Source: Lytechinus pictus (Eukaryota). Taken from it: a stretch of 64,000 nucleotides of DNA. Shown one piece after another: positions 1-64,000 of this stretch. Under the pieces are notes generated by a model. That model was not told where the DNA came from, searched no databases, and was given only the letters and a program-made list of their open reading frames with translations. The stretch lies in the NCBI RefSeq assembly GCF_037042905.1, contig NC_087245.1, forward strand, positions 26,662,001 to 26,726,000, written 5' to 3'. How positions within the stretch are numbered: the first letter of the stretch is position 1; every line of letters starts with the position of its first letter. The position numbers were made by a program, and so were the translations under genes.

Positions 1-1639
1 CCGTTAGAGGTGGCAGGGGTGGCCGCACCCTGTAGTATTTCAAGTGGTGAAAAAGAGGAGAAAAAGAAGGGGAAAACAGGAAGAAAGAATGAAAAGGTAT
101 ATATATATATAGAGAGAGAGAGAGAGGCATGAGTAGTGAAAAATTATATAATATATTACCCCTATTGAAAAAATATGACGTCACCTGTAGACCCCCCCCC
201 CCCCAATCAATCTATGCTAGCGCCGCCCCTGGATAAAAAAATAATTGAACGCAAGAGAAAAAGAGGGGGCGGGAGCTTATTAAGTGCATTAAAATTGCAG
301 GCCTTATTGAATTTATTTCATGAAATGCAATTTGATGACGGATAAATTCAATAGAGCCTGAAATCTTGTTTCCTTCGTTTTATTTTCACCCCCTCCCTAT
401 TCGTTATTATTCATGGTGGAGGAGGCGCAGGACCGTTTCGGCACAGCCTCCTCCCTTCTTCATTTTCATTTTCCCCTCTTCAATAATGTCCCTCTTCCGT
501 TTTATTTCTTTCACTTTTTTGTTTTGTTTTGTTTTTGCTTGGGGTCAGGGGAGGGGAGCAAGTCCCCCTTGCCACCCTTGGTCATAGCCTGTTGAAGACA
601 ATGTCCTTTGGCAACCTGAATTACCCTTTTCCCTTCTTTTATTCCGTCATGTGGAAAGAAAAAAAAACTATTCAACTTATACGCGTATGGGCAGAGACTG
701 TCTTATTTTTCTTCAATTTCCATTTTCTCCATGTTGGGGGATTTGTGGTATTGTCATAACTCATAACTTTAAAATTTTATGGATCTAGTTTATGAATCTT
801 GGACATAAGAGCAATCAAGTATCCCTAAACATCCTGTCTGAGTTTCAGGTCACATGATTAAGATCAAAGGTCATTTAAGGTCAATGAACTGTGGCCGTGT
901 GTTGGGGGTATTTCTTGAATTGCCCTCATAACTTAGAAATTCTGAGCAAGTTCATGAAACATTTTGGGTCAATGGCATAGGCGGATCCAGGGGGGCCGAG
1001 GGGCCCGGCCCCCCTATTGGCGGAGCCAAAAAAAGGAAAGAAAGGGAAAAAAGAAAGAAAGAAAGAAAAAAAAGGAAAAGAGCGGAGAAAAAAAGAAGAA
1101 GAGGAAGACGAGTGAATAAAAATATTGAAATGAGGGGAAAACTTGGAAAATAAAAAGAATCTTTCATGTCACTGTATAAAATTTTCGCTCGCGCTTCGCG
1201 CTCGCATTGCCTGTTAGGTGATTTCCATAACTTGTTCAATATTGAGCTTAAATACCAAGTTTGGAAGTCAATATATAAAACATATTTCAACTCGGAAAAT
1301 CGAACTTTCATTATTTTGTGTGATTTACAAATTGATTTTTATAAAGTGCTATGTAAAAATGTCAGTTTTATGGTCTGAATATTAACATTTTCTGCTCGCG
1401 CTGCGCACTCGCAAATTTTGATTTATCAGGTACTTACTATTTTCGTGTGTACCATAAAGTTTTCAAAATATCCCTTTTCAGGTCTGCTTGTTAAAACGTA
1501 TCAGCTAGCGCTGCTTGCTCGCATTTTGATTGGCGAGTTACGTTTGTGTCAATATTGATTACACAACAAACTACTTAAAATCTCCTTTTCACGACAGTTT
1601 ATCAAAAATTTTGGCTCGCGATTTGCACTCGCATTAATT

Positions 1640-1848
1640 CCGCGCCCTCATTATGCATTGGTAAATAAGATATAAATTTATTAATTTAATTGTCCCTTTT
1701 GTTTCATCTCGCGCTTAGCAAGGACCCCATTGGAAATAAGCCATCTCGGCTTTCATGGGCAATCCTGTCAAGGTATACACTTCTGTTCATATTTTCTTGT
1801 ACTTGTTCATAGTTACCTGACAAATAAAATCAATCAATCAATCAATCA
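1640..1848 (+). mobile_element. 5'-truncated LINE 3' end (CR1/L2-like) with (ATCA)n tail
   Basis: Stem-loop-like segment GGACCCCATTGGAAATAAGCC...GGCTTTCATGGGCAATCC, then AATAAA and an (ATCA)n microsatellite tail. It interrupts the surrounding repeat. Family assignment is inferred. Confidence 0.5.
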
Positions 1849-2169
1849 AGCAAGAGGAATAGAAAAATAGTCATCATTTTCATATGATGACATGTCCTAA
1901 GGATGTCCCGGTCCTATGTCAAAACTAAAAAAATGATAATGATGAAAAACATCGGCCCTTTATTAAGTGCGATCCATATCCACCTCACAATTTTCCTACA
2001 AAGTGCTCAAAATATAGAGCTGAAATTGACCCTTTTTTTTAGATCGGAATATCAAATATTTTATGCTCGCGCTTCGCGCTCGCTTTGATTTCCATGATAA
2101 AAGGTTTATTTAGAATGCCTAGATTCTTGGATTAAATCTGAAACACGCGCGTGCATCTGCTCGCGCTTT

Positions 2170-3160
2170 GTGCTCGCATTATTAATGTAGGAAAATCTCC
2201 TATTACTCACCCTTTTCATGATTTAAAAAAAAGGAATAGCATGAATAGAGTGTCCCGTTTTTTAGGTCTAAATCTCGAATTTTTCCGCTCGCGCTTCGCG
2301 CTAGCATCAAATGTTTAGTTATATAGCTATACTGTTCACGATTACAAATATTGATTAAAATTTTCCATTCTTTATGTAGAAATGTCAAAAGTTTTCAGCT
2401 AGCGCTTCGAGCTCGCATTATTTGATTGTTGAAATATTTAACTTTTTCATGCCTAAGTGCAAACAGTCCTTAGCAGGTATAGGGCCTACCTTTTCGATCA
2501 GTTCAAAACGTATATAAAATTTTCTGCTCGCGCTCGCATTATTAATGTAATGAAGATCCCCTATTACTCACCCTTTTCATGATTTACAAAACATGAATAG
2601 CATGAATAGAGTGTCCCGTTTTTAGGTCTAAATCTCTAATTTTTCCGCTCGCGCTTCGCGCTAGCATCAAATGTTTAGCTATATAGCTATCCTGTTCAAG
2701 ATTACAAATATTGATTAAAATTTTCCATTCTTTATGTAGAAATGTCAAAAGTTTTCAGCTAGCGCTTCGCGCTCGCATTATTTGATTGTTGAAATATTCA
2801 ACTTTTACATGGCTAAGTGCAAACAGTCCTTAGCAGGTAGGGCCTATACCTTTTCGATCACTTCAAAACGTATATAAAATTTTCTGCTCGCGCTCGCATT
2901 ATTAATGTAATGAAGATCCCCAATTACTCATCCTTTTCATTATTTACAAAACATGAATAGAGTTTCTCGTTTCTAGGTCTAAATCTCGAAATTTTCGGCT
3001 CGCGCTTCGCGCTCGCATCAATTGTTAAGTTATATACCTATTATATTTAAGTTACAAAAAGTGCATAGAATTTCCATTCTTTAGGTAAAAGTGTCATAAA
3101 TTTTCAGCTCGCGCCTGGCGCTCGCATTATTTGAATGTTGAAATGTGCAACGTCTTCATG
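2170..3160. repeat. ~360-bp tandem units (about 2.7 copies) inside the 976-5543 element
   Basis: GCTCGCATTATTAATGTA...TTACTCA recurs at about 2172, 2532 and 2892 with near-identical downstream sequence. Confidence 0.8.
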
Positions 3161-5174
3161 CGGTGGCGTACCTGGCATATTTCGTCAGGGGGGCAAGCGA
3201 CAAGGATGAGCAAGGTGGGGGGGGGGGGGGTTAGTAGGCATAGACGTATATAGGCACACATTTTTCAAGGGGGGGCTTATTATAATTGCCCAAATATCAT
3301 CTTCACATTTTTTAATTTTCGAGCGAGCGAAGCGAGCAAACATTTTTTCAAATTATTATTTCGCCTTTTTACATGATGTGAAACGTGCAGAAATTATACA
3401 TTCGGTCATAAAATTACCAATACACGATGATATTTGGGCACCTCGAAGTCCTCGTTGCCCTGCATTTTTGCAGCCCACCCCCTCCCATACACGTTTGGAT
3501 GTGTAGGTCTGGCAGTGGCACTGAAGGTGGGAAAGGTTACCCAGGGGTGCCCCCAAAAAATTGGGATCTTGCTACTACTGATATTTGATATCGGGCGATT
3601 GAACTTTATTGTCAAAATTAATTCTTTTTTGTATATATCATTCCAGAAATGATATGTATTGGATCGTGATCGATATATTTCTAATCAAGTGTTAATTACA
3701 ATGACTATATTAAAATACTTCTTTTATTCCCCTTTGAAGGTGTTGACATTATGTTCCCATCTGCTCATTTGGAGACATTATAAAAGAGGTATTTGACATT
3801 GAAATCGGTTAAAAATAATAATATAAAAAAAAGTAATTGCGAGCGCGAAGCGCGAGCTGAATTTTGTCTAAAAATTTAGACCTAAAACGATACATTTTGT
3901 GCACTTAATTATGAATGGTGATGGGTATATTACTTAATAAATTATGCGAGTGCGAAGCGCGAGCTAAAAATTTTGATATTCCTAACTGGACACTAGACAT
4001 TCTAAGCAGTTTTACAGGATGGGTATCTAAACAGTCGTGCGGGCGCGAAGTGTGAGCTAAAACTTTTGATATTCCGACTTAAGAACTTGATATTCTAAGC
4101 ACTTTTAGTAACCATGAACAAATTGGTTTCTAACTGAATGATAAATTTATACGAGCGCGAAGAGCGAGCTGAAAATTTGAAATATTCCCCCCTGAGAAGT
4201 GGACATTCTAAGCACCCTTTTTTTTTAAACTATGAATAAGATGGTAGTTGAAAATAATTAATTGGTGTGAGCGCGAAGCGCAAGCTGAAATTTTTTGATA
4301 TTTCGACCTGAAAACTTTACATTCTGAGCACTTTATTTAATTATGAACAGGATAGAATTTTATGCGAGTGCGAAGCTCGAGCTGACATTTTTTTGTATTC
4401 CGACATAAGAACATGATATTCTAAGCAATTTTTGTAATTATAACCGTGAACAAATTGGTTTCTAATGATATATTTTTGACATTTTTTATTCTTTATATTC
4501 CGACCTGAAAACCGGACATTCTAAACACTTCATTTAACTATGAACAGGATGGATATACCTAAACAGTTATATGTGAGCACGAAGCGCGAGCTAAAATTTT
4601 TGATATTCCGGCCTTAGCACTTTTTGTAACCGTGAACAAATTGGTTTTTAACTAATCAATTGACGCGAGCGCGAAGTGCGAGCTGAAATCTTTTGATATT
4701 TTAACCTGAAAACTAGACATTTATCTTAAATATCCAACTAAAAAATTGATGCGAGCGCGTAGCGCGAGCGAAATTTTTATTGTTATAATTACATTACCTA
4801 AAAGTTGTTCTCTACCTTTTTCCTGTCCCTGGTCAGCCCAGTCCGTCCTCACTATCGGTACTAGAGAGCTCTAAAGTCGCATTGCGTAAAAATCACAATA
4901 TACCGATAAAAGTGTACCGTTTAATTGACATTTACCGACAAAGATGGTGGAACTAAAAAAAACGAATCAGTTGGAACAGCCCCGTGTGCCCGACAGTTTA
5001 TATTTTTTTCCGACAGTCCGCAGTCCAGTTTTCGTTTTCCCCTTCCTCTTTCTTCTTTTTCCCCCTTCCCCCTTTTTTTTCTCTTTTTCTCTTTTTTTTT
5101 TTTCCTTTTTTCGCTTTTTTTTTTGCTTGTAACTCGTCAGGGGGGCAGTCTGTCCCCCCTTAGGTACGCCAGTG
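3161..5174. mobile_element. hAT-like non-autonomous transposon, nested
   Basis: TIRs CGGTGGCGTACCT / AGGTACGCCAGTG. Exact 8-bp TSD TCTTCATG at 3153-3160 and 5175-5182. The host tandem unit resumes after it. Confidence 0.85.
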
Positions 5175-5842
5175 TCTTCATGGCTAACTGCAAGTAGTAC
5201 GTAGGCCTACCTTTTCGATCAGTTCAAAACGTGTATCAAAAATTTCTGCTCGCGCTTCGCGTTCGTATATAGCATAGTTGCATATACATCTTTTTCAGGA
5301 TAACAAACATTGCTTAGAATGTCCAAATTTAATGAAAAAATAAATACAATAAAAAAAATTGCTCGCACTATATAAATAAGAATTATGATACTATTTATGT
5401 TGATTTATAAGAATAAAGCTAAGATTATTACGACTATATACCCCTTCAAAGAAAAAAAAATCATGTTTGAGCGGCCAATCGGGGAAAATATGGCTGAAAA
5501 AATTTCCGGGCCCCCCTCTTGGCGAAGGCTGGATCCGCCCCTGAATGGACGTAGTATTTTATTATCATATGAATGTTTTCTTTTGTGAATAATTATTCAA
5601 CAGCTGTTTTCAAAGTCAGCACTGCTGCTATACCGAATCGCGTGTAATGCAGGCGAGACTGCCAGAGGCGTTCCACTCGTTCATTTATTTCCCTCCCTTT
5701 ACTTGTCCTTGATCTTTTTCGTTCCCTTTCCCTCCTTTTTTTCTGGGGGGGGGGGGGGGGTGGGCAAGCTAGCCATCGTCGGGCCTATATGGATCCGCGC
5801 ATGTTCATTGTCTTCTTAAAGTTATCTTTAAGCCTAACTTAA

Positions 5843-6443
5843 AGGACAAGTCCACCCCAACAAAAAGTTTATTTTAGTAAAAAGACAAAAATCCAACAAG
5901 CATAACGCTGAAAATTTTATCAAAATCGGATGTGAAATAAGAAAGTTATGACATTTTAAAGTTTCGCTTAATTTCACGAAACAGTTATATTCACATCCTG
6001 ATCGGTATGCAAATGAGGAGACTGATTACATTATCCACTCACTATTTCTTTTGTATTTTATTATATGAAATATTCTAATTTTCTCCTCATTGTCAAGTGA
6101 AACAACGGGTATTTCCCCCATGCTCATGTGGAATTAGCATTGTTTAATATATTTTATGGTTCAGTCAAGTTGGTTCTTATTGTCAAATCTGTAAAAAATG
6201 AAATATTGTATAATTCAAACAATAGAAAACAAAAGAAATAATGAGTGAGGGACATCATTGACTGTTTCATTAATTTGTATGTCATTGAGTTGTGCATATC
6301 GCTGTTTTTTAAAATAAGCGAAACTTTTAATATGTCATAACTTTGTTATTTTACATCCGATTTTGATGAAATTTTCAGCGTTATGCTAGTTTGATTTTTT
6401 TTCTATTTTTTCAATCAACATTTTTCTGGGGTGGACTTGACCT
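5843..6443. mobile_element. TTAA-flanked MITE (Kolobok-like), copy 1
   Basis: TTAA|AGGACAAGTCCACCCC ... GGGGTGGACTTGACCT|TTAA with long imperfect TIRs. Same family as 19802 and 22911, opposite orientation. Confidence 0.85.
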
Positions 6444-7594
6444 TTAAGAACCTAGATGAACCTGTCAACAAGAATTATTACTTGCCACATCATATTTATA
6501 TTCATCATGTTCAGTTATCTTGTGAGAAATCAAAATCTTTTCTTTTTGCCCCCCCCCCCTTCGAAGATTCCGACAGGGAATCGCGCGATCGTGACGAAAA
6601 TTGGCAAGAGGGTAGAGAATGACATAATCTACGCGATATAGGTTATAATTGCAATAAATCTATACATTTTATACGAATAGTTATGTTAAACAATTTATGA
6701 AATCATACTTTTTGCTATAACGGTTCTAGAAGGCTAACTTTTGACGAAAATCATGGCCCTGGGAAGCGGGGGTGCTGGGGTGCTGAAGGCCTGAAGCACC
6801 ATAAAAAATGTCCTTGGGGTGCTGCGTATATTATTCTGCATAGGGAGCACCCCAAGGTATTATAGAAGATGTGTAAAGAATTGAAAAATGTAACCAAAAT
6901 GACCTTCACTTTAAATGAAAAAAATCTGATACCAAACTCGAATTCTTATGTAGGCCTATTTCTTTTTAAATGTCTAAGATGTCTTTGTTTTATGTTCTTT
7001 TTATTATTTTTTTTTTATACAAAATCCGTCCGTGATATTGTTTCGGCCATCAATAGTATATCAAATTATAAGACTGCTTTCAATTAAAGTAAACATGGCC
7101 GTTCACAGATTTTTTGCGGGGGGGGGGGGAATGTGTTAACTTTTTCGAAAAAAAAATGAAAGCGAGCGTATGAAGCAACCAAGCTTGTCATTGGGGGCAC
7201 TTTAGCATTTTGTAAAGTGAAAATAAAGGATTTCGTGCATACTTTGGGTGAATTTGGGAAAATTTTCAGTAAAAGATGTAAATTGTCAAAGTTTCGGGGT
7301 GAGGGGCAAGTGCCCCTGCCTCCGCTGCATGCAGTCATTTGAGTAGTTGTTACTTGGGAATTTTAGCTGGAAAACGCTTTGTATTGACTTTGAAATTACG
7401 TTTTTGAGCAATTTTTGGTTTGACATGCTCTTACATAATAATTTTTTATAATGTTGTGTAATTTCTAAACCGCGTACCCGGGCGTCACAAATTTGGTCTC
7501 AAAGAAACGTTGCGCGAGACTTGATAGTAGAAATCAACTTTGTCATCCTTTAATTTACCCCACCCCACTTCCCCTATTTATTAGTAGGCCTAAT

Positions 7595-7836
7595 CAGTGG
7601 CGGGTCCCGGGGTGCATAGCCGGCCCGTGTTCCCCCTTTTGGGAGCCAAAATCAAAATTTATAATGTAAATATTCCGTTTTACTCAAGTGTGCCCCCCCC
7701 CCCCTTCCGAACCGCGGACGAAATGACCTTCAATTTTTGGTAAAAACTTTTTTTTTCCTTTTTTTTCTTGTCAAATTTTCATCGGGAAAATATCATTGTG
7801 CCCCCCCCCTTTTGGAAAATCCTGGATCCGCCCCTG
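7595..7836. mobile_element. hAT-like MITE
   Basis: CAGTGGCGGGTCC ... GGATCCGCCCCTG, flanked by near-identical 8-mers GGCCTAAT / GGCCTGAT. Confidence 0.7.
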
Positions 7837-8097
7837 GGCCTGATAATAATAATAATAATGATAATAATAATAACAACAACAATTTGCATTTATAGCGCCA
7901 TCTATTCGGAGTTCATATTCTATTCAAGGTCTCACAAGAGACTGAAAGAAAGAATAAGAGTTTGGATGAGTGTCCTTTACATTGCGTATAAAAAAACGGG
8001 GCAGATTTGAAAAGTCTTTAAATTTTTTATTTCTTATTATGATGTCTATATTATTTTGGTGTTAATAGGTGCTCTGAAGTCGTATCTTTCAAATGCT

Positions 8098-9195
8098 ATT
8101 AAAAAATTAGTTTCGTTCATGCTTGGCCGAACACGGAATGTTTTGTCTGGGGTTAAAAAGGAGGCTTGCGCCAAAATGGCATAAAATAATAAATATGATG
8201 ATCGGACTTCTTGCTAATCAGCAGACTTCCTCTTAACCTTTTCATTATCTTTGCCATAATTTTCGAATTATGAGGTCAAAATTCATTTTCAAATCTGTTT
8301 GTTTGCTTGAATTGTTCTGTTGTTGTTTCTTTTTTATGTTCTCTAAGCTTTGAATATTCCTTCTTTAAGTAAACACAAAAATTATTCAACCGAAGTATGG
8401 GAGAGCGTGTATTTTTTTTCACATCTTTCATTGTGTACTACAAAGGTTATGGTGCCTTTGAACAGTGGCATACAGATGGGTGGGGGCTCAGGGGTGCCCC
8501 CAAATAAAAAAAATCGTGGCCAGAAATAAATTGAAAGGAAATAAAGGAAAAGATAGAACGTGAAATATGATTAATTTATTTTTTGATATTATGTCAAAAT
8601 CTAACACAAAATTTGATATTTTAATAAAAAAGTGGAAATTTTGAGTTCTCGCTTTACTCGCTCACAATTTTTTAATATATTTTATCCGATCTGCCATATC
8701 TAGCTCCTTCAAAATTGACTCAATACACCATTGCCATTGAAAGACATGAATCCTTTCCTCTTTGTCCTGTCCAGCACATAACCCCTTGAAAATAGGATTA
8801 ATGTTTTTTAAAGGTACCATAACATATAATTCGTTTCACATAATAAAAGGATTTAAATAATTACAAGTTCTCCCAATTAATAATGCAAATCTTCTTGCTT
8901 GGGTTGACAAAAGTTCTTCTTTTTCTTTCTTATGAATTAAAATTCAAAGGTAAAAGAAGTTTAAATGAAAAAAAACCAAAATAATTCAAGTAAATAAGTA
9001 ATTTTTTAAAGTGAAATTTGACAGCACAATTCGAAAATCATGGCAAAGATAATAAAAATATTAAGAGGAAGTCTGCTGCAAGAAGTCTGATCATCAAATT
9101 TCTATTTTTTTACCATTTTGGCGCAAGCCTCTTTTTGAACCCCAGACAAAAACATTCCGTGTTCGCTCAAGCATGAACGAAACTAACTTTTTAAT
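8098..9195. mobile_element. Element with ~170-bp terminal inverted repeats
   Basis: 8098-8270 (TTAGTTTCGTTCATGCTT...GGCTTGCGCCAAAATGG...TTTTCGAATT) is the reverse complement of 9027-9195. No coding capacity. Confidence 0.75.
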
Positions 9196-10620
9196 GGAGA
9201 ATATGGACCCATCTTTAAGGCCAGTATTTAAAAAATGGGGCCATGGACCCATGTTTAAGGCCAGTATCTAAAAATTGGGGGCATGTTTAGGGATTTTCCA
9301 GCATAAAACCATACCCATGCATGTTTAGGGAATTCTTCCAAAAAGCGACCCATTCCAGCGGCACATCCCCGTATGCCTTATTTCGTGAGTATATACCCTC
9401 CCCCCCCCCCCCCGGGGGTGGGTCTGTTCTTTCTGACGTGTTTTGTATGTTCCCTTTTCTTTTGTTTTCCCTTTATTCTCTTAATCTCCCTCTCTGTTCT
9501 TATTTTCCATTTCCCCTTCAACTTATCTTTCCCTCTTATGTAGGCGTATATTTCTCTCCCCCCTTCCCCTTTTCCTCTTCGTGGCGTGAATGTAAGCGGT
9601 GGGGTCATACCCTTTTTTTACAAAAAAAGTCCTATCCCATACAGCAAGGCAGTCAAGAGTGTATGATGAGATGACTTTGATCAAATCAAGCCGCTCTTCC
9701 CGTTTCTTTGTGTTTATGTTTCCAACGCCTCGTCCAGTGGTCGCGAGCTGAAAATATTTAATATTTCGATCTGAAAACTATACATTTTAGGTACAATATG
9801 AAATAAAGTAAAGATGTGTATTCAATGAACAATTTTGATAATTCAGTTTATCTTTTTCCTGACTCGGAAGGGAACCTGTGAAGAATTATTAATTTTGTTT
9901 AAGATTAAAAAATTGCCATTCCCCCTCTTATTTTCGTCACATTTCTTTTGTTTGTTTTTTCCGTTCTCTTTTTTTGGCTCTTCATTCCAGCTCATCTTTT
10001 GTTTCTTCATTCCATTTCTACTTTTCTTTGTCTTCTCTCTCTCTCTCTCTCTTTCGCTTTGCCCCATAGGGCCGTAGATCCGCCTATCCCTTCCCATTAT
10101 CTTTTCAATTCTAATGATATCTATATAGTGCAAACATACCTCCATGGTACAAAGGGGTTTAAGGGCTTTGAGACTCATATATTCAAATTTTGTTGAAAAA
10201 AAATCAGTGATATTTCTTCCCCTCGAGTTTAAGTTTGTCTTTTCTCCCCGCTTTTCTCTCCTTCATTTACTTTTCATTCCACTTATCATGCTAGCTCTCT
10301 CTCTCTCCCTTCCTTTTCTTTCTCCTCTCCCCTAAATTTCTTTTTCTTCTTTTCTTCTCCTTTATTTCTCTCTTCCCTCCTCATGATCCCTTCCCTTCTT
10401 TTTTTTCTCCTCAGTTTTCTCTCTCCTTTCCTTTCTTTTAATTCCTTCTCTATATCCTCTCTCCCCGCCCCTCTCTCTTTTCTTATAGAGGGATGCGTGC
10501 CGGGGTGCATGTTAGCTAAATCCTGGAGCTAAATAATACGGAGTTTATATATCTCTATAGAATAATGTGACCTATAATGCCCAACGTATAAGGATGTTCG
10601 TTTTCCAAATATGGTGTGTC

Positions 10621-11075
10621 GGATGACAACTCATCGCTGCGTCATCATGTCACGTAGTATTTCGCAATCATTGTTTGCATAGCTTGAATTGGGTTTCGTT
10701 GCTTGTGTGTAATAATTCGGATACGCGCGCGTAAGCGCGTTTTGCGCTCGCAAAGTTTTATTTTGCAATCAAAATGGCACCGACGGAGTCCAATTAGCCG
10801 CCTTTGGCTCTCGAATTTTCAGAGACCATCCACTGAGCAGGGTAAAGGCGTCGTTAGAAAGCATCTAACGGTGCTTAGCAAATATCACTCTGGAGTCTCA
10901 ACTTTTGGCAGAGAAGGAAACAATTTGGAATTCGATAAATCACCCTGACAAAAAAATTTACAGAGTCCGTCATCACTCAGCATTGTGCAACCTATTTCGT
11001 GGCATAGAGAGACAACGTTACGACGCCCTGCATTGCAATTGCATTGATCAGATTCGGATTGGTATTGCGTCATTC
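10621..11075 (+). promoter_or_regulatory. Candidate Tribbles promoter/5' region with bZIP (ATF/CRE, C/EBP) and CCAAT motifs
   Basis: CpG-richer unique sequence upstream of the CDS. Motifs: TGCGTCATCA (10638-10647), ATTTCGCAAT (10659-10668), CCAAT (~10790) and ATTGCGTCAT (11064-11073). The TSS cannot be located from sequence. Confidence 0.45.
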
Positions 11076-11856
11076 GATGAATTGTGTATTATTTACACGT
11101 TTACAATATCAAGCAAGCACATCTTACCGTCTTCAACACAAGCTTTGACGTTAGCTGGACTAGCGACTCAGCTCCGAACACGACGGCTGGATCTGTTATT
11201 TATGTTTTTCTTGGACTTGCCCTAGAAATTGAATTGTGAAGCTGAACTTCCTGAACTGAAGACAACTTGACAAGTGAACTGAAATTCCATATGAATATTG
11301 GCAGGACCAATTCAGTGTGTTTTTAATAAAATTGAGAGGATCTGGACCTCTTCATTGTCTTGAATGATTTTAATTCCATTTTCCAGCGCAGCTGAATCAG
11401 ATATTTGGCAGTTGCCAATATTTTGCTATCTATTTCACGTAAATAATATCAGAGACTTCTCTTAAAGTAAAAGTAAATCTCAGGGTTGTTGAAAAGGAGC
11501 ATCTAACTCTAGTAATTTAATCTAGGCCTAACTAACTTTCCTAAGTGCTGCTAATGTTATATTAAGCAGCATCATTCATCGGTGTGTTAAGAAGCCAGGA
11601 GGCCCAGGACACAACTACGGAGAAAGATACACGGCCGAAAGTATACTGGAATAAACCTGTGAACTATTGAAGTGAATTTTGCTTTTAACCATAGTAGATA
11701 CAAACAACTACAAACCAAAAGAGTAGCCTAAAGTTCTAGTGTAGCACTGTTGATGTAAAAAACAACTAGCAAAATTTTGTTTCTCTTTTTGGTCAGAGGT
11801 TTAATTTGCTGAGCTTGAATCGGGTCAGAGAGGAATCAGAAATAAATTGTCACTTG

Positions 11857-12111
11857 ATGAACAATTTTGCATCTGCCCCTATTCCGATCCATCATGGTCG
11901 GGGTAAATTTCAAATATTTCAGGACGTTTCTTCCGAATCAACTGGTGGACAATTGAGTCCTCAGCCACAACTTTCCCCGAGTCCGCCAAGTTTTGTATCC
12001 AGTGAGGATCATGTAGTCTCGAGAATTGGAAATTATGTTCTCCTGGAGGAAGTAGCTCCGAAAGTAAACAAGTGTATTGATACTTTAAATAACAAAGAAT
12101 GCATTTGTAAG
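11857..12111 (+). CDS. TRIB2: Tribbles pseudokinase (TRIB2-like), coding exon 1
   Basis: MNNFASAPIPIHHGRGK...LSPSPP...VSRIGNYVLLE...ICK parallels the vertebrate TRIB2 N-terminus. Donor AAG|GTGAGC at 12112, phase 0. Confidence 0.9.
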
Positions 12112-13105
12112 GTGAGCTCAGAAGATTTTGTAATTAAGGTTTTTTTTTTATGGGCAGTCCTTCTTCCTTCAATGTCGAAGCTTAACAGCAATACAGAATT
12201 CTTATCTACCCCTTTAGGAAATGTACTGTAAAGAGTTACTCCAAGCTGAAAGAAATGTGATTTGAACTAGTGTTGAACAGAAAAAGTAGAATCAGACCAA
12301 TAGAATTTTCACTGAAAATTTCATTAAACAAGGAAAACAACTTTTGAAAAACTCAAGTTTGTCATAACTTCAGTCAGTGTATCAATTTACATTGTAAGTC
12401 TTCATAAGTACATGCATGATGTAACAATGAGCAAGCTTATCATTTCATCTCCCCACTTTTTCTTCGTAGTTCTGTTTATTATATGAATTTATCTAAAATT
12501 TGTGCTCTATGAATGTAGATGATCATCGCTCCAACATGTACACAGGCATCAGGAAAGATTGGTGCTAACAGTTCGTCAATGGCTGTCATATGTACACATA
12601 CATGTAGGTTAACGTTTGAGGCTGGTAAAGTCCAGGCCAATTCCCGTATTTGGTGCGTGTCACATCATAGTTCTATAAATATACTAGTAATGCAAAATTT
12701 GTGTTGCTATAATAAGTACTCGGGCAGGTGCAATGGATGAGATTAAAAGGAAAGTGATTGGGGTTGACAATACTTTCTCTTTCACCATGGTAAAAAAACG
12801 TTTTATTACTCTTATCTACATGTACATGTAACTCAATGATTAGCATTTTATTCAAGACAGGTTTCTTAAGTCTTAAAAACTCAATAAGTGGTAAATATAG
12901 CCTTCAACCTATCCAGATACGAGAATCCTCATATCTTGGATTATGATGTATAGTTTGTATACCGTTTTCAATATACATGTATTCACATCATTGAAATTTG
13001 ACAATATTGTGATATCGTCATTTATACAGACCTACTGTACATGTCATGTATACTGCAACAATTCATACAAATATGATGATTTTGTTCTTATTCTTGTTAA
13101 TACAG

Positions 13106-13398
13106 GTAGTGGATGTGGATAAATACCGGGAGGCATTTGCTGTACACTTTCACTTAGGCTATCATCCCCATATTAACCATGTTGAAGAGGTGTTGCATGG
13201 TCAAAGTCAGGCGTATGTCATCTTGCCCATCACCCATGGAGACATGCACTCCTATGTCAGGCGGAAGCGCAAGCTGCGAGAGCGGGAGGCTGCCTCCCTC
13301 TTTCATCAGATGGTGCAAGCCGTTGCTCACTGCCATGCCCATGGCGTCATCCTGCGGGACCTGAAGCTGCGCAAGTTTGTCTTCAAGAAAGAAGAAAG
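13106..13398 (+). CDS. TRIB2: Tribbles pseudokinase, coding exon 2
   Basis: Acceptor TACAG|. Encodes HGDMHSYVR and the Tribbles-diagnostic catalytic loop LRDLKLRKF. Donor AG|GTATTG, phase 2. Confidence 0.95.
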
Positions 13399-13987
13399 GT
13401 ATTGCACAGTGTCAAATCTGTCAAATGTCAAGGCTTTTACTATTCTCTTGATTTATTGACACAAAGTACATTTGAGATTTGACTCACTTGAGGATAATAT
13501 CTATCAGTTGTTGTCTTCTAATGTCAGTCTAAATCGATGGGAAACCCAATTATGTTACACTGTACTTGTAATAGAAAAAATCAATTCAATACAAAAGCAT
13601 TTCATAATTGTTAGAAAGTACTGGTAATCTATTATTGCCATTTATGTAATACACAGTTACATGTTAGGTTGCAGGGTAAAGGATGATTCAGGTCAATAAT
13701 CTTATGTATTACTATCATAATTACCTGTAACTTTCTTACAACAGGGTTATTGGGTACATCAAATCCTAGCCCGTAGCCAAGCGACACAAATTACTGGTTG
13801 CGAGGTCAAGGTTGAAGGTCATTTGAGTTCTATACTGTTCTTAGGTCGGACCACATTACATAGTATAGGGCTACCACAATTATCGATAACATAGAGGCCT
13901 CAAATCTAGTTTTGATGAAAGATATTTGTTATCCCATTTACATTCAAATGGTTTATTCCGAATTTCCTGTATAATCTTTTACTTCAG

Positions 13988-14447
13988 AACTGATGTCGTT
14001 CTTGATGGGATTGAAGAAGGCCGGATGCTAGCTACACCAAGTGACGATAATTTGAATGACAAACACGGTTGTCCTGCCTACGTTAGTCCAGAAATACTTC
14101 TCACCAATGGTAGCTACTCTGGTAAAGCTGCAGACATGTGGAGCCTGGGCGTCATTCTCTACACCATGTTGGTGGGGCGTTACCCATTCCATGATTCCGA
14201 TCCCGTCTCTCTCTTTACCAAAATCCGTCTTGGACAGTACAATGTTCCCGATTCCCTCTCCACCCAGGCCAAGTCAATGATTTACAGCCTGATGCGGGTG
14301 AGTCCTACTGAGAGACTTACAGCCGAGGAAGTCCTTGAGCATCCCTGGTTTCGAACCACCAGTCAGAAGTCATCAAGGAAATCAGAACCTAAGATGGTGG
14401 ATCAACTTGTTCCAGATTTTTTTTCTACAGATGATGATCTGACATAG
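13988..14447 (+). CDS. TRIB2: Tribbles pseudokinase, coding exon 3 (spliced CDS 1008 nt, 335 aa)
   Basis: Acceptor TTCAG|. Encodes DKHGCPAYVSPE, YSGKAADMWSLG, the MEK-binding LEHPWF and the COP1-binding DQLVPD, then a TAG stop. Phases join with exon 2. Confidence 0.95.
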
Positions 14448-17400
14448 TATTTGATTTGTTATTCATTTTACCATTTCAGTTCTTATAGATTTGATTGTAC
14501 AGTAGTGGGATATAATTTGTTTCCCCCCATTTCTTTTCTTGATGTGATATTAACAAGTCTAAATGTCTTAATATACCTGTATGGGCACCGACTGGTAGTT
14601 GTTCAATTGGTATTCCTTTGATTTATCAGTCATGTGATTTTATTATGTCAAAGAGTTGATTTACCTAATCTTTTTTTAATCAGAAATTTAGTTAAATGTG
14701 CATCAGAATATAATAGGCTATAAATTGATATAGCCATTCACAAAACATTTTCTACTTTAGGGTTATTACTCTTGATTGATTTCTGTAGACCTGAATTTAA
14801 AGGTAAATGCTAGTTTTGGTAACGATATCAAAATGAGTTCGTACAGAATCCAATGAAATGACCACCAAAGTGTCTGTTTGTATAAATAAAACGCATGTGC
14901 CAAAGGATTCTGGAAGAAATTGTGTAATTGCTGAGAAATCAGCAAATAAGCACAGGATTCGGGTAGAGCGTCGGGCCCGACGCTCAAAGCAATAATTATA
15001 CGCTGTCCCACGTGCGCTTATCTGTGTTGGGGAAGTTCAGTCTGAACATTTTTCAGCGTAGATTTCAAGATTTCACAAAGTTCAGTTTATGTAACTGTAC
15101 CAGATCTAGATCCTCGATGATATACTGACAATTAAGCCTGGTTTTACAGACTTTCTCATGAAATCAGTGTTTACTGCAACTACTGGAATTTCTCTTTAAA
15201 TGAATGATATGTACCCACAATCCATTCAGACCTATAGCCAAGATCAATCTGACTAGGGTCCTGTGTGTGCCCCCCCTCAGGTGGTCATCTGTACCATTTG
15301 TTTTGTAGATTGTTGATATGCATTCATAAAATTTGTAAGAAACATGTTTATGAAAGAAGAAAAAAAATTAATTACCCTGACTGATAGGATGTTAGAATAT
15401 CCTCTAAAATATTTTGTTTTTTCTAATATGATTCACATTATTGAACCTTTACCAAAGATTTCAAGACAAACATGTAATATTAATTTTCAGTCATAAGATT
15501 GTGTAAACCAAAAGCTTCAGTCTCGATTGGTTGTTCCACTGAACTATGTTGGCTAGACTATGTAAAACTGTCAGAAATTGTTAAATGAATCCCCAGAAAA
15601 GATGGTTATTCCTGTCTACAGACTGCATTGGTGGAGAAACCACTTCATGGCAAAAGATCAACTCAATTCCGGCAAAATATTTTCAGAAAGGACCTATTGG
15701 ATAAAACTACGAGACAATGTGTTTTTTATTCAACATTACCCAAAGGAACTGTGTTTCTTAACCAATCAAGGCCTGTATGTTGTCAGGATCTGACAACCTT
15801 TCTTTATTTTGATTTGCTGAGAAGCAATGTTAGTACATGGTAATTGTCAGGTAAAATGGAATATGTCAGATGAATAATCCGACGTCCTTTCATGAAACGC
15901 TCCCATGATTTACAATATCAAGGTATAAAAATATATATATATATATACAGCCTCCAGTGGTATATTAAATTTAAATTCCATGCTTTGGTTGCAGTTTTAT
16001 CTACAAGCAGCGTACTGAGTTGTCCTAAAAATTTTCTCTTTTTTTCTTGATGGTGAGGCTTTGAGGGGTGATCCAGAATTAATGGGTTTGGTGCATTTTT
16101 ATTTTAAAAACTCAGTGGATAATTTACAGAAAGCATTGTAAAATGCAGTGTACTGTTGAAGCTTTTGATTAGAATGAAAAACATTGAGCATCTGTGTTCC
16201 TTATTCCCTGTCAGGCAATAATAGGCATAGAGATACTCTCTGTGCTATTCAGATATGTGTCGGCACATGCACAAGAGGTGTGTAGAGGATGGTCCGTAGA
16301 ATGCACTCATCAAACAAGTTTGTAATTATTCTTCAGAAAGTTGCTAAATTTGCAAAGCATGGAGAATGAAAATGTTAGTACTAGTGATAATTGAATAGAA
16401 TTGCATCATTTCCATCTGATGAAATTTTGCATTTGATGAGTCTATTATGATGCATGTATGTTTATTCATTTAGATTTTCACTTTATGTAATGACCTAGGC
16501 ATGTGCAAGCTATGCTCCTAGAGATTTGTGCATTCATTGTTTGCGGAATGGCTTCAGGCAGGCTCTGAAAAAAAAGTACTTGTTGATATAGTGAATGTGA
16601 TTGTGATCTAAAATTTGTAAAGTGCTGTATGATATGTCCATGTGACATTAGATGAAATATATTGAATTGTGCTAATAAAGGAAAAACAGAGTGTCCCAGA
16701 AAAAAGATCTTCAGTTGAAGCCACTGGTATGAATGTTGATGGGGTACAACATAGGGGCAGGGATTTTGCCCCTTTGATTTTTTTTTGGGGGGGCCTTTCA
16801 AATTAGCCTGGTACATATTGTTACTGTATGAATGATACGTAATGCATGAGAAGATGAAGACAAGGTAGGAAAACCAAGCAGTCCTTAGCCCTTGGCCAGA
16901 TGTATGTGAACGTCTGAGAAATACTTTTTTTTCTGGTACACACTGTATTTCTAGAATGCATGACTTATTCTTATCCAAAGATGAGAGTAATTATGCATGA
17001 TTAAGGAATACTGAACTGATGTTACATGTAGATTTATTTGAGATTCAATATGTACCAATCTTTGTAGCAATGCTACCTTCCCATCTTCTTACAAGTTACA
17101 AATTTTGTTATGGGAGGTGAGGAAATTAATGATTGCTTTATCCATCATGAATAGAGATGCTCATGGCACAGTAAAGAAAGAAAAAAAGGAAATGAAACAA
17201 ATAAGCATGATAAAGAGGGGTGATCATTATTATTATTATTTTGGTTCAGGGGAATAGGGATGAGCATACTATGGCTCCAGTCAGTTGGAATCTCGACTAA
17301 AGCACCTTTACACACTCAAACATAGTTTTGAACTTGAGTTGTATTAATATCAGAATATCAGCTTTATGCAAACCAATTTCCTCTATCTGAATACCATAAG

Positions 17401-19801
17401 GAACAGGAATTGCATTTAGAGCAGAGCAATTGCTTGTTTCAAGAGAAGAATGTTGTAATGGGAGTGATATTGGGTAGTAATTGATTGTGAAATGGCCAAA
17501 GTCAAATACAGGTGTCTTTCCTAAAAAAGTGTACTTCTGTCAAGCCAGGAGTATGGTTTCAGGGGACAAAGGAGCAGATGAAACATGCAAATCACAGTGC
17601 TCTAAACACATTCACAATGATGATTGGTGCTAACTGCTAAAGCTTTGAGGATTTATCTTTGAAGCTTTATCATTTAATCAAATTAGTATCAACATGTACT
17701 TAACTTTATTTACAGCCCCCCATCACCTGTCCTGGCGAGTGGCGAACCACCTGAAAGTATATAGTATTTGATCCTGTTTGGTCTTAACATTTTTTCATAT
17801 ACTTCTTGTTGCCTATACAAATTATTGGAATCATATCACTGCCACAACAGATGCTGTATATTCTAAATATTATATGATTTGTTTATTCTAGAAAGTATAT
17901 GATTTTTTTTCAATTCAATAGTGTTTGACTTTTGTTGGTTTGTACATGTACTTCATAGATTTACATGTATGATCTAATTGTTTGTAAATTTGTTTGATTT
18001 GTATGTTTTGTTTATTATTTCAAATTCTTTATACTTTACAAAGAGAGAATTGTGCTTTTTTCATTAAATTGTTCGTGTTGAGTTGAAGTGTTGAGATACT
18101 CTTTGATTCCATTAAACACTTTGAATATTAATTCATTACACAGGCAGAGAATAACACATGCCTTAAGGTCAGGCAAACTAATGGCGTCTCCAACCCAAGA
18201 TGGGAACTACCTAATTTGCATAAACAGAATGTCTAGTCATCGAGCATAGCGTACATTCATATCAATACATATTGAATAAGGGGAATAATGAAGCCTTCAT
18301 AGTGTAATAACCAAAATATCAGTGATACATTTTAAATCAGTGTGTTTATTCTAAATGAACTGCAGTGCAGTAGATGTACTTTACTTTTACAGTAAACAAA
18401 GCTTTCCATATCTATTCATTAAGGAAAAAAGAATCTGAAATATTGAGCTTCATTTATATTTTCCTTTGTTATTCCCTTGTTTTTACCACACTGTGACCCC
18501 TTCAAAAGAAACCAATGATTATTGTTCTATAGTCATGCCTATAATTTTGAATAAATGACACATACATTTATGAAAAGTTTATAACATCTCTGCGTCTGTT
18601 ACCACTTGTGTGAATACATGTAACTACATACATGTACAATGGCCTGCATACTTAACTTTGATTTAAACTCTGATCTAACGTTGAGGGTTAAATCTGGATA
18701 GCTAATGTGACACTAATTTTTAACAGTAGAGGTTTAAAGCGCCAATAATATTTTGATGCCCAATGCATTCATAACTGTCATAATTACTATAATAATAGCT
18801 GAAATGTTTTTATTCATCATAAAAACTTACATGTAAGGAAAAAATATCGTACAAATAAAAAAATTGACATTTTTGGCTTCCCATAATTTAAGCAGAGTTG
18901 GAGACCATGGAGACCATTAAGCCTGTACATGCACCCCCTTCCTATCTGTGCCCAAAGGGTGGGGGGGGGGAAGGAGACCACTGCCATCGAAGAGTGGAAA
19001 GCATCTGCGAGAAGAAAAAGGGGTGTTGGGGGGTAGGTGCAGAATGCACTTGCAAGGTAAAAAAAAATGCTAAGAATGAGACCCCCCCCAAAAAAAAAAA
19101 CTATGATAATCTAAAGCGCAAACTCCCAAGAATTTGAATATACAGGGCATTGTGCTTGTGCGGAAATGGGAATATCTTATTGGGATTATGTGCAAATGAT
19201 TAATGGAAATGTGAAATCCTGGTTTAGGGCATGCAGATTAAGGATATCTGCACAAAACCTGCATTTAGAGTGTCTGGTTTAGGGTGCTTTTTCAGGAAAA
19301 TTCTTGTGGATGCTGCACCCCCCTTTGCCAAACTAGATGGAATGTAGATTTGCGAAAATGATACCAATTACAATTTCTGATAGATCAACAACTTTTAAGA
19401 TCAGCCCTAGTCCAGTTTTCTGCCCTTTAATAAGACACCTCAATCATGCTAAAAGTGAGCAAGGAACAACAAAGGTCCGTTTGTTAAATGTTAGTATCTT
19501 GTTAATTTTTCAGTTAACTTGAAGAGGGAGTAAATTTAGAATTCAAACTCCGATTGTTATTATAGCAGGCAGTCCTGCAATAAAAACCCCTTTGTTTATA
19601 AAATCACTGAAAAGCAAGCGTCACTCTTAATAAAATATTCTCATTTTTAATATGGAATTTTCTTCATCAAGGAGTATTGAAGAGCAGAAATTGAAAGTCA
19701 TGGAAATATGATCCTGACTTTGAAATTCAGATAACCCCATACACCAATTGGAATTTGGTACCATTTCTATTTCAATTAATTAGATCTCTCAAATGTTTTA
19801 A

Positions 19802-20390
19802 AGGTCAAGTCCACCCCAGAGAAATGTTGACTTGAATAAATAGAGAAAAACCAAACAAGCATAATGCTGAAAATTTGATCAAAATCAGATGTAAAATAAG
19901 AAAGTTGACATTTTAAAGTTTCGCTTATTTTTCACAAAAACAGTTATATGCACAACTCAGTGGCATGCAAATGAGTGAGTCGATGATGTCTATCACTCAC
20001 TATTTCTTTTGTTTTTTCTTGTTTGATTTATACAATATTTCAATTTTTACCAATTTGACAGCAAGGACCAACTTAGCTGAACCATAAAATGTTATAACAA
20101 TGGTAGTGCCACAAGTTTAGGGAGGAATAAAACTTTGTTTCACAGGACAATGAGAAAATTAGAATATTTCATATAATAAAATACAAAAGAAATAGTGAGT
20201 GCTGTCATCAGTCCCCTCATTTGCATACCGACCAGGATGTGCAAATAACTGTTTTGTGAAATTAAGCGAAACTTTAAAATGTCATAACTTTCTTATTTTA
20301 CATCCGATTTGGATGAAATTTTCAGTATTATGCTTTTTGGATTTCTCTCTTTATATTCAAATCAACTTTTTGTTGGGGTGGACTTGTCCT
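19802..20390. mobile_element. TTAA-flanked MITE (Kolobok-like), copy 2
   Basis: TTAA|AGGTCAAGTCCACCCC ... GGGGTGGACTTGTCCT|TTAA. Confidence 0.85.
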
Positions 20391-20696
20391 TTAAGTATGC
20401 CTAAAATGAAAGAGAAAGGTACAAGCATTACAAATATGTGTCATGTATATCACGATTGTGATTGAGGTATGACAAACATCAATATTTTTATTTTTGTCTG
20501 GGATGGACTGCATATTTGATGAACAAATTCTACCACTACAGCAAAATATGAGTAGGCCTACAAATACAAAGGAGAAAATATGAAATATAGATGAAGTCCG
20601 GTTTATTGTAAAAAAAAAATCACCAAAGTCCTAATGAAGAATAAAAAGGTCCATTTCACAATTAAAGTCAGGCTTAAGTGTGCACAAGATATCTAA

Positions 20697-21105
20697 AGGC
20701 CACCGCACACCTTACGACTGTTCGCGATCCGATTTTGGAACAAATCGCATTTTGCTCATTTTCTGAAAATGTGAATGGAACATAATTTCATTTGAGGTTG
20801 AAATTAATTGAATGAATACTAAAATAACCATTTTGAAAGATTGCAAGCCTTTATTTTGGAGTAAAGGCCAAATTAGTTTCAAATCGTAGCCAATCGTACG
20901 ACTGCTATGACGTCATTACGACTAGATATTAAATTCGCTTTTATTGTAAGAAGGATGATAGCATAGTCACAGATTTGAATATAGGTATTCGTACGATGAT
21001 TTAGAACATTACACAGTAAGATATTCCAAGTCTCAATATTAGCATCACATTCTATTACATTTTATTCTGAAATCGGGTCGCAGACCAATCGTAAGGTGTG
21101 CCTTA
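20697..21105. mobile_element. MITE with inverted termini
   Basis: GCACACCTTACGA...CGCGATCCGATTT at the left end mirrors AAATCGGGTCGC...TCGTAAGGTGTGC at the right end. Ends in TTAA. Confidence 0.6.
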
Positions 21106-22910
21106 ATGTGTACTCTCATTGATTAATATGCAGCAGAATATACCACCTGAGGATGACCTAGCCAGATAGCCTATACAGTGATGTGTTTATCACACAACTA
21201 GAAATATAAAACTATTTCAGTCGCACTAGCAGATACGAACCAATAACGCCATCTCGAGTCCTCAACTACTCATACCTGGTCAGTTTCCTGACCCATAATG
21301 CTAGTGTAGTCTAATAATATAGACCCACTTGAATAATAACATGTTAATTAAATCAATACACTTATACTGCAATAATTATGTTACCAAGTAGCAAAACAAT
21401 TGCTTTTCCGCTCAAAACATTTTAGTTTCTCTATACAAATACAATTATAGGTCAATTTATTATCTGTAGTATTAGTACCTATTTGAAAACGTATATTTTA
21501 AGACTATGTATTTATAACACACAGTCAATGAGATACGACAGACAGTTCACTCCCCCTTTAAATCCTTGTGCAAATACCTCCACATTTATTTTAAGTGATT
21601 TTTAAACTTAGTCTTTCTACAAAGTGGAAGTACGAATATGGATGGGATTTCACTTCAGTATGAAACTACTGAAACTAAAATGTATAATTTTCAATTAAAT
21701 TGAAATTAGTCGACCCTAAATGACATTTCACCTTGGTCACGTGATCTGACTCGTGTTCAGTGATGACCATTACCCTTGTGTCATATTTTCATGAACTAGA
21801 TCAATAAACTCACAAAGTTATGATGACATAAAAAATTAACCTTGGTTAAGATTTCAATGATGATGACACCATTGGAAAAGCAGCGTCTATAGTGTCGCTC
21901 TGCTAAGCAGGCGAGACAAAAATTAGAATTAATCAATAAATAATACAAGGGGAAATATTAAGATCTGAGATGGAGCGAAATTAAATTATTCAGTGTATGG
22001 CTAACATAATGTGATCTAACCATAGCTATTTATCAATTGCCAAAACAACAAAAGACAATCTCTTAGAAAACTAAGTAAAAATTACATACTCTAAAAGATG
22101 AAATTAAAATGTTAAGTTGAAATGAAATTGACAGTCTGTACTCTGTAATCCCTTCCATGATTATGTTATGGCAGTATCAATTTAAAACGAGAAATCATTC
22201 AATAATTTAAAAGAACATCGCTACATAATTTCATGTAGAATATTGCACAAAATAGGAATATCTAGAATATATTACTAGTACTACCTCCACAAGTTGCCAC
22301 AGTTGCATAATAAAAATCCATATTTTGCACACTACCCCCAAATCTAAGTCAGGAGGCTACAATATTTACCATAGTCCATACTCTTCCACGTTTCCTTAGT
22401 AACCTGTACAAGAAATGAAGGCAACAATCCTCCATATTCCACCCCGACACTTTCATCTAAGTGCAAATGCGCAGTTACTGTTCATATGTGAAAAAGACAT
22501 GCATGTTGTAATAATACATCACAAATAAGAATACAAATACTTGAATAAATAAACTGCAATCAGAGGATATTAGAAGACAAAGACATGCAAATTACTACAA
22601 TCTATCAGCGGAAATGACATATAACATGCAGCTGTACGTAATGATTAAAGCTGCTCTTTAAAGAATCATGTTGCCTATGTGACAAGAGTCAGGACAGTAT
22701 GATATTGTTGCAGGCATCATATTTCATTTTCCCCTGAAGGCCTGTCAAAATGTTTACCAGATGCATTAAATAGTCAAATGATCATGACTAACATTGTATA
22801 AACCTTCATATTGACTTATGATTTTCAAATGAAGAAAGGGTATTTAAACTTGGATACCATGTTTTTAATTCTCTTACTTTCCAATCATTTGTAAATGGAA
22901 TTAAGCTTAA

Positions 22911-23513
22911 AGGTCAAGTCCACCCCAGAAAATTGCTGATTTGAATTGATAGAGAAAAATCAGACAAACATAATGCGGCAAATTTCATCGAAATCGGATG
23001 TGAAATAAGAAAGTTATGACATTTTAAAGTTTCGCTTATTTTTCACAAAACAGTTAAATGCACGACTCAGCGATATGCAAATGAGAGAGTTGATGATGTC
23101 CATCACTCACTATTTCTTTTGTTTTTTATTGTTTGAATAATACAATATTTCAATTTTTACAGATTTGACAATAAGGACCAACTTAACTTAACCATAAACT
23201 GTTAAAATGATGGTAATTCCACATGTTCAGGGAGAAATAAAACTTCTTTTCACTTGATAAAGAGGAGAAAATTAGAATATTTCATATTTCATATAATAAA
23301 ATACAAAAGAAATAGTGAGTGGGTGACGTCATCAGTCTGCCAATTTGCATACCGACCAGGATGTGCATATTACTGTTTTGTGAAATTAAGCAAAACTTTA
23401 AAATGTCATAACTTTCTTATTTTACATCCGATTTTGATGAAATTTTCAGTGTTTTGCTTGTTGGATTTTCTCCTTTTTTTCAAATCAACGTTTTGTTGGG
23501 GTGGACTTGTCCT
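22911..23513. mobile_element. TTAA-flanked MITE (Kolobok-like), copy 3
   Basis: TTAA|AGGTCAAGTCCACCCC ... GGGGTGGACTTGTCCT|TTAA, collinear with copy 2. Confidence 0.85.
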
Positions 23514-24546
23514 TTAAGCTCAAGTGAAGAAGGGTGTATGCACTCAAAAACATCCCAAGGCAGATAAACATTTTTATCATGCAATAAGAGATAACAGTTG
23601 AACAGACATGATGATCTTCTAATTGGTTTGTCTGGCTAGGGATGTGGTGCCAACATGATTCAAAATGAATTAGGATAGCCAGTCAACAGGAAGGACAAGC
23701 TCCATGTTCCATTTTCAATGTAATATCTAAGAACACACGCATGTTCTTTTCTACGGGTCCCAAAGATGTTTTTTTTTATTAAGAGACATACATTCATTGA
23801 ACATTACTGCATTCCCTACTGTTTTTTCTATATAATAACTGTGAGGGTAGGTAGGGATGGAAAGTATACTGTGACTTTAACATTTGTGACCAGCCACCCA
23901 AAAACCAACAAAAAGTCTTCAAAAATGAATTTGGGAGATTTTCCTTGAGCTTGTTGAAATAGCACATCGCAAGCTTTGAAATACAACTTATCGAAATTGA
24001 TCAATAATCCTCACAAGTACTCTGATTGAATGGAAAAAAGGAGAAAATGAGGACTGAAGTTTGGGTCCACTATTAAAAGCATGTGATGTGGACATTGTTC
24101 ATTCTCAGTGAAACTCCCAGGCAGTCCATTAAAAAATGTCAAAACAACTCCTATCTTGGCTTTCATTCAACTTTGCAACTTTAGACTTTGACAGTATGGA
24201 GGAGACTTATTCTTATTCTAATTTTCTTATTTTTGCTTTTTGGAGACCAAACTTCTATTTTTGCTATTTACAGAGAACCTTTCCGGTGACTTATTGTTGG
24301 GTTTGGGCTGGCGTGTTAGGTGCCATATGCCTGGTCACTACTGTACTACTCATAAGTAAAATTTTGTGTTAGGCAAAACAAATGCTGGTCACATGTACAA
24401 TCTCAACCAATCAATTGATGAGGATTTTATTTACTATGGTTATTATGATAGGGTGGATAGGCTTTTTAGCAAACTGATTTTCGAAGAGGTCCACATTATT
24501 GTATTGTAGCTATATAAATATGCAGTCTCTCTAGAAATTATTACCA

Positions 24547-25182
24547 TCAAGTTTGCAATAGTAGGTACCTCTGTAGGCGTGCTGGAAGTGGTAACAGTTT
24601 TACAGCAGTAGGAAGATGGGTGTTGTTGAGGTGGTGCCTAATAGTATAACGACACAGCTGGCGTAATGACCGGGGATGGGAGCAAAGCTGCCATAGCATA
24701 TTGCATAAAGCCGTGTCATTTTGAATGGCGGAGGGGATCAAACCATCTTCGTCTCGAATGTCAAACTGACCGGTAGCACTGATAAGTAGATTTAGGCAAC
24801 TTTCTTCCTCTTCAACGTCGAGTCCCGCTCCAATCAAGGAAGCAACCCGGGAGATGGGGGATACTCCGTCGACACTTGACGTGTGGGTCTCCACACCGTA
24901 CTCCAGGAGCAACTGCACACACTCGTGGTTTCCCTTCATTGCTGCCCAGTTCAGTGGAGTGTTGCCATGGATATCTGGTATGTTGATGGATGCATTCTTT
25001 GAAAGAAGAGCCTGGACACACTCAACCTGGTTGCGGAAGGAAGCCCAATGAATGGCAGTCTCACCGTTGGCGTTAAGGGCATTTGGGTCAGCACCAGATT
25101 CCAGGAGAAGGCTTAGGCAGTCTACATCTTGTTCAGCAGCGTAATGAATAGCAGCTCGACCGTACCCATCAACAGCATTTAC
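24547..25182 (-). CDS. ASB8: Ankyrin repeat and SOCS box protein 8-like, last coding exon (spliced CDS 864 nt, 287 aa)
   Basis: VNAVDGYGRAAIHYAAE...ETAIHWASF...NTPLNWAAMKGN ankyrin repeats and a C-terminal SOCS box (SLRQLCRYTIR...LPLPARLQRYLLL), then TGA. Acceptor TACAAG|, phase 0. Confidence 0.92.
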   Translation of the reverse strand, partial: VNAVDGYGRAAIHYAAEQDVDCLSLLLESGADPNALNANGETAIHWASFRNQVECVQALLSKNASINIPDIHGNTPLNWAAMKGNHECVQLLLEYGVETHTSSVDGVSPISRVASLIGAGLDVEEEESCLNLLISATGQFDIRDEDGLIPSAIQNDTALCNMLWQLCSHPRSLRQLCRYTIRHHLNNTHLPTAVKLLPLPARLQRYLLLQT

Positions 25183-25471
25183 CTTGTAATGAAAGAATTA
25201 CCAAAGAAAATCATCCATTTATTGGGGTTTATTTCTGTTTTTGAATCAGCCCTAGTGCAAAGACTTTCAACTTATGACACTTCAAAGCTTCAGCTGATCA
25301 CATTAAAACTTTCTTTTCATATACTGTGATAGCTGAAAAAAAGTGAAATACATAGCTGACAAATTCAAACTAGACATTTCTCATCTAATTACAGTTTTAA
25401 ATGATGCAATTAATGTTAAAATACTGAGCGTACAGAATAAAAATACATTTTATTGAAAAGCTGCAACATAC

Positions 25472-25603
25472 CTCTGCACCGTGATCCAGAAGAAGCTTAA
25501 CATAATCATCCTCTCCTGTCATGCAAGCACAGTGTAGAGGTAGGAGGGTGCCATGCAACTGATTCACGTCGGCTCCTTCAGCGAGAACAGATTCTACAGA
25601 GTC
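25472..25603 (-). CDS. ASB8: ASB8-like, coding exon 2
   Basis: DSVESVLAEGADVNQLHGTLLPLHCACM...LLLDHGAE matches the ASB8 motif GADVN-HGTL-PLHCACM. Acceptor TGCAG|, donor GAG|GTATG. Confidence 0.92.
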
Positions 25604-26278
25604 CTGCATACACAGAAATAGAATGAAACCATCAAACAGCTGACAATGTACATTTTCCTTGTAGTTTTGTACAAAGAGGCTCTAACACATTTAGATGGTG
25701 ATTTGAAGTAGTTTGGTTATTCAACATGCTCAGACAGGTACAATGTACACTGAAGTTTTTTTTTAATACAGGCATATCGCGATCCTACATTAAAATTCAT
25801 TTCAATTGGGAACCAGACTACAATGAAAATAACCACATTTTTGTTTCTCCCATTTTTCTAAAATAAAATTCGTGTCAGATAATTTAGGCCCTATCAATAT
25901 TCCAGGGCTCAAATAAATCCAAGGCAATCAAAGGACATGGCTTCCGATGCCCACAGAAATGTCCTTGATGCCCTTTGCAGATTTAGAAGGCCAAAATAAT
26001 TTTTTGCCCTCATTAATTTGACTCAATGATTTTGCTTTCTATTCTGGTAGTTACATGTATGATTTAAATGGATTTTGTAAAATATTTTAAATTAAAACAT
26101 CACTTATTTTTTTAGTTTTCATGAAACATTGTCTGATTGTCATCCCATCACACAGTATAAAAGTGAAGAAAAAAGCAGTGTAAACAATTTTTTCATTATT
26201 TTTTTTAAATTCATTTTGTTATTTTTATTTTTCATTTTTATTTGGGGGGGGGGGGCTTGAACCCATAATTTTAGGTGA

Positions 26279-26400
26279 GACTTTGAGCATGACTTTGAGC
26301 ATGGACTTTGAGCATGACTTTGAGCATGACTTTGAGGCGTTTGAGCATGACTTTGAGCATGACTTTGAGCATGACTTTGAGCATGGACTTTGAGCATGAC
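26279..26400. repeat. 12-bp minisatellite (GACTTTGAGCAT)n, about 10 units, in an ASB8 intron
   Basis: Directly visible tandem array starting about 20 nt past the splice donor. Confidence 0.95.
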
Positions 26401-26420
26401 TGGAGAATAGGGGCCCTTAC

Positions 26421-26516
26421 CTTAGGTGATAGGGTCCAGCCGCTGATTGCTCTGATAAGCCTATCAGACAATGTAAATCGGTGCTGAGCCATAGCAAAGC
26501 AGTGGTACATGCTCAT
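26421..26516 (-). CDS. ASB8: ASB8-like, coding exon 1
   Basis: MSMYHCFAMAQHRFTLSDRLIRAISGWTLSPK resembles the ASB8 N-terminal SLSERLIRTIA. Donor AAG|GTAAGG. A strong polypyrimidine/TAG acceptor before 26542 implies an upstream non-coding exon. Confidence 0.88.
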
Positions 26517-29500
26517 AACAACAAAATATCAGCTTAAAACATCTAGAAGAGAGAACAAAAAAAAAGAAAAAAGAAACAAATGACTTAATTTGATTACAGT
26601 AAATTGTTTACTATCAGGGACTACATGTACAGTACTTAAATTTCAAAGGGCTGTCATGACATCAAGCTGGTTTTAAAGAAATTAGTTTTTGACGAAAATC
26701 CATCATAATGTTGAAAGTTTTCAAAATCAAAGTTGTATTTCTTGTAATTTAGGAACATCAAATCCAAGTTGATACCCCATCATATCTATCATAACACAGA
26801 TTCTATAAATTGTCATTTTTAATGATTCATTATGAATTTTGTCATAGAATATTCAATTTGTACAACCATGCTGCCATGTTGTAGGCCTAGATACATGTAA
26901 ACATGCTTATCAAGTCAACCTCAATAAATTGAGTATTTGTACAAGTCAAATCAATCTTTTTTAGACAAGATTATAAATTTACCAATTTATTATGCAACTT
27001 AATTGGTATTATGAGAACAATTTTATCTTCATTTTATCTCTGTAAGACACACCTATTTTCAATCAATATCCAATGAGAAACACCCTTTTATAGCTCTCTG
27101 AGTCTCTCATCTCTTTCAACCAATGGAAATCCATTCCGCAAGGAGGTGTGGCAAAAGAGTGAGATTGCGTCAATTTATTGACGCAATTTGCGTCTTTACA
27201 GAGATTTTATTTTTTTACGACAATACTCTCATCTCTTTTTCGAAGTCTAGATCTATATCACATCTTTTCAAGCATCATTTCAAAGACAATATTTAAAGAA
27301 AAGTCTTATTCAAAGTAATTCCTGATCATGCTGATTGTACAGGAATAACGTTAAGGTGTTGTTATTCTCAATTAATATATCATTTTTCTTCATTTTCATG
27401 TCAACATTTGGAATTAATTACCTAAAAATATTGATGAAATCAACATCGCGGAGATAAAATAGCTCCTAGATTTTCTAGGCCTACCCTCTTAAATTCATTT
27501 CATTTTTTCATCAAAGCACTAACATGGGCGCAAGAACATCCGCGTTGCAATAGTAAAATACGCAATTGGTACCGGTAAGTCTACGCAGGCACTGCTCTGT
27601 CGCATATCATCTAAGTTACTTGTTAGTATAAAATTTAGTATTTAGTATTAAAATCGTCTGGATACGCAAACTGAAATTTTATCTCAGTCAGAGATTGTCA
27701 ATGTCAATGACAATGGCCAATGCCATCTCAGAATGACTCAGAATACTCAATACCAATTTCATTTTAAGAGATAAAATAAAATATTTTAAAGATAAAATGA
27801 CCTCAGAATACCGGTACCGCCCCTGATTTTTTTTTTCTTCAAACTTTAACTTAACTCCCCGTCAGTTAGTTCAAATTATTCTCCCCCCCCCCCCCTTAAA
27901 TTCCCAGTTCCCTCCCCAGCTTTCAACAATGTATACCCAGTTGTTGTGTGTCCGGACAGGTTGTGTGTCCGGACGATCAATTTTAGAAAGTCATTTGGAA
28001 AAATTTACAAGGGAAGTTTTATCAATTTTTAGTACAAAATGTCAGGAAATATTATAGAGAACAAAATAGTAGATGATTACAACTATTGATTTCGTATTTT
28101 TTAGTGTAATCCAAAGACAAAAAAAGAAGGCTTCAAAAATATAAAGTGTCCAGACACCCGACCCCCCATCCTACTAATGCCTAATGGCATGCCCACCATC
28201 GACGCCCGCCGCGATTAAGCGGCAGCGGAGCTCCTTGTCTCGACAAGCTGTGCTGTCGGCCCGCCGGCTCTCGGGGCTGAGGTGTTGTGACCGGCCGTAC
28301 TCCACTACCAACCAACCAGGTACGTAACTGACTAGTAGTAGTAGTTTAGTAAGAGGCTAAATAATGACAGTTAAGCAAATAACAATAGGGTAATAGAAAT
28401 AGTTTCCTAATCAACAAATGGGGATTATAAAGAACACACGTACCAGAATAAACTGCTTTTCTTTTCAGCTTAACCTTGGGCTTGGGCTTGGCCTTATTTT
28501 CGCCGAGAAACAGTCGACGTCGCAACTACGTACACATACGGTACCGGTACGTTGTTGTTGTTGTTGTTGTTGTCTTGTCGGGGGGGGGGGCCGGGGGCGA
28601 AATTATTTTTCCCACCGAGTTCTGGACCGACATATGAATATTCATGACTTGCGTCTTCGGATTGAGAGTACGCATGCGCATGCGCGTGGACTTGGCCTCG
28701 ACATTCACGTTGCTCAGAATGAATTAGCATCGTCAAATTACCGGTACCCTTACATAGTTACATAGGCCTTATAGGCTTAGATCTATATATACATCCAATT
28801 CTTAAACACTTATCAAACTAGCTGCCATTAATGGCAAGACATGTGCTAGGGTAGGGCTAGCTTAGGCTAGCGCATTAACTTTACCTCAAATCTGGACCTG
28901 TCTAATGCCTAATACTAATAGGAATAGCCGACTAATGCCATGGTTAATTTCGAACTTGTTAATTCCGAACTTTACGTTTGATTAGTTTTGGACCAATATT
29001 AGCTTGTTTACCATGGTTTAATATGTCTAGTCCGTATACAGAACCAGTCCTAGATCTAAAATAAATATCTTAGTTCTAGTCTAGTCTCTAGATCTAGACT
29101 CTGATCTACGCGCTATCAGCATGGAACCACTAGTGTACCAAAGGGGGGGGGGGGGGGCAGACTGCCCCCCTGACGAGTCACAACTGATCCAGGGGACGTG
29201 CCCCCCCCCCTTGAGAAGCCAAATTAATAATTTGTAATGTCAAAATGCAACGAAAAAAGACGTATGTCCCCTCTTTTGAACGTGAAAAAAATCTTTCTTT
29301 TTTTTCTTTTCAAATTTTTTTCAGCTACGAAATCCTTAATTTTGGGTGAAGACGGGGATCAAGATCACTGACGTTAATTTGTGCCTGACGTTAGAATACG
29401 TTCCATGCACGCACTGGTGTACCTAGGATTCTCCAAAAGGGGGGCAAATTTTTTAGAGGATATTTCGTCCGCGAAAAAATGTGACAAGCCCCCCCCCCAA

Positions 29501-29918
29501 AAAAAAGGGTATTCACCCCAAATTATGGATTTCTTAGCTAAAAAAAAAAGAAAAAGATCTTCACGTTCAAAAAAGGGGACATACGTCTTTTTCATTGCAT
29601 TTTTACATTCCAAATTATTAATTTGGCTTCTCAAAAGGAGCACGTCCCCTGAATCAGTTGTGACTCGTCAGAGGGACAGTCTTCCCCCCTCCCCCTTGGT
29701 ACACTAGTGGTTCCATGCTGATACAGCGTAGATCAGAGTCTAGATATAGAGACTATAGACTAGAACTAAGATTTAAAAAAATTAGATCTAGGACTGGTTT
29801 TGTACACGGACTAGACATATTAAACCATGGCAAATAAGCTGATATTTGTCTAAACCTAATTAAACGTGAAGTTCGGAATTAACCAGTTCGAAGTTAACCA
29901 TGGCATTAGTCGGCTATT

Positions 29919-32900
29919 CAGTGTTGTAGTCAAGGCTCAAACCTCCAAGGCCAAGGCTTTAATACCCAAGGTCAAGGCTTCAATACCAAAGGCCAAGGCC
30001 AAGGCATGGAAACCCAAGGCCGAGGCCTGAAAACCTCAAGGCCAAGGCATTTCAAACTTACAATATACAGAACAATGAACTAACAATACTTAGGCGGCAG
30101 ACATCACACATGGTAAAATGTATGTGAGCGAGGGGACTGAGCGAGAAAAAAATTAACCTTTGTACATTTAAAACAAAAATAATTTCATGATAGAGACATA
30201 TTAAAATAATGATATAGTTACCTGTGTACACATAATCCATAATTTTTCTATAGGCGATTTACATTGCAATAATTATTATTACCACGGTCATCTGATCCTG
30301 GCATTCTCAACGTATGTTTTTCTCCATGCACTCCCTGGGACAGGGGCAGCAGAAAATTATCATGGGGGGGGGGGGTCAACGCCAAAAAGGCACCCATTTA
30401 TCAAAATGAGTTTTTTTGTGCAAACAGATACATGTATTTTCAAAATGAGATTATGAACTGCGTGAAGTAATTGTGTGTTTTATAGAAATTAAGTTGAGCA
30501 AAGGCCTTCTAAAATGATTTTTAATTATAAGATAGATATTTTGCTTTAGGTTTTACTTCTCAGCGAGAAAGCATAGCGAGCAAGCGGTTTTGAAAAAAAA
30601 AATCAATTCTGATGTTGTAAAACTTGATTTATGGTCAATTATGGGGCTAATCATTGTTGAAATTTCCTTGCGCGATGTTGCCAGCGCGAATCACCAGCTC
30701 AAACTTCTTGACATGTCGTGTAATAAGACATGGAAATTATTTTATTCTGAGCTGGTTTTGTAATCATGAAAAAGATGTGTATCTAACTAAAAAATAACTT
30801 TGCGCTCGCTAATTCTTTTTATATACTGACCAGTAAAGGAAGCAGTTAATTAAGCAGTTAATTACTGCATTTTAAATAAGATACATAACTCACCAATAAT
30901 AAAAAATAATGCGAGCGCAAAGCGCGAGCTCAAAAATTTGTGATATTCCAACCTGAAAACTGGACATTCTGAGCATTTTTTTGTGAACGGGAAGAGAACG
31001 AGTACAATAATTGATGCGAGTGCAGGAAGCGAGCCAAATAGTTGTGATATTTCAACCATAAAGCAACATTCTATACATTTTTGTAACCATTAGCAGTACT
31101 GTACTAAACAATAATTGATGCAAGCACGATTCAAAATCTGCGATTTTCAAACCTTAAAATGTATTATGTTTTATTATTAAAGAAGGTATTTCTTTTTAAA
31201 AAAGGGCATATTTCATTTGGAAAAAAAAATCCTACAGGGATTTTTTTTTGGGGGGGGGGGGGGGGGGGCAAGAGAGCACAAAGCGCAAGCTAAAATTTTC
31301 AAATGCTTAAACTGAAAATGAGTCATTTTTAGGACTCTTGTCAGTTTTCACATTTTTTTCTGCTTACAACCACTTTTTTTAAACTTTTAATTAATCATTA
31401 ATTATTAATACTTATTGATAATATTAATAATTATTAATTATTAAATTATTTTTTGTTAATTATTATTTCTTGAAACCATATTGACACAAAAACAAATACG
31501 TTGTTTATTTCCTTGTAACTGTAGAGAAATGAGATTCAATGTTGAACGATATATGATTAAAAAGAAGTAAACATTTTTTCCCCTTTGTTTTGTCAATCTG
31601 ACCCAAAACAAATATAAAAATTTAGAAGAGAGATAGATAGAAGAAGAAGTCCCACCACCAAGAATAAACTAAGACAAGGGGGGGAAGGGAAAGGAAAAGA
31701 TGGAGTAAATGTGATATTATTTTTTGAACAATCTATTGCAAAATTAGCTTTTCTTATAGAAAGAGGGGGACAAATTTTGTTCACTCGCTCGCTTCAATCG
31801 CTTTCTTCTTCTTTTTTGACAGAAATTTTGCTCTATATATGCCATGCTTGGCCCCTCAAAGTTTCTGGCTCATCATGCCATTGACATAACCCATTTGGAT
31901 ATGACACAATTGGAGACTGTGTTCAAGTTTACCAAATCTTTTCAGAATATCATTAAGACTTAAAACATTCTTGTTGGCCAAAGAAAATAATACAAGGAAA
32001 ATCCTAATGGAATAGAAATCAACCTTGTTATCGTTCTTTAGAGTTAGCTATGTTTAAAGTATGAAAATTGTTGTCAAAATTGCAGTCAGATGTAAAAATT
32101 ATTCTTGTCATCAAAGCAATATTATCTTGATCATGACCATTATTATTTACTGTCATTATCATCATATGATTTCAACACATTACCAATACATAATGCTATT
32201 TTTCATAACTGATGTATTCTTTGTTTGAATTTCTTGATAATGGTGACAATTACAATTGATGACACTGCTAGTACACTTACTACTGCTGCTGCTACTGTTA
32301 CTGGTGATTGGTAGTATTGACCATTAGTGTTATTAAATATATATTAAAAAAACAATTGAAACATTTATAATTACTTATTAAAACAAATGAAAGTACAAAA
32401 TACAAAATGCCTTGAAAATGCCTTAAAAAAAAAAAAATTCAAGGCTCAAAATCCTCAAGGCCAAGGCCCTCTCGAGGCCAAGGCTTTGAAAAAGTAGCTA
32501 GGCATTAAAGGAGAATGAAACCCTTGAAACCAGCTGAATCCATATCAAAGAGAAAAATCAAAGGAACACATTGTTGAAAGTTTGAGGAAGATTGAATGAA
32601 TAATAAGAAAGTTATGAGCATTTGAATATTGAGATCACTAGTGCCATGTAGATCCTCCCATCGGCAATGCGACCAAGATCTGTGATATCACACACGTACA
32701 ACTCCCTCATTACTTTAGTACTTATTTCACTTATATTCTCACTTTTATAGAGTCTGTCACAAGGTGAGGTGTTCTCTTTATGAGATGACAAGTACAGAGG
32801 TTTCACAACATTATATCATTGATGAATCGTTTGTCATATGATTAGAATGAGCAAAAAGAAATGTTTTGGGGTATATTTTCAGTGTCCAAATGGGAGAGTT

Positions 32901-33125
32901 GTACGTGTGTGACATCACAGATCTTGGTCGCATTGCCAATGGGAGGATCTCCATAGCATTAGTGATCTCGACATTCAAATGCTCATAACTCTTTTATTGC
33001 TAGTCCTATTTTACTCAAACTTTTGTTGATCTTATTTTTTTATTTTTCTGCTTTCACAAAAGCTAACTTGCTCCAAGAGTTTCATTCTTAAGGCCAAGGC
33101 CGAGCATCAAGGCACTACAACACTG
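29919..33125. mobile_element. Non-autonomous DNA transposon inserted in the right arm of the inverted duplication
   Basis: Perfect 12-bp TIR CAGTGTTGTAGT / ACTACAACACTG, with subterminal CAAGGC repeats near both ends. No clean TSD. Confidence 0.8.
32509..33087. mobile_element. TTAA-flanked MITE nested in the 29919-33125 element
   Basis: TTAA|AGGAGAATGAAACCCTTG ... CAAGAGTTTCATTC|TTAA with long internal inverted repeats. It splits the CAAGGC subterminal array. Confidence 0.75.
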
Positions 33126-33131
33126 ATTAGT

Positions 33132-33380
33132 GTAGTAGGTTTCACGGTACACCATGTATCTTTCTTGGGCAGATGTTGGTCCTGAAAAGGACCACCCAAT
33201 CTCGACGTTTCGACAAGTGTGTTCTTGTCGTTTTCTCCTGAGGACGACAAGAACACACTTGTCGAAACGTCGATATTGGGTGGTCCTTTTCAGGACCAAC
33301 ATCTGCCCAAGAAAGATACATGGTGTACCGTGAAACCTACTACACTATTCTTCTTTGTCATGGAAACCTTCAGAAATTAT
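33132..33380 (+). mobile_element. Penelope-like (PLE) inverted pLTR fragment with 13-bp TSD
   Basis: Arms 33128-33231 and 33244-33347 are inverted copies with one mismatch seen. A 33-nt unpaired tail follows (33348-33380). Flanked by AACACTGATTAGT at 33119-33131 and 33381-33393. Carries a hammerhead motif. Confidence 0.75.
33234..33275 (+). ncRNA. Minimal type I hammerhead ribozyme motif 1
   Basis: TCTC-CTGAGGA-C-GACAAG-aacaca-CTTGTC-GAAA-CG-TC-GATA. Stem II is 6 bp, stem III is the palindrome ACGT, and the triplet is GTC. Stem I has one mismatch, and the mirror arm shows the pairing allele GAGA. Confidence 0.75.
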
Positions 33381-34700
33381 AACACTGATTAGTACTAGGC
33401 ATTAATTAGACAGGTCCAGATTTGAGGTAAAGTTAATGCGCTAGCCTAAGCTAGCCCTACCCTAGCACATGTCCATTAATGGCAGCTAGTTTATTAAGTG
33501 TTTAAGAATTGGATATATATATATATAGATCTAAGCCTATAAGACCTATGTAACTATGTAAGGGTACCGGTAATTTGACCATGCTAATTCATTCTGAGCA
33601 ACGTGAATGCTTACGATCGGCACTGGTCGAGGCCAAGTCCACGCGCATGCGTACTCTCAATCCGAAGACGCAAGTCATGAATATTCATATGTTGGTCCAG
33701 AACTCGGTGGGAAAAATAATTTCGCTGTCGGCGGGAGGGGGGGGGGTGCCTGGTGGCGAGTATCTGTATACCCACGTTACTGGGCCACTCTGAGTCTCTA
33801 TTCATGAATGACATTTAATATACCAATGCAAAAATAATGTAACATTACTTTTCAACCTAATATAACTTATTTTTCCCCTTATTTTCCCACCTATATATAA
33901 GCCTATATAGCCCTCTATATAGTTCGTTGTATGCCTTATGATGACCGCCGCTGACCGCTGCATGGGCCCTGGGGAAACTCTCTTTTTAAAATTAGGTCAT
34001 AGGATTCCTGCGTTTCAATTTGCGATAGATTTGATCCCCTTAGTTATACAATGGACCCTAGGGTCCATGGTTATATCTTTTTACTTATAAAGAGAATAAC
34101 ATAAAATTTTCTATGGTTTCATATATAAAGTTTAGATCATATACATACTACTTTACGTATGGATACATATCGATACACTCTGTATTCAGCGGCCCCAAAT
34201 TCCCTCTCCTCTTTATAGTTTGGCCGGATCATCATGTTTTATTTATAATTGTAAAAATGGAACCTATATCTCCCAAGAAAAAAAATTGATGAAAATAAAA
34301 TTGTGAAAATTTTAAACAAAAAACCTTTTATAACACATCTGCATTTAATTACCTCTCGTTAACAGTTAAAGGAAAATGTAACCTCTAGAACAGAACAACT
34401 TGTGTGAAAACAGAAAAAAAACAGATCAACGAAAGTTTGAGAAAAATTGAATGAATAACAAGAAATCTATGAGCATTTGAAGTTTAGGTCATATAGTTCC
34501 TCCTATTGGCGATGCGACAAAAATGTAAATGTGTGATGTCACATGTGAACAACTTTCCCATTGCTTTTGTATATATATATATTGTCATAACTTGACAAAG
34601 CCCTATGGGCGAAAATTCGTTAAAATATTACTGTCCACGGAGTTTTTATACTTTTCTTTGTTTGAACCTATTTATAATCTCCGAGCAGATCATTTGACTA

Positions 34701-34725
<25 letters not shown>

Positions 34726-34732
<7 letters not shown>

Positions 34733-35052
34733 GGCATCCACTCTTTAACATGACTACTGTGTCTTGTACCAAATACTTAGGCGAAAAAATTACAAGACGA
34801 TTTGACGTTGCTGGAAGACCACAATTTAATCGAGCTTTCGGCCTAAGGCCTTCTTCATGGGTTCTATAAACAAAAACGAACGAAACATAATCAATAGTAC
34901 AAAGGGAGGAACAGATGGACATATGAACATATAATACTGATATAATTGAAGATTGAAGGCTCATTGTTGGTGCCCATTGTTGTTCCCTGTGTAGTAGATG
35001 ACATGTTTCGTTCAGGCTTGTGTTTAGTGGTCCAGCCGTCAAGGCTGGACCA

Positions 35053-35056
<4 letters not shown>
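34726..35056 (-). mobile_element. Probable PLE 3' fragment embedded in (TA)n
   Basis: Complex sequence bounded on both sides by TA runs. It has a 14-bp terminal hairpin (35024-35056) and a hammerhead-like motif. Confidence 0.55.
34828..34863 (-). ncRNA. Degenerate minimal hammerhead motif 2
   Basis: Minus strand AACCC-ATGAAGA-A-GGCC-tta-GGCC-GAAA-GC-TC-GATT. Stem II, GAAA, the AGCT palindrome and the CTC triplet are present. The first core C and stem I are imperfect. Confidence 0.5.
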
Positions 35057-35090
<34 letters not shown>

Positions 35091-35205
35091 TATAAATTTA
35101 AAATTTAAATATATATAAATATATAAATATATTATATATATATATATATATATTATATATATGTATATCACTGGTGTACCTAGGATTTTCCAGAAAATAA
35201 ATATA

Positions 35206-35246
<41 letters not shown>

Positions 35247-35456
35247 AATGAGTTGTGACTCGTCAGGGGGGCAGTCTGCCTCCCCTTAGATACGCTAGTG
35301 ATGTATATGTACATAGGCGGATCCAGCTTTTGGCGAAAGGGGGGGGGGGCGGGGCGCACTGCCGAGCGGCGCACATATTTTTGCACTTCACCGGCGCTAT
35401 AAAAGAAAATGTTGAAAAAGGCGTAAAGTCTGACCCTGTCAAATGCTCTTTTCAAA

Positions 35457-35489
<33 letters not shown>

Positions 35490-35542
35490 ATAATGGGATG
35501 AGGCGAGGCCAACTCAACAGATGACGCAGGACACCATTATTT

Positions 35543-35582
35543 GCTTTAGCTTTCGTCTTTTAATTGAGACTTCGTCAGAAGC
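35543..35582 (-). ncRNA. Minimal type I hammerhead ribozyme motif 3 (intact)
   Basis: Minus strand GCTT-CTGACGA-A-GTCT-caattaaa-AGAC-GAAA-GC-TA-AAGC. Full core, stem I GCTT/AAGC, stem II GTCT/AGAC, palindromic AGCT stem III and CTA triplet. Lies in a ~118-bp insert (35493-35610) between TA runs. Confidence 0.8.
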
Positions 35583-35603
35583 GTCTGAAAAACATAAGGA
35601 GAT

Positions 35604-35652
<49 letters not shown>

Positions 35653-35658
35653 GTATAT

Positions 35659-35815
35659 CACTGGTGTACCTAGGATTTTCCAGAAGGGGGGGCAAATTTT
35701 TTGGAGGATATTTCGTCCGCGTTTTTTGTGACTCGTCAGGGGGGCAGGGATACGTCCTCTCCATGAGTTGTGACTCGTCAGGGGGGCAGTCTGCCTCCCC
35801 TTAGATACGCTAGTG
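35659..35815. mobile_element. hAT-like MITE
   Basis: CACTGGTGTACCTAGG ... CTTAGATACGCTAGTG with 8-bp TSD ATGTATAT. Related copies at ~35169-35300 and 29412-29708. Confidence 0.8.
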
Positions 35816-36520
35816 ATGTATATGTACATAGGCGGACCCAGCTTTTGGCGAAAGGGGGGGGGGGGCGCACTGCCGAGCGGCGCACATATTTTTGCACTTC
35901 ACCGGCGCCATAAAAGAAAATGTTGAAAAAGGCGTAAAGTCTGACCCTGTCAAATGCTCTTTTCAAAATGTAGGATTTCCAGTCATGCCATTTTGCATGA
36001 CCACACGCAAATAATATTTCCGGGGGGGGGGGGGCAAGACTCGAAAATTTGGTGCACATCTCACATTTGCAAATTTTTCATAGTTTTCATGAAATGTTAA
36101 GGAAAAAAAATTGTTTTTCACAACAGCAGATCGCGAATGTGCCCCCCCCTTCCCCCTTGCTGCGTACGACCATTCCCTGAAGTCCACTTAAACATATCTC
36201 ATTATAACAGAAAATATACATCAATTTAAACATATAATCTTTCTAAAACATATATAGAGAGAGATTGAAAAACTTATTAAAGAAAGAAACAAGCAAAAAG
36301 TAACACAAATTATGCATGTAAGTGCGATTTCAAAATCTCGTGTATTAACCCTTTTATTGCGATGAGGCCAATACTTTTCTATATTAATAGAGATACAAGT
36401 TTTGTTTTACACAGGGGCGTCGATCCTTTTTTTAAGATTTGGGGGGCAAAATCATGAATCAACTTTCCAAAGGCGCTCGATATCACACAAAACAAACTCA
36501 CACAAACACACACACACACA

Positions 36521-36573
<53 letters not shown>

Positions 36574-37544
36574 GACTCATGAGATAGAAACACATATCTC
36601 ACCAACAAATTAATGCGAGCGCGAAGCGCAAGCTGAAATTTTTTGTTATACTGACCTGAAAACAGGAAAAAGGTGCCTGTTTAGGACTGTTTGTAGTAAC
36701 TCATGAGGAGGATACATATCTCACTAAACAGATAATGCGAGTGCCGAGGGCGAGCTGAAATTTCTTTATATTCTGACCAGAAAACTTGATATTCTATGCA
36801 TTTTTGGTACCAATGATTAAGATGGGTATCTAAAAAAAAACAATAGATGCGAGCGCGAAGCGCGAGCTTAAAATTTTGATAATTTCGATCTGAAAAAATG
36901 AAAGTTTAATGGACGTTTGTAATAAAGAACAAGATTATATCCAGCAAAAGATTATTGCAAATCGAAGCGGGAGTTCTTTTGACGTTTAGTCCTGAAAAAG
37001 GGACATTCTATTCACCTATTTAATCATGAAAAGTATGGGGTTTTGCTACAGAAATGATGCGAGCGCGAAGCGCGAGCTGAAAATTTTTATATTCCAATCT
37101 GAGAAGCGGATAATTTAAGCACGATTTTAAATAAAGAACAAGTTGTGTAGCTCAATCTCAATATACGACTGGTTGCGTAATTATACACTCCCGGTACTAG
37201 CAACGGGTTTTAGCAAAGTTTTGGGCTAAAATATCGAATCATCTTCATAAAACACTATAGTAGCTGTCTTAAACTAAAGGCCATAGAGGTGGCACAATGT
37301 GGAATATGTAAAGAAGAAAAGTGACTGACCTTCTTTTTATTAAAGCATTGGAAAATAAGATCAAAATTAAAGGATTTGCTCTATACGCTTTTGTATGATT
37401 CTGGGATTTTTAAAATAAATTAAAGATTTCATGACATCTGTCATTCTGTGGGCAACTGCCCCGCCCCAGTCCAGTCTGTAAGGGCATGCGATAAGCTTTG
37501 TTATGACCATTCAACAATAAAATGTATAACCAGGTGCCGCTGAT

Positions 37545-39640
37545 CATTCTTGACCGGCGCCGATCTAGATTTGGTTGGCAATAGGCCCTTCTTCATTATT
37601 CTACCGGCGCCGATTTATTGGAACCAGGGGACGCCGATTTTTCTTTACCGGCGCCGATTTAAAACCAGATGGCGCCGATTTATAACCAGATGGCGCCGTT
37701 TATTCTTGCCCGGCGCCGATTTAGATTTATGGAGCTGATTATTCTTGATCGGCGCCGGTTAAGACTCTGGCAGCGCCGATTTATAACCAGATGGCGCTGA
37801 TTATTCTTGTCCGGCCCCGATTTAGATTTAGGTGGCGCTGATTATCCTTGATCGGCGCAGGCGCGTAGCCAGGGGGGGGGGGGCGGTGGGGGCGGTTGCC
37901 CCCCCAAAAAAAACGTCCCCAAAAAGAAAAGAAAAAAAGGGAAAAAAGAGAGAAAAAAAGAGGGAAGGGAGGAAAGGGAAGAAAGGTAGCTTTGTCGTTT
38001 TTTTTTTCTTTTTATTCTTTATTTTTTTCTCAAAAGAGAAACTCCTTCACTCTTGCTCTAAATTTATATATGAATTTTGCTTCCGCGCTGCGCGCGGTTA
38101 AATGACAATATTGAAGTTCTCCAGTGTTTCCCCCACCCTTTCTCTAACCCTGTTTTTCCACCTCAGCTATATGTGTTTCTTGCCATGCAGTTAAAGTTCA
38201 AATGTATACATTAGGGCATGGAATTAGAGTAAGGTTAGGCCGAAGTATATGAAGTTATCTTTTTTTTTAATTGATCGCGCAACTTCTGGTCGGGTCGGCT
38301 CCGGGCGGGTAAAATCTTTATATCAATTTCGGCCGTCACCTCCATAAAGTCAACTTCTCCCGGTTTCAGGTCATTACTAAACAACGATAATTTGGGGCAA
38401 ACAGGTTCCTAATTTAAAAAGAGGAATGTATAAAATTCGTGTCGTATTAAATAAAAAAAAGTACAATATTTTTTTTCAAATTCTATTAATCTTCATGTTA
38501 TTTCCCTGCACATTTATCTCCTGTCCTGTTATGCGCCCTCAGTTTGAAATTTTGAATGACACTTAGGTTTCTTTATAATTCAAAATGAAGCGCTTCAGGA
38601 TAAGTTAAAGAAATTAGGCATCCTTTTTTATATAATTTTAATAAATCACAGAAGTTTCAACTTTTTGCGCACTATTTTCCTTGTAATGAAGTTCAATAAT
38701 CTTAGGAAATCAATTGAATTAGAGCCGATGAGGTATTAGATATATCTGCATTTGATGAAACGTCCGCCCTTTGAAATTTCAGAGTTTTATTGCTCTGCGC
38801 GGGGTGGAATATCTTCCTCCCGGCATATACATTTCTTCTCCTCTGTTTCGCGAGTTAAAGATATGCACTGTCGCTAAATTGTTTGTAATCATATCTGATA
38901 TTTCCAAGGGAAATATTCAATATTTATATCTTTAAGAATACCCTTTTCTCGGGACCCTTTTCATGGCAAAAATATTGATAAAACGCTTTAGCTTCCGCGC
39001 TTCGCGCGGGGTTATTATGATTGTAATTTCCTCCATTGTATTCCTTTTTGTGCGTTCACAATCACTTTTGAAAACAAGGTTCAAAATCACAATAAAGTCA
39101 ACTGAATTGGAGCTGATATAGGTACTAGAGACAAGAGAGACGGCTCCTTTTCATTTTAATTTATGAAACACCAAAAGCTTCGCGCGGGAGGGGGAAACTC
39201 CCCCTCCCTGCACCCACCCCCTAGGGAGCGCGGTTCGCGCGCTCTGTAAGTGTTGGCACCAAGGTTGGCACCAAGGTTGGCACGCTTCGCGTGCATTTAC
39301 CGCCTCCTCCAAAATGAAATCCTGGCTACGCGGTTGGATCGGCGCCGGTTAAGAACTCAGGCAGCGTCGATTTTTCTGTACCGGCGCCGATTTATAACCA
39401 GATGGCGCCGATTATTTTTATCTGGTGCCGATTTAGATTTAGGTGGCGCAGATTATCCTTGATCGGCGCCGGTTAAGACTCTGGCAGTGCCGATTTTTCT
39501 CGACTGGCGCCGATTTATAACCAAATGGCGCTGGTTATTCTTGTCCGGCGCCGATTTAGATTAAGGTGGCGCTGATTATTCTTGATTGGCGCCAGTTATA
39601 TGCAGGCAGCGCACTGCTGATTATTTTTAACCGGCGAAGT
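37545..39640. repeat. ~21-bp GGCGCCGATT-based minisatellite, split by a transposon
   Basis: Units such as GGCGCCGATTTATAACCAGAT occur at 37545-37857 and resume at 39337-39640. Confidence 0.85.
37858..39336. mobile_element. hAT-like non-autonomous transposon
   Basis: TIRs CAGGCGCGTAGCCAGG / CCTGGCTACGCGGTTG. Exact 8-bp TSD GATCGGCG at 37850-37857 and 39337-39344. Confidence 0.88.
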
Positions 39641-39909
39641 TGTTGGGAAAAGGGTTGTTAAAAGAAAAGATAAGGAAGATGATATGATTGTGCTTTGCTG
39701 GGGGATAGTCTTTCCTTACTGTTGCTAATATTATATCAGTGTATAATTTTTTTAAGCGGCGCTTTTTCTTTTCTTTCCTTTATTTTTTCAAGCAGCGCCT
39801 TTTCTTTCTTTTACTTTTTTTTTTGAGCGGCGCCGCTCAATTATTAGGGGGGGGGGCGCACCCCCTGCGCCACCCCTTGGATCCGCCACTGATGTATATT
39901 TACATGTGT

Positions 39910-41730
39910 GTAAGGCCATGCGTTTTGAGTTGGGCCCATTTTCGTTACAACTCAAATTTTCCTCCAAAATCACACCGTGTCATTCAATTGCGTTTTTTTC
40001 CTTATGTTTGACATCCTATACCCGTAAAAGTATATATATTCTGAAAGGAAATTATCTGAGAAATTTAAAAATACAATCATAAAAGGCATAGGGCAAAGTC
40101 TTAAAAAGTTAAAGGTCAAAATATGTGGAAAACTGTTAAAAAATATACTTCCCAATAAATCTTAGAATCAGAAAAAACTTTACACCCTATAGGAAAATAA
40201 CATGTATATTTCAACTCTTTAGAGTGGACCTTTCCAATGATATATAACTTGTTAGGGATAACTCTTACCAAAATAATTTTGCGTAATCATTTTTTAAGAC
40301 AAAATTTCACATCATAATTTTCCAGGTAAATATGTAACAATGCCTGATTTACCCCCAACATATTACGTAAGTCTTGCCCTTAGTTGCATGAATATACTTG
40401 CAAACACTAACCAATATATTATAATATATTTACTGTGGTTATCATGAATATAAAATGATTTCATTTGACTCAAATCGTGGGATTTGTCATCTCTTGGCTA
40501 AAAGACCGGTGGACCAAAGGTTGACAACTGAGTCAGGTTTAACATAAATATATGAAAAATATGAATGCACAATGAAAACTGCTTCAGCTTGAACTTAGTG
40601 TGAACAAAAACAACTAATATGTTATAAATTTTTCTTACACCTGGCAAAAATACTGTGATTATGTTATTCTATAGTGTTATGTTTTAATTACTTTTAAATA
40701 TACCCTCTTTCTCGACATTCTTCAGGACATGGTCTCTTGGTACTGGGTTGAATGTCAATGTCTATAAAAAACACATTCTATGGGTAAAACTGCCTCTGTT
40801 TTAGAGTAATATTTATACCAGTGTCGTTCTCAAGTAGTTTTTTGATAATAGGGAAAAATATTCTCTGAACACCTTTGTGCCAGCTAAATAAGTTTCGTCA
40901 CTTTGTAATGTGTCATCTACTGATTCATAGATGCAGTGTGATGTAACATTAAGAAAAGAGTAAATGGCATCAGACGAGGTCTTTATTGCTACAAACAAGT
41001 TTTCAGCAATCAAAATTGCAATAAAAGGTGTACTGGCTATCTGTTATGTTACCAGAATAATCTGAAGATTCGGACTCATCAAAGTCATCACTGTCAGTCT
41101 ACACTGTCAAAATTGAAACCATGAGGTCATAATCAACAAGTCTCATTCACTGTCTTTAATTAGTTTGTGCTTTTCCTTTTGAAATTTTTGTAATCCACAA
41201 CTATATTTTACATGTATCTCTCCTCATTTTCTTTACATCAGACTGCCGCAATTTCAGGCCTGTTAATTTAATGATTTACATCAATTAATTATACTAATTA
41301 CTTTAATTAGGTATCCTTTAAACTCAAGTTCAAATTTGATTCACTTAGTATTAAAGAATAAGCCAGTGAGCCTCAAAACTATAACATATTTAGGTACTGT
41401 GATGTTACATATTAAGTTTCTTAATGAAATAAAAAGTTATGCTCCCCTCGTCATGCTCCCCTCGTCTACCACCATGCAAAAATGGCCAATTGATGTTACA
41501 TAATTGCTAATTACTGGTAAATGAAGTAATCTCAGGTTTTTATTTTTCTTTAAAGTAATTGGTATAAAGATTACCTTAAATGTGATACCAAATATACCCA
41601 TGAAGCACATGTATTTAAAGTTTTATACCATTAATTATTTCTGTGCTTGTCGCGCAAATGTAACGATACCACAATGATACCATCTATTTGCGGGCCCAAC
41701 ATAAAACGCATGGTCGTATATATATATATA
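39910..41730. mobile_element. Degenerate TIR element with TA-type flanks
   Basis: CCATGCGTTTTGAGTTGGGCCC (~39916) mirrors GGGCCCAACATAAAACGCATGG (~41693). The right end abuts (TA)n. Confidence 0.55.
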
Positions 41731-42879
41731 TATGTATATATGTATATATATATATATATATCAGTTGATCATGAATTTTACTATATAGCCTTATAGGAGG
41801 CAGATTTCAAAGAATATATTATGGATGAAGAGTTTGTATCACCATAGAATGAGCAAAATGAAGCCATTTTGGGGGTATTTTATTGTCCATCTGATCAAAG
41901 GGACAGTTTACACACAGTGACATCACAAATCGCTTTGCCAATGGGAGGATCTCTATAGCATTAGTGATCGCAATATCCAAATGCTCTTAACTTTCTCATT
42001 ATTTGTCCGATTTTTCTTAAACTTTCTTTGATTTTTCTCTTTCCATGCACATAAGCCCACTTGTTCCATGGGTTTCTTTCCCCTTTAAGGTGTCAACCCT
42101 TTTCCGTCGTTTCCTATGACTTCTGCCATTCAGTTGTATACGTAAGCAGCCCCCCCCCCCGGGGGGGGGGGGGCAAAAACAGCTCCCGGCGACATTTTTC
42201 ACTTTAAATCTGTAACACAAAAAGATTGCGTCGGACGTTTCATGACTTTTTTCTTCAAGTCTTGCGCAACAGACCAAATTCGCGACGCGGGGATATGCGG
42301 TTTCGAAGTTACGAAATATTATGTGCATGTCAGACACAAAATTGCTCATAAATGTGATCATTCATGTACAAATCCAATGCAAATTCTGTATGTAGCCAAA
42401 GTTCATGACAGTACATTTTATTTTTTATTGATTAAAGGCATAGATTTCATGTTATGTCTGACTAAATAGTGTTGCCGACAATTTCAATCGAAAAATAATG
42501 AAAAACATGAAAGTCGAAGAAAAAAATAGTAAAATGCGTAAAAAAAAAAAATGAAATTGCATTTTCAAAAATAGACATTTGATTTATAATTCTAAGAAGA
42601 GTGTCCAAACCAAAATCTAGCAATTTGGGGGCTATTCAAAGATTTACAGCCCAAAGTACATGTTATGTAATTAGCATAACTAATTAGGCCTAATTAAAAT
42701 AAATCTGAATAATTTTGTTACAATTCACAATCGAATTGTGGAGATTACGTTACAGGTGACGTGCGTGCCAATTCCGCGATCGCGCACGAGATCTGATCGA
42801 GGGGGGGGGGGGGGGGGCAGCGCGCCCCGGGCTATGCAATTTCAAAATAGTCCGGTCCAGGCCAAGGCCACTTTTGGGC

Positions 42880-44930
42880 TATATATGCAGAGTCCACTTC
42901 CTTATGAGGTCGCAGTGTGCTGGGACCTGGGATGGATCCCATTCGAAATTCACTTCTATTACTAATTGATTATCATCCATTATTTCAACTATCATGGGCC
43001 TACTACTTTCTTTGACATTTTTGATGGCTTTATTATAAGCTAAGGCCATAATGTTCGGTGCCAAGTCAGCTCCCATAAACTGACCCTTTTCTTATTTACT
43101 ATTGAAGCTTCGATATGTAAACTGAAACCGTTCTTCCATCTAGTGAGCTAGAAGCATCCATGTAAATTATGAGGACATGAGACAATTTCTTAGTAATTAT
43201 GTCATCTACATACAATTACGTTGATGCGAATTTCTTGTTTTACTTTCTTTGATAATTATATAAAAGTTGGTTTTTATTGTGCCAAAATGTCTCCTAACTG
43301 TACGGCCAATCTGTACGGCCAAATGTCTCCTAACTGTACGGCAAATCTGTTTGTCAATATCCCCTCAATTTCGCTTTTTGTCCTTTAAATAAAGGACCTT
43401 CACCCTTTTCCCCTGAAATTATTTCGTACTGCCAACATGGACATGGATTAATATCCTCTTTGCAGATGTTTCCTTTGCCATATTGTAGTATGCTTCATAT
43501 CAGCAGCGCAATGAGCTATAAAGTTTGAGGGGGCCCAGACGTGACGTATATGGACAACATTTTTGATATGCTGCAAGCGAGCAAAACGAGCTAACAATTA
43601 TTTTTTTTTTTAAACTAAGAAAATGATCTCATATTTCAACACTTTTTTTTCATTTTCTTTTTTTTTCTTGTTCATGAAATCTGTTGGGGTCCCAGGCCCC
43701 CAAACCACCAACTGTTACCTTCAAACATGATTCTTCTCGCTGTAGAGTGTAATTTAATTGATTTCCACTTATAGAGCATCTGTGCCGCTCCTGTGATAGT
43801 TTTTAGTTGTATATAGCTTGATATTGTCTTAAGATTACCTCTCCATATACCTCGCAACCATAGCTAAATAAACTGATCTAATAAGACCTTTCTACATAAA
43901 TAACATGATGTCAAATTTCTTATCCCATTTTGGTATCAGCTATATACACTTAAAAACTTGAGTCTTTCTTATGTGTTTTGACCTCGTCAGTTCTGAGTCA
44001 AACCATACCCCTAATTACTTAATACGTTCTTTTTGCATCGGCGTTTTTGTTATTCATTCTTATATCAAAGTTGAAGTCTTTTTCCTGCCAAAAACAACTG
44101 CTCCACCCAGATTTTAAAGGAATTCTACACCATTCCTCTATTAAAACTACCACTGACTGCAGTTTCTTTCTGACAAATGAGGGGTTCCTGTAGGAAACCG
44201 TAAACATAGATCTTCTGCAAAGACTGATATTTCTACCGTATTTTGTATTTTCCCCAGTCCATTGATCATAAAGTTGAATAACTAAGGATTTATTACGCTC
44301 CCGTGCATTATTACCATCTCAACATTTTTCTGTACAGACATGACGAGGTCATAAATCCTTATCTGGCATTTTATTTTTGATATAAAACACGTTTATCCAG
44401 CACAAAATGTTACCTTCGAATCCCAGTTCTTATATTTTGCTGACCTTTTCTCCATACTAATTCATATACATTCTGCATGTATAAAAATAAACACTGTATA
44501 TTCTCTGTTAATCATTACCTTATCAATATTTTTTCTTCATGAATCTAGATTGGAAAGGGGTGATGATATTTTGCTCTTCATTAATCTTAATAAGAATGGT
44601 GTAAGGGAATCATTCAAGAAGATGATCAATTAGAAGCTCCTTTCCCTTTTAAAAATTGGGATTTGTATAGTCTTACCATTGATATGGCATGGCCCTTATC
44701 CCATATTTTATTGAATAAGTCTAGGATGGTGTCAATTAACTTTCCCGGTAGGGTCCATATTTTTTTCCTGCTTTTATATCAGCCTTTCCTGCTTACCTGG
44801 CGCAGTGCCCTTAATTTCAGTGATTGCACCTTGCAAGATACTTACATTGAAATTGTCGTTAAGTGCATTATCTTTGGATGTACTCCTCTTCATTTTTATT
44901 TCCTTTTGGGTTTTATTTCCACAAATCTGT
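42880..44930 (-). pseudogene. Decayed RNase H-containing LINE ORF2 (Nimb/I-like)
   Basis: Minus-strand remnants in the expected order: HGSVINP (44305-44285, QGS motif), SVFAEDL (44227-44207, YADD motif), GLIRSV..YGCEVYG (~43890-43845), IYMDAS (~43160) and VPAHC (~42925). Many stops and frameshifts. Confidence 0.75.
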
Positions 44931-45469
44931 AATTTTACAAAACTCTGATATTATGTTGAAAAGCCTTTACATTTTTTCAGCAAAACATAAATTATTTATC
45001 AATGTAGCTTTTTATTGGAATGAGTACTATTAATTTTGGTTTCAAATTAATAATTCAAAATTGAAATTTTATATTGCATGCATTGTCTTACTCTATTCGT
45101 TAAACTTGTTAAAATATGTATGAATTGTTTATGTTTGTTGAAAATTAGAAAAAAAATAAAGACTGAAACTGGAAAATGAAATATAATCTATAAGCATTCT
45201 CAATTAATACGCTATACATGAAGTGCATACAACGGATATGCGAAGGAATCCTTAGAAGCTGAATGCTTGTAGATAAGTACATAACATTCTAAAATTATTT
45301 TCTTCTTCATGCACATGACGACATAATTAATATCTAGATTTACTACCTTCTACCTTTTCCATGCTGAACTGATATCATTTTAATCAGCTTGATACAGTAA
45401 TTATACCTGTATTGCTTTTTCTAAAAACTGTCATTGCTTTCCGTTTTTCATAAGGTATTTCCCAAATTT

Positions 45470-48400
45470 CAAATAGGGTGACGAGATCATTCCATTAAAA
45501 GACAACCATTGGGGTGACGAATGGTTTCATGAATGACAACAAACAATTATAATGCCAAAATTATTTCACGAAAAGACAACCATTAAAATGAATGAAGTAC
45601 ATTTATTTCCAACGATAAAAGAATTAAAACATTTTTGAGAACTTCAACAAAACAATGGAGGTAGGAAGTCAGAAAGCACAGCTTGTGATGAGTGCACCGT
45701 GACACATACAAAAAATACTTAAAACATGAAAAATATTACCTAAACATAGGACATTACAAAATAATTAAGGGGAAAACAAAGGGGGGACAAACAAAAACAG
45801 GGCAATTTTATATAAAATACTAGTATATCAATTGAAACAGTAAATAAATCGTCAAAACAATGACAAAATGACAGGCAACAACCACAAGGATGACGATATA
45901 ATTTCATTAAAAGACAAGCAATAGGGGGACGAGATTATTTTATTAAAATACAAACAGTTCGGTGACGAAGTGATTTCATTAAATATCAACCAATTGGGTG
46001 ACGAAATGATTTCATTATAATGATAACCAATAGGGTGAGGAAATGATTTCATTAAAAGACAACCAATAGAATGTCAAATGATTTCAATAAATAACAACCA
46101 ATAGGGTGACGAAATGATTTGATTAAAAGACAAACAATAGAATGTCAAATGATTTCATTAAATGACAACCAAAATGGTGACGAAATTATTTTAAGAATAA
46201 TCAACTACCAATAGAATGACGAAATGATAGGCAACAACCAGTAGTGTGACGATATAATTTCATTAAAAGACAACCAATAGGATGACAAGAGGATTTGATT
46301 AAAAAAAAACCATTAGGGTGACGAATTATTTCATTAAAAGTCAACCAATAGGTTGACGAAATGATTTGATTAAAATACAACCAATAGGGTGACGAAATGA
46401 TTTCATGAAAATGATAACAAATAGGGTGACGAAATGATTTCATTAAAAGACAAACAATAGCATGACGAAATGATTTCATTAGATAACAACCAATAGGGTG
46501 ACGAAATGATTTTATTATAATGATAACCAATAGGGTGACGAAATGGTTTGATTAAAAGTTAACCAATAGAATGTCACATAATTTCATTAAATGACAACCA
46601 AATTGGTGACGAAATTATTTTAAAAATAATTAACTACCGATAGGATGACGAAATGGTTTCATGAAAAACAACAAACAATTATGATGGCAAAATGATTTCA
46701 TGAAAAGACAACCATTAAAATGAAGACATGACAGGCAACAACCAATAGGGTGACGAAATTATTTGATAAAAAACAACCAATAGGGTGAGGAATTATTTCA
46801 TTAAAAAACAACCAATAGGCCAACGAAATTATTTGATTAATAGGCAACCAATAGGGTGACGAAATGATTACATGAAAATGAAAACCAATAGGGCGACAAA
46901 ATTATTTCATTAAAAGAAAAACAATAGTATGACGAAACGAGTTCATGAAAATGACAACCGATAGGGTGATGAAATGATTCCATGAAAAGACAACCATTGA
47001 AATGACGAAATGACAGGCAACAACCAATAGGGTGACGAATTATTTCATTAAAAGACAAACAATAGCATGACGAAATGATTTCATTAAATAACAACCAATA
47101 GGGTGACGAAATTATTTCATTAAAAGACAAACAATAGCATGATTTGGTTAAAATACAAACAATTCAGTGACGAATGATTTCATTATAAGACAACCATTAG
47201 GCTGGCGAAATCATTTGATTAAAAGACAACCAATAGGGCGACGAAATGATTTCATTAAAAGACAAACAATAGCATAACGAAACGATTTCATGAAAATAAC
47301 AACCGATAGGGTGACAAATTTTTTCATTAAAAGACAACCAATAGGCTGACGAAATGATTTCATTAAAATACAAACAATTCGGTGACGAAATGATTTGATT
47401 TGAAGAAAAGCAATAGGATAGGATGACGAAACGATTTCATGAAAATGACAACCAATAGGGTGATGAAATGATTCCATGAAAAGACAACCATTGAAATGAC
47501 GAAATGACAGGCAACAACCAATAGGGTGACGAATTATTTCATTAAAAGACAAACAATAGCATGACGAAATGATTTCATTAAATAACAACCAATAGGGTGA
47601 CGAAATTATTTCATTAAAAGACAAACAATAGCATGACGAAACGATTTCATTAAATAACAACCAATAGGGTGACGAAATAATTTCATGAAAATGACAGCCA
47701 ACCAATAGGGTGACGAATTATTTCATTGAAAGACAACCAATAGGTTGACAAAATGAATTCATGAAATGACAACCAATAGGGTGACGAAATTATTTCATTA
47801 AAATAAAAAAATAGTATGACGAAATGATTTCATTAAATAGCAACCAATAGGGTGACGAAATGATTTCATGAAAATGACAACCAATAGGGTGACGAAATTA
47901 TTTCATTAAAAGACAAACAATATCATGACGAAACGATTTCATTAAATAACAACCAATAGGGTGACGAAATTATTTCATTAAAAGACAAACAATAGCATGA
48001 CGAAACGATTTCATTAAATAACAACCAATAGGGTGACGAAATAATTTCATGAAAATGACAGCCAACCAATAGGGTGACGAATTATTTCATTGAAAGACAA
48101 CCAATAGGTTGACAAAATGAATTCATGAAATGACAACCAATAGGGTGACGAAATTATTTCATTAAAATAAAAAAATAGTATGACGAAATGATTTCATTAA
48201 ATAGCAACCAATAGGATGACGAAACGATTTCATTAAATAACAACCAATAGGGTGACGAAATTATTTCATTAAAAGACAAACAATAGCATGACGAAACAAT
48301 ATCATGAAAATGACAACCGATAGGGTGACAAAATGATTTGATTTAAAGACAACCGACAGGCTAAAGAAATGATTTCATTAACAGACAAACAATTCGCTGA

Positions 48401-49360
48401 CGAAATTATTTCATTAAATAACAACTAATAGGGTGACAAATGGTTTCATTATAACAATAACAACCAATAGGGTGACGAAAAGATTAAAAGACAACCAATA
48501 GAATGACGAAATGGTTTCATGAATGACAACAAACAGTGATGATGGCAAAGTGATTTCGTGAAAAGACAATGACGAAATGATAGGCAACAACTAATAATGT
48601 GACGATATAATTTCATTAAACGGCAATCAATAGGGTGGCGAAATGATTTGATCACAAAACAACCAATATAGTGACGAATTATTTCATTGAAAGACAACCA
48701 ATAAGTTGACGAAATTATTCCACAAAATATTCAACCACAAATAGGGTGACGAAATGGTTTCATAAAAGACAACAACCAATAGGGTAACGAAATTATTTCA
48801 TGAAAAAGACAACCAAAAGGTGACGAAATTATTTCATTAAAAGACAGCCAATAGGCTGACAAAATGATTTGATTTATAGACAACCAATAGGCTGACAAAA
48901 TGATTTGATTTAAAGACAACCAATAGGGCTAAAGAAATGATTTTATTAACAGGCAAACAGTTCGGTGACGAAATTATTTCATTAAATAACAACTAACAGG
49001 GTGACAAAATGATTTCATTTTAACAATAACCAATAGGGTGATGAAATGATTTGATTAAAAGACAACCAATAGGGTGACAACATTATTTGAATGAAAAAAA
49101 GACCAAAAGGGTGAGGAATTATATCATTGAAATACAGCCAAAAGGCTGACGAAATGATTTGATTAAATTCATGAAAATGACAACCAATATAGTGACGATA
49201 TAATTTCATTAAAAGACAACCAATAGGGTGACAAAATGAGATCATTTAAAGACAACTAATAGACTGACAAAGTGATTTCATTAATAGATAAACAATAGGG
49301 TGATGAAATGTTTTTATAAAAAAACATAGAGGGTGACAGAATTATTTCATTAAATTATAA
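45470..49360. repeat. ~36-bp satellite array
   Basis: Consensus approximately CAATAGGGTGACGAAATGATTTCATTAAAAGACAAC, repeated over ~3.5 kb. The core is 45880-49360, with degenerate edges. Confidence 0.95.
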
Positions 49361-50622
49361 CCAAAATTAGCCGTAAATAAAAATGTTAAGAAATTTATCT
49401 AAACATGTATCGTAATTTCTGTTATCATAGAAATGCCTTTGCCCAAATTCGAATAGTTTCCCAGCTTGTTATAAGGTCCACTCGAGATTTTCTATAGCGG
49501 CCATTTTGGAATTCAGCATGGCTGTCAATCCGATAAAAACAACCATTAGGGACATGTTTTTTTTTTTCAATATAAAGAATGGATGGAATTATGTTATGTT
49601 TCACCAGTTTTAATCATTTTAGATGCTTGTAACCAGGTGTGTATGTCACAATGTGTTGCATGATGATCCCCCACTTGAACTAAAAGTGTATTAAAATTTC
49701 GGACATCACAATCGAGTCATTTCACCATAATTTGAACATTCCACAATGGGCTAAAATGCAATACTTTATGGCGGTCATTTTAAGATTAAAATTGCGGATG
49801 ACGACATGGTCGGAAAATGGTACCAAATTTGTTTTTTGATTTAGCACCCCTGAATTGACAAAGTTAGCTAAAAATTGATTTTCGTACGATTATCTCATTT
49901 TATATTAGCCTCTGCTAACACATCAACTTCATTCAAACTCAGTTTATCTTCGATTTTACTATTGAGAATAAACGATTTTGCAACATTTCATTTTTAACAT
50001 CGCTGCCTATTTATCAGGACCTCACATGCCATAATTGTGAAGAGGAATAATCAAGCTTTTGAAAATTGAAATTATATCATGATGATGTCCACAGCAATAG
50101 GAAATTTATCCTGTAAAACGTGAGTTGCCTGTTTTTTTTTAAGGGTGTGCACAATATTTTGCCCCGTTCTGTCTAAAATTTGACTAAATTTTGATTTTAA
50201 GAAATTAATAAATAATAAGATGTTTCGCTGAGCGAAAGTTTGTTTTTGGAAATATATGATATTTTTCACCATGTAAAGCTTTAAATGCTATACTATGCAA
50301 AATAATTTGATATTCGAGATTGCAGATTGGAGATACCGTAGTAGGTACTAAAACTATTAGTACCTACGTGGCAATAGTAGGACGTGCAATTCACTTTCTC
50401 TGAAAAAATCAGGAAAATATCAGGAAAATTCTGTAAATTATACCAATACCGCGTTGTTAGTCTAAATTGTGCATTTGGAACATCGCTATATGGTCAAGTG
50501 ACAGGGTAAGCGAACATTTGTGGGCTTTTTAAGCACTTCACACTTACTTTATGTCGCAGGTCGCACCTATATACGCACCGTACTAACATTCAAATTTCCC
50601 GCCCTTTTACCAAAGGCCAATC

Positions 50623-52053
50623 ATGGCGACTGGGCCGGCGGCATCCGAGCCGGACCACACAATAACGAGTACGGATGAAGATAATATTTGGATGATACAA
50701 AGACCACGTCGAAAAAAAAGCACTTCGTACCAACCAGAAAAAAGAAAAAGAGAAAAGAGTGACGAGATTACAATTGAAAATATTAATCAAAATGCATCGT
50801 CAGACTCTGACTCGAATACATCATATCGTACTCCAGGTTTTACTTCGACCAAAAGATTGTCTGATTTCAAGCTATTTATAGCACCTATAGATAGACAGAA
50901 GAAATTGAATTTAAGGAATATTGATCCCTTAAAAGTTAAAAGAGCGATCAGAGACGTGAGTTCACAACCAGTAGAGTTTATCAAACCAATTAGCACTGGG
51001 TTGCTGGTAAAGTGTATCAACCTAAAGCAAATGAAATCCATCGCACAGATGCAAAACATTGGTAATATACCAGTAAAGGTCACGGAAAGTAGGTCGGGAA
51101 TTAAAGGAGTGATATATGGTGTCCCAACTGAAACATCAGAAGAGGATATTCTTGAAGAATTGAGGGACCAGAAAGTGACAGCAGTAAAAAGAATAGTAAA
51201 GAAATATCAGAGAAACAAAAATGACAAAGAAAGAGAAGATGTTGATATCAATCAGCCTACTTTTATTCCCTTGAGGAGTGTGATTCTTACTTTTAGTCGG
51301 GCAGATCTCCCTCAGAATGTCAATCTAGGCTACCAGATGTTTATAGTAAAACCATATATCCCTCCTGTATTCAGATGTTTTAAGTGTCAAAGGTATGGTC
51401 ACACTGCTGATATATGTAGATCTCAGATTAGATGTGTTAGATGTGGAGATCACCATAATTTTGATCAATGCCCAAAGAAATTGACACCAATATGTGCCAA
51501 TTGTGGAGGTGAACACTCCGCTGCATTTAAAGGATGCCAGCAGGCAAAAAAAGCAAAAGAAGTACAAGAAATAAAGATAATAAGAAAGCTAACATATGCT
51601 GAAGCATCCCAGGTCTGGAAAACACAAAGTGAAAAAAGGGTCACACAGACAGTCACTGAAGATGCTAAAGAATGTTCCCAATCAGTACCTAAGTTAAGAG
51701 AAAAAACCAACTTAACAGATGACCAGAGTAAAGTTACAAATACACAGGTAGAAACAGTTTCAAGTGAACTACCTATGGAGACTAACCTCCCTGTCGACAC
51801 CCAACAAAGGGATACGCCACTGTCTGCAGTTAAAGACCAGGCTACCAGGTCAGCCGGTACATCGGCAAAGAACACCACACCTAATTTCATAAGTCTAGCT
51901 AGTGATGAGCAAATTGTTGTTTTTATATGTCAATTGATTATGTCATTAACTGAAGGGAGAGAAGAAGAAGAAATAAATGCTTTAATTTTAACCGCTGCAA
52001 GAAGATTGCGGCAACAAAAAAAGGAAATCATAACTCAACAACGCAGGAACTAA
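50623..52053 (+). CDS. LINE ORF1, gag-like nucleic-acid-binding protein
   Basis: 476 aa with KGVIYGVP and three zinc knuckles: CFKCQRYGHTADIC, CVRCGDHHNFDQC and CANCGGEHSAAFKGC. Confidence 0.92.
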   Translation: MATGPAASEPDHTITSTDEDNIWMIQRPRRKKSTSYQPEKRKREKSDEITIENINQNASSDSDSNTSYRTPGFTSTKRLSDFKLFIAPIDRQKKLNLRNIDPLKVKRAIRDVSSQPVEFIKPISTGLLVKCINLKQMKSIAQMQNIGNIPVKVTESRSGIKGVIYGVPTETSEEDILEELRDQKVTAVKRIVKKYQRNKNDKEREDVDINQPTFIPLRSVILTFSRADLPQNVNLGYQMFIVKPYIPPVFRCFKCQRYGHTADICRSQIRCVRCGDHHNFDQCPKKLTPICANCGGEHSAAFKGCQQAKKAKEVQEIKIIRKLTYAEASQVWKTQSEKRVTQTVTEDAKECSQSVPKLREKTNLTDDQSKVTNTQVETVSSELPMETNLPVDTQQRDTPLSAVKDQATRSAGTSAKNTTPNFISLASDEQIVVFICQLIMSLTEGREEEEINALILTAARRLRQQKKEIITQQRRN

Positions 52054-55000
52054 CGCTTTCCTTGCCCTACTTTCCATTCTTCAATGGAATTCTCAGGGCT
52101 TACTAGGGCACGGACAAGAGCTACTTAATCATCTAAAAATAAATAAAGAATATGATTTAATTTGTGTTCAAGAAACGTGGTTTTATGATAATAGTTCACT
52201 TTGTATTCCAAATTATACATGCCTCCCAAGAAATAGGGAAGGTCAACGAAGAGGGGGTTGTGCAATATATATTCATGATAGGATTAAGTACGAAGATCCA
52301 ATCAATGATTCAAGTCTAGAATTACAACATGTGAACATATATGTCACCAATAAAAAAATATCTATCATCAACTTTTATAATCCATGCAAAAAATTAAACG
52401 AATCAATTCTAAACACATTGTTGAAGAATGTTAATGAAACAGATAACCTAATAATCTTAGGTGATTTCAACGCTCATAGTACCCTCTGGGGCAGTGACAA
52501 AACCGACAGAAATGGACAAGCCATTGAGCAATTTATATATGAGAATAACTTAATAGTATTGAATGATAAAACAGGAACTAGACTTGATCCTTGTACTGGA
52601 AAGCTTTCGTGCTTAGATCTATGTATGTCCTCCCCATCACTGGCCGGTAAGGCGATATGGAAGGTTATGGAAGATTCCTTTGGGAGCGATCATTTTCCAA
52701 TTATTATACAAATAACACTTGGAAAGAAAGGTAAAAATCATGAAAATCTAAGTAATCAGGCCAAAGATAACATGCCTCATGAACATATTTCTTTCAAGAA
52801 TGTTAACTGGCCCATATTTGCATACAAATGTGAAAATATCATAAAAAATGAAATAATTAAATCTGAAGATGGTATTAAGAACATTTTTTATTCATTTATG
52901 GAACGCTTGAAGGAATGTATTCATGAAGCAGTCCCGAAAAAAAGAAAGACGGGGAAAAATCCTGTCCCATGGTGGAACAAGGAATGTACTGAAAAGATTA
53001 AAGAAAGAAATAGAATAAGAAACCACCTATCAAGAAAAATCACACTTGATAGAATTAACGAATACAAAAAAAAGAAGGCAGAAGCCCAACGAGTTCTCCG
53101 GAAAGCGGAAAGAGAATATTGGCAAGCTTTTTGCAGAAGACTAGACAGATTCATGCCAGAGACAAAGATATGGTCATGTATAAAACGTTTAAATGGTGTA
53201 CCTGTCAAAAAATCACAAAATATGCCTATTTTGATTGAGAAAGGTAAAGCCATTACGTCCTTAACAGAGAGAGTAGAGATTTTTGGAACTTATTTCCAAT
53301 CCTTAGGACAAAAAAATAAAGATTCCAATAAAACATTAACCAAGGAAGTACAAAATTCTTTCTACCAAAATGAACATGTTATTAATGAACCTTTCTCGAT
53401 GAATGAATTTGAGAAAGCAGTTATATCTAGTAAATTTGCTGCTCCAGGAAAAGATAATATTCCATACATTGTATACGAAAATATGCCAAAAAGCACAAAA
53501 GAAATTATGTTGACCATTATTAATAGAATATGGGAATCCGGGGATATCCCGAGTTCTCTAAAACACTCAATTTTAGTACCAATCTTGAAATCTGGTAAGG
53601 ACTCAAAAAATGTTATCTCCTATAGACCAATATCACTTACATCTTGTTTTGCCAAAGTTATAGAGCGTATGATAAAAGACAGATTGCAATGGTACATGGA
53701 TAAAAATAACTTATTGCCTAATTTCATCAGTGGTTTTAGAAAAGGTCGTAGTACTACTGACAATATTGTTTTATTAGAAAATGACATTCAAAAATCTATC
53801 AATTGCAGTGAGCACACTCTTGCAGTATTTTTGGATGTCGAAAAGGCTTATGACAGTCTTTGGATTGATGGATTACTGTACAAACTCACTCAATGTGGTA
53901 TAGGAGGAAAAATGTTACATTTTTTAGAAAATTATCTAACAGAACGTACCTTTCAGGTAAGAGTTACAAATACTGAATCCAGAACATTTCAAATCCATAA
54001 CGGACTCCCCCAGGGGAGTGTTCTGAGTCCCCTTCTATATAATGTCATGATGAGAGATATTCCAATTGATCCTGAAGTGACATTATCCATATATGCTGAT
54101 GATTGTGCAGTATGGTTTTCTGGAAAAAATGTAGAGAATATTAGATTAAGGATACAAACTTATCTAGATGTATTATGTACCTGGTTTAAAGACTGGGGCT
54201 TCAATTTTTCTATTGAGAAGACTGTTCCGGTATTTTTTACTAAGCTTTCAAACGTTACCCCTCCAACAATCAAGTTTGAAGGGAGTATACTCACTTATAA
54301 AAATAATCACCGTTTCCTTGGAATGATATTTGATAGTAAATTGTCTTGGCATCCCCATATAGAGAACGTAGTTTCAAGAAGTAAAAGGAAATTAAATATA
54401 TTGCGAAGTTTAACAGGAACTAAATGGGGAAGTTCATCTAAGTCCTTACTTATGGTTTACAGGGCAATTATTAGATCAATTTTTGATTATGGTTGTCAAG
54501 CTTATGATAGTGCTCCAGTAACTACAAAAAAATTGTTAGACTCGGTGCAATATCAGGCACTCAGAATATGTGCTGGTGGGCTGCCATTAACATCGTTAGT
54601 TTCACTGCAGGTGGAAATGGGAGAACCCCCTTTAGATTTAAGAAGGCAAATGTTATCAAGCAAGTATAGACAAAATATAGAAAGACATAATAATCACCCA
54701 TTAATAACACGAATCAAACCATGCTGGCAGTTCGATTATCTTAAAGGTAAGAATGTTAGTAAACCGTTTGGTTACAGGCTCCAATCCAAGATAGGAAAAG
54801 AAATTAGTATCGAAAATATTATTTCTCCATCCTTTCCACCTTGGTTATTTTGTCCACCAGTTGTATCTACTGAATTGAGTTCACAAATCAAGAAATCGGA
54901 TCATCCAATACAATTACAACAATTGAGTTTGGAATTGATACATACAAAATGGTCACACCAACTCCATATATACACTGATGGATCCAAAGCCCCTGAAAAG

Positions 55001-55798
55001 GGGATTAGCTCAGCTGCTTTTTATGTACCTTATTTTTCCTGTTACCAAGGCAAAAGACTATCGAATTTCACGTCCTCCTATAGGGCTGAATTAATTGCGA
55101 TTGTTCTCGCACTGGAATGGATAGAATATTTAGATATATATACAGGTGTTGTTATTTTCAGTGATTCATTAAGTGCACTTTTATCTTTACAGAATCGGAA
55201 AGACGATCCTATCATTACAGAAATTCTAACTATTAGTACAAGACTCAAATATAAAGGTATAGAGGTATACCTGGAGTGGATCCCTGGTCACTGTGGAATA
55301 AAAGGAAATGAAATAGCAGACTCCTGCGCAAAAAAAGCTTTATCAAACAAAATAGAAATTCATAATCAAATAACATTATCAGAAATTATGCAACTTATTT
55401 CAAAAAGTTGTAAGATAATTTGGCAAGAAAGATGGAATAAAACTAACTCAGCACTGAAAGAATTGCAACCATCAGTGCTATCCACATATAAATGTAATCT
55501 AGGAAGACAGGAAACTGTACTCCATCGTCTCCGTTTTGGAGTCGCTGGTCTTAACCAAGATCTACTAAGATTAGGGATCCATCCAACAGGGTTTTGTGAT
55601 AGATGTCCTGAGGTAGAAACTGTCAGACATTATCTTTTACATTGTCCAAAATATATAATTGAAAGATCAATGCTCCTTGTAGAATTGAATGAATCACAGC
55701 CAGGACAAATAATGGAGTATTTAAAAAAAGATGACCCAGGGATACAGAAAGCATTTTTACGTTTCGTTTCAAGAACGAAACGTTTTAGTAAGGAGTGA
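52034..55798 (+). CDS. LINE ORF2: AP endonuclease, reverse transcriptase, RNase H, C-terminal zinc knuckle (start is the open-frame boundary, not an ATG)
   Basis: APE motifs ILQWNSQGL, CVQETW, GDFNAH and SDHFPI. RT motifs YRPISL, QGSVLSP and YADD. RNase H motifs YTDGSK, RAEL, SDSLSAL and WIPGHCGIKGNEIAD. C-terminal CDRC..ETVRHYLLHC. Confidence 0.95.
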   Translation, partial: LNNAGTNAFLALLSILQWNSQGLLGHGQELLNHLKINKEYDLICVQETWFYDNSSLCIPNYTCLPRNREGQRRGGCAIYIHDRIKYEDPINDSSLELQHVNIYVTNKKISIINFYNPCKKLNESILNTLLKNVNETDNLIILGDFNAHSTLWGSDKTDRNGQAIEQFIYENNLIVLNDKTGTRLDPCTGKLSCLDLCMSSPSLAGKAIWKVMEDSFGSDHFPIIIQITLGKKGKNHENLSNQAKDNMPHEHISFKNVNWPIFAYKCENIIKNEIIKSEDGIKNIFYSFMERLKECIHEAVPKKRKTGKNPVPWWNKECTEKIKERNRIRNHLSRKITLDRINEYKKKKAEAQRVLRKAEREYWQAFCRRLDRFMPETKIWSCIKRLNGVPVKKSQNMPILIEKGKAITSLTERVEIFGTYFQSLGQKNKDSNKTLTKEVQNSFYQNEHVINEPFSMNEFEKAVISSKFAAPGKDNIPYIVYENMPKSTKEIMLTIINRIWESGDIPSSLKHSILVPILKSGKDSKNVISYRPISLTSCFAKVIERMIKDRLQWYMDKNNLLPNFISGFRKGRSTTDNIVLLENDIQKSINCSEHTLAVFLDVEKAYDSLWIDGLLYKLTQCGIGGKMLHFLENYLTERTFQVRVTNTESRTFQIHNGLPQGSVLSPLLYNVMMRDIPIDPEVTLSIYADDCAVWFSGKNVENIRLRIQTYLDVLCTWFKDWGFNFSIEKTVPVFFTKLSNVTPPTIKFEGSILTYKNNHRFLGMIFDSKLSWHPHIENVVSRSKRKLNILRSLTGTKWGSSSKSLLMVYRAIIRSIFDYGCQAYDSAPVTTKKLLDSVQYQALRICAGGLPLTSLVSLQVEMGEPPLDLRRQMLSSKYRQNIERHNNHPLITRIKPCWQFDYLKGKNVSKPFGYRLQSKIGKEISIENIISPSFPPWLFCPPVVSTELSSQIKKSDHPIQLQQLSLELIHTKWSHQLHIYTDGSKAPEKGISSAAFYVPYFSCYQGKRLSNFTSSYRAELIAIVLALEWIEYLDIYTGVVIFSDSLSALLSLQNRKDDPIITEILTISTRLKYKGIEVYLEWIPGHCGIKGNEIADSCAKKALSNKIEIHNQITLSEIMQLISKSCKIIWQERWNKTNSALKELQPSVLSTYKCNLGRQETVLHRLRFGVAGLNQDLLRLGIHPTGFCDRCPEVETVRHYLLHCPKYIIERSMLLVELNESQPGQIMEYLKKDDPGIQKAFLRFVSRTKRFSKE

Positions 55799-57989
55799 TG
55801 TACTATTTTAATATTGTATTGTCTATAAGAAATATGAATGGATATGCTTGTACAAGTCTAATGTGAAAAGAAGAAAAAATATATATATATACATAATAAT
55901 GTATGATATAATATATACAATATGATATATTCTGCACATATAACTAACAAAGCCCACAAGTGTTTTCGCCTTGTTGTTGTTGTTGTTTAAAAAAAAGAAA
56001 CAAATTATTTTAATGTTTAACCCATCTGTAAGCACAGGTACACTAGCGCCCCCTCGTCTATGCATGGGTGACCTAGGCATTTATGTCCGAAAAATCGGCA
56101 CAATGTACCGTGCTGACCGGTATGATTGCATCTTTGAAAGGGCAGGGCAAGCGCAACTAGTTGGAACTGAGCTGAAGATAGCGGTTTGTTTTTGGTGAAG
56201 TTTTGTTTATATGCCATTTTGACAAGAGTTACTGCAAACTTTTGTACATATCATAATTATCCTCTTTCATATCAGAAGGATACAAAAAAAATATTTTATA
56301 TATGTATACATCATATTGGTAATAATATTATTATGTGAGAAGTGAGATTTTTTATTAATAATGTCAATGGCGACAATAGTCAAATATGACTAATCGCCAC
56401 TCAAACCAACATAAGAAGAAGAAGAAGAAGTTATTTAAATTAAGTTCGGTTGGCGGTGGCGCGTGTTTTGAACGTTATGGAGTCAGACGACTGCAAACTG
56501 CAGCCAGTGTCTACCTTTGGTTTGGTGTCAAGTTTTGAATAATCAACTTTACAAATTTGACTATTATGTCACTCCATGGAAGAGTAAGTGTCCAAGATTA
56601 TATATATTCTTCTATTATTGTTTTAGTTAATGCTAAAGTATACTCAAGTGTAATTTTATTATGTGCATGTACTTGTTACATTATTTACCCGCGCAATTCG
56701 ACACTAGCCCTTTGTACAAATAATGTTATGATATAAGACATATGTGCTGAAGTAAGGTTAGCAATGTTTGGCTTATTCTAGCTCTTGATCAAATGGGTAA
56801 ATTACTGATTTTTAACACTTTCAGTTTCTATTACACTAATTCACATTATGACATGGCCCAAACTAGATCAACCATTTCGCAGTTCCATTCCGTGCATGAT
56901 CAGAAAAGGTAATTGGTACTGAAGTGATGGTGATTTAATATTCAATGAGATAAGCACCAACGTCTTGATTATTCATATATTCTTTTAAATTGTGTTTTTC
57001 ATTAGATCTACAAAAAACAACAATACGTCCACTTGCGACTGGTATTTCACAGTTGGCTAAGTATATTGTTATAAAAACATGCTAATGCATTCAAAGTAGA
57101 AATGCAACAAATACCTTCATAGAGAGTTCGTTTGTGTGCTATTCTCGTTACCTGGTCTATTCAATTTCTTCATACTGCTATGTAAGGCATGCTTACGTAA
57201 TATCTTGCTTTGAAATCTGCCTTTCATAATGAAGTGAAAGGTCATTTGACCAAAATTGCCCATGAGGTAACTACCAACTGGTATTTCTTTAAATTATTTT
57301 CCTATTTGGAAAAAAAGTTTGAAATTATTGGCCAAAGATTCGAATTTCCACCATTAGAGGGCCTAAAAATTGCTCAAAAAATATTTTTAATGTTCTGTTG
57401 AATAAAAATGATAAAACTCAAAAGGAAGATGCCTTTGGTCAATCAAAATTTGACAAGCGAAAAAAAAAGGTTTTCACTACAAAAGTTTTCTTAAATTTCT
57501 ACATTTTTTACCAACCTAATTTTCAGGGTGTGCTGCCTATGGTATATAACACACGCAGAACCCCCAGAAAATCTTTTTTTTGAGAGGGGGGGGGGGGGGG
57601 GAGGTGCTTCAGCATCCCCGCTTCCCTGTGCCATGGTTGTGTATCTTAACGAACAATTAATGCGAGCCACACACGATGAGCTAAAAAAAATATTTACTGC
57701 CCCGGAAGGGAATCTTTTAAGTTAACAAATTCTCCTATTTTTCGACACTTTTCTTTCGACTTGTTTTTTGTTCCCTCCTTTTTTCTTACTTTATGTCTTC
57801 CCTTCTTTTCTTCTTATTTTCGTCCTAAGTTTCTCCCTTTTTTCTCTCTTCCTTTTTTTAATTCCCCAATAGGGCAGATGCCGTTCCAGCCTGTATACCC
57901 ACCTATATCTTCCCATTATCTTTCCCTTTTTAATAATAAACAGAAGGAAAAGGTCTTTTAGTCTCCTATATTCACAATTTTGTTGAAAT

Positions 57990-58700
57990 GATATTTCTTC
58001 CCCTCTTCATTTTGTCATTTTCCCTCCACTTCGATTTCTCCCTCTCTTCCTTTCCCAATTTCCCTTATCTTTTCCTTCTCTCTTTGTTTCTCTATCTTTC
58101 ATTATTTTTTTTCCATCTATCGCCCTCTCCTTTTTTTTCTTCCCTTTCCTTTCTTTCCCCTCTCCTTTTTGCTCTCTCCTCTTCCTTTTCTCTCCCCACT
58201 CCCTTTCTTTTTCTTTGCCCCTTCTTATTCTCTCCTCTCTCCTTTTCTCTCCACTCTCCCTTTTCCGTCTTTCTTTCTCCTCTCCCCTTACTTTCTTTTT
58301 TCACACCTTTCTCTCTTTTCCCCTTCCCTTTCTTTCCCAATCCTTCCCTTTCCTTCTCATTTTCTCTCTTTTCCCCTCCCCTTTCTTTCCCATTTTCTTT
58401 TCGTCCCTTTTCTCATCCTTTCTCTCTTTACCTTTCCTTTTTTCCTCTCTCACTTTCCTTTCTTTTCCTTCTCTTTCCCCCTCTTACCCCTCCTATCCGA
58501 CCCCCTCTCCCCTCCCTTTTGTTTCTTCTCTTTTTCTCTGTCTTTTCCCCTCCTTTTCTCTTCCCTGTCCATTTCCTTTCATTTTGCCCTCTCTTTCTCT
58601 CACTTTTTTCTGTTCCTTTTCTTTCCGTTCTTCCTTCCTCCTTTCTTTCTTTCTTTCTCTCTCTCTTTGTTTTCTCTTCCTTTTCTTATCCACCCTTAGC
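57990..58700. repeat. ~700-bp polypyrimidine/polypurine low-complexity tract
   Basis: Almost only C and T on the + strand. The leading sequence is shared with a shorter tract at ~10080-10490. Confidence 0.9.
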
Positions 58701-58996
58701 AATCTATCTTTAATTTACTAATTTATTTATTTTTTGTGTGGTGGTGGGGGGGGGGGGGGGCAAGGCACCATCGGCCCCAATGGATCCAAGCTTGCCCTTC
58801 ATCATTTGACACTTGCTTGTGAAAAATTAGATCGTCGTCTTGTCTATGACTGGTGACACCGACATTGCTCCGGCGAAAATTGCCCTAGGCTTCATTTTGT
58901 CTAAGATATAGGGTTAGGGTTGCAAAAGGGTTTTATGTTATAGGATTAGGATAGAGTATAGAGTTAACCCAGGGTTGAAGTTGGTAATTCCATTAA

Positions 58997-59576
58997 AGGA
59001 ATGGTCCAAGCTGGAGATATTTATATCTCAATGGAATTTTGATCAAAAACGGATAAGAAATAACAGAGTTATAGATTTTTAAAGATTTGCAATATTCCGG
59101 TGAAACAGTTCTAGGCATGTCTTCGTAAAATATTCATTAGGTGGTCTGACGATGTCATATCCCCACTTGTTCTTTTGTATTTTATTATATGAAATTAGGT
59201 TTATTCAATTTTTTCTACCAAGATCTAAAACAATTGGATTGACAACTGATTAAGTACATGAGTTATTTATTGCCACAACTTATTTCATCATAATTGAGAC
59301 ACATCGTTATACACATGTATGAAAAAGGAAACAATTATGATTTCATGTAATAACATAAAATGGGGATATGACATCATCAGCCAACCTAATGAATATTCAT
59401 GACGATGTGCACATAACTTTTTTTTTTACAAAATATTGATAAAATTTAAAATTCTATAACTTCATTATTTGTTATCCGAATTTGTTGAAATTTTCAGCAT
59501 TTTGCTCTGTGAATTTTACCGTGAAATTATACTCTATTTATTAAGATATGAATATTTTCAGCCCGGACCATCCCTT
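58997..59576. mobile_element. Kolobok-like MITE, diverged
   Basis: TTAA|AGGAATGGTCCAAGCTG ... CAGCCCGGACCATCCCT inverted ends. A related copy lies at ~62120-62697. Confidence 0.6.
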
Positions 59577-62500
59577 TGTGTGAAATATTCAGCTGAGCAA
59601 ATGTAATGGAACTCTATGACTAGACTTAATTTTCTCTCTAACTGCATTAAGGGATGCATTTCTTATGACTCCTCTCTCTCCCTTTATTTAGTTTGCTTCT
59701 CTCTCTTTTCATTTCTTTTCTTTCCCATTTCCCATCTCTTTTTTTTTTCATGTTTGACGCATTTTAATACGGGTGTTCATGGGCCGTTTACAACCAATTT
59801 TGATTTGTTGTATCTTTCATTCATATTTTATAATCTTTCTTCCTTTTACAGCCAACCCCCATGTATATTTCAGAAAGTTACAAACATCAAAGTTTTATTC
59901 AAATCTTATTATAAAAATTAAAAATGTAACCCCCCCCCAAAAAAAAAATAATAATAAACAGTACAACTATGGAAAAATGAGTAAAAAGCACTAGTTGTTT
60001 TCGCTAAAACGTTCAATATCAATTTTATTTCCTAATACTACTACATGTATATAAGTTCGATATTATCTATTTTGGCAGCAACACGTCGTTTAGAAAATAA
60101 AATCTGAAATTTTTCTTCAAGTACATTTTTAAAGGGGCACTCTTTTGTTTGCCCCTTCTTGTTGGGACCTCATTTGCAGCCGAGATTCACTGCCAGATGT
60201 TTAATTTGTTAAATATGGGACTGGGGTTCCTCCTCGTGTGTTTCAACACTCAGCTGGTACCTTGTTTGTTTGATCAAAAGTCACCTTGCTACTTGGCTTT
60301 TAGGGATATAGCAAAATATTAGTGACGTTGACTCTAATTGAAGGCTGATAGGAATCAAAATTAATTTGGTTGCAAGGATATTTTGAATTAATACGAGACA
60401 CACCAGATAAAAAAATTAACTCCGTCAGTATTGTGACTCTCATGGAAACCTTGATTTTTATTGGCTGCTGAGCCATGTTACCATGGTAATTTTCATCATG
60501 AAAAAGTTACCATAGTTGTAACTATTTATGAAAACGGACATTAGATCTGATTATTTTTGTTGAATGGCATAGAAGAGAGGCGCAACGTGTCGACCGATAA
60601 TAAGACTGTTTCAAATGTTTTTTTCTGTTTTGATTTTCCACCAGCACAAGAATTTACCTGATGACGACCAAGACTTCAACTATACATCCTAAGTCACAAG
60701 TAAAAGCGGAATAGGCCTACGATCAAGAATGCATCAGCATCCTTGTGGCCTGGTCAGCGACGAATGGAACAGCTTTTCATCAGGAACTGATGGCAGATCT
60801 GGTGGATAGAATGTTGCCTGGAAGGCATCCGGATGTGGTTCTCTTCCGGTGAGATGATGTCTGAAAGTAATTGTTGACCCGCATGCCAAATCGATTTCCC
60901 AGTCTTGAGTGGACCCAGTTTTGTCATGAGAAGGAATAAGGTGTAGTCGGTGTACTTCGGTCGACGATTATACAAAGCTGATACCATGGTTACCCAAAAC
61001 AGTCTCATCATGGTGAGGATGAGCAAGGATGTAGTTGGTCTTCCGCTGGCTCGAACCCTGAGGGTTACGTAATTACACGGCAGAAGTGTTCCTGAGGACG
61101 TTGTAGGGAACAAAGTAGGTCGATCAAAGAATTCAAGCTTCAACGCATGCGGCAACCTTTCTCTTTTCCCTAATATGTTTGTTTTATGGTGCTATGTTTA
61201 GACAAAAATCCTAACGCAGTCAGTCCGCAACACCGAGAAAAACCGTCTAATTTTCGTCTATTAAAAATCACAATCAGATGGTATTTTTTTGGTACACGTT
61301 TATTGAAAAAAAGTTGGGAGGGGTAGTTTCCCGGTGCCGTGGCCCCTGCATTACGTGTATGTGGATTAAGGTAAAAAGGTAAGGTACAGATCCAGCGTTT
61401 GCCTGGGAGGGGGGGGGGGGGTTGTTTTTCATCTTTTTTTAGGAGGAAGGGTGTCCTTAAGACTGAAGCTTAAGTACAAATTAGCTTTATTTTTACAAAA
61501 GTGTAGTGTATTTATTAAGACATGAAGGAATGATGTGTGTGAGAGGCTCATGCTGACAATTTGCAATATTCCGATCTGAAAGAAGGATAATTAAAACACG
61601 TTCTACAATAAAGGGCATGATGCATATCTCACCAAAAATTAGTTACATGTTAAAGGGAAATGCATATATATTGGTTAAAATCCAACAAAGAACGGGAGAG
61701 TTATTAATTGTAAAACTTTTAATGTGTGACGTCATATGGAGCAGCCGCCAAAGAAATGCCATGTAACATAAATTGTTTCAATGAAGTCACATATTTGGAT
61801 TGTTCATGATGAACAAAAATATTTCACTGGAAGGAGGTAAAAAAAAACCGATGTGTAAGATATTTGAATGCAGAAATAAAATCACTTTCATTTTCTTCTT
61901 AGATAATTACATTGTATGGAATCTAAATCACATGACATGGGAGAGCTGCTATTTGTGACGTCACCAAAAACTTTATTTTTCTTTGACAGATTATTACACA
62001 ATCTTTATCAATGCATTTCCTTTTCATCTTCTCCCTTAAAAAAATAATGTCATGGCGGACTTCTTCTTTACAGAATTACTCCAATTTGCCAACATTTCTT
62101 GTTCTCAGTCTAGTAATAAAAGGGTAACACAGGCTGAAAATAATATGATTTGAGAAGATTAAGTAAAATCAGAAAAACAAAACACTGAAAATTTCATCAA
62201 AATCGGAAAATAGGTGTAACAAATTTATGACTTTTGAAATGTTCGCATCATTTCGGTGAAAGAGTTTTATCCATCAAAGTGTCTTCATGAATATGCAATG
62301 AGCAGGTTGGTGATGTCATCATTTTTTTTCAAATTCTGTCCACCAAGAATGAAAAATATTGGTTTGACATCCGACTTAATGCGTAAGTTAACCATTTCCG
62401 GCAACTCATTTTGTTACAATGAAAAGTTATCAAGCACATATGTATGCAGATATGAAATAATTATGATTTATTGCAATAACATAAGAAAAAAGAAAGTGGG

Positions 62501-63659
62501 GATACGACGACATCCTCTACTTATTGAATATTCATGACGGCGTGCATATAATTGTTTCACTTAATATTACTAAACTTTAAAATTCAATGACTCCATTATT
62601 TGTTATCAGATTTTGATGGAATTTTCAGCGTTTTGCTTCGTGATTATTTCTATATTCATCTAGCTATACATATTTTAAGCCCAGAGTACTTCTTTAAGGT
62701 CATCAAAGGTAATTTTTTAAACTAAGAAATTGTGCATATAATCTGAAAAAAAATTTCATTGTATGTTTTCAATTGCTGTTATCTCCCAGAATATTCGTTA
62801 AAAAAGAGAAATATGGTATGACTGTTTTCGGTTGTTTTACAATCAGGGTAACCCAACTGTATCCTTTGACTAAAAAAGGTTTTGTTTTCCCTAAATGTTT
62901 GTGTTGGAAACAAGTGAATTGATCATATTACAAAAATGTGAGGGATACACCTTACAGCCATCCACTAATCTTTCTTTTTTTTAATTATTATTATTTGGGT
63001 TTAATCTTTAACTTAATATTCTGTCAATTGCTAAATATTTTGGAGAGGACACTTCTGACAGACTTGGATTTGACAACATTGAAACGAGTACTGTCTGAAA
63101 CAAAAAATGAGTGGATGTAGGCATAGCAAACCTAACTCTATTAAAGATATAGAAGTGTTCATGCATATATTCTTTAAAATATTATTAGTCCAGTAATGTC
63201 TAATTACGCATAAAATATCAAATTCGGAGAGGGCAATTTTGGAGAGAACTATAGCACCCACTTTGGGGTAACAGTCACAAAATCAAAAAGTAGCTTTTTG
63301 GAAACTCAGTTGTTAAACAATGGTATTTCAAGAACCAATTCTAATTGGTCAAACAATCTCACTGTTTGCTAATAACAGAAATGTGCGGGCTCGATATCAG
63401 AGAAAGACAGAGACAGTAATTTTGACTCTAAAATGCCAGATCATTTGGTCAATTTTGAGAAGTAAACGCGTATTTCAATATTTTTTCTGTTGCAGGCTGC
63501 TCTAATAGTCACGATATATTCTGAATTTCAATACACATTTTGGATTGTACCCTGATTGAAAAACAACAGGCTTTTCTGAAGTGCATTTTGTAAATCCGGA
63601 ATACAAGCTCCTGTAGAAGTGAAATGTAGGCTAACTGCATTAAGAATTTGTTATTTTGT

Positions 63660-64000
63660 CTGGGGTCTTTTCATAAAGCTGTTCATAAGTTACGCATGAC
63701 TTTACGAACGAGTGTTGTGATAAATGATAGTCATATGCAACCCGCTTTTAATAGCACCATGGCCAGTAACAACATGTTTCAGTCGTGCGTAAAGTTGAGC
63801 GTAACTTCATGAACAGTTTTATGAAACACCACCCTGGTGGGTGTTTCATAAAACTGTTCGTAAGTTAAGAGCGACTTTAAGAACGACTGGTGAACCTTTC
63901 TTACGCGCGTAACCATCGCCAATGAATATACCATTTACCACAATAAAGGATCACCAGTCGTTCTTAAAGTCGCTCTTAACTTACGAACAGCTTTATGAAA
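63660..64000. mobile_element. Two adjacent palindromic MITEs (second runs to the window edge)
   Basis: TTTCATAAAGCTGTTCATAAGTTACGC...GCGTAACTTCATGAACAGTTTTATGAAA, followed by TTTCATAAAACTGTTCGTAAGTTAAGAGCGAC...GTCGCTCTTAACTTACGAACAGCTTTATGAAA. Confidence 0.8.

Follow-up and report, generated by a model that had tools for sequence, protein, structure and literature searches.

Three clustered hammerhead motifs in the Lytechinus pictus genome very probably mark the pseudo-LTRs of separate Penelope-like element families

A 64-kb stretch of Lytechinus pictus DNA (the window, meaning the whole stretch analysed) holds three hammerhead-like motifs with H17 at 33271 (+), 35547 (-) and 34832 (-). According to an explanation that is very probable as a whole, each is a minimal hammerhead in the pseudo-LTR (pLTR) of a separate multicopy Penelope-like element (PLE) family, and remains of mobile elements have accumulated in the region. 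The motifs are genuine and of a known type, being new members of the PLE minimal hammerheads; motif 3 is a family homologue and not a conforming member of that class. A preliminary description had given all three the same CUGANGA layout. Its three positions are confirmed and the core is as described in motifs 1 and 2, but motif 3 reads AUGAAGA. The motifs are as follows.

33234..33275, + strand: motif 1, minimal hammerhead; core 33238-33244, H17 33271; mismatch in stem I; in a 107-bp hairpin when transcribed
35543..35582, - strand: motif 2, intact minimal hammerhead; core start 35578, H17 35547; stems I and II of 4 bp each
34827..34863, - strand: motif 3, hammerhead-like; AUGAAGA core (A3 opposite G8), core start 34858, H17 34832; weak stem I

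All three share an extra base after A9, the G10.1-C11.1 pair, a stem II of at least 4 bp, GAAA, a palindromic stem III and NUH. Stem I is complete (4 bp) only in motif 2. In motif 1, two contiguous pairs are followed by a mismatch that is absent from 26 of 29 other family-1 copies, and motif 3 has a single contiguous pair. A stem I of 3-5 bp exists in motif 2 and is the norm for family 1; the window copy of motif 1 has it interrupted, and that of motif 3 is weak. C3 is kept in every family-1 (26/26) and family-2 (29/29) copy that covers core position 3.

A strict descriptor (exact CUGANGA, stem II of at least 4 bp, GAAA, palindrome, UH) matches twice in the 64-kb window, at motifs 1 and 2; 60 block-wise dinucleotide shuffles of the same sequence average 0.05 matches, with a maximum of 1. 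Allowing one core mismatch raises this to five matches (shuffle mean 0.63, maximum 4) and brings in motif 3, which is found only in this way because its core is AUGAAGA, not CUGANGA. The preliminary description had proposed an Rfam or descriptor search as a check; the strict descriptor recovers motifs 1 and 2 only, and Rfam yields no hammerhead match in the window, in the region or in three element loci, whether at the gathering score or at E<=10. Rfam matches to miRNA families fall on hairpins and TA runs, far under the gathering score. Among nine aligned motifs, which include two single damaged copies of other families, stem I played no part in selecting the sequences and shows double-sided changes at 4/4 pairs, with 69% of cells paired. 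Stem II is fully paired in this alignment, a result that is partly circular since the sequences were selected with a stem filter.

The PLE origin rests mainly on the copies elsewhere in the genome. A search of 812 Mb gives at least 57 copies of the family-1 insert, at least 41 of family 2 and at least 45 of family 3, the best 40 having been scored of 1440, 283 and 136 candidates, respectively. For all three families, other copies adjoin RT/GIY-YIG-type open reading frames, which bears out both the proposed pLTR origin and the check named for it. Family 1 occurs as tandem 2.8-kb units with open frames of 852-858 codons, and the insert sequence lies ~1.2 kb downstream of frames of up to 954 codons in family 2 and ~0.75 kb downstream of frames of up to 913 codons in family 3. 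RVT_1 is matched by the frames of all three (3/3). GIY-YIG scores over the cut-off in family 2 and reaches 22.0 bits against a cut-off of 22.6 in family 3; family 1 has no Pfam match to it, and there the motif can be made out by eye and gives a weak alignment with family 2. Every family has two 3' ends (with and without a tail), head-to-head inverted arms and 5' truncation, and families 2 and 3 end in (TA)n.

Protein identity between families 2 and 3 is 43% over 962 columns, so that calling the motifs unrelated was an overstatement; between families 1 and 2 it is 33% over 408. A CX4CX2C/H Cys-rich linker is found in families 2 and 3 and is absent from family 1; the form CX2-5CxxC before the endonuclease is present in family 2, and family 3 has His in the last place. 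Such a linker is assigned to Neptune and Nematis (bioRxiv 2021.04.23.441226). By this motif, families 2 and 3 are probably of the Neptune/Nematis (Zn-finger-linker) type, and family 1 is presumably of the Penelope/Poseidon type because the Cys-rich linker is absent.

These data leave almost no probability that the motifs are chance look-alikes or single-copy decayed sequence. Such a reading would fit the missing Rfam match and the short folds of the three window motifs, whose stability does not exceed that of shuffles (z -0.3 to -1.05). Against it, all three motifs are multicopy and occupy the same place in PLE ends next to PLE frames, and the canonical pattern has 1,510 matches genome-wide versus 29 in controls, a 50-fold excess that refutes it. 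The preliminary description had also considered that the inserts might belong to retrozyme-like families, which would make them non-autonomous units. They are indeed short, non-coding and hammerhead-bearing, and a 2026 preprint derives animal retrozymes from PLE ends (bioRxiv 2026.07.22.740005). Each insert, however, aligns collinearly with the 3' terminus of a coding element and is 5'-truncated at varying points, and tandem arrays among the best-scoring copies consist only of the full 2.8-kb coding unit. At the loci examined the inserts are truncated ends of coding elements and not tandem non-coding units, which makes a retrozyme-like nature very improbable.

As pLTR hammerheads of PLEs, the motifs agree closely with published systems. 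The metazoan PLE minimal hammerheads share CUGANGA-H, G10.1-C11.1, GAAA, a 4-nt palindrome, NUH and a short stem I, and are likewise mostly solo copies from truncated elements, with opposite-strand pairs (Cervera & De la Pena 2014, PMC4209133); sea urchin examples appear in Fig. S3 of that paper. Motif 3 differs from them in having A3 opposite G8. The endonuclease-bearing Neptune and Nematis elements share with families 2 and 3 a single ORF with RT and C-terminal GIY-YIG, the Cys-rich linker, microsatellite-associated ends, an inverted 5'-truncated arm and an optional tail, while tail lengths and the final His of the family-3 linker set them apart (Craig et al. 2021, bioRxiv 2021.04.23.441226). 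Family 1 resembles the Penelope/Poseidon elements PAc of Anolis (PMC11167929) and Pen2a of Adineta (PMC3846280) in lacking the linker, in its tandem units, in TATA-like and initiator-like sequence just before the hammerhead, in an ORF start within the tail and in an inverted arm with target duplication. Unlike these, the family-1 copy in the window was amplified secondarily as cargo of a TIR element, and its 12-nt centre occurs in both orientations. The pLTR intron of Drosophila virilis Penelope ends 5' of stem I and exists in spliced and unspliced forms, a layout that families 2 and 3 share; unlike that element, they are of the Zn-finger-linker type and both forms are abundant as genomic copies. 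The pLTR anatomy is likewise described in PMC4209133, bioRxiv 2021.04.23.441226, PMC3846280 and PMC11167929.

Motifs 2 and 3 lie in the following setting.

34699..34724, no strand: (TA)13 tract bordering the family-3 insert at its 3' end
34725..34946, - strand: family-3 pLTR fragment, 5'-truncated, tail-bearing, intron-retaining; acceptor AG 34865-34864, donor absent
34947..35056, no strand: single-copy spacer between motifs 2 and 3
35491..35609, - strand: family-2 pLTR fragment, 5'-truncated, tail-less, intron-retaining, between (TA)n tracts; acceptor AG 35586-35585, donor absent

In 3-kb loci, (TA)8+ arrays accompany 26/29 copies of family 2, 29/29 of family 3 and 3/29 of family 1, and they occur in 6 of 40 fixed-position 10-kb stretches of the genome. 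Families 2 and 3 carry a GT-AG intron whose 3' end lies 6 nt (family 2) or 5 nt (family 3) upstream of the core; its usual length is 173 nt in the former and 243-348 nt in the latter. Precisely spliced junctions are present in the genome for both: 79 for family 2 (63 exact; control 1), a number that may include close relatives, and 27 for family 3 (20 exact; control 6). The window copies retain only the 3' part of the intron, without a donor.

The setting of motif 1 is of another kind.

28597..33725, no strand: multicopy non-autonomous TIR element carrying the family-1 insert; 5.1 kb, TIRs ~330 bp; putatively Mutator-like
32503..33088, no strand: young 585-bp MITE nested in this carrier copy; at least 24 copies at 99-100% among the matches listed
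33119..33131, + strand: 13-bp target-site duplication flanking the family-1 insertion, left copy; carrier copies have these flanks too
33125..33231, - strand: inverted tail-less family-1 pLTR arm; intact stem I 3' arm, no core in this copy
33232..33381, + strand: family-1 solo pLTR with a tail of 30 nt; initial codons of the element ORF from 33360
33381..33393, + strand: right copy of the 13-bp target-site duplication

What had been described as a short insert is for motif 1 a 107-bp inverted repeat, 98% identical between its arms, nested in a 5.1-kb inverted-repeat element. The family-1 insert recurs with identical flanks in at least 15 other places among the best-scoring matches, and the carrier is collinear end to end in 4/4 fetched copies. 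A 9-bp target duplication flanks these four exactly in two cases and with 8/9 in one, and is lacking in the fourth; none was found around the window copy. Motif 1 is thus a passenger of a multicopy inverted-repeat transposon, with no separate insertion here. The claim of three independent insertions fails for motif 1, which arrived as cargo of the TIR carrier. Fourteen other distinct carrier loci were examined, and in the 11 that were parsed the core is on the left (minus) arm in ten and on the right arm, as in the window copy, in one. The 12-nt hairpin centre, found in both orientations among carrier copies, has flipped; in the window copy this joined the core to the arm with the stem I mismatch. 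A transcript of the insert folds as a single hairpin of -212.1 kcal/mol in which stem II has a probability of 0.0.

The cluster had been taken for an insertion hotspot. This applies to the families of motifs 2 and 3, which share (TA)n-rich sites, but not to motif 1, which came inside a DNA-transposon-like carrier. Fixed-position samples totalling 400 kb give two descriptor matches, both at one locus. Under uniform placement, rough arithmetic predicts ~0.02 triples within 2.4 kb per genome, so that the trio is not pure background; at the observed rate of co-occurrence the figure is ~0.13, again rough, as the strict pattern misses damaged copies. Another family's motif lies within 1.5 kb at 3/58 family-2/3 loci versus 0.35 expected, and at 0/29 family-1 loci; one of the three co-occurring loci involves a close relative of family 2. 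Such a trio is rarer than one would expect from uniform chance, and the shared (TA)n sites account for only part of it. A cluster of this kind carries little weight, being expected now and then in a genome with ~1,500 PLE hammerhead copies.

The preliminary description had further suggested that motifs 2 and 3 could pair in one read-through RNA as a heterodimeric ribozyme. Both lie on the same strand, 715 nt apart, and their AGCU palindromes can form a 4-bp stem III. An ASB8-like gene, whose product in the window is 100% identical to L. pictus ASB8-like, lies 7-9 kb away on the same strand; a coding-intron setting is rejected, all coding exons being at 26516-24547, and the motifs could lie only within an unseen 5' UTR intron. 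In the published dimer model (PMC4209133, Fig. 1 legend), the two palindromes pair. The geometry that follows is an exchange: each core acts on the cleavage strand of its partner, with a stem I made of a 5' arm from one motif and a 3' arm from the other. The proposed heterodimer finds no support, since the exchanged stem I arms of motifs 2 and 3 are not complementary: the motif-3 core with the motif-2 site has a mismatched closing pair, and the motif-2 core with the motif-3 site gives G-U, A-U and then a mismatch. Two-strand energies, which as nearest-neighbour values leave out tertiary contacts and protein help, are -1.7 kcal/mol for motifs 2 and 3 versus -13.1 for the motif 2 homodimer (-3.5 for motif 3 with itself, -7.5 for motif 1 and -20.3 for the family-1 norm). 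In the 811-nt minus-strand transcript (35610-34800), the forced heterodimer lies 15.4 kcal/mol above the minimum and the hetero stem III has a probability of ~0.001. Motif 3 also lacks C3, and C3G or G8C abolished cleavage in a PLE hammerhead (PMC11167929). Such pairing is extremely improbable.

The three inserts, read as PLE debris, suggest the following history. In line with the published PLE model, the element protein would nick AT-rich DNA and reverse transcription would start 70-110 nt downstream of the hammerhead, so that even the shortest truncated insertions would retain the motif. Families 2 and 3 would have inserted 700 bp apart within a (TA)n-rich patch, whereas the family-1 insertion would be a single event inside a TIR element that later spread and of which one copy adjoins the patch. 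In the parent elements, the motifs of tandem pLTRs could pair as homodimers, with cleavage that may be weak or protein-assisted. No same-family partner for any of the solo copies was found in the 64-kb window, and the three, without promoters or splice donors, are most likely inert. RNA reads on 34725-35056 number 0, 2 and 2 in ~6% of three raw runs, too few to weigh; they include none on the single-copy spacer and no pile-up of starts or ends, and the sampled individuals may lack the insertion. A contig run of uncertain type covers the repeat part only, and among the listed records that contain the sequence none is an RNA entry.

Family 3 stands out by its core. Position 3 is A in 84 of 85 pattern matches genome-wide, U in one, and never C or G. 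The copies closest to the window copy match it at 99-100% identity and one family-3 copy has the 913-codon open frame, which indicates that family 3 moved recently in the A3 state. It combines young copies and an open ORF with a fixed C3-G8 loss and offers a natural comparison with its canonical relative family 2 in the same genome. If the family-3 core cleaves, it is a new core variant; if it is dead, this is a natural case of a PLE that stayed mobile despite a dead ribozyme, a less novel outcome that still bears on the purpose of the motif. The role of the hammerhead in endonuclease-bearing PLEs is described as unclear (bioRxiv 2021.04.23.441226).

It is unlikely, taken jointly, that the core works though non-canonical, either with A3 opposite G8 or as C3 with an A inserted before U4, and that it is active in spliced RNA or with the element protein; a ribozyme that is dead and dispensable is more likely. 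In favour of a working core, 29 family-3 copies share variants at 0 of 21 constrained positions versus 22 among 149 columns in the flanks (p 0.045 one-sided, 0.08 two-sided), but over the motif as a whole conservation does not exceed that of the flanks (3/27 vs 22/149, p 0.77). An older subfamily has 4/5 stem I pairs, and reading the A as an insertion after C3 gives 3/4 pairs in young copies, while the younger subfamilies, the window copy included, have lost one stem I base. Nine long family-3 loci hold no second canonical hammerhead, the search giving one weak match outside the pLTR. C3 pairs with G8 in the hammerhead core, and natural core variants of low activity are known (PMC3088659). The C3-G8 pair is nonetheless required in the tested PLE hammerhead: in the Anolis element, single C3 or G8 changes abolish cleavage and leave in vitro insertion unaffected (PMC11167929). 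The text-readable rows of Fig. S3 in PMC4209133 have C3 or U3 only and no A3 core. A literature search for an A3 core or a PLE heterodimer gave nothing on point within its coverage; Lunse et al. 2017 (RNA Biol 14:1499), outside that coverage, may describe A3.

The idea that splicing rescues family 3 by building a longer stem I did not hold up against its control: 28 of 40 shuffles of the upstream sequence equal the best value. The cost of a hammerhead-shaped fold is 0.5 kcal/mol in one spliced family-3 copy versus 4.1 unspliced, and 5.6 spliced versus 4.5 kcal/mol unspliced in the other subfamily.

Full-length units of family 1, one of three Penelope-like element (PLE) families with hammerhead motifs in their pseudo-LTRs (pLTRs), lie outside the window in head-to-head arrays (loci L091-L093), and several of them keep uninterrupted frames. 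These units and additional features of the window are as follows.

G000:C10:11.88-11.90 Mb: full-length family-1 units in head-to-head arrays, 2808-2826 bp each
Window 13890-14447 (+): kinase-domain exon, presumably Tribbles-like
Window 24547-26516 (-): ASB8-like host gene with three coding exons
Window 28922-29919: additional long inverted-repeat element, nested within the carrier, the multicopy inverted-repeat element that holds the family-1 insert
Window 50587-55798 (+): LINE, apparently intact; its first frame has 488 codons, and another, of 1254 codons, encodes endonuclease, RT and RNase H domains

Several independent family-1 insertions start or invert at a TATA-like/initiator-like point before stem I, as if copying had reached the 5' end of the RNA. 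At L091 (~530-570), the stretch of the pLTR immediately 5' of stem I contains a TATA-like box together with a sequence resembling an initiator.

Within the carrier, the 107-bp arms of the family-1 insert are separated by a 12-nt centre (window 33232-33243), which is found in both orientations among carrier copies (L142-L151, L027-L029), at a ratio of 10 to 1 in the 11 other parsed loci. When this centre is inverted, the hammerhead core changes arms.

Eight spliced family-3 junctions occur on one strand of G000:C21:5.70-6.40 Mb in steps of ~93-115 kb, and this arrangement suggests a large tandem amplification. Comparison by eye indicates that the family-3 exon 5' of the intron (L086, L087, L090, L097) has a 13-nt stretch in common with the template RNA of the Anolis PLE PAc, where it lies 3' of the hammerhead; the match may be due to chance. 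In the 3' UTR of a family-2 copy (L102), the upstream part of the pLTR is tandemly duplicated over ~580 nt.

The family-2 insert of the window is flanked on both sides by a local duplication (35133-35461 and 35623-35972), whose blocks are 97-100% identical and spaced 490-515 bp. (TA)n tracts are found at junctions in the first copy and are absent from the matching places in the second, a hint that some (TA)n are products of insertion or repair and did not exist beforehand as targets.

Follow-up and report, generated by a model that had tools for sequence, protein, structure and literature searches.

Insertions of Penelope-like elements (PLEs) typically carry an inverted, 5'-truncated copy of the element and a tail of 30–40 bp, according to the available parts of two papers (PMC8557442, PMC3846280), and the rotifer cases in the second have target-site duplications (TSDs) of 8–10 bp. 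For an anole PLE protein, the accessible text of PMC11167929 reports that both target strands are cut and extended, with a preference for ATT, and that reverse transcription starts at two internal sites bracketing the tail, whose length is the distance between them, on a template left uncut by the hammerhead. Head-to-head junctions have also been attributed, preferably, to self-priming (PMC3846280, same excerpt). The minimal hammerhead ribozymes (min-HHRs) of metazoan PLEs need a dimer and cleave poorly, and a lone motif gave no cleavage (PMC4209133, in excerpt). For histone 3' ends, partial texts state that the four residues preceding the stem are indispensable to SLBP binding (PMC1635294), that processing cuts 4–5 nt after the stem (bioRxiv 10.64898/2026.10.14.759114) and that the U7 snRNP processing route is exclusive to histone mRNAs (PMC5054213).

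Here we describe a 249-bp palindromic insert in a 64-kb window (the whole stretch of DNA analysed). We read it, with a probability of about 0.64, as a dead-on-arrival, head-to-head PLE stub that probably arose through reverse transcription of element RNA primed from both of the cut target strands. It would then be a clean record, in a genome, of priming from both strands at the two start sites known in vitro.

Structure and setting of the insertion

The hairpin is a real, recent insertion. The 13-mer AACACTGATTAGT stands on either side of it, as the left TSD at 33119–33131 and the right TSD at 33381–33393 (both read on the + strand), and occurs exactly twice in the window. Behind the left copy, the mirror arm (33128–33231, minus strand) is an inverted, 5'-truncated copy of the PLE terminal repeat (pLTR), which runs from the family's upstream 3' end (the equivalent of 33347) to A9 of the hammerhead and includes neither tail nor CTGA. 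An unpaired 12-nt centre follows (33232–33243), in which 33233–33243 are the 5' end of the forward copy and 33232 fits neither copy (it is A in family contigs). The forward arm (33244–33347, + strand), assigned to the 3' part of the pLTR by arm comparison and family contigs, is succeeded by a 33-nt tail (33348–33380, + strand) present in the forward copy only. The arms are 104 bp long with a single mismatch, 33201 C vs 33274 T (103/104), a count that includes TAGT, the last four letters of the left TSD; these are complementary to 33344–33347 and leave 100 bp inside the TSD. TAGT is a microhomology between target and element. The predicted foldback has a stability of −212.1 kcal/mol (z −28.9), equalled by none of 200 shuffles.

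An earlier note on this DNA had described a foldback with a 12-nt centre, a 33-nt tail and a 13-bp duplication, and all of these are present at those sizes. Its placing of most of the hammerhead core in the centre is borne out by CTGAGG (6/7 core letters within 33232–33243), as is its remark that the mirror arm stops at the core, since that arm runs back only to A9. It had also called the insertion very young. The perfect TSD and the 103/104 arm identity agree with this, but the forward copy departs from the family majority letters at 33274, 33302, 33303, 33356 and 33358, two of the five being common to both arms, and differs at 2/93 letters from a public contig that shares its right junction; because of those five sites we prefer to call it recent.

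The insert is a stub without an ORF. The ATG at 33360, in the tail, may be the start codon of the parent element, and its context, GCCATGG when the family majority letters are used (window 33356–33363), suggests a parent ORF starting inside the tail. For a 49-codon open frame across the forward copy no longer homologue was found; phmmer returned four matches, all low-complexity repeat proteins without an RT or GIY-YIG family, and we rejected the frame as a chance one. Exact-pattern scans for the element gave 0 matches in metagenomes, prokaryotic genomes and viral contigs.

The insertion sits in a nest of older repeats. Letters 1–7 of the left TSD are the final seven of the 12-bp terminal repeat of a neighbouring 3.2-kb DNA element (29919–33125), which confirms the earlier reading that the hairpin arrived after that transposon. 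The CAGTG-ended element, in which AAGGCC motifs recur, is bounded by terminal inverted repeats of 12 bp, CAGTGTTGTAGT, and we take it to be hAT-like; no 8-bp TSD was found for it, and its site, compared with the paralogous arm of the host foldback, shows either three missing letters or a 3-bp ATT duplication. The host is an older foldback element (28597–33725) with arms at 28597–29353 and at 29509–29919 plus 33388–33725, 84–88% alike. Its right arm was split by the 3.2-kb element, and then by the hairpin insertion across the end of that element. One public run, X2, carries the same junction of the 3.2-kb element with its host, and the composite may be multicopy. The window is animal DNA and also contains exons of a kinase-domain gene and of an ankyrin-SOCS gene and a LINE-type ORF; the ankyrin-SOCS gene is on the minus strand, and the stub is located upstream of it, ~6.6 kb from the first coding exon that was found. 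Elsewhere in the window, an apparently intact two-ORF LINE with endonuclease, RT and RNase H spans 50587–55798, and short tandem units form a 3.5-kb array at 45850–49365.

The repeat family and the origin of the stub

A run search with 23 words returned 20 matching runs from 8 studies with three organism labels (3 rows unlabelled), each with 0.30–0.43 of the words, all as contigs and none recorded as RNA. Four of the 20 (X1, X2, X9 and X11) were compared over 33205–34380, an interval that takes in the apex, the forward copy, the right flank and only 27 letters of the mirror arm. There were 2171 records in X9 and 3293 in X11, with summed depth highest over the arm. Among the matches listed, the loose ends form two clusters. 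The upstream one comprises 31, 30 and 22 contigs behind 33347, 33348 and 33349 in X9 and 35 + 26 at 33347/48 in X11; that at the tail end comprises 32 contigs at 33379 in X9 and 34 and 37 behind 33375 and 33379 in X11. The flanks past both clusters are AT-rich and agree with one another at only 0.40–0.46. At the other side, loose ends before 33233 terminate in identical letters in all four runs, and X2 record 17 holds 205 nt of this upstream repeat; since the letters are shared in every run, the repeat continues upstream of the apex. The family is dispersed, its copies end on the 3' side at either of two sites ~30 nt apart, and the upstream part of the repeat is missing in the window copy. Uniform MITE-like copies, the outcome that the earlier note had set against its own reading, are not what these runs contain: the copies run past the apex, end in two clusters and have unlike flanks.

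An empty site, which the same note had proposed to look for, is present in X2. One contig has 129 loose letters before 33381, the last 30 being window 33089–33118, and by depth arithmetic it covers at least 33381–33404, that is, it continues past the TSD and holds a single 13-mer. This contig may represent a paralogue of the host composite and not an allele, because no run covers the unique flank 33765–34380, which has almost no cover in the four runs apart from two short repeat patches. The filled right junction is also found in X2, where record 19 spans 33318–33410 with two letters different and bridges tail, TSD and flank. The piece common to the filled and empty forms has a depth of 12.8, vs 13.3 + about 11.4 expected as the sum.

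Several features of endonuclease-positive (EN+) PLEs are present together: a hammerhead in the terminal repeat, an inverted 5'-truncated copy adjoining the 5' end, a 33-nt tail with two 3' end sites, and a TSD at an AT-rich site that is single in the empty form. The two-start-site signature is that of a PLE and not of a fixed-end MITE. Membership rests on these terminal features, because no RT or GIY-YIG ORF is tied to the repeat; taking both histories of the apex discussed below together, a PLE origin is very probable. The earlier label of a minimal PLE insertion holds for the inverted truncated repeat with its tail, the TSD and the non-uniform copies, while the autonomous parent that it implies was not found.

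In the course of events that we favour, a presumed endonuclease would first have nicked an AT-rich target, with the cuts on opposite strands separated by 13 nt; the TSD and the empty site are the observed traces of this step. Reverse transcription from the bottom-strand end would then have started at the tail end, which is the downstream start site, and covered ~148 nt, stopping a little upstream of the hammerhead core. The top-strand end finishes in 4 nt complementary to the RNA at the upstream start site, 33 nt before the other; helped by this match, it would have primed there and been extended by ~100 nt to A9. Both end clusters are present in the family, and the priming from two strands is extrapolated from the anole work in vitro. 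The two short cDNAs would finally have been joined head to head with one unmatched base. Both would have stopped at the structured hammerhead region; the order of priming given here is the one that we presume. The template itself was RNA that the hammerhead had left uncut, as the copy extends across the cut site. Self-priming is a possible alternative route to the head-to-head junction.

Another history of the apex, unlikely on balance yet to be taken seriously, has the PLE insertion longer at first, either with a longer forward pLTR or as a longer head-to-head pair, its centre being deleted later and its arms partly homogenised. The X2 results fit a longer original insert equally well. Record 19, which holds tail, TSD and flank (depth 13.3), overlaps record 17 (12.4) by 30 letters, and record 17 extends upstream of the apex; over 33233–33263 X2 has one contig among the matches listed, which runs on 205 nt into the upstream pLTR, and the apex is absent from the X2 contigs among those matches. 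X2 also has the family letters at 33302 and 33303, where both window arms share different ones. Against this, record 17 may belong to another copy, and letters common to both arms would likewise arise if a single variant RNA served as template for the two. The exact apex of the window was not found among the listed pieces of the four runs, but perfect hairpins are easily lost from short-read contigs, and a similar apex beside the core occurs in another organism's run (X9 record 25). This nearest apex is a hint, with nine other letters, four gaps and just 27 letters in the mirror arm. The unseen apex, together with a left junction seen in no listed piece of the four runs (27 mirror-arm letters being covered), could also be taken as a sign of an artefact, with the mirror arm created in assembly or by a long read folding back. 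We regard this as very improbable, because an artefact would copy the mutated letter and run into the flank, whereas the mirror arm retains the family letter where the forward arm has mutated, stops where the family's 3' ends cluster, includes neither tail nor flank, and is followed by a true TSD.

The long near-perfect arms, the TSD and the setting among MITE-like DNA elements would equally suit a palindromic non-autonomous element of fixed structure, MITE-like or retrozyme-like, that moves as a whole. This reading has little left to commend it and is already largely refuted by the upstream continuation, as family contigs pass the apex in 4/4 runs. Fixed terminal inverted repeats and uniform length, as in a MITE, are at odds with the asymmetric tail, with that continuation and with ends clustering at two sites 30 nt apart, and the mean summed depth over 33205–33244 is about 1/9 of that in the next bin (X9, X11). 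The insert likewise lacks the head-to-tail tandem with at least two complete hammerheads that marks a retrozyme, there being no tandem array here. The earlier note had suggested that the hairpin could yield endo-siRNAs, and it might finally be supposed that the locus is kept for a hairpin RNA giving rise to such siRNAs against the family. The predicted hairpin is very stable, and transgenic flies contained siRNAs corresponding to the inverted regions of rearranged Penelope copies (PMC3681739, in the part available), which makes the idea a reasonable one. Such a role seems highly improbable for a stub that lacks the upstream part of the pLTR, has an empty form and lies within nested repeats at that distance upstream of the ankyrin-SOCS exon; any siRNA output would need read-through.

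Hammerhead and histone-type signal in the terminal repeat

A minimal type I hammerhead lies at 33234–33275 on the + strand. Helix I pairs 33234–33237 with 33272–33275 and is broken at 33274; CTGAGGA (33238–33244) is followed by an extra C at 33245. The remaining parts are a G-C-closed helix II of 6 bp (33246–33251/33258–33263), GAAA (33264–33267) and a palindromic ACGT without helix III, and the predicted cut falls after C 33271. CTGANGA occurs within the insert on the + strand only. The motif has the min-HHR traits of a CUGANGA...GAAA core, an extra base after A9, a G10.1-C11.1 pair and a palindromic 15.2–16.2; the 4–5-bp helix I of min-HHRs is present in the family and absent in the window copy. 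In the forward copy 3/4 inner pairs of helix I form, vs 4/4 with the letter of the mirror arm and the family. It is the arm mismatch at 33274 that breaks the third pair, and the pairing letter is kept in the mirror arm and in nearly all of the family depth. The outer half of helix I is missing compared with family contigs, in which the letters before 33233 give, by hand, four further pairs past a U-U mismatch. A min-HHR descriptor (helix I at least 3/4) found two sites in the window, one being this motif, and none in 300 dinucleotide shuffles; a looser core pattern by itself is not significant (0.76 expected). Rfam hammerhead models gave no match to the window at E up to 10.

The window copy is predicted to be inactive. 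The earlier note had seen a complete ribozyme on the + strand; the catalytic core and helix II are indeed there, but the outer helix I is cut off, the inner helix I is broken and a dimer partner is lacking. Its suggestion that the hairpin would compete with ribozyme folding agrees with the energies: the hammerhead fold, when imposed, is about 53 kcal/mol less favourable than the foldback, and within the forward copy alone the cost is 12 kcal/mol; this competition would hardly matter, because the ribozyme is already broken and partnerless.

Two other hammerhead-like sites were noted in the window, both on the minus strand. A second, unrelated minimal hammerhead at 35582–35542 has an intact 4-bp helix I and lies in a ~120-nt insert inside a TA tract; it is probably a stub of another PLE family. 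A stretch at about 34860–34828, near another TA tract, pairs GGCC with GGCC in helix II and has a change at the first base of its core; it is perhaps a decayed third family. Among the matches listed, loose ends also occur before 33276, beside the predicted cut site, in 6 contigs of X1 and 23 of X11. These contigs might be copies of self-cleaved RNA, although the consensus fits a CpG-decayed core equally well.

In each arm, a histone-type 3'-end hairpin, which the earlier note does not mention, directly follows the hammerhead. The look-alike signal spans 33282–33316 on the + strand, with a 6-bp stem and TTTC loop (33282–33297), AACA, a 6-nt spacer and CAAGAAAGA at 33308–33316, 10 nt past the stem; its mirror copy lies at 33159–33193 on the minus strand. 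CAAGAAAGA is presumably the sea-urchin U7 site; a literature search for this element retrieved no text. The pair of stem-loop and CAAGAAAGA appeared in 0/300 window shuffles. The Rfam Histone3 model matches in each arm at 16.6 bits (E 0.093), below its gathering score of 34. Across the window no Rfam model reached its gathering score, and at E up to 10 the only others were microRNA hairpin models, which we dismissed as generic foldback matches far below their cut-off.

The same pattern of hairpin and CAAGAAAGA had 17 matches at 16 loci in metagenomes and 0 in viral contigs. Fifteen of the 17 follow an ORF that we take, from its sequence, to be H3 or H4, at 28–45 nt from the stop where measured; of the other two, one lies behind a non-histone ORF and the second has too little DNA upstream to tell what precedes it. 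At 11 of 13 further hairpin sites in these loci the exact CAAGAAAGA stands at 9–11 nt, the exceptions being one variant and one reverse-strand reading. Several of the histone loci are near-identical and hence not independent. They give 17 Rfam matches above the cut-off of 34, and the window falls below it. At one locus (L014) there are two small cysteine-rich ORFs, similar to each other and not of histone type; a histone-type hairpin with CAAGAAAGA stands behind one of them, and apparently related sequence behind the other.

The window signal therefore has the 6-bp stem, the 4-nt loop, G-C as pair 2, U3 in the loop and the purine-rich CAAGAAAGA at the distance found in histone genes, and it lacks an A-rich 5' flank and a score at the Rfam gathering level. 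The flank is GGGT, vs AAAC in 21/30 hairpin sites, and the stem letters GGTCCT occur in 0/30. These flank letters, GGGT, also serve as the 3' strand of hammerhead helix I. Because this flank deviates, we leave the function of the signal in doubt. No variant of at least 4% falls in the hairpin among the variants listed, CpG-free stretches being generally quiet, and a single one lies inside CAAGAAAGA (33310; ~9% of depth in X1, <1% in X9 and X11). Some family copies, seen as joints 33309>33276 in X9 and 33316>33281 in X9 and X11, repeat only the 34–36-nt stretch with the histone-type hairpin. Hairpin and CAAGAAAGA are features of the family that the stub has inherited, and most likely they derive from a captured histone-gene end.

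A speculative and rather unlikely extension is that the family has hijacked the histone 3'-end pathway. Hairpin and CAAGAAAGA would recruit SLBP and the U7 snRNP, the resulting message would lack polyadenylation and follow the timing of histone mRNA (S phase, early embryo), the cut would remove both start sites, and the hammerhead 10 nt upstream would act as an off-switch. The predicted position of a histone-type cut does lie upstream of both priming sites. If so, processed RNA would make protein and read-through RNA would be inserted, the hammerhead could strip the hairpin off, and a retrotransposon would be a client of a pathway thought to be histone-only. Processing by U7 would couple retrotransposition with the cell cycle and with early development, and would assign the PLE hammerhead a regulatory role open to testing; if the RNA is unprocessed, the signal would still testify that a PLE terminal repeat has captured the end of a histone gene. 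Our literature search, which did not extend to most subscription papers or to Repbase and Dfam entries, found no description of a PLE with a histone-type end, and the hammerhead-adjacent signal apparently makes the family an undescribed variant, as far as its sequence goes.

Comparison with described elements

The foldback itself is a known kind of PLE insertion, ordinary PLE debris. The head-to-head inverted copy, the tail in one copy and the TSD are shared with Pen2a_Av of Adineta vaga (PMC3846280), with the insertions of PMC8557442 and with PAc (PMC11167929), in the parts of these papers available. The endonuclease-positive PLE insertions in the same excerpts also have an AT-rich target with ATT, two 3' end clusters ~30 nt apart and a hammerhead in the repeat. 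The window stub differs from them in having no ORF and no full pLTR and in that both copies end at or just before the hammerhead core, and its TSD is 13 bp, vs 8–10 bp in the rotifer cases excerpted from PMC3846280. Animal non-LTR retrozymes, in the available text of Li, Clavereau and Pollet (bioRxiv 10.64898/2026.07.22.740005), are likewise short, non-coding type I hammerhead repeats related to PLE pLTRs, but they form head-to-tail tandems with at least two complete hammerheads, whereas the window has a head-to-head pair with one damaged core.

Metazoan PLE min-HHRs, as excerpted from Cervera and De la Pena 2014 (PMC4209133), share with the window motif the type I core, the extra base between 9 and 10.1, the G10.1-C11.1 pair, a long helix II, a short helix I and a palindromic 15.2–16.2 without helix III. 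The window copy differs from them in its 6-bp helix II, its truncated and mismatched helix I, the absence of a second sense core and its burial in a 104-bp hairpin. The family alignments in the supplement of that paper could include the repeat family of the window. The replication-dependent histone 3' signal (RF00032 with the downstream element read by the U7 snRNP) is matched in the 6-bp stem, the 4-nt loop, the G-C pair 2, the loop U3 and the spacing of CAAGAAAGA. The window departs from it in having AACA for ACCA or ACAA, the GGGT flank, the GGTCCT stem and a score of 16.6 bits, and its signal follows no histone ORF but adjoins a hammerhead in a mobile repeat.
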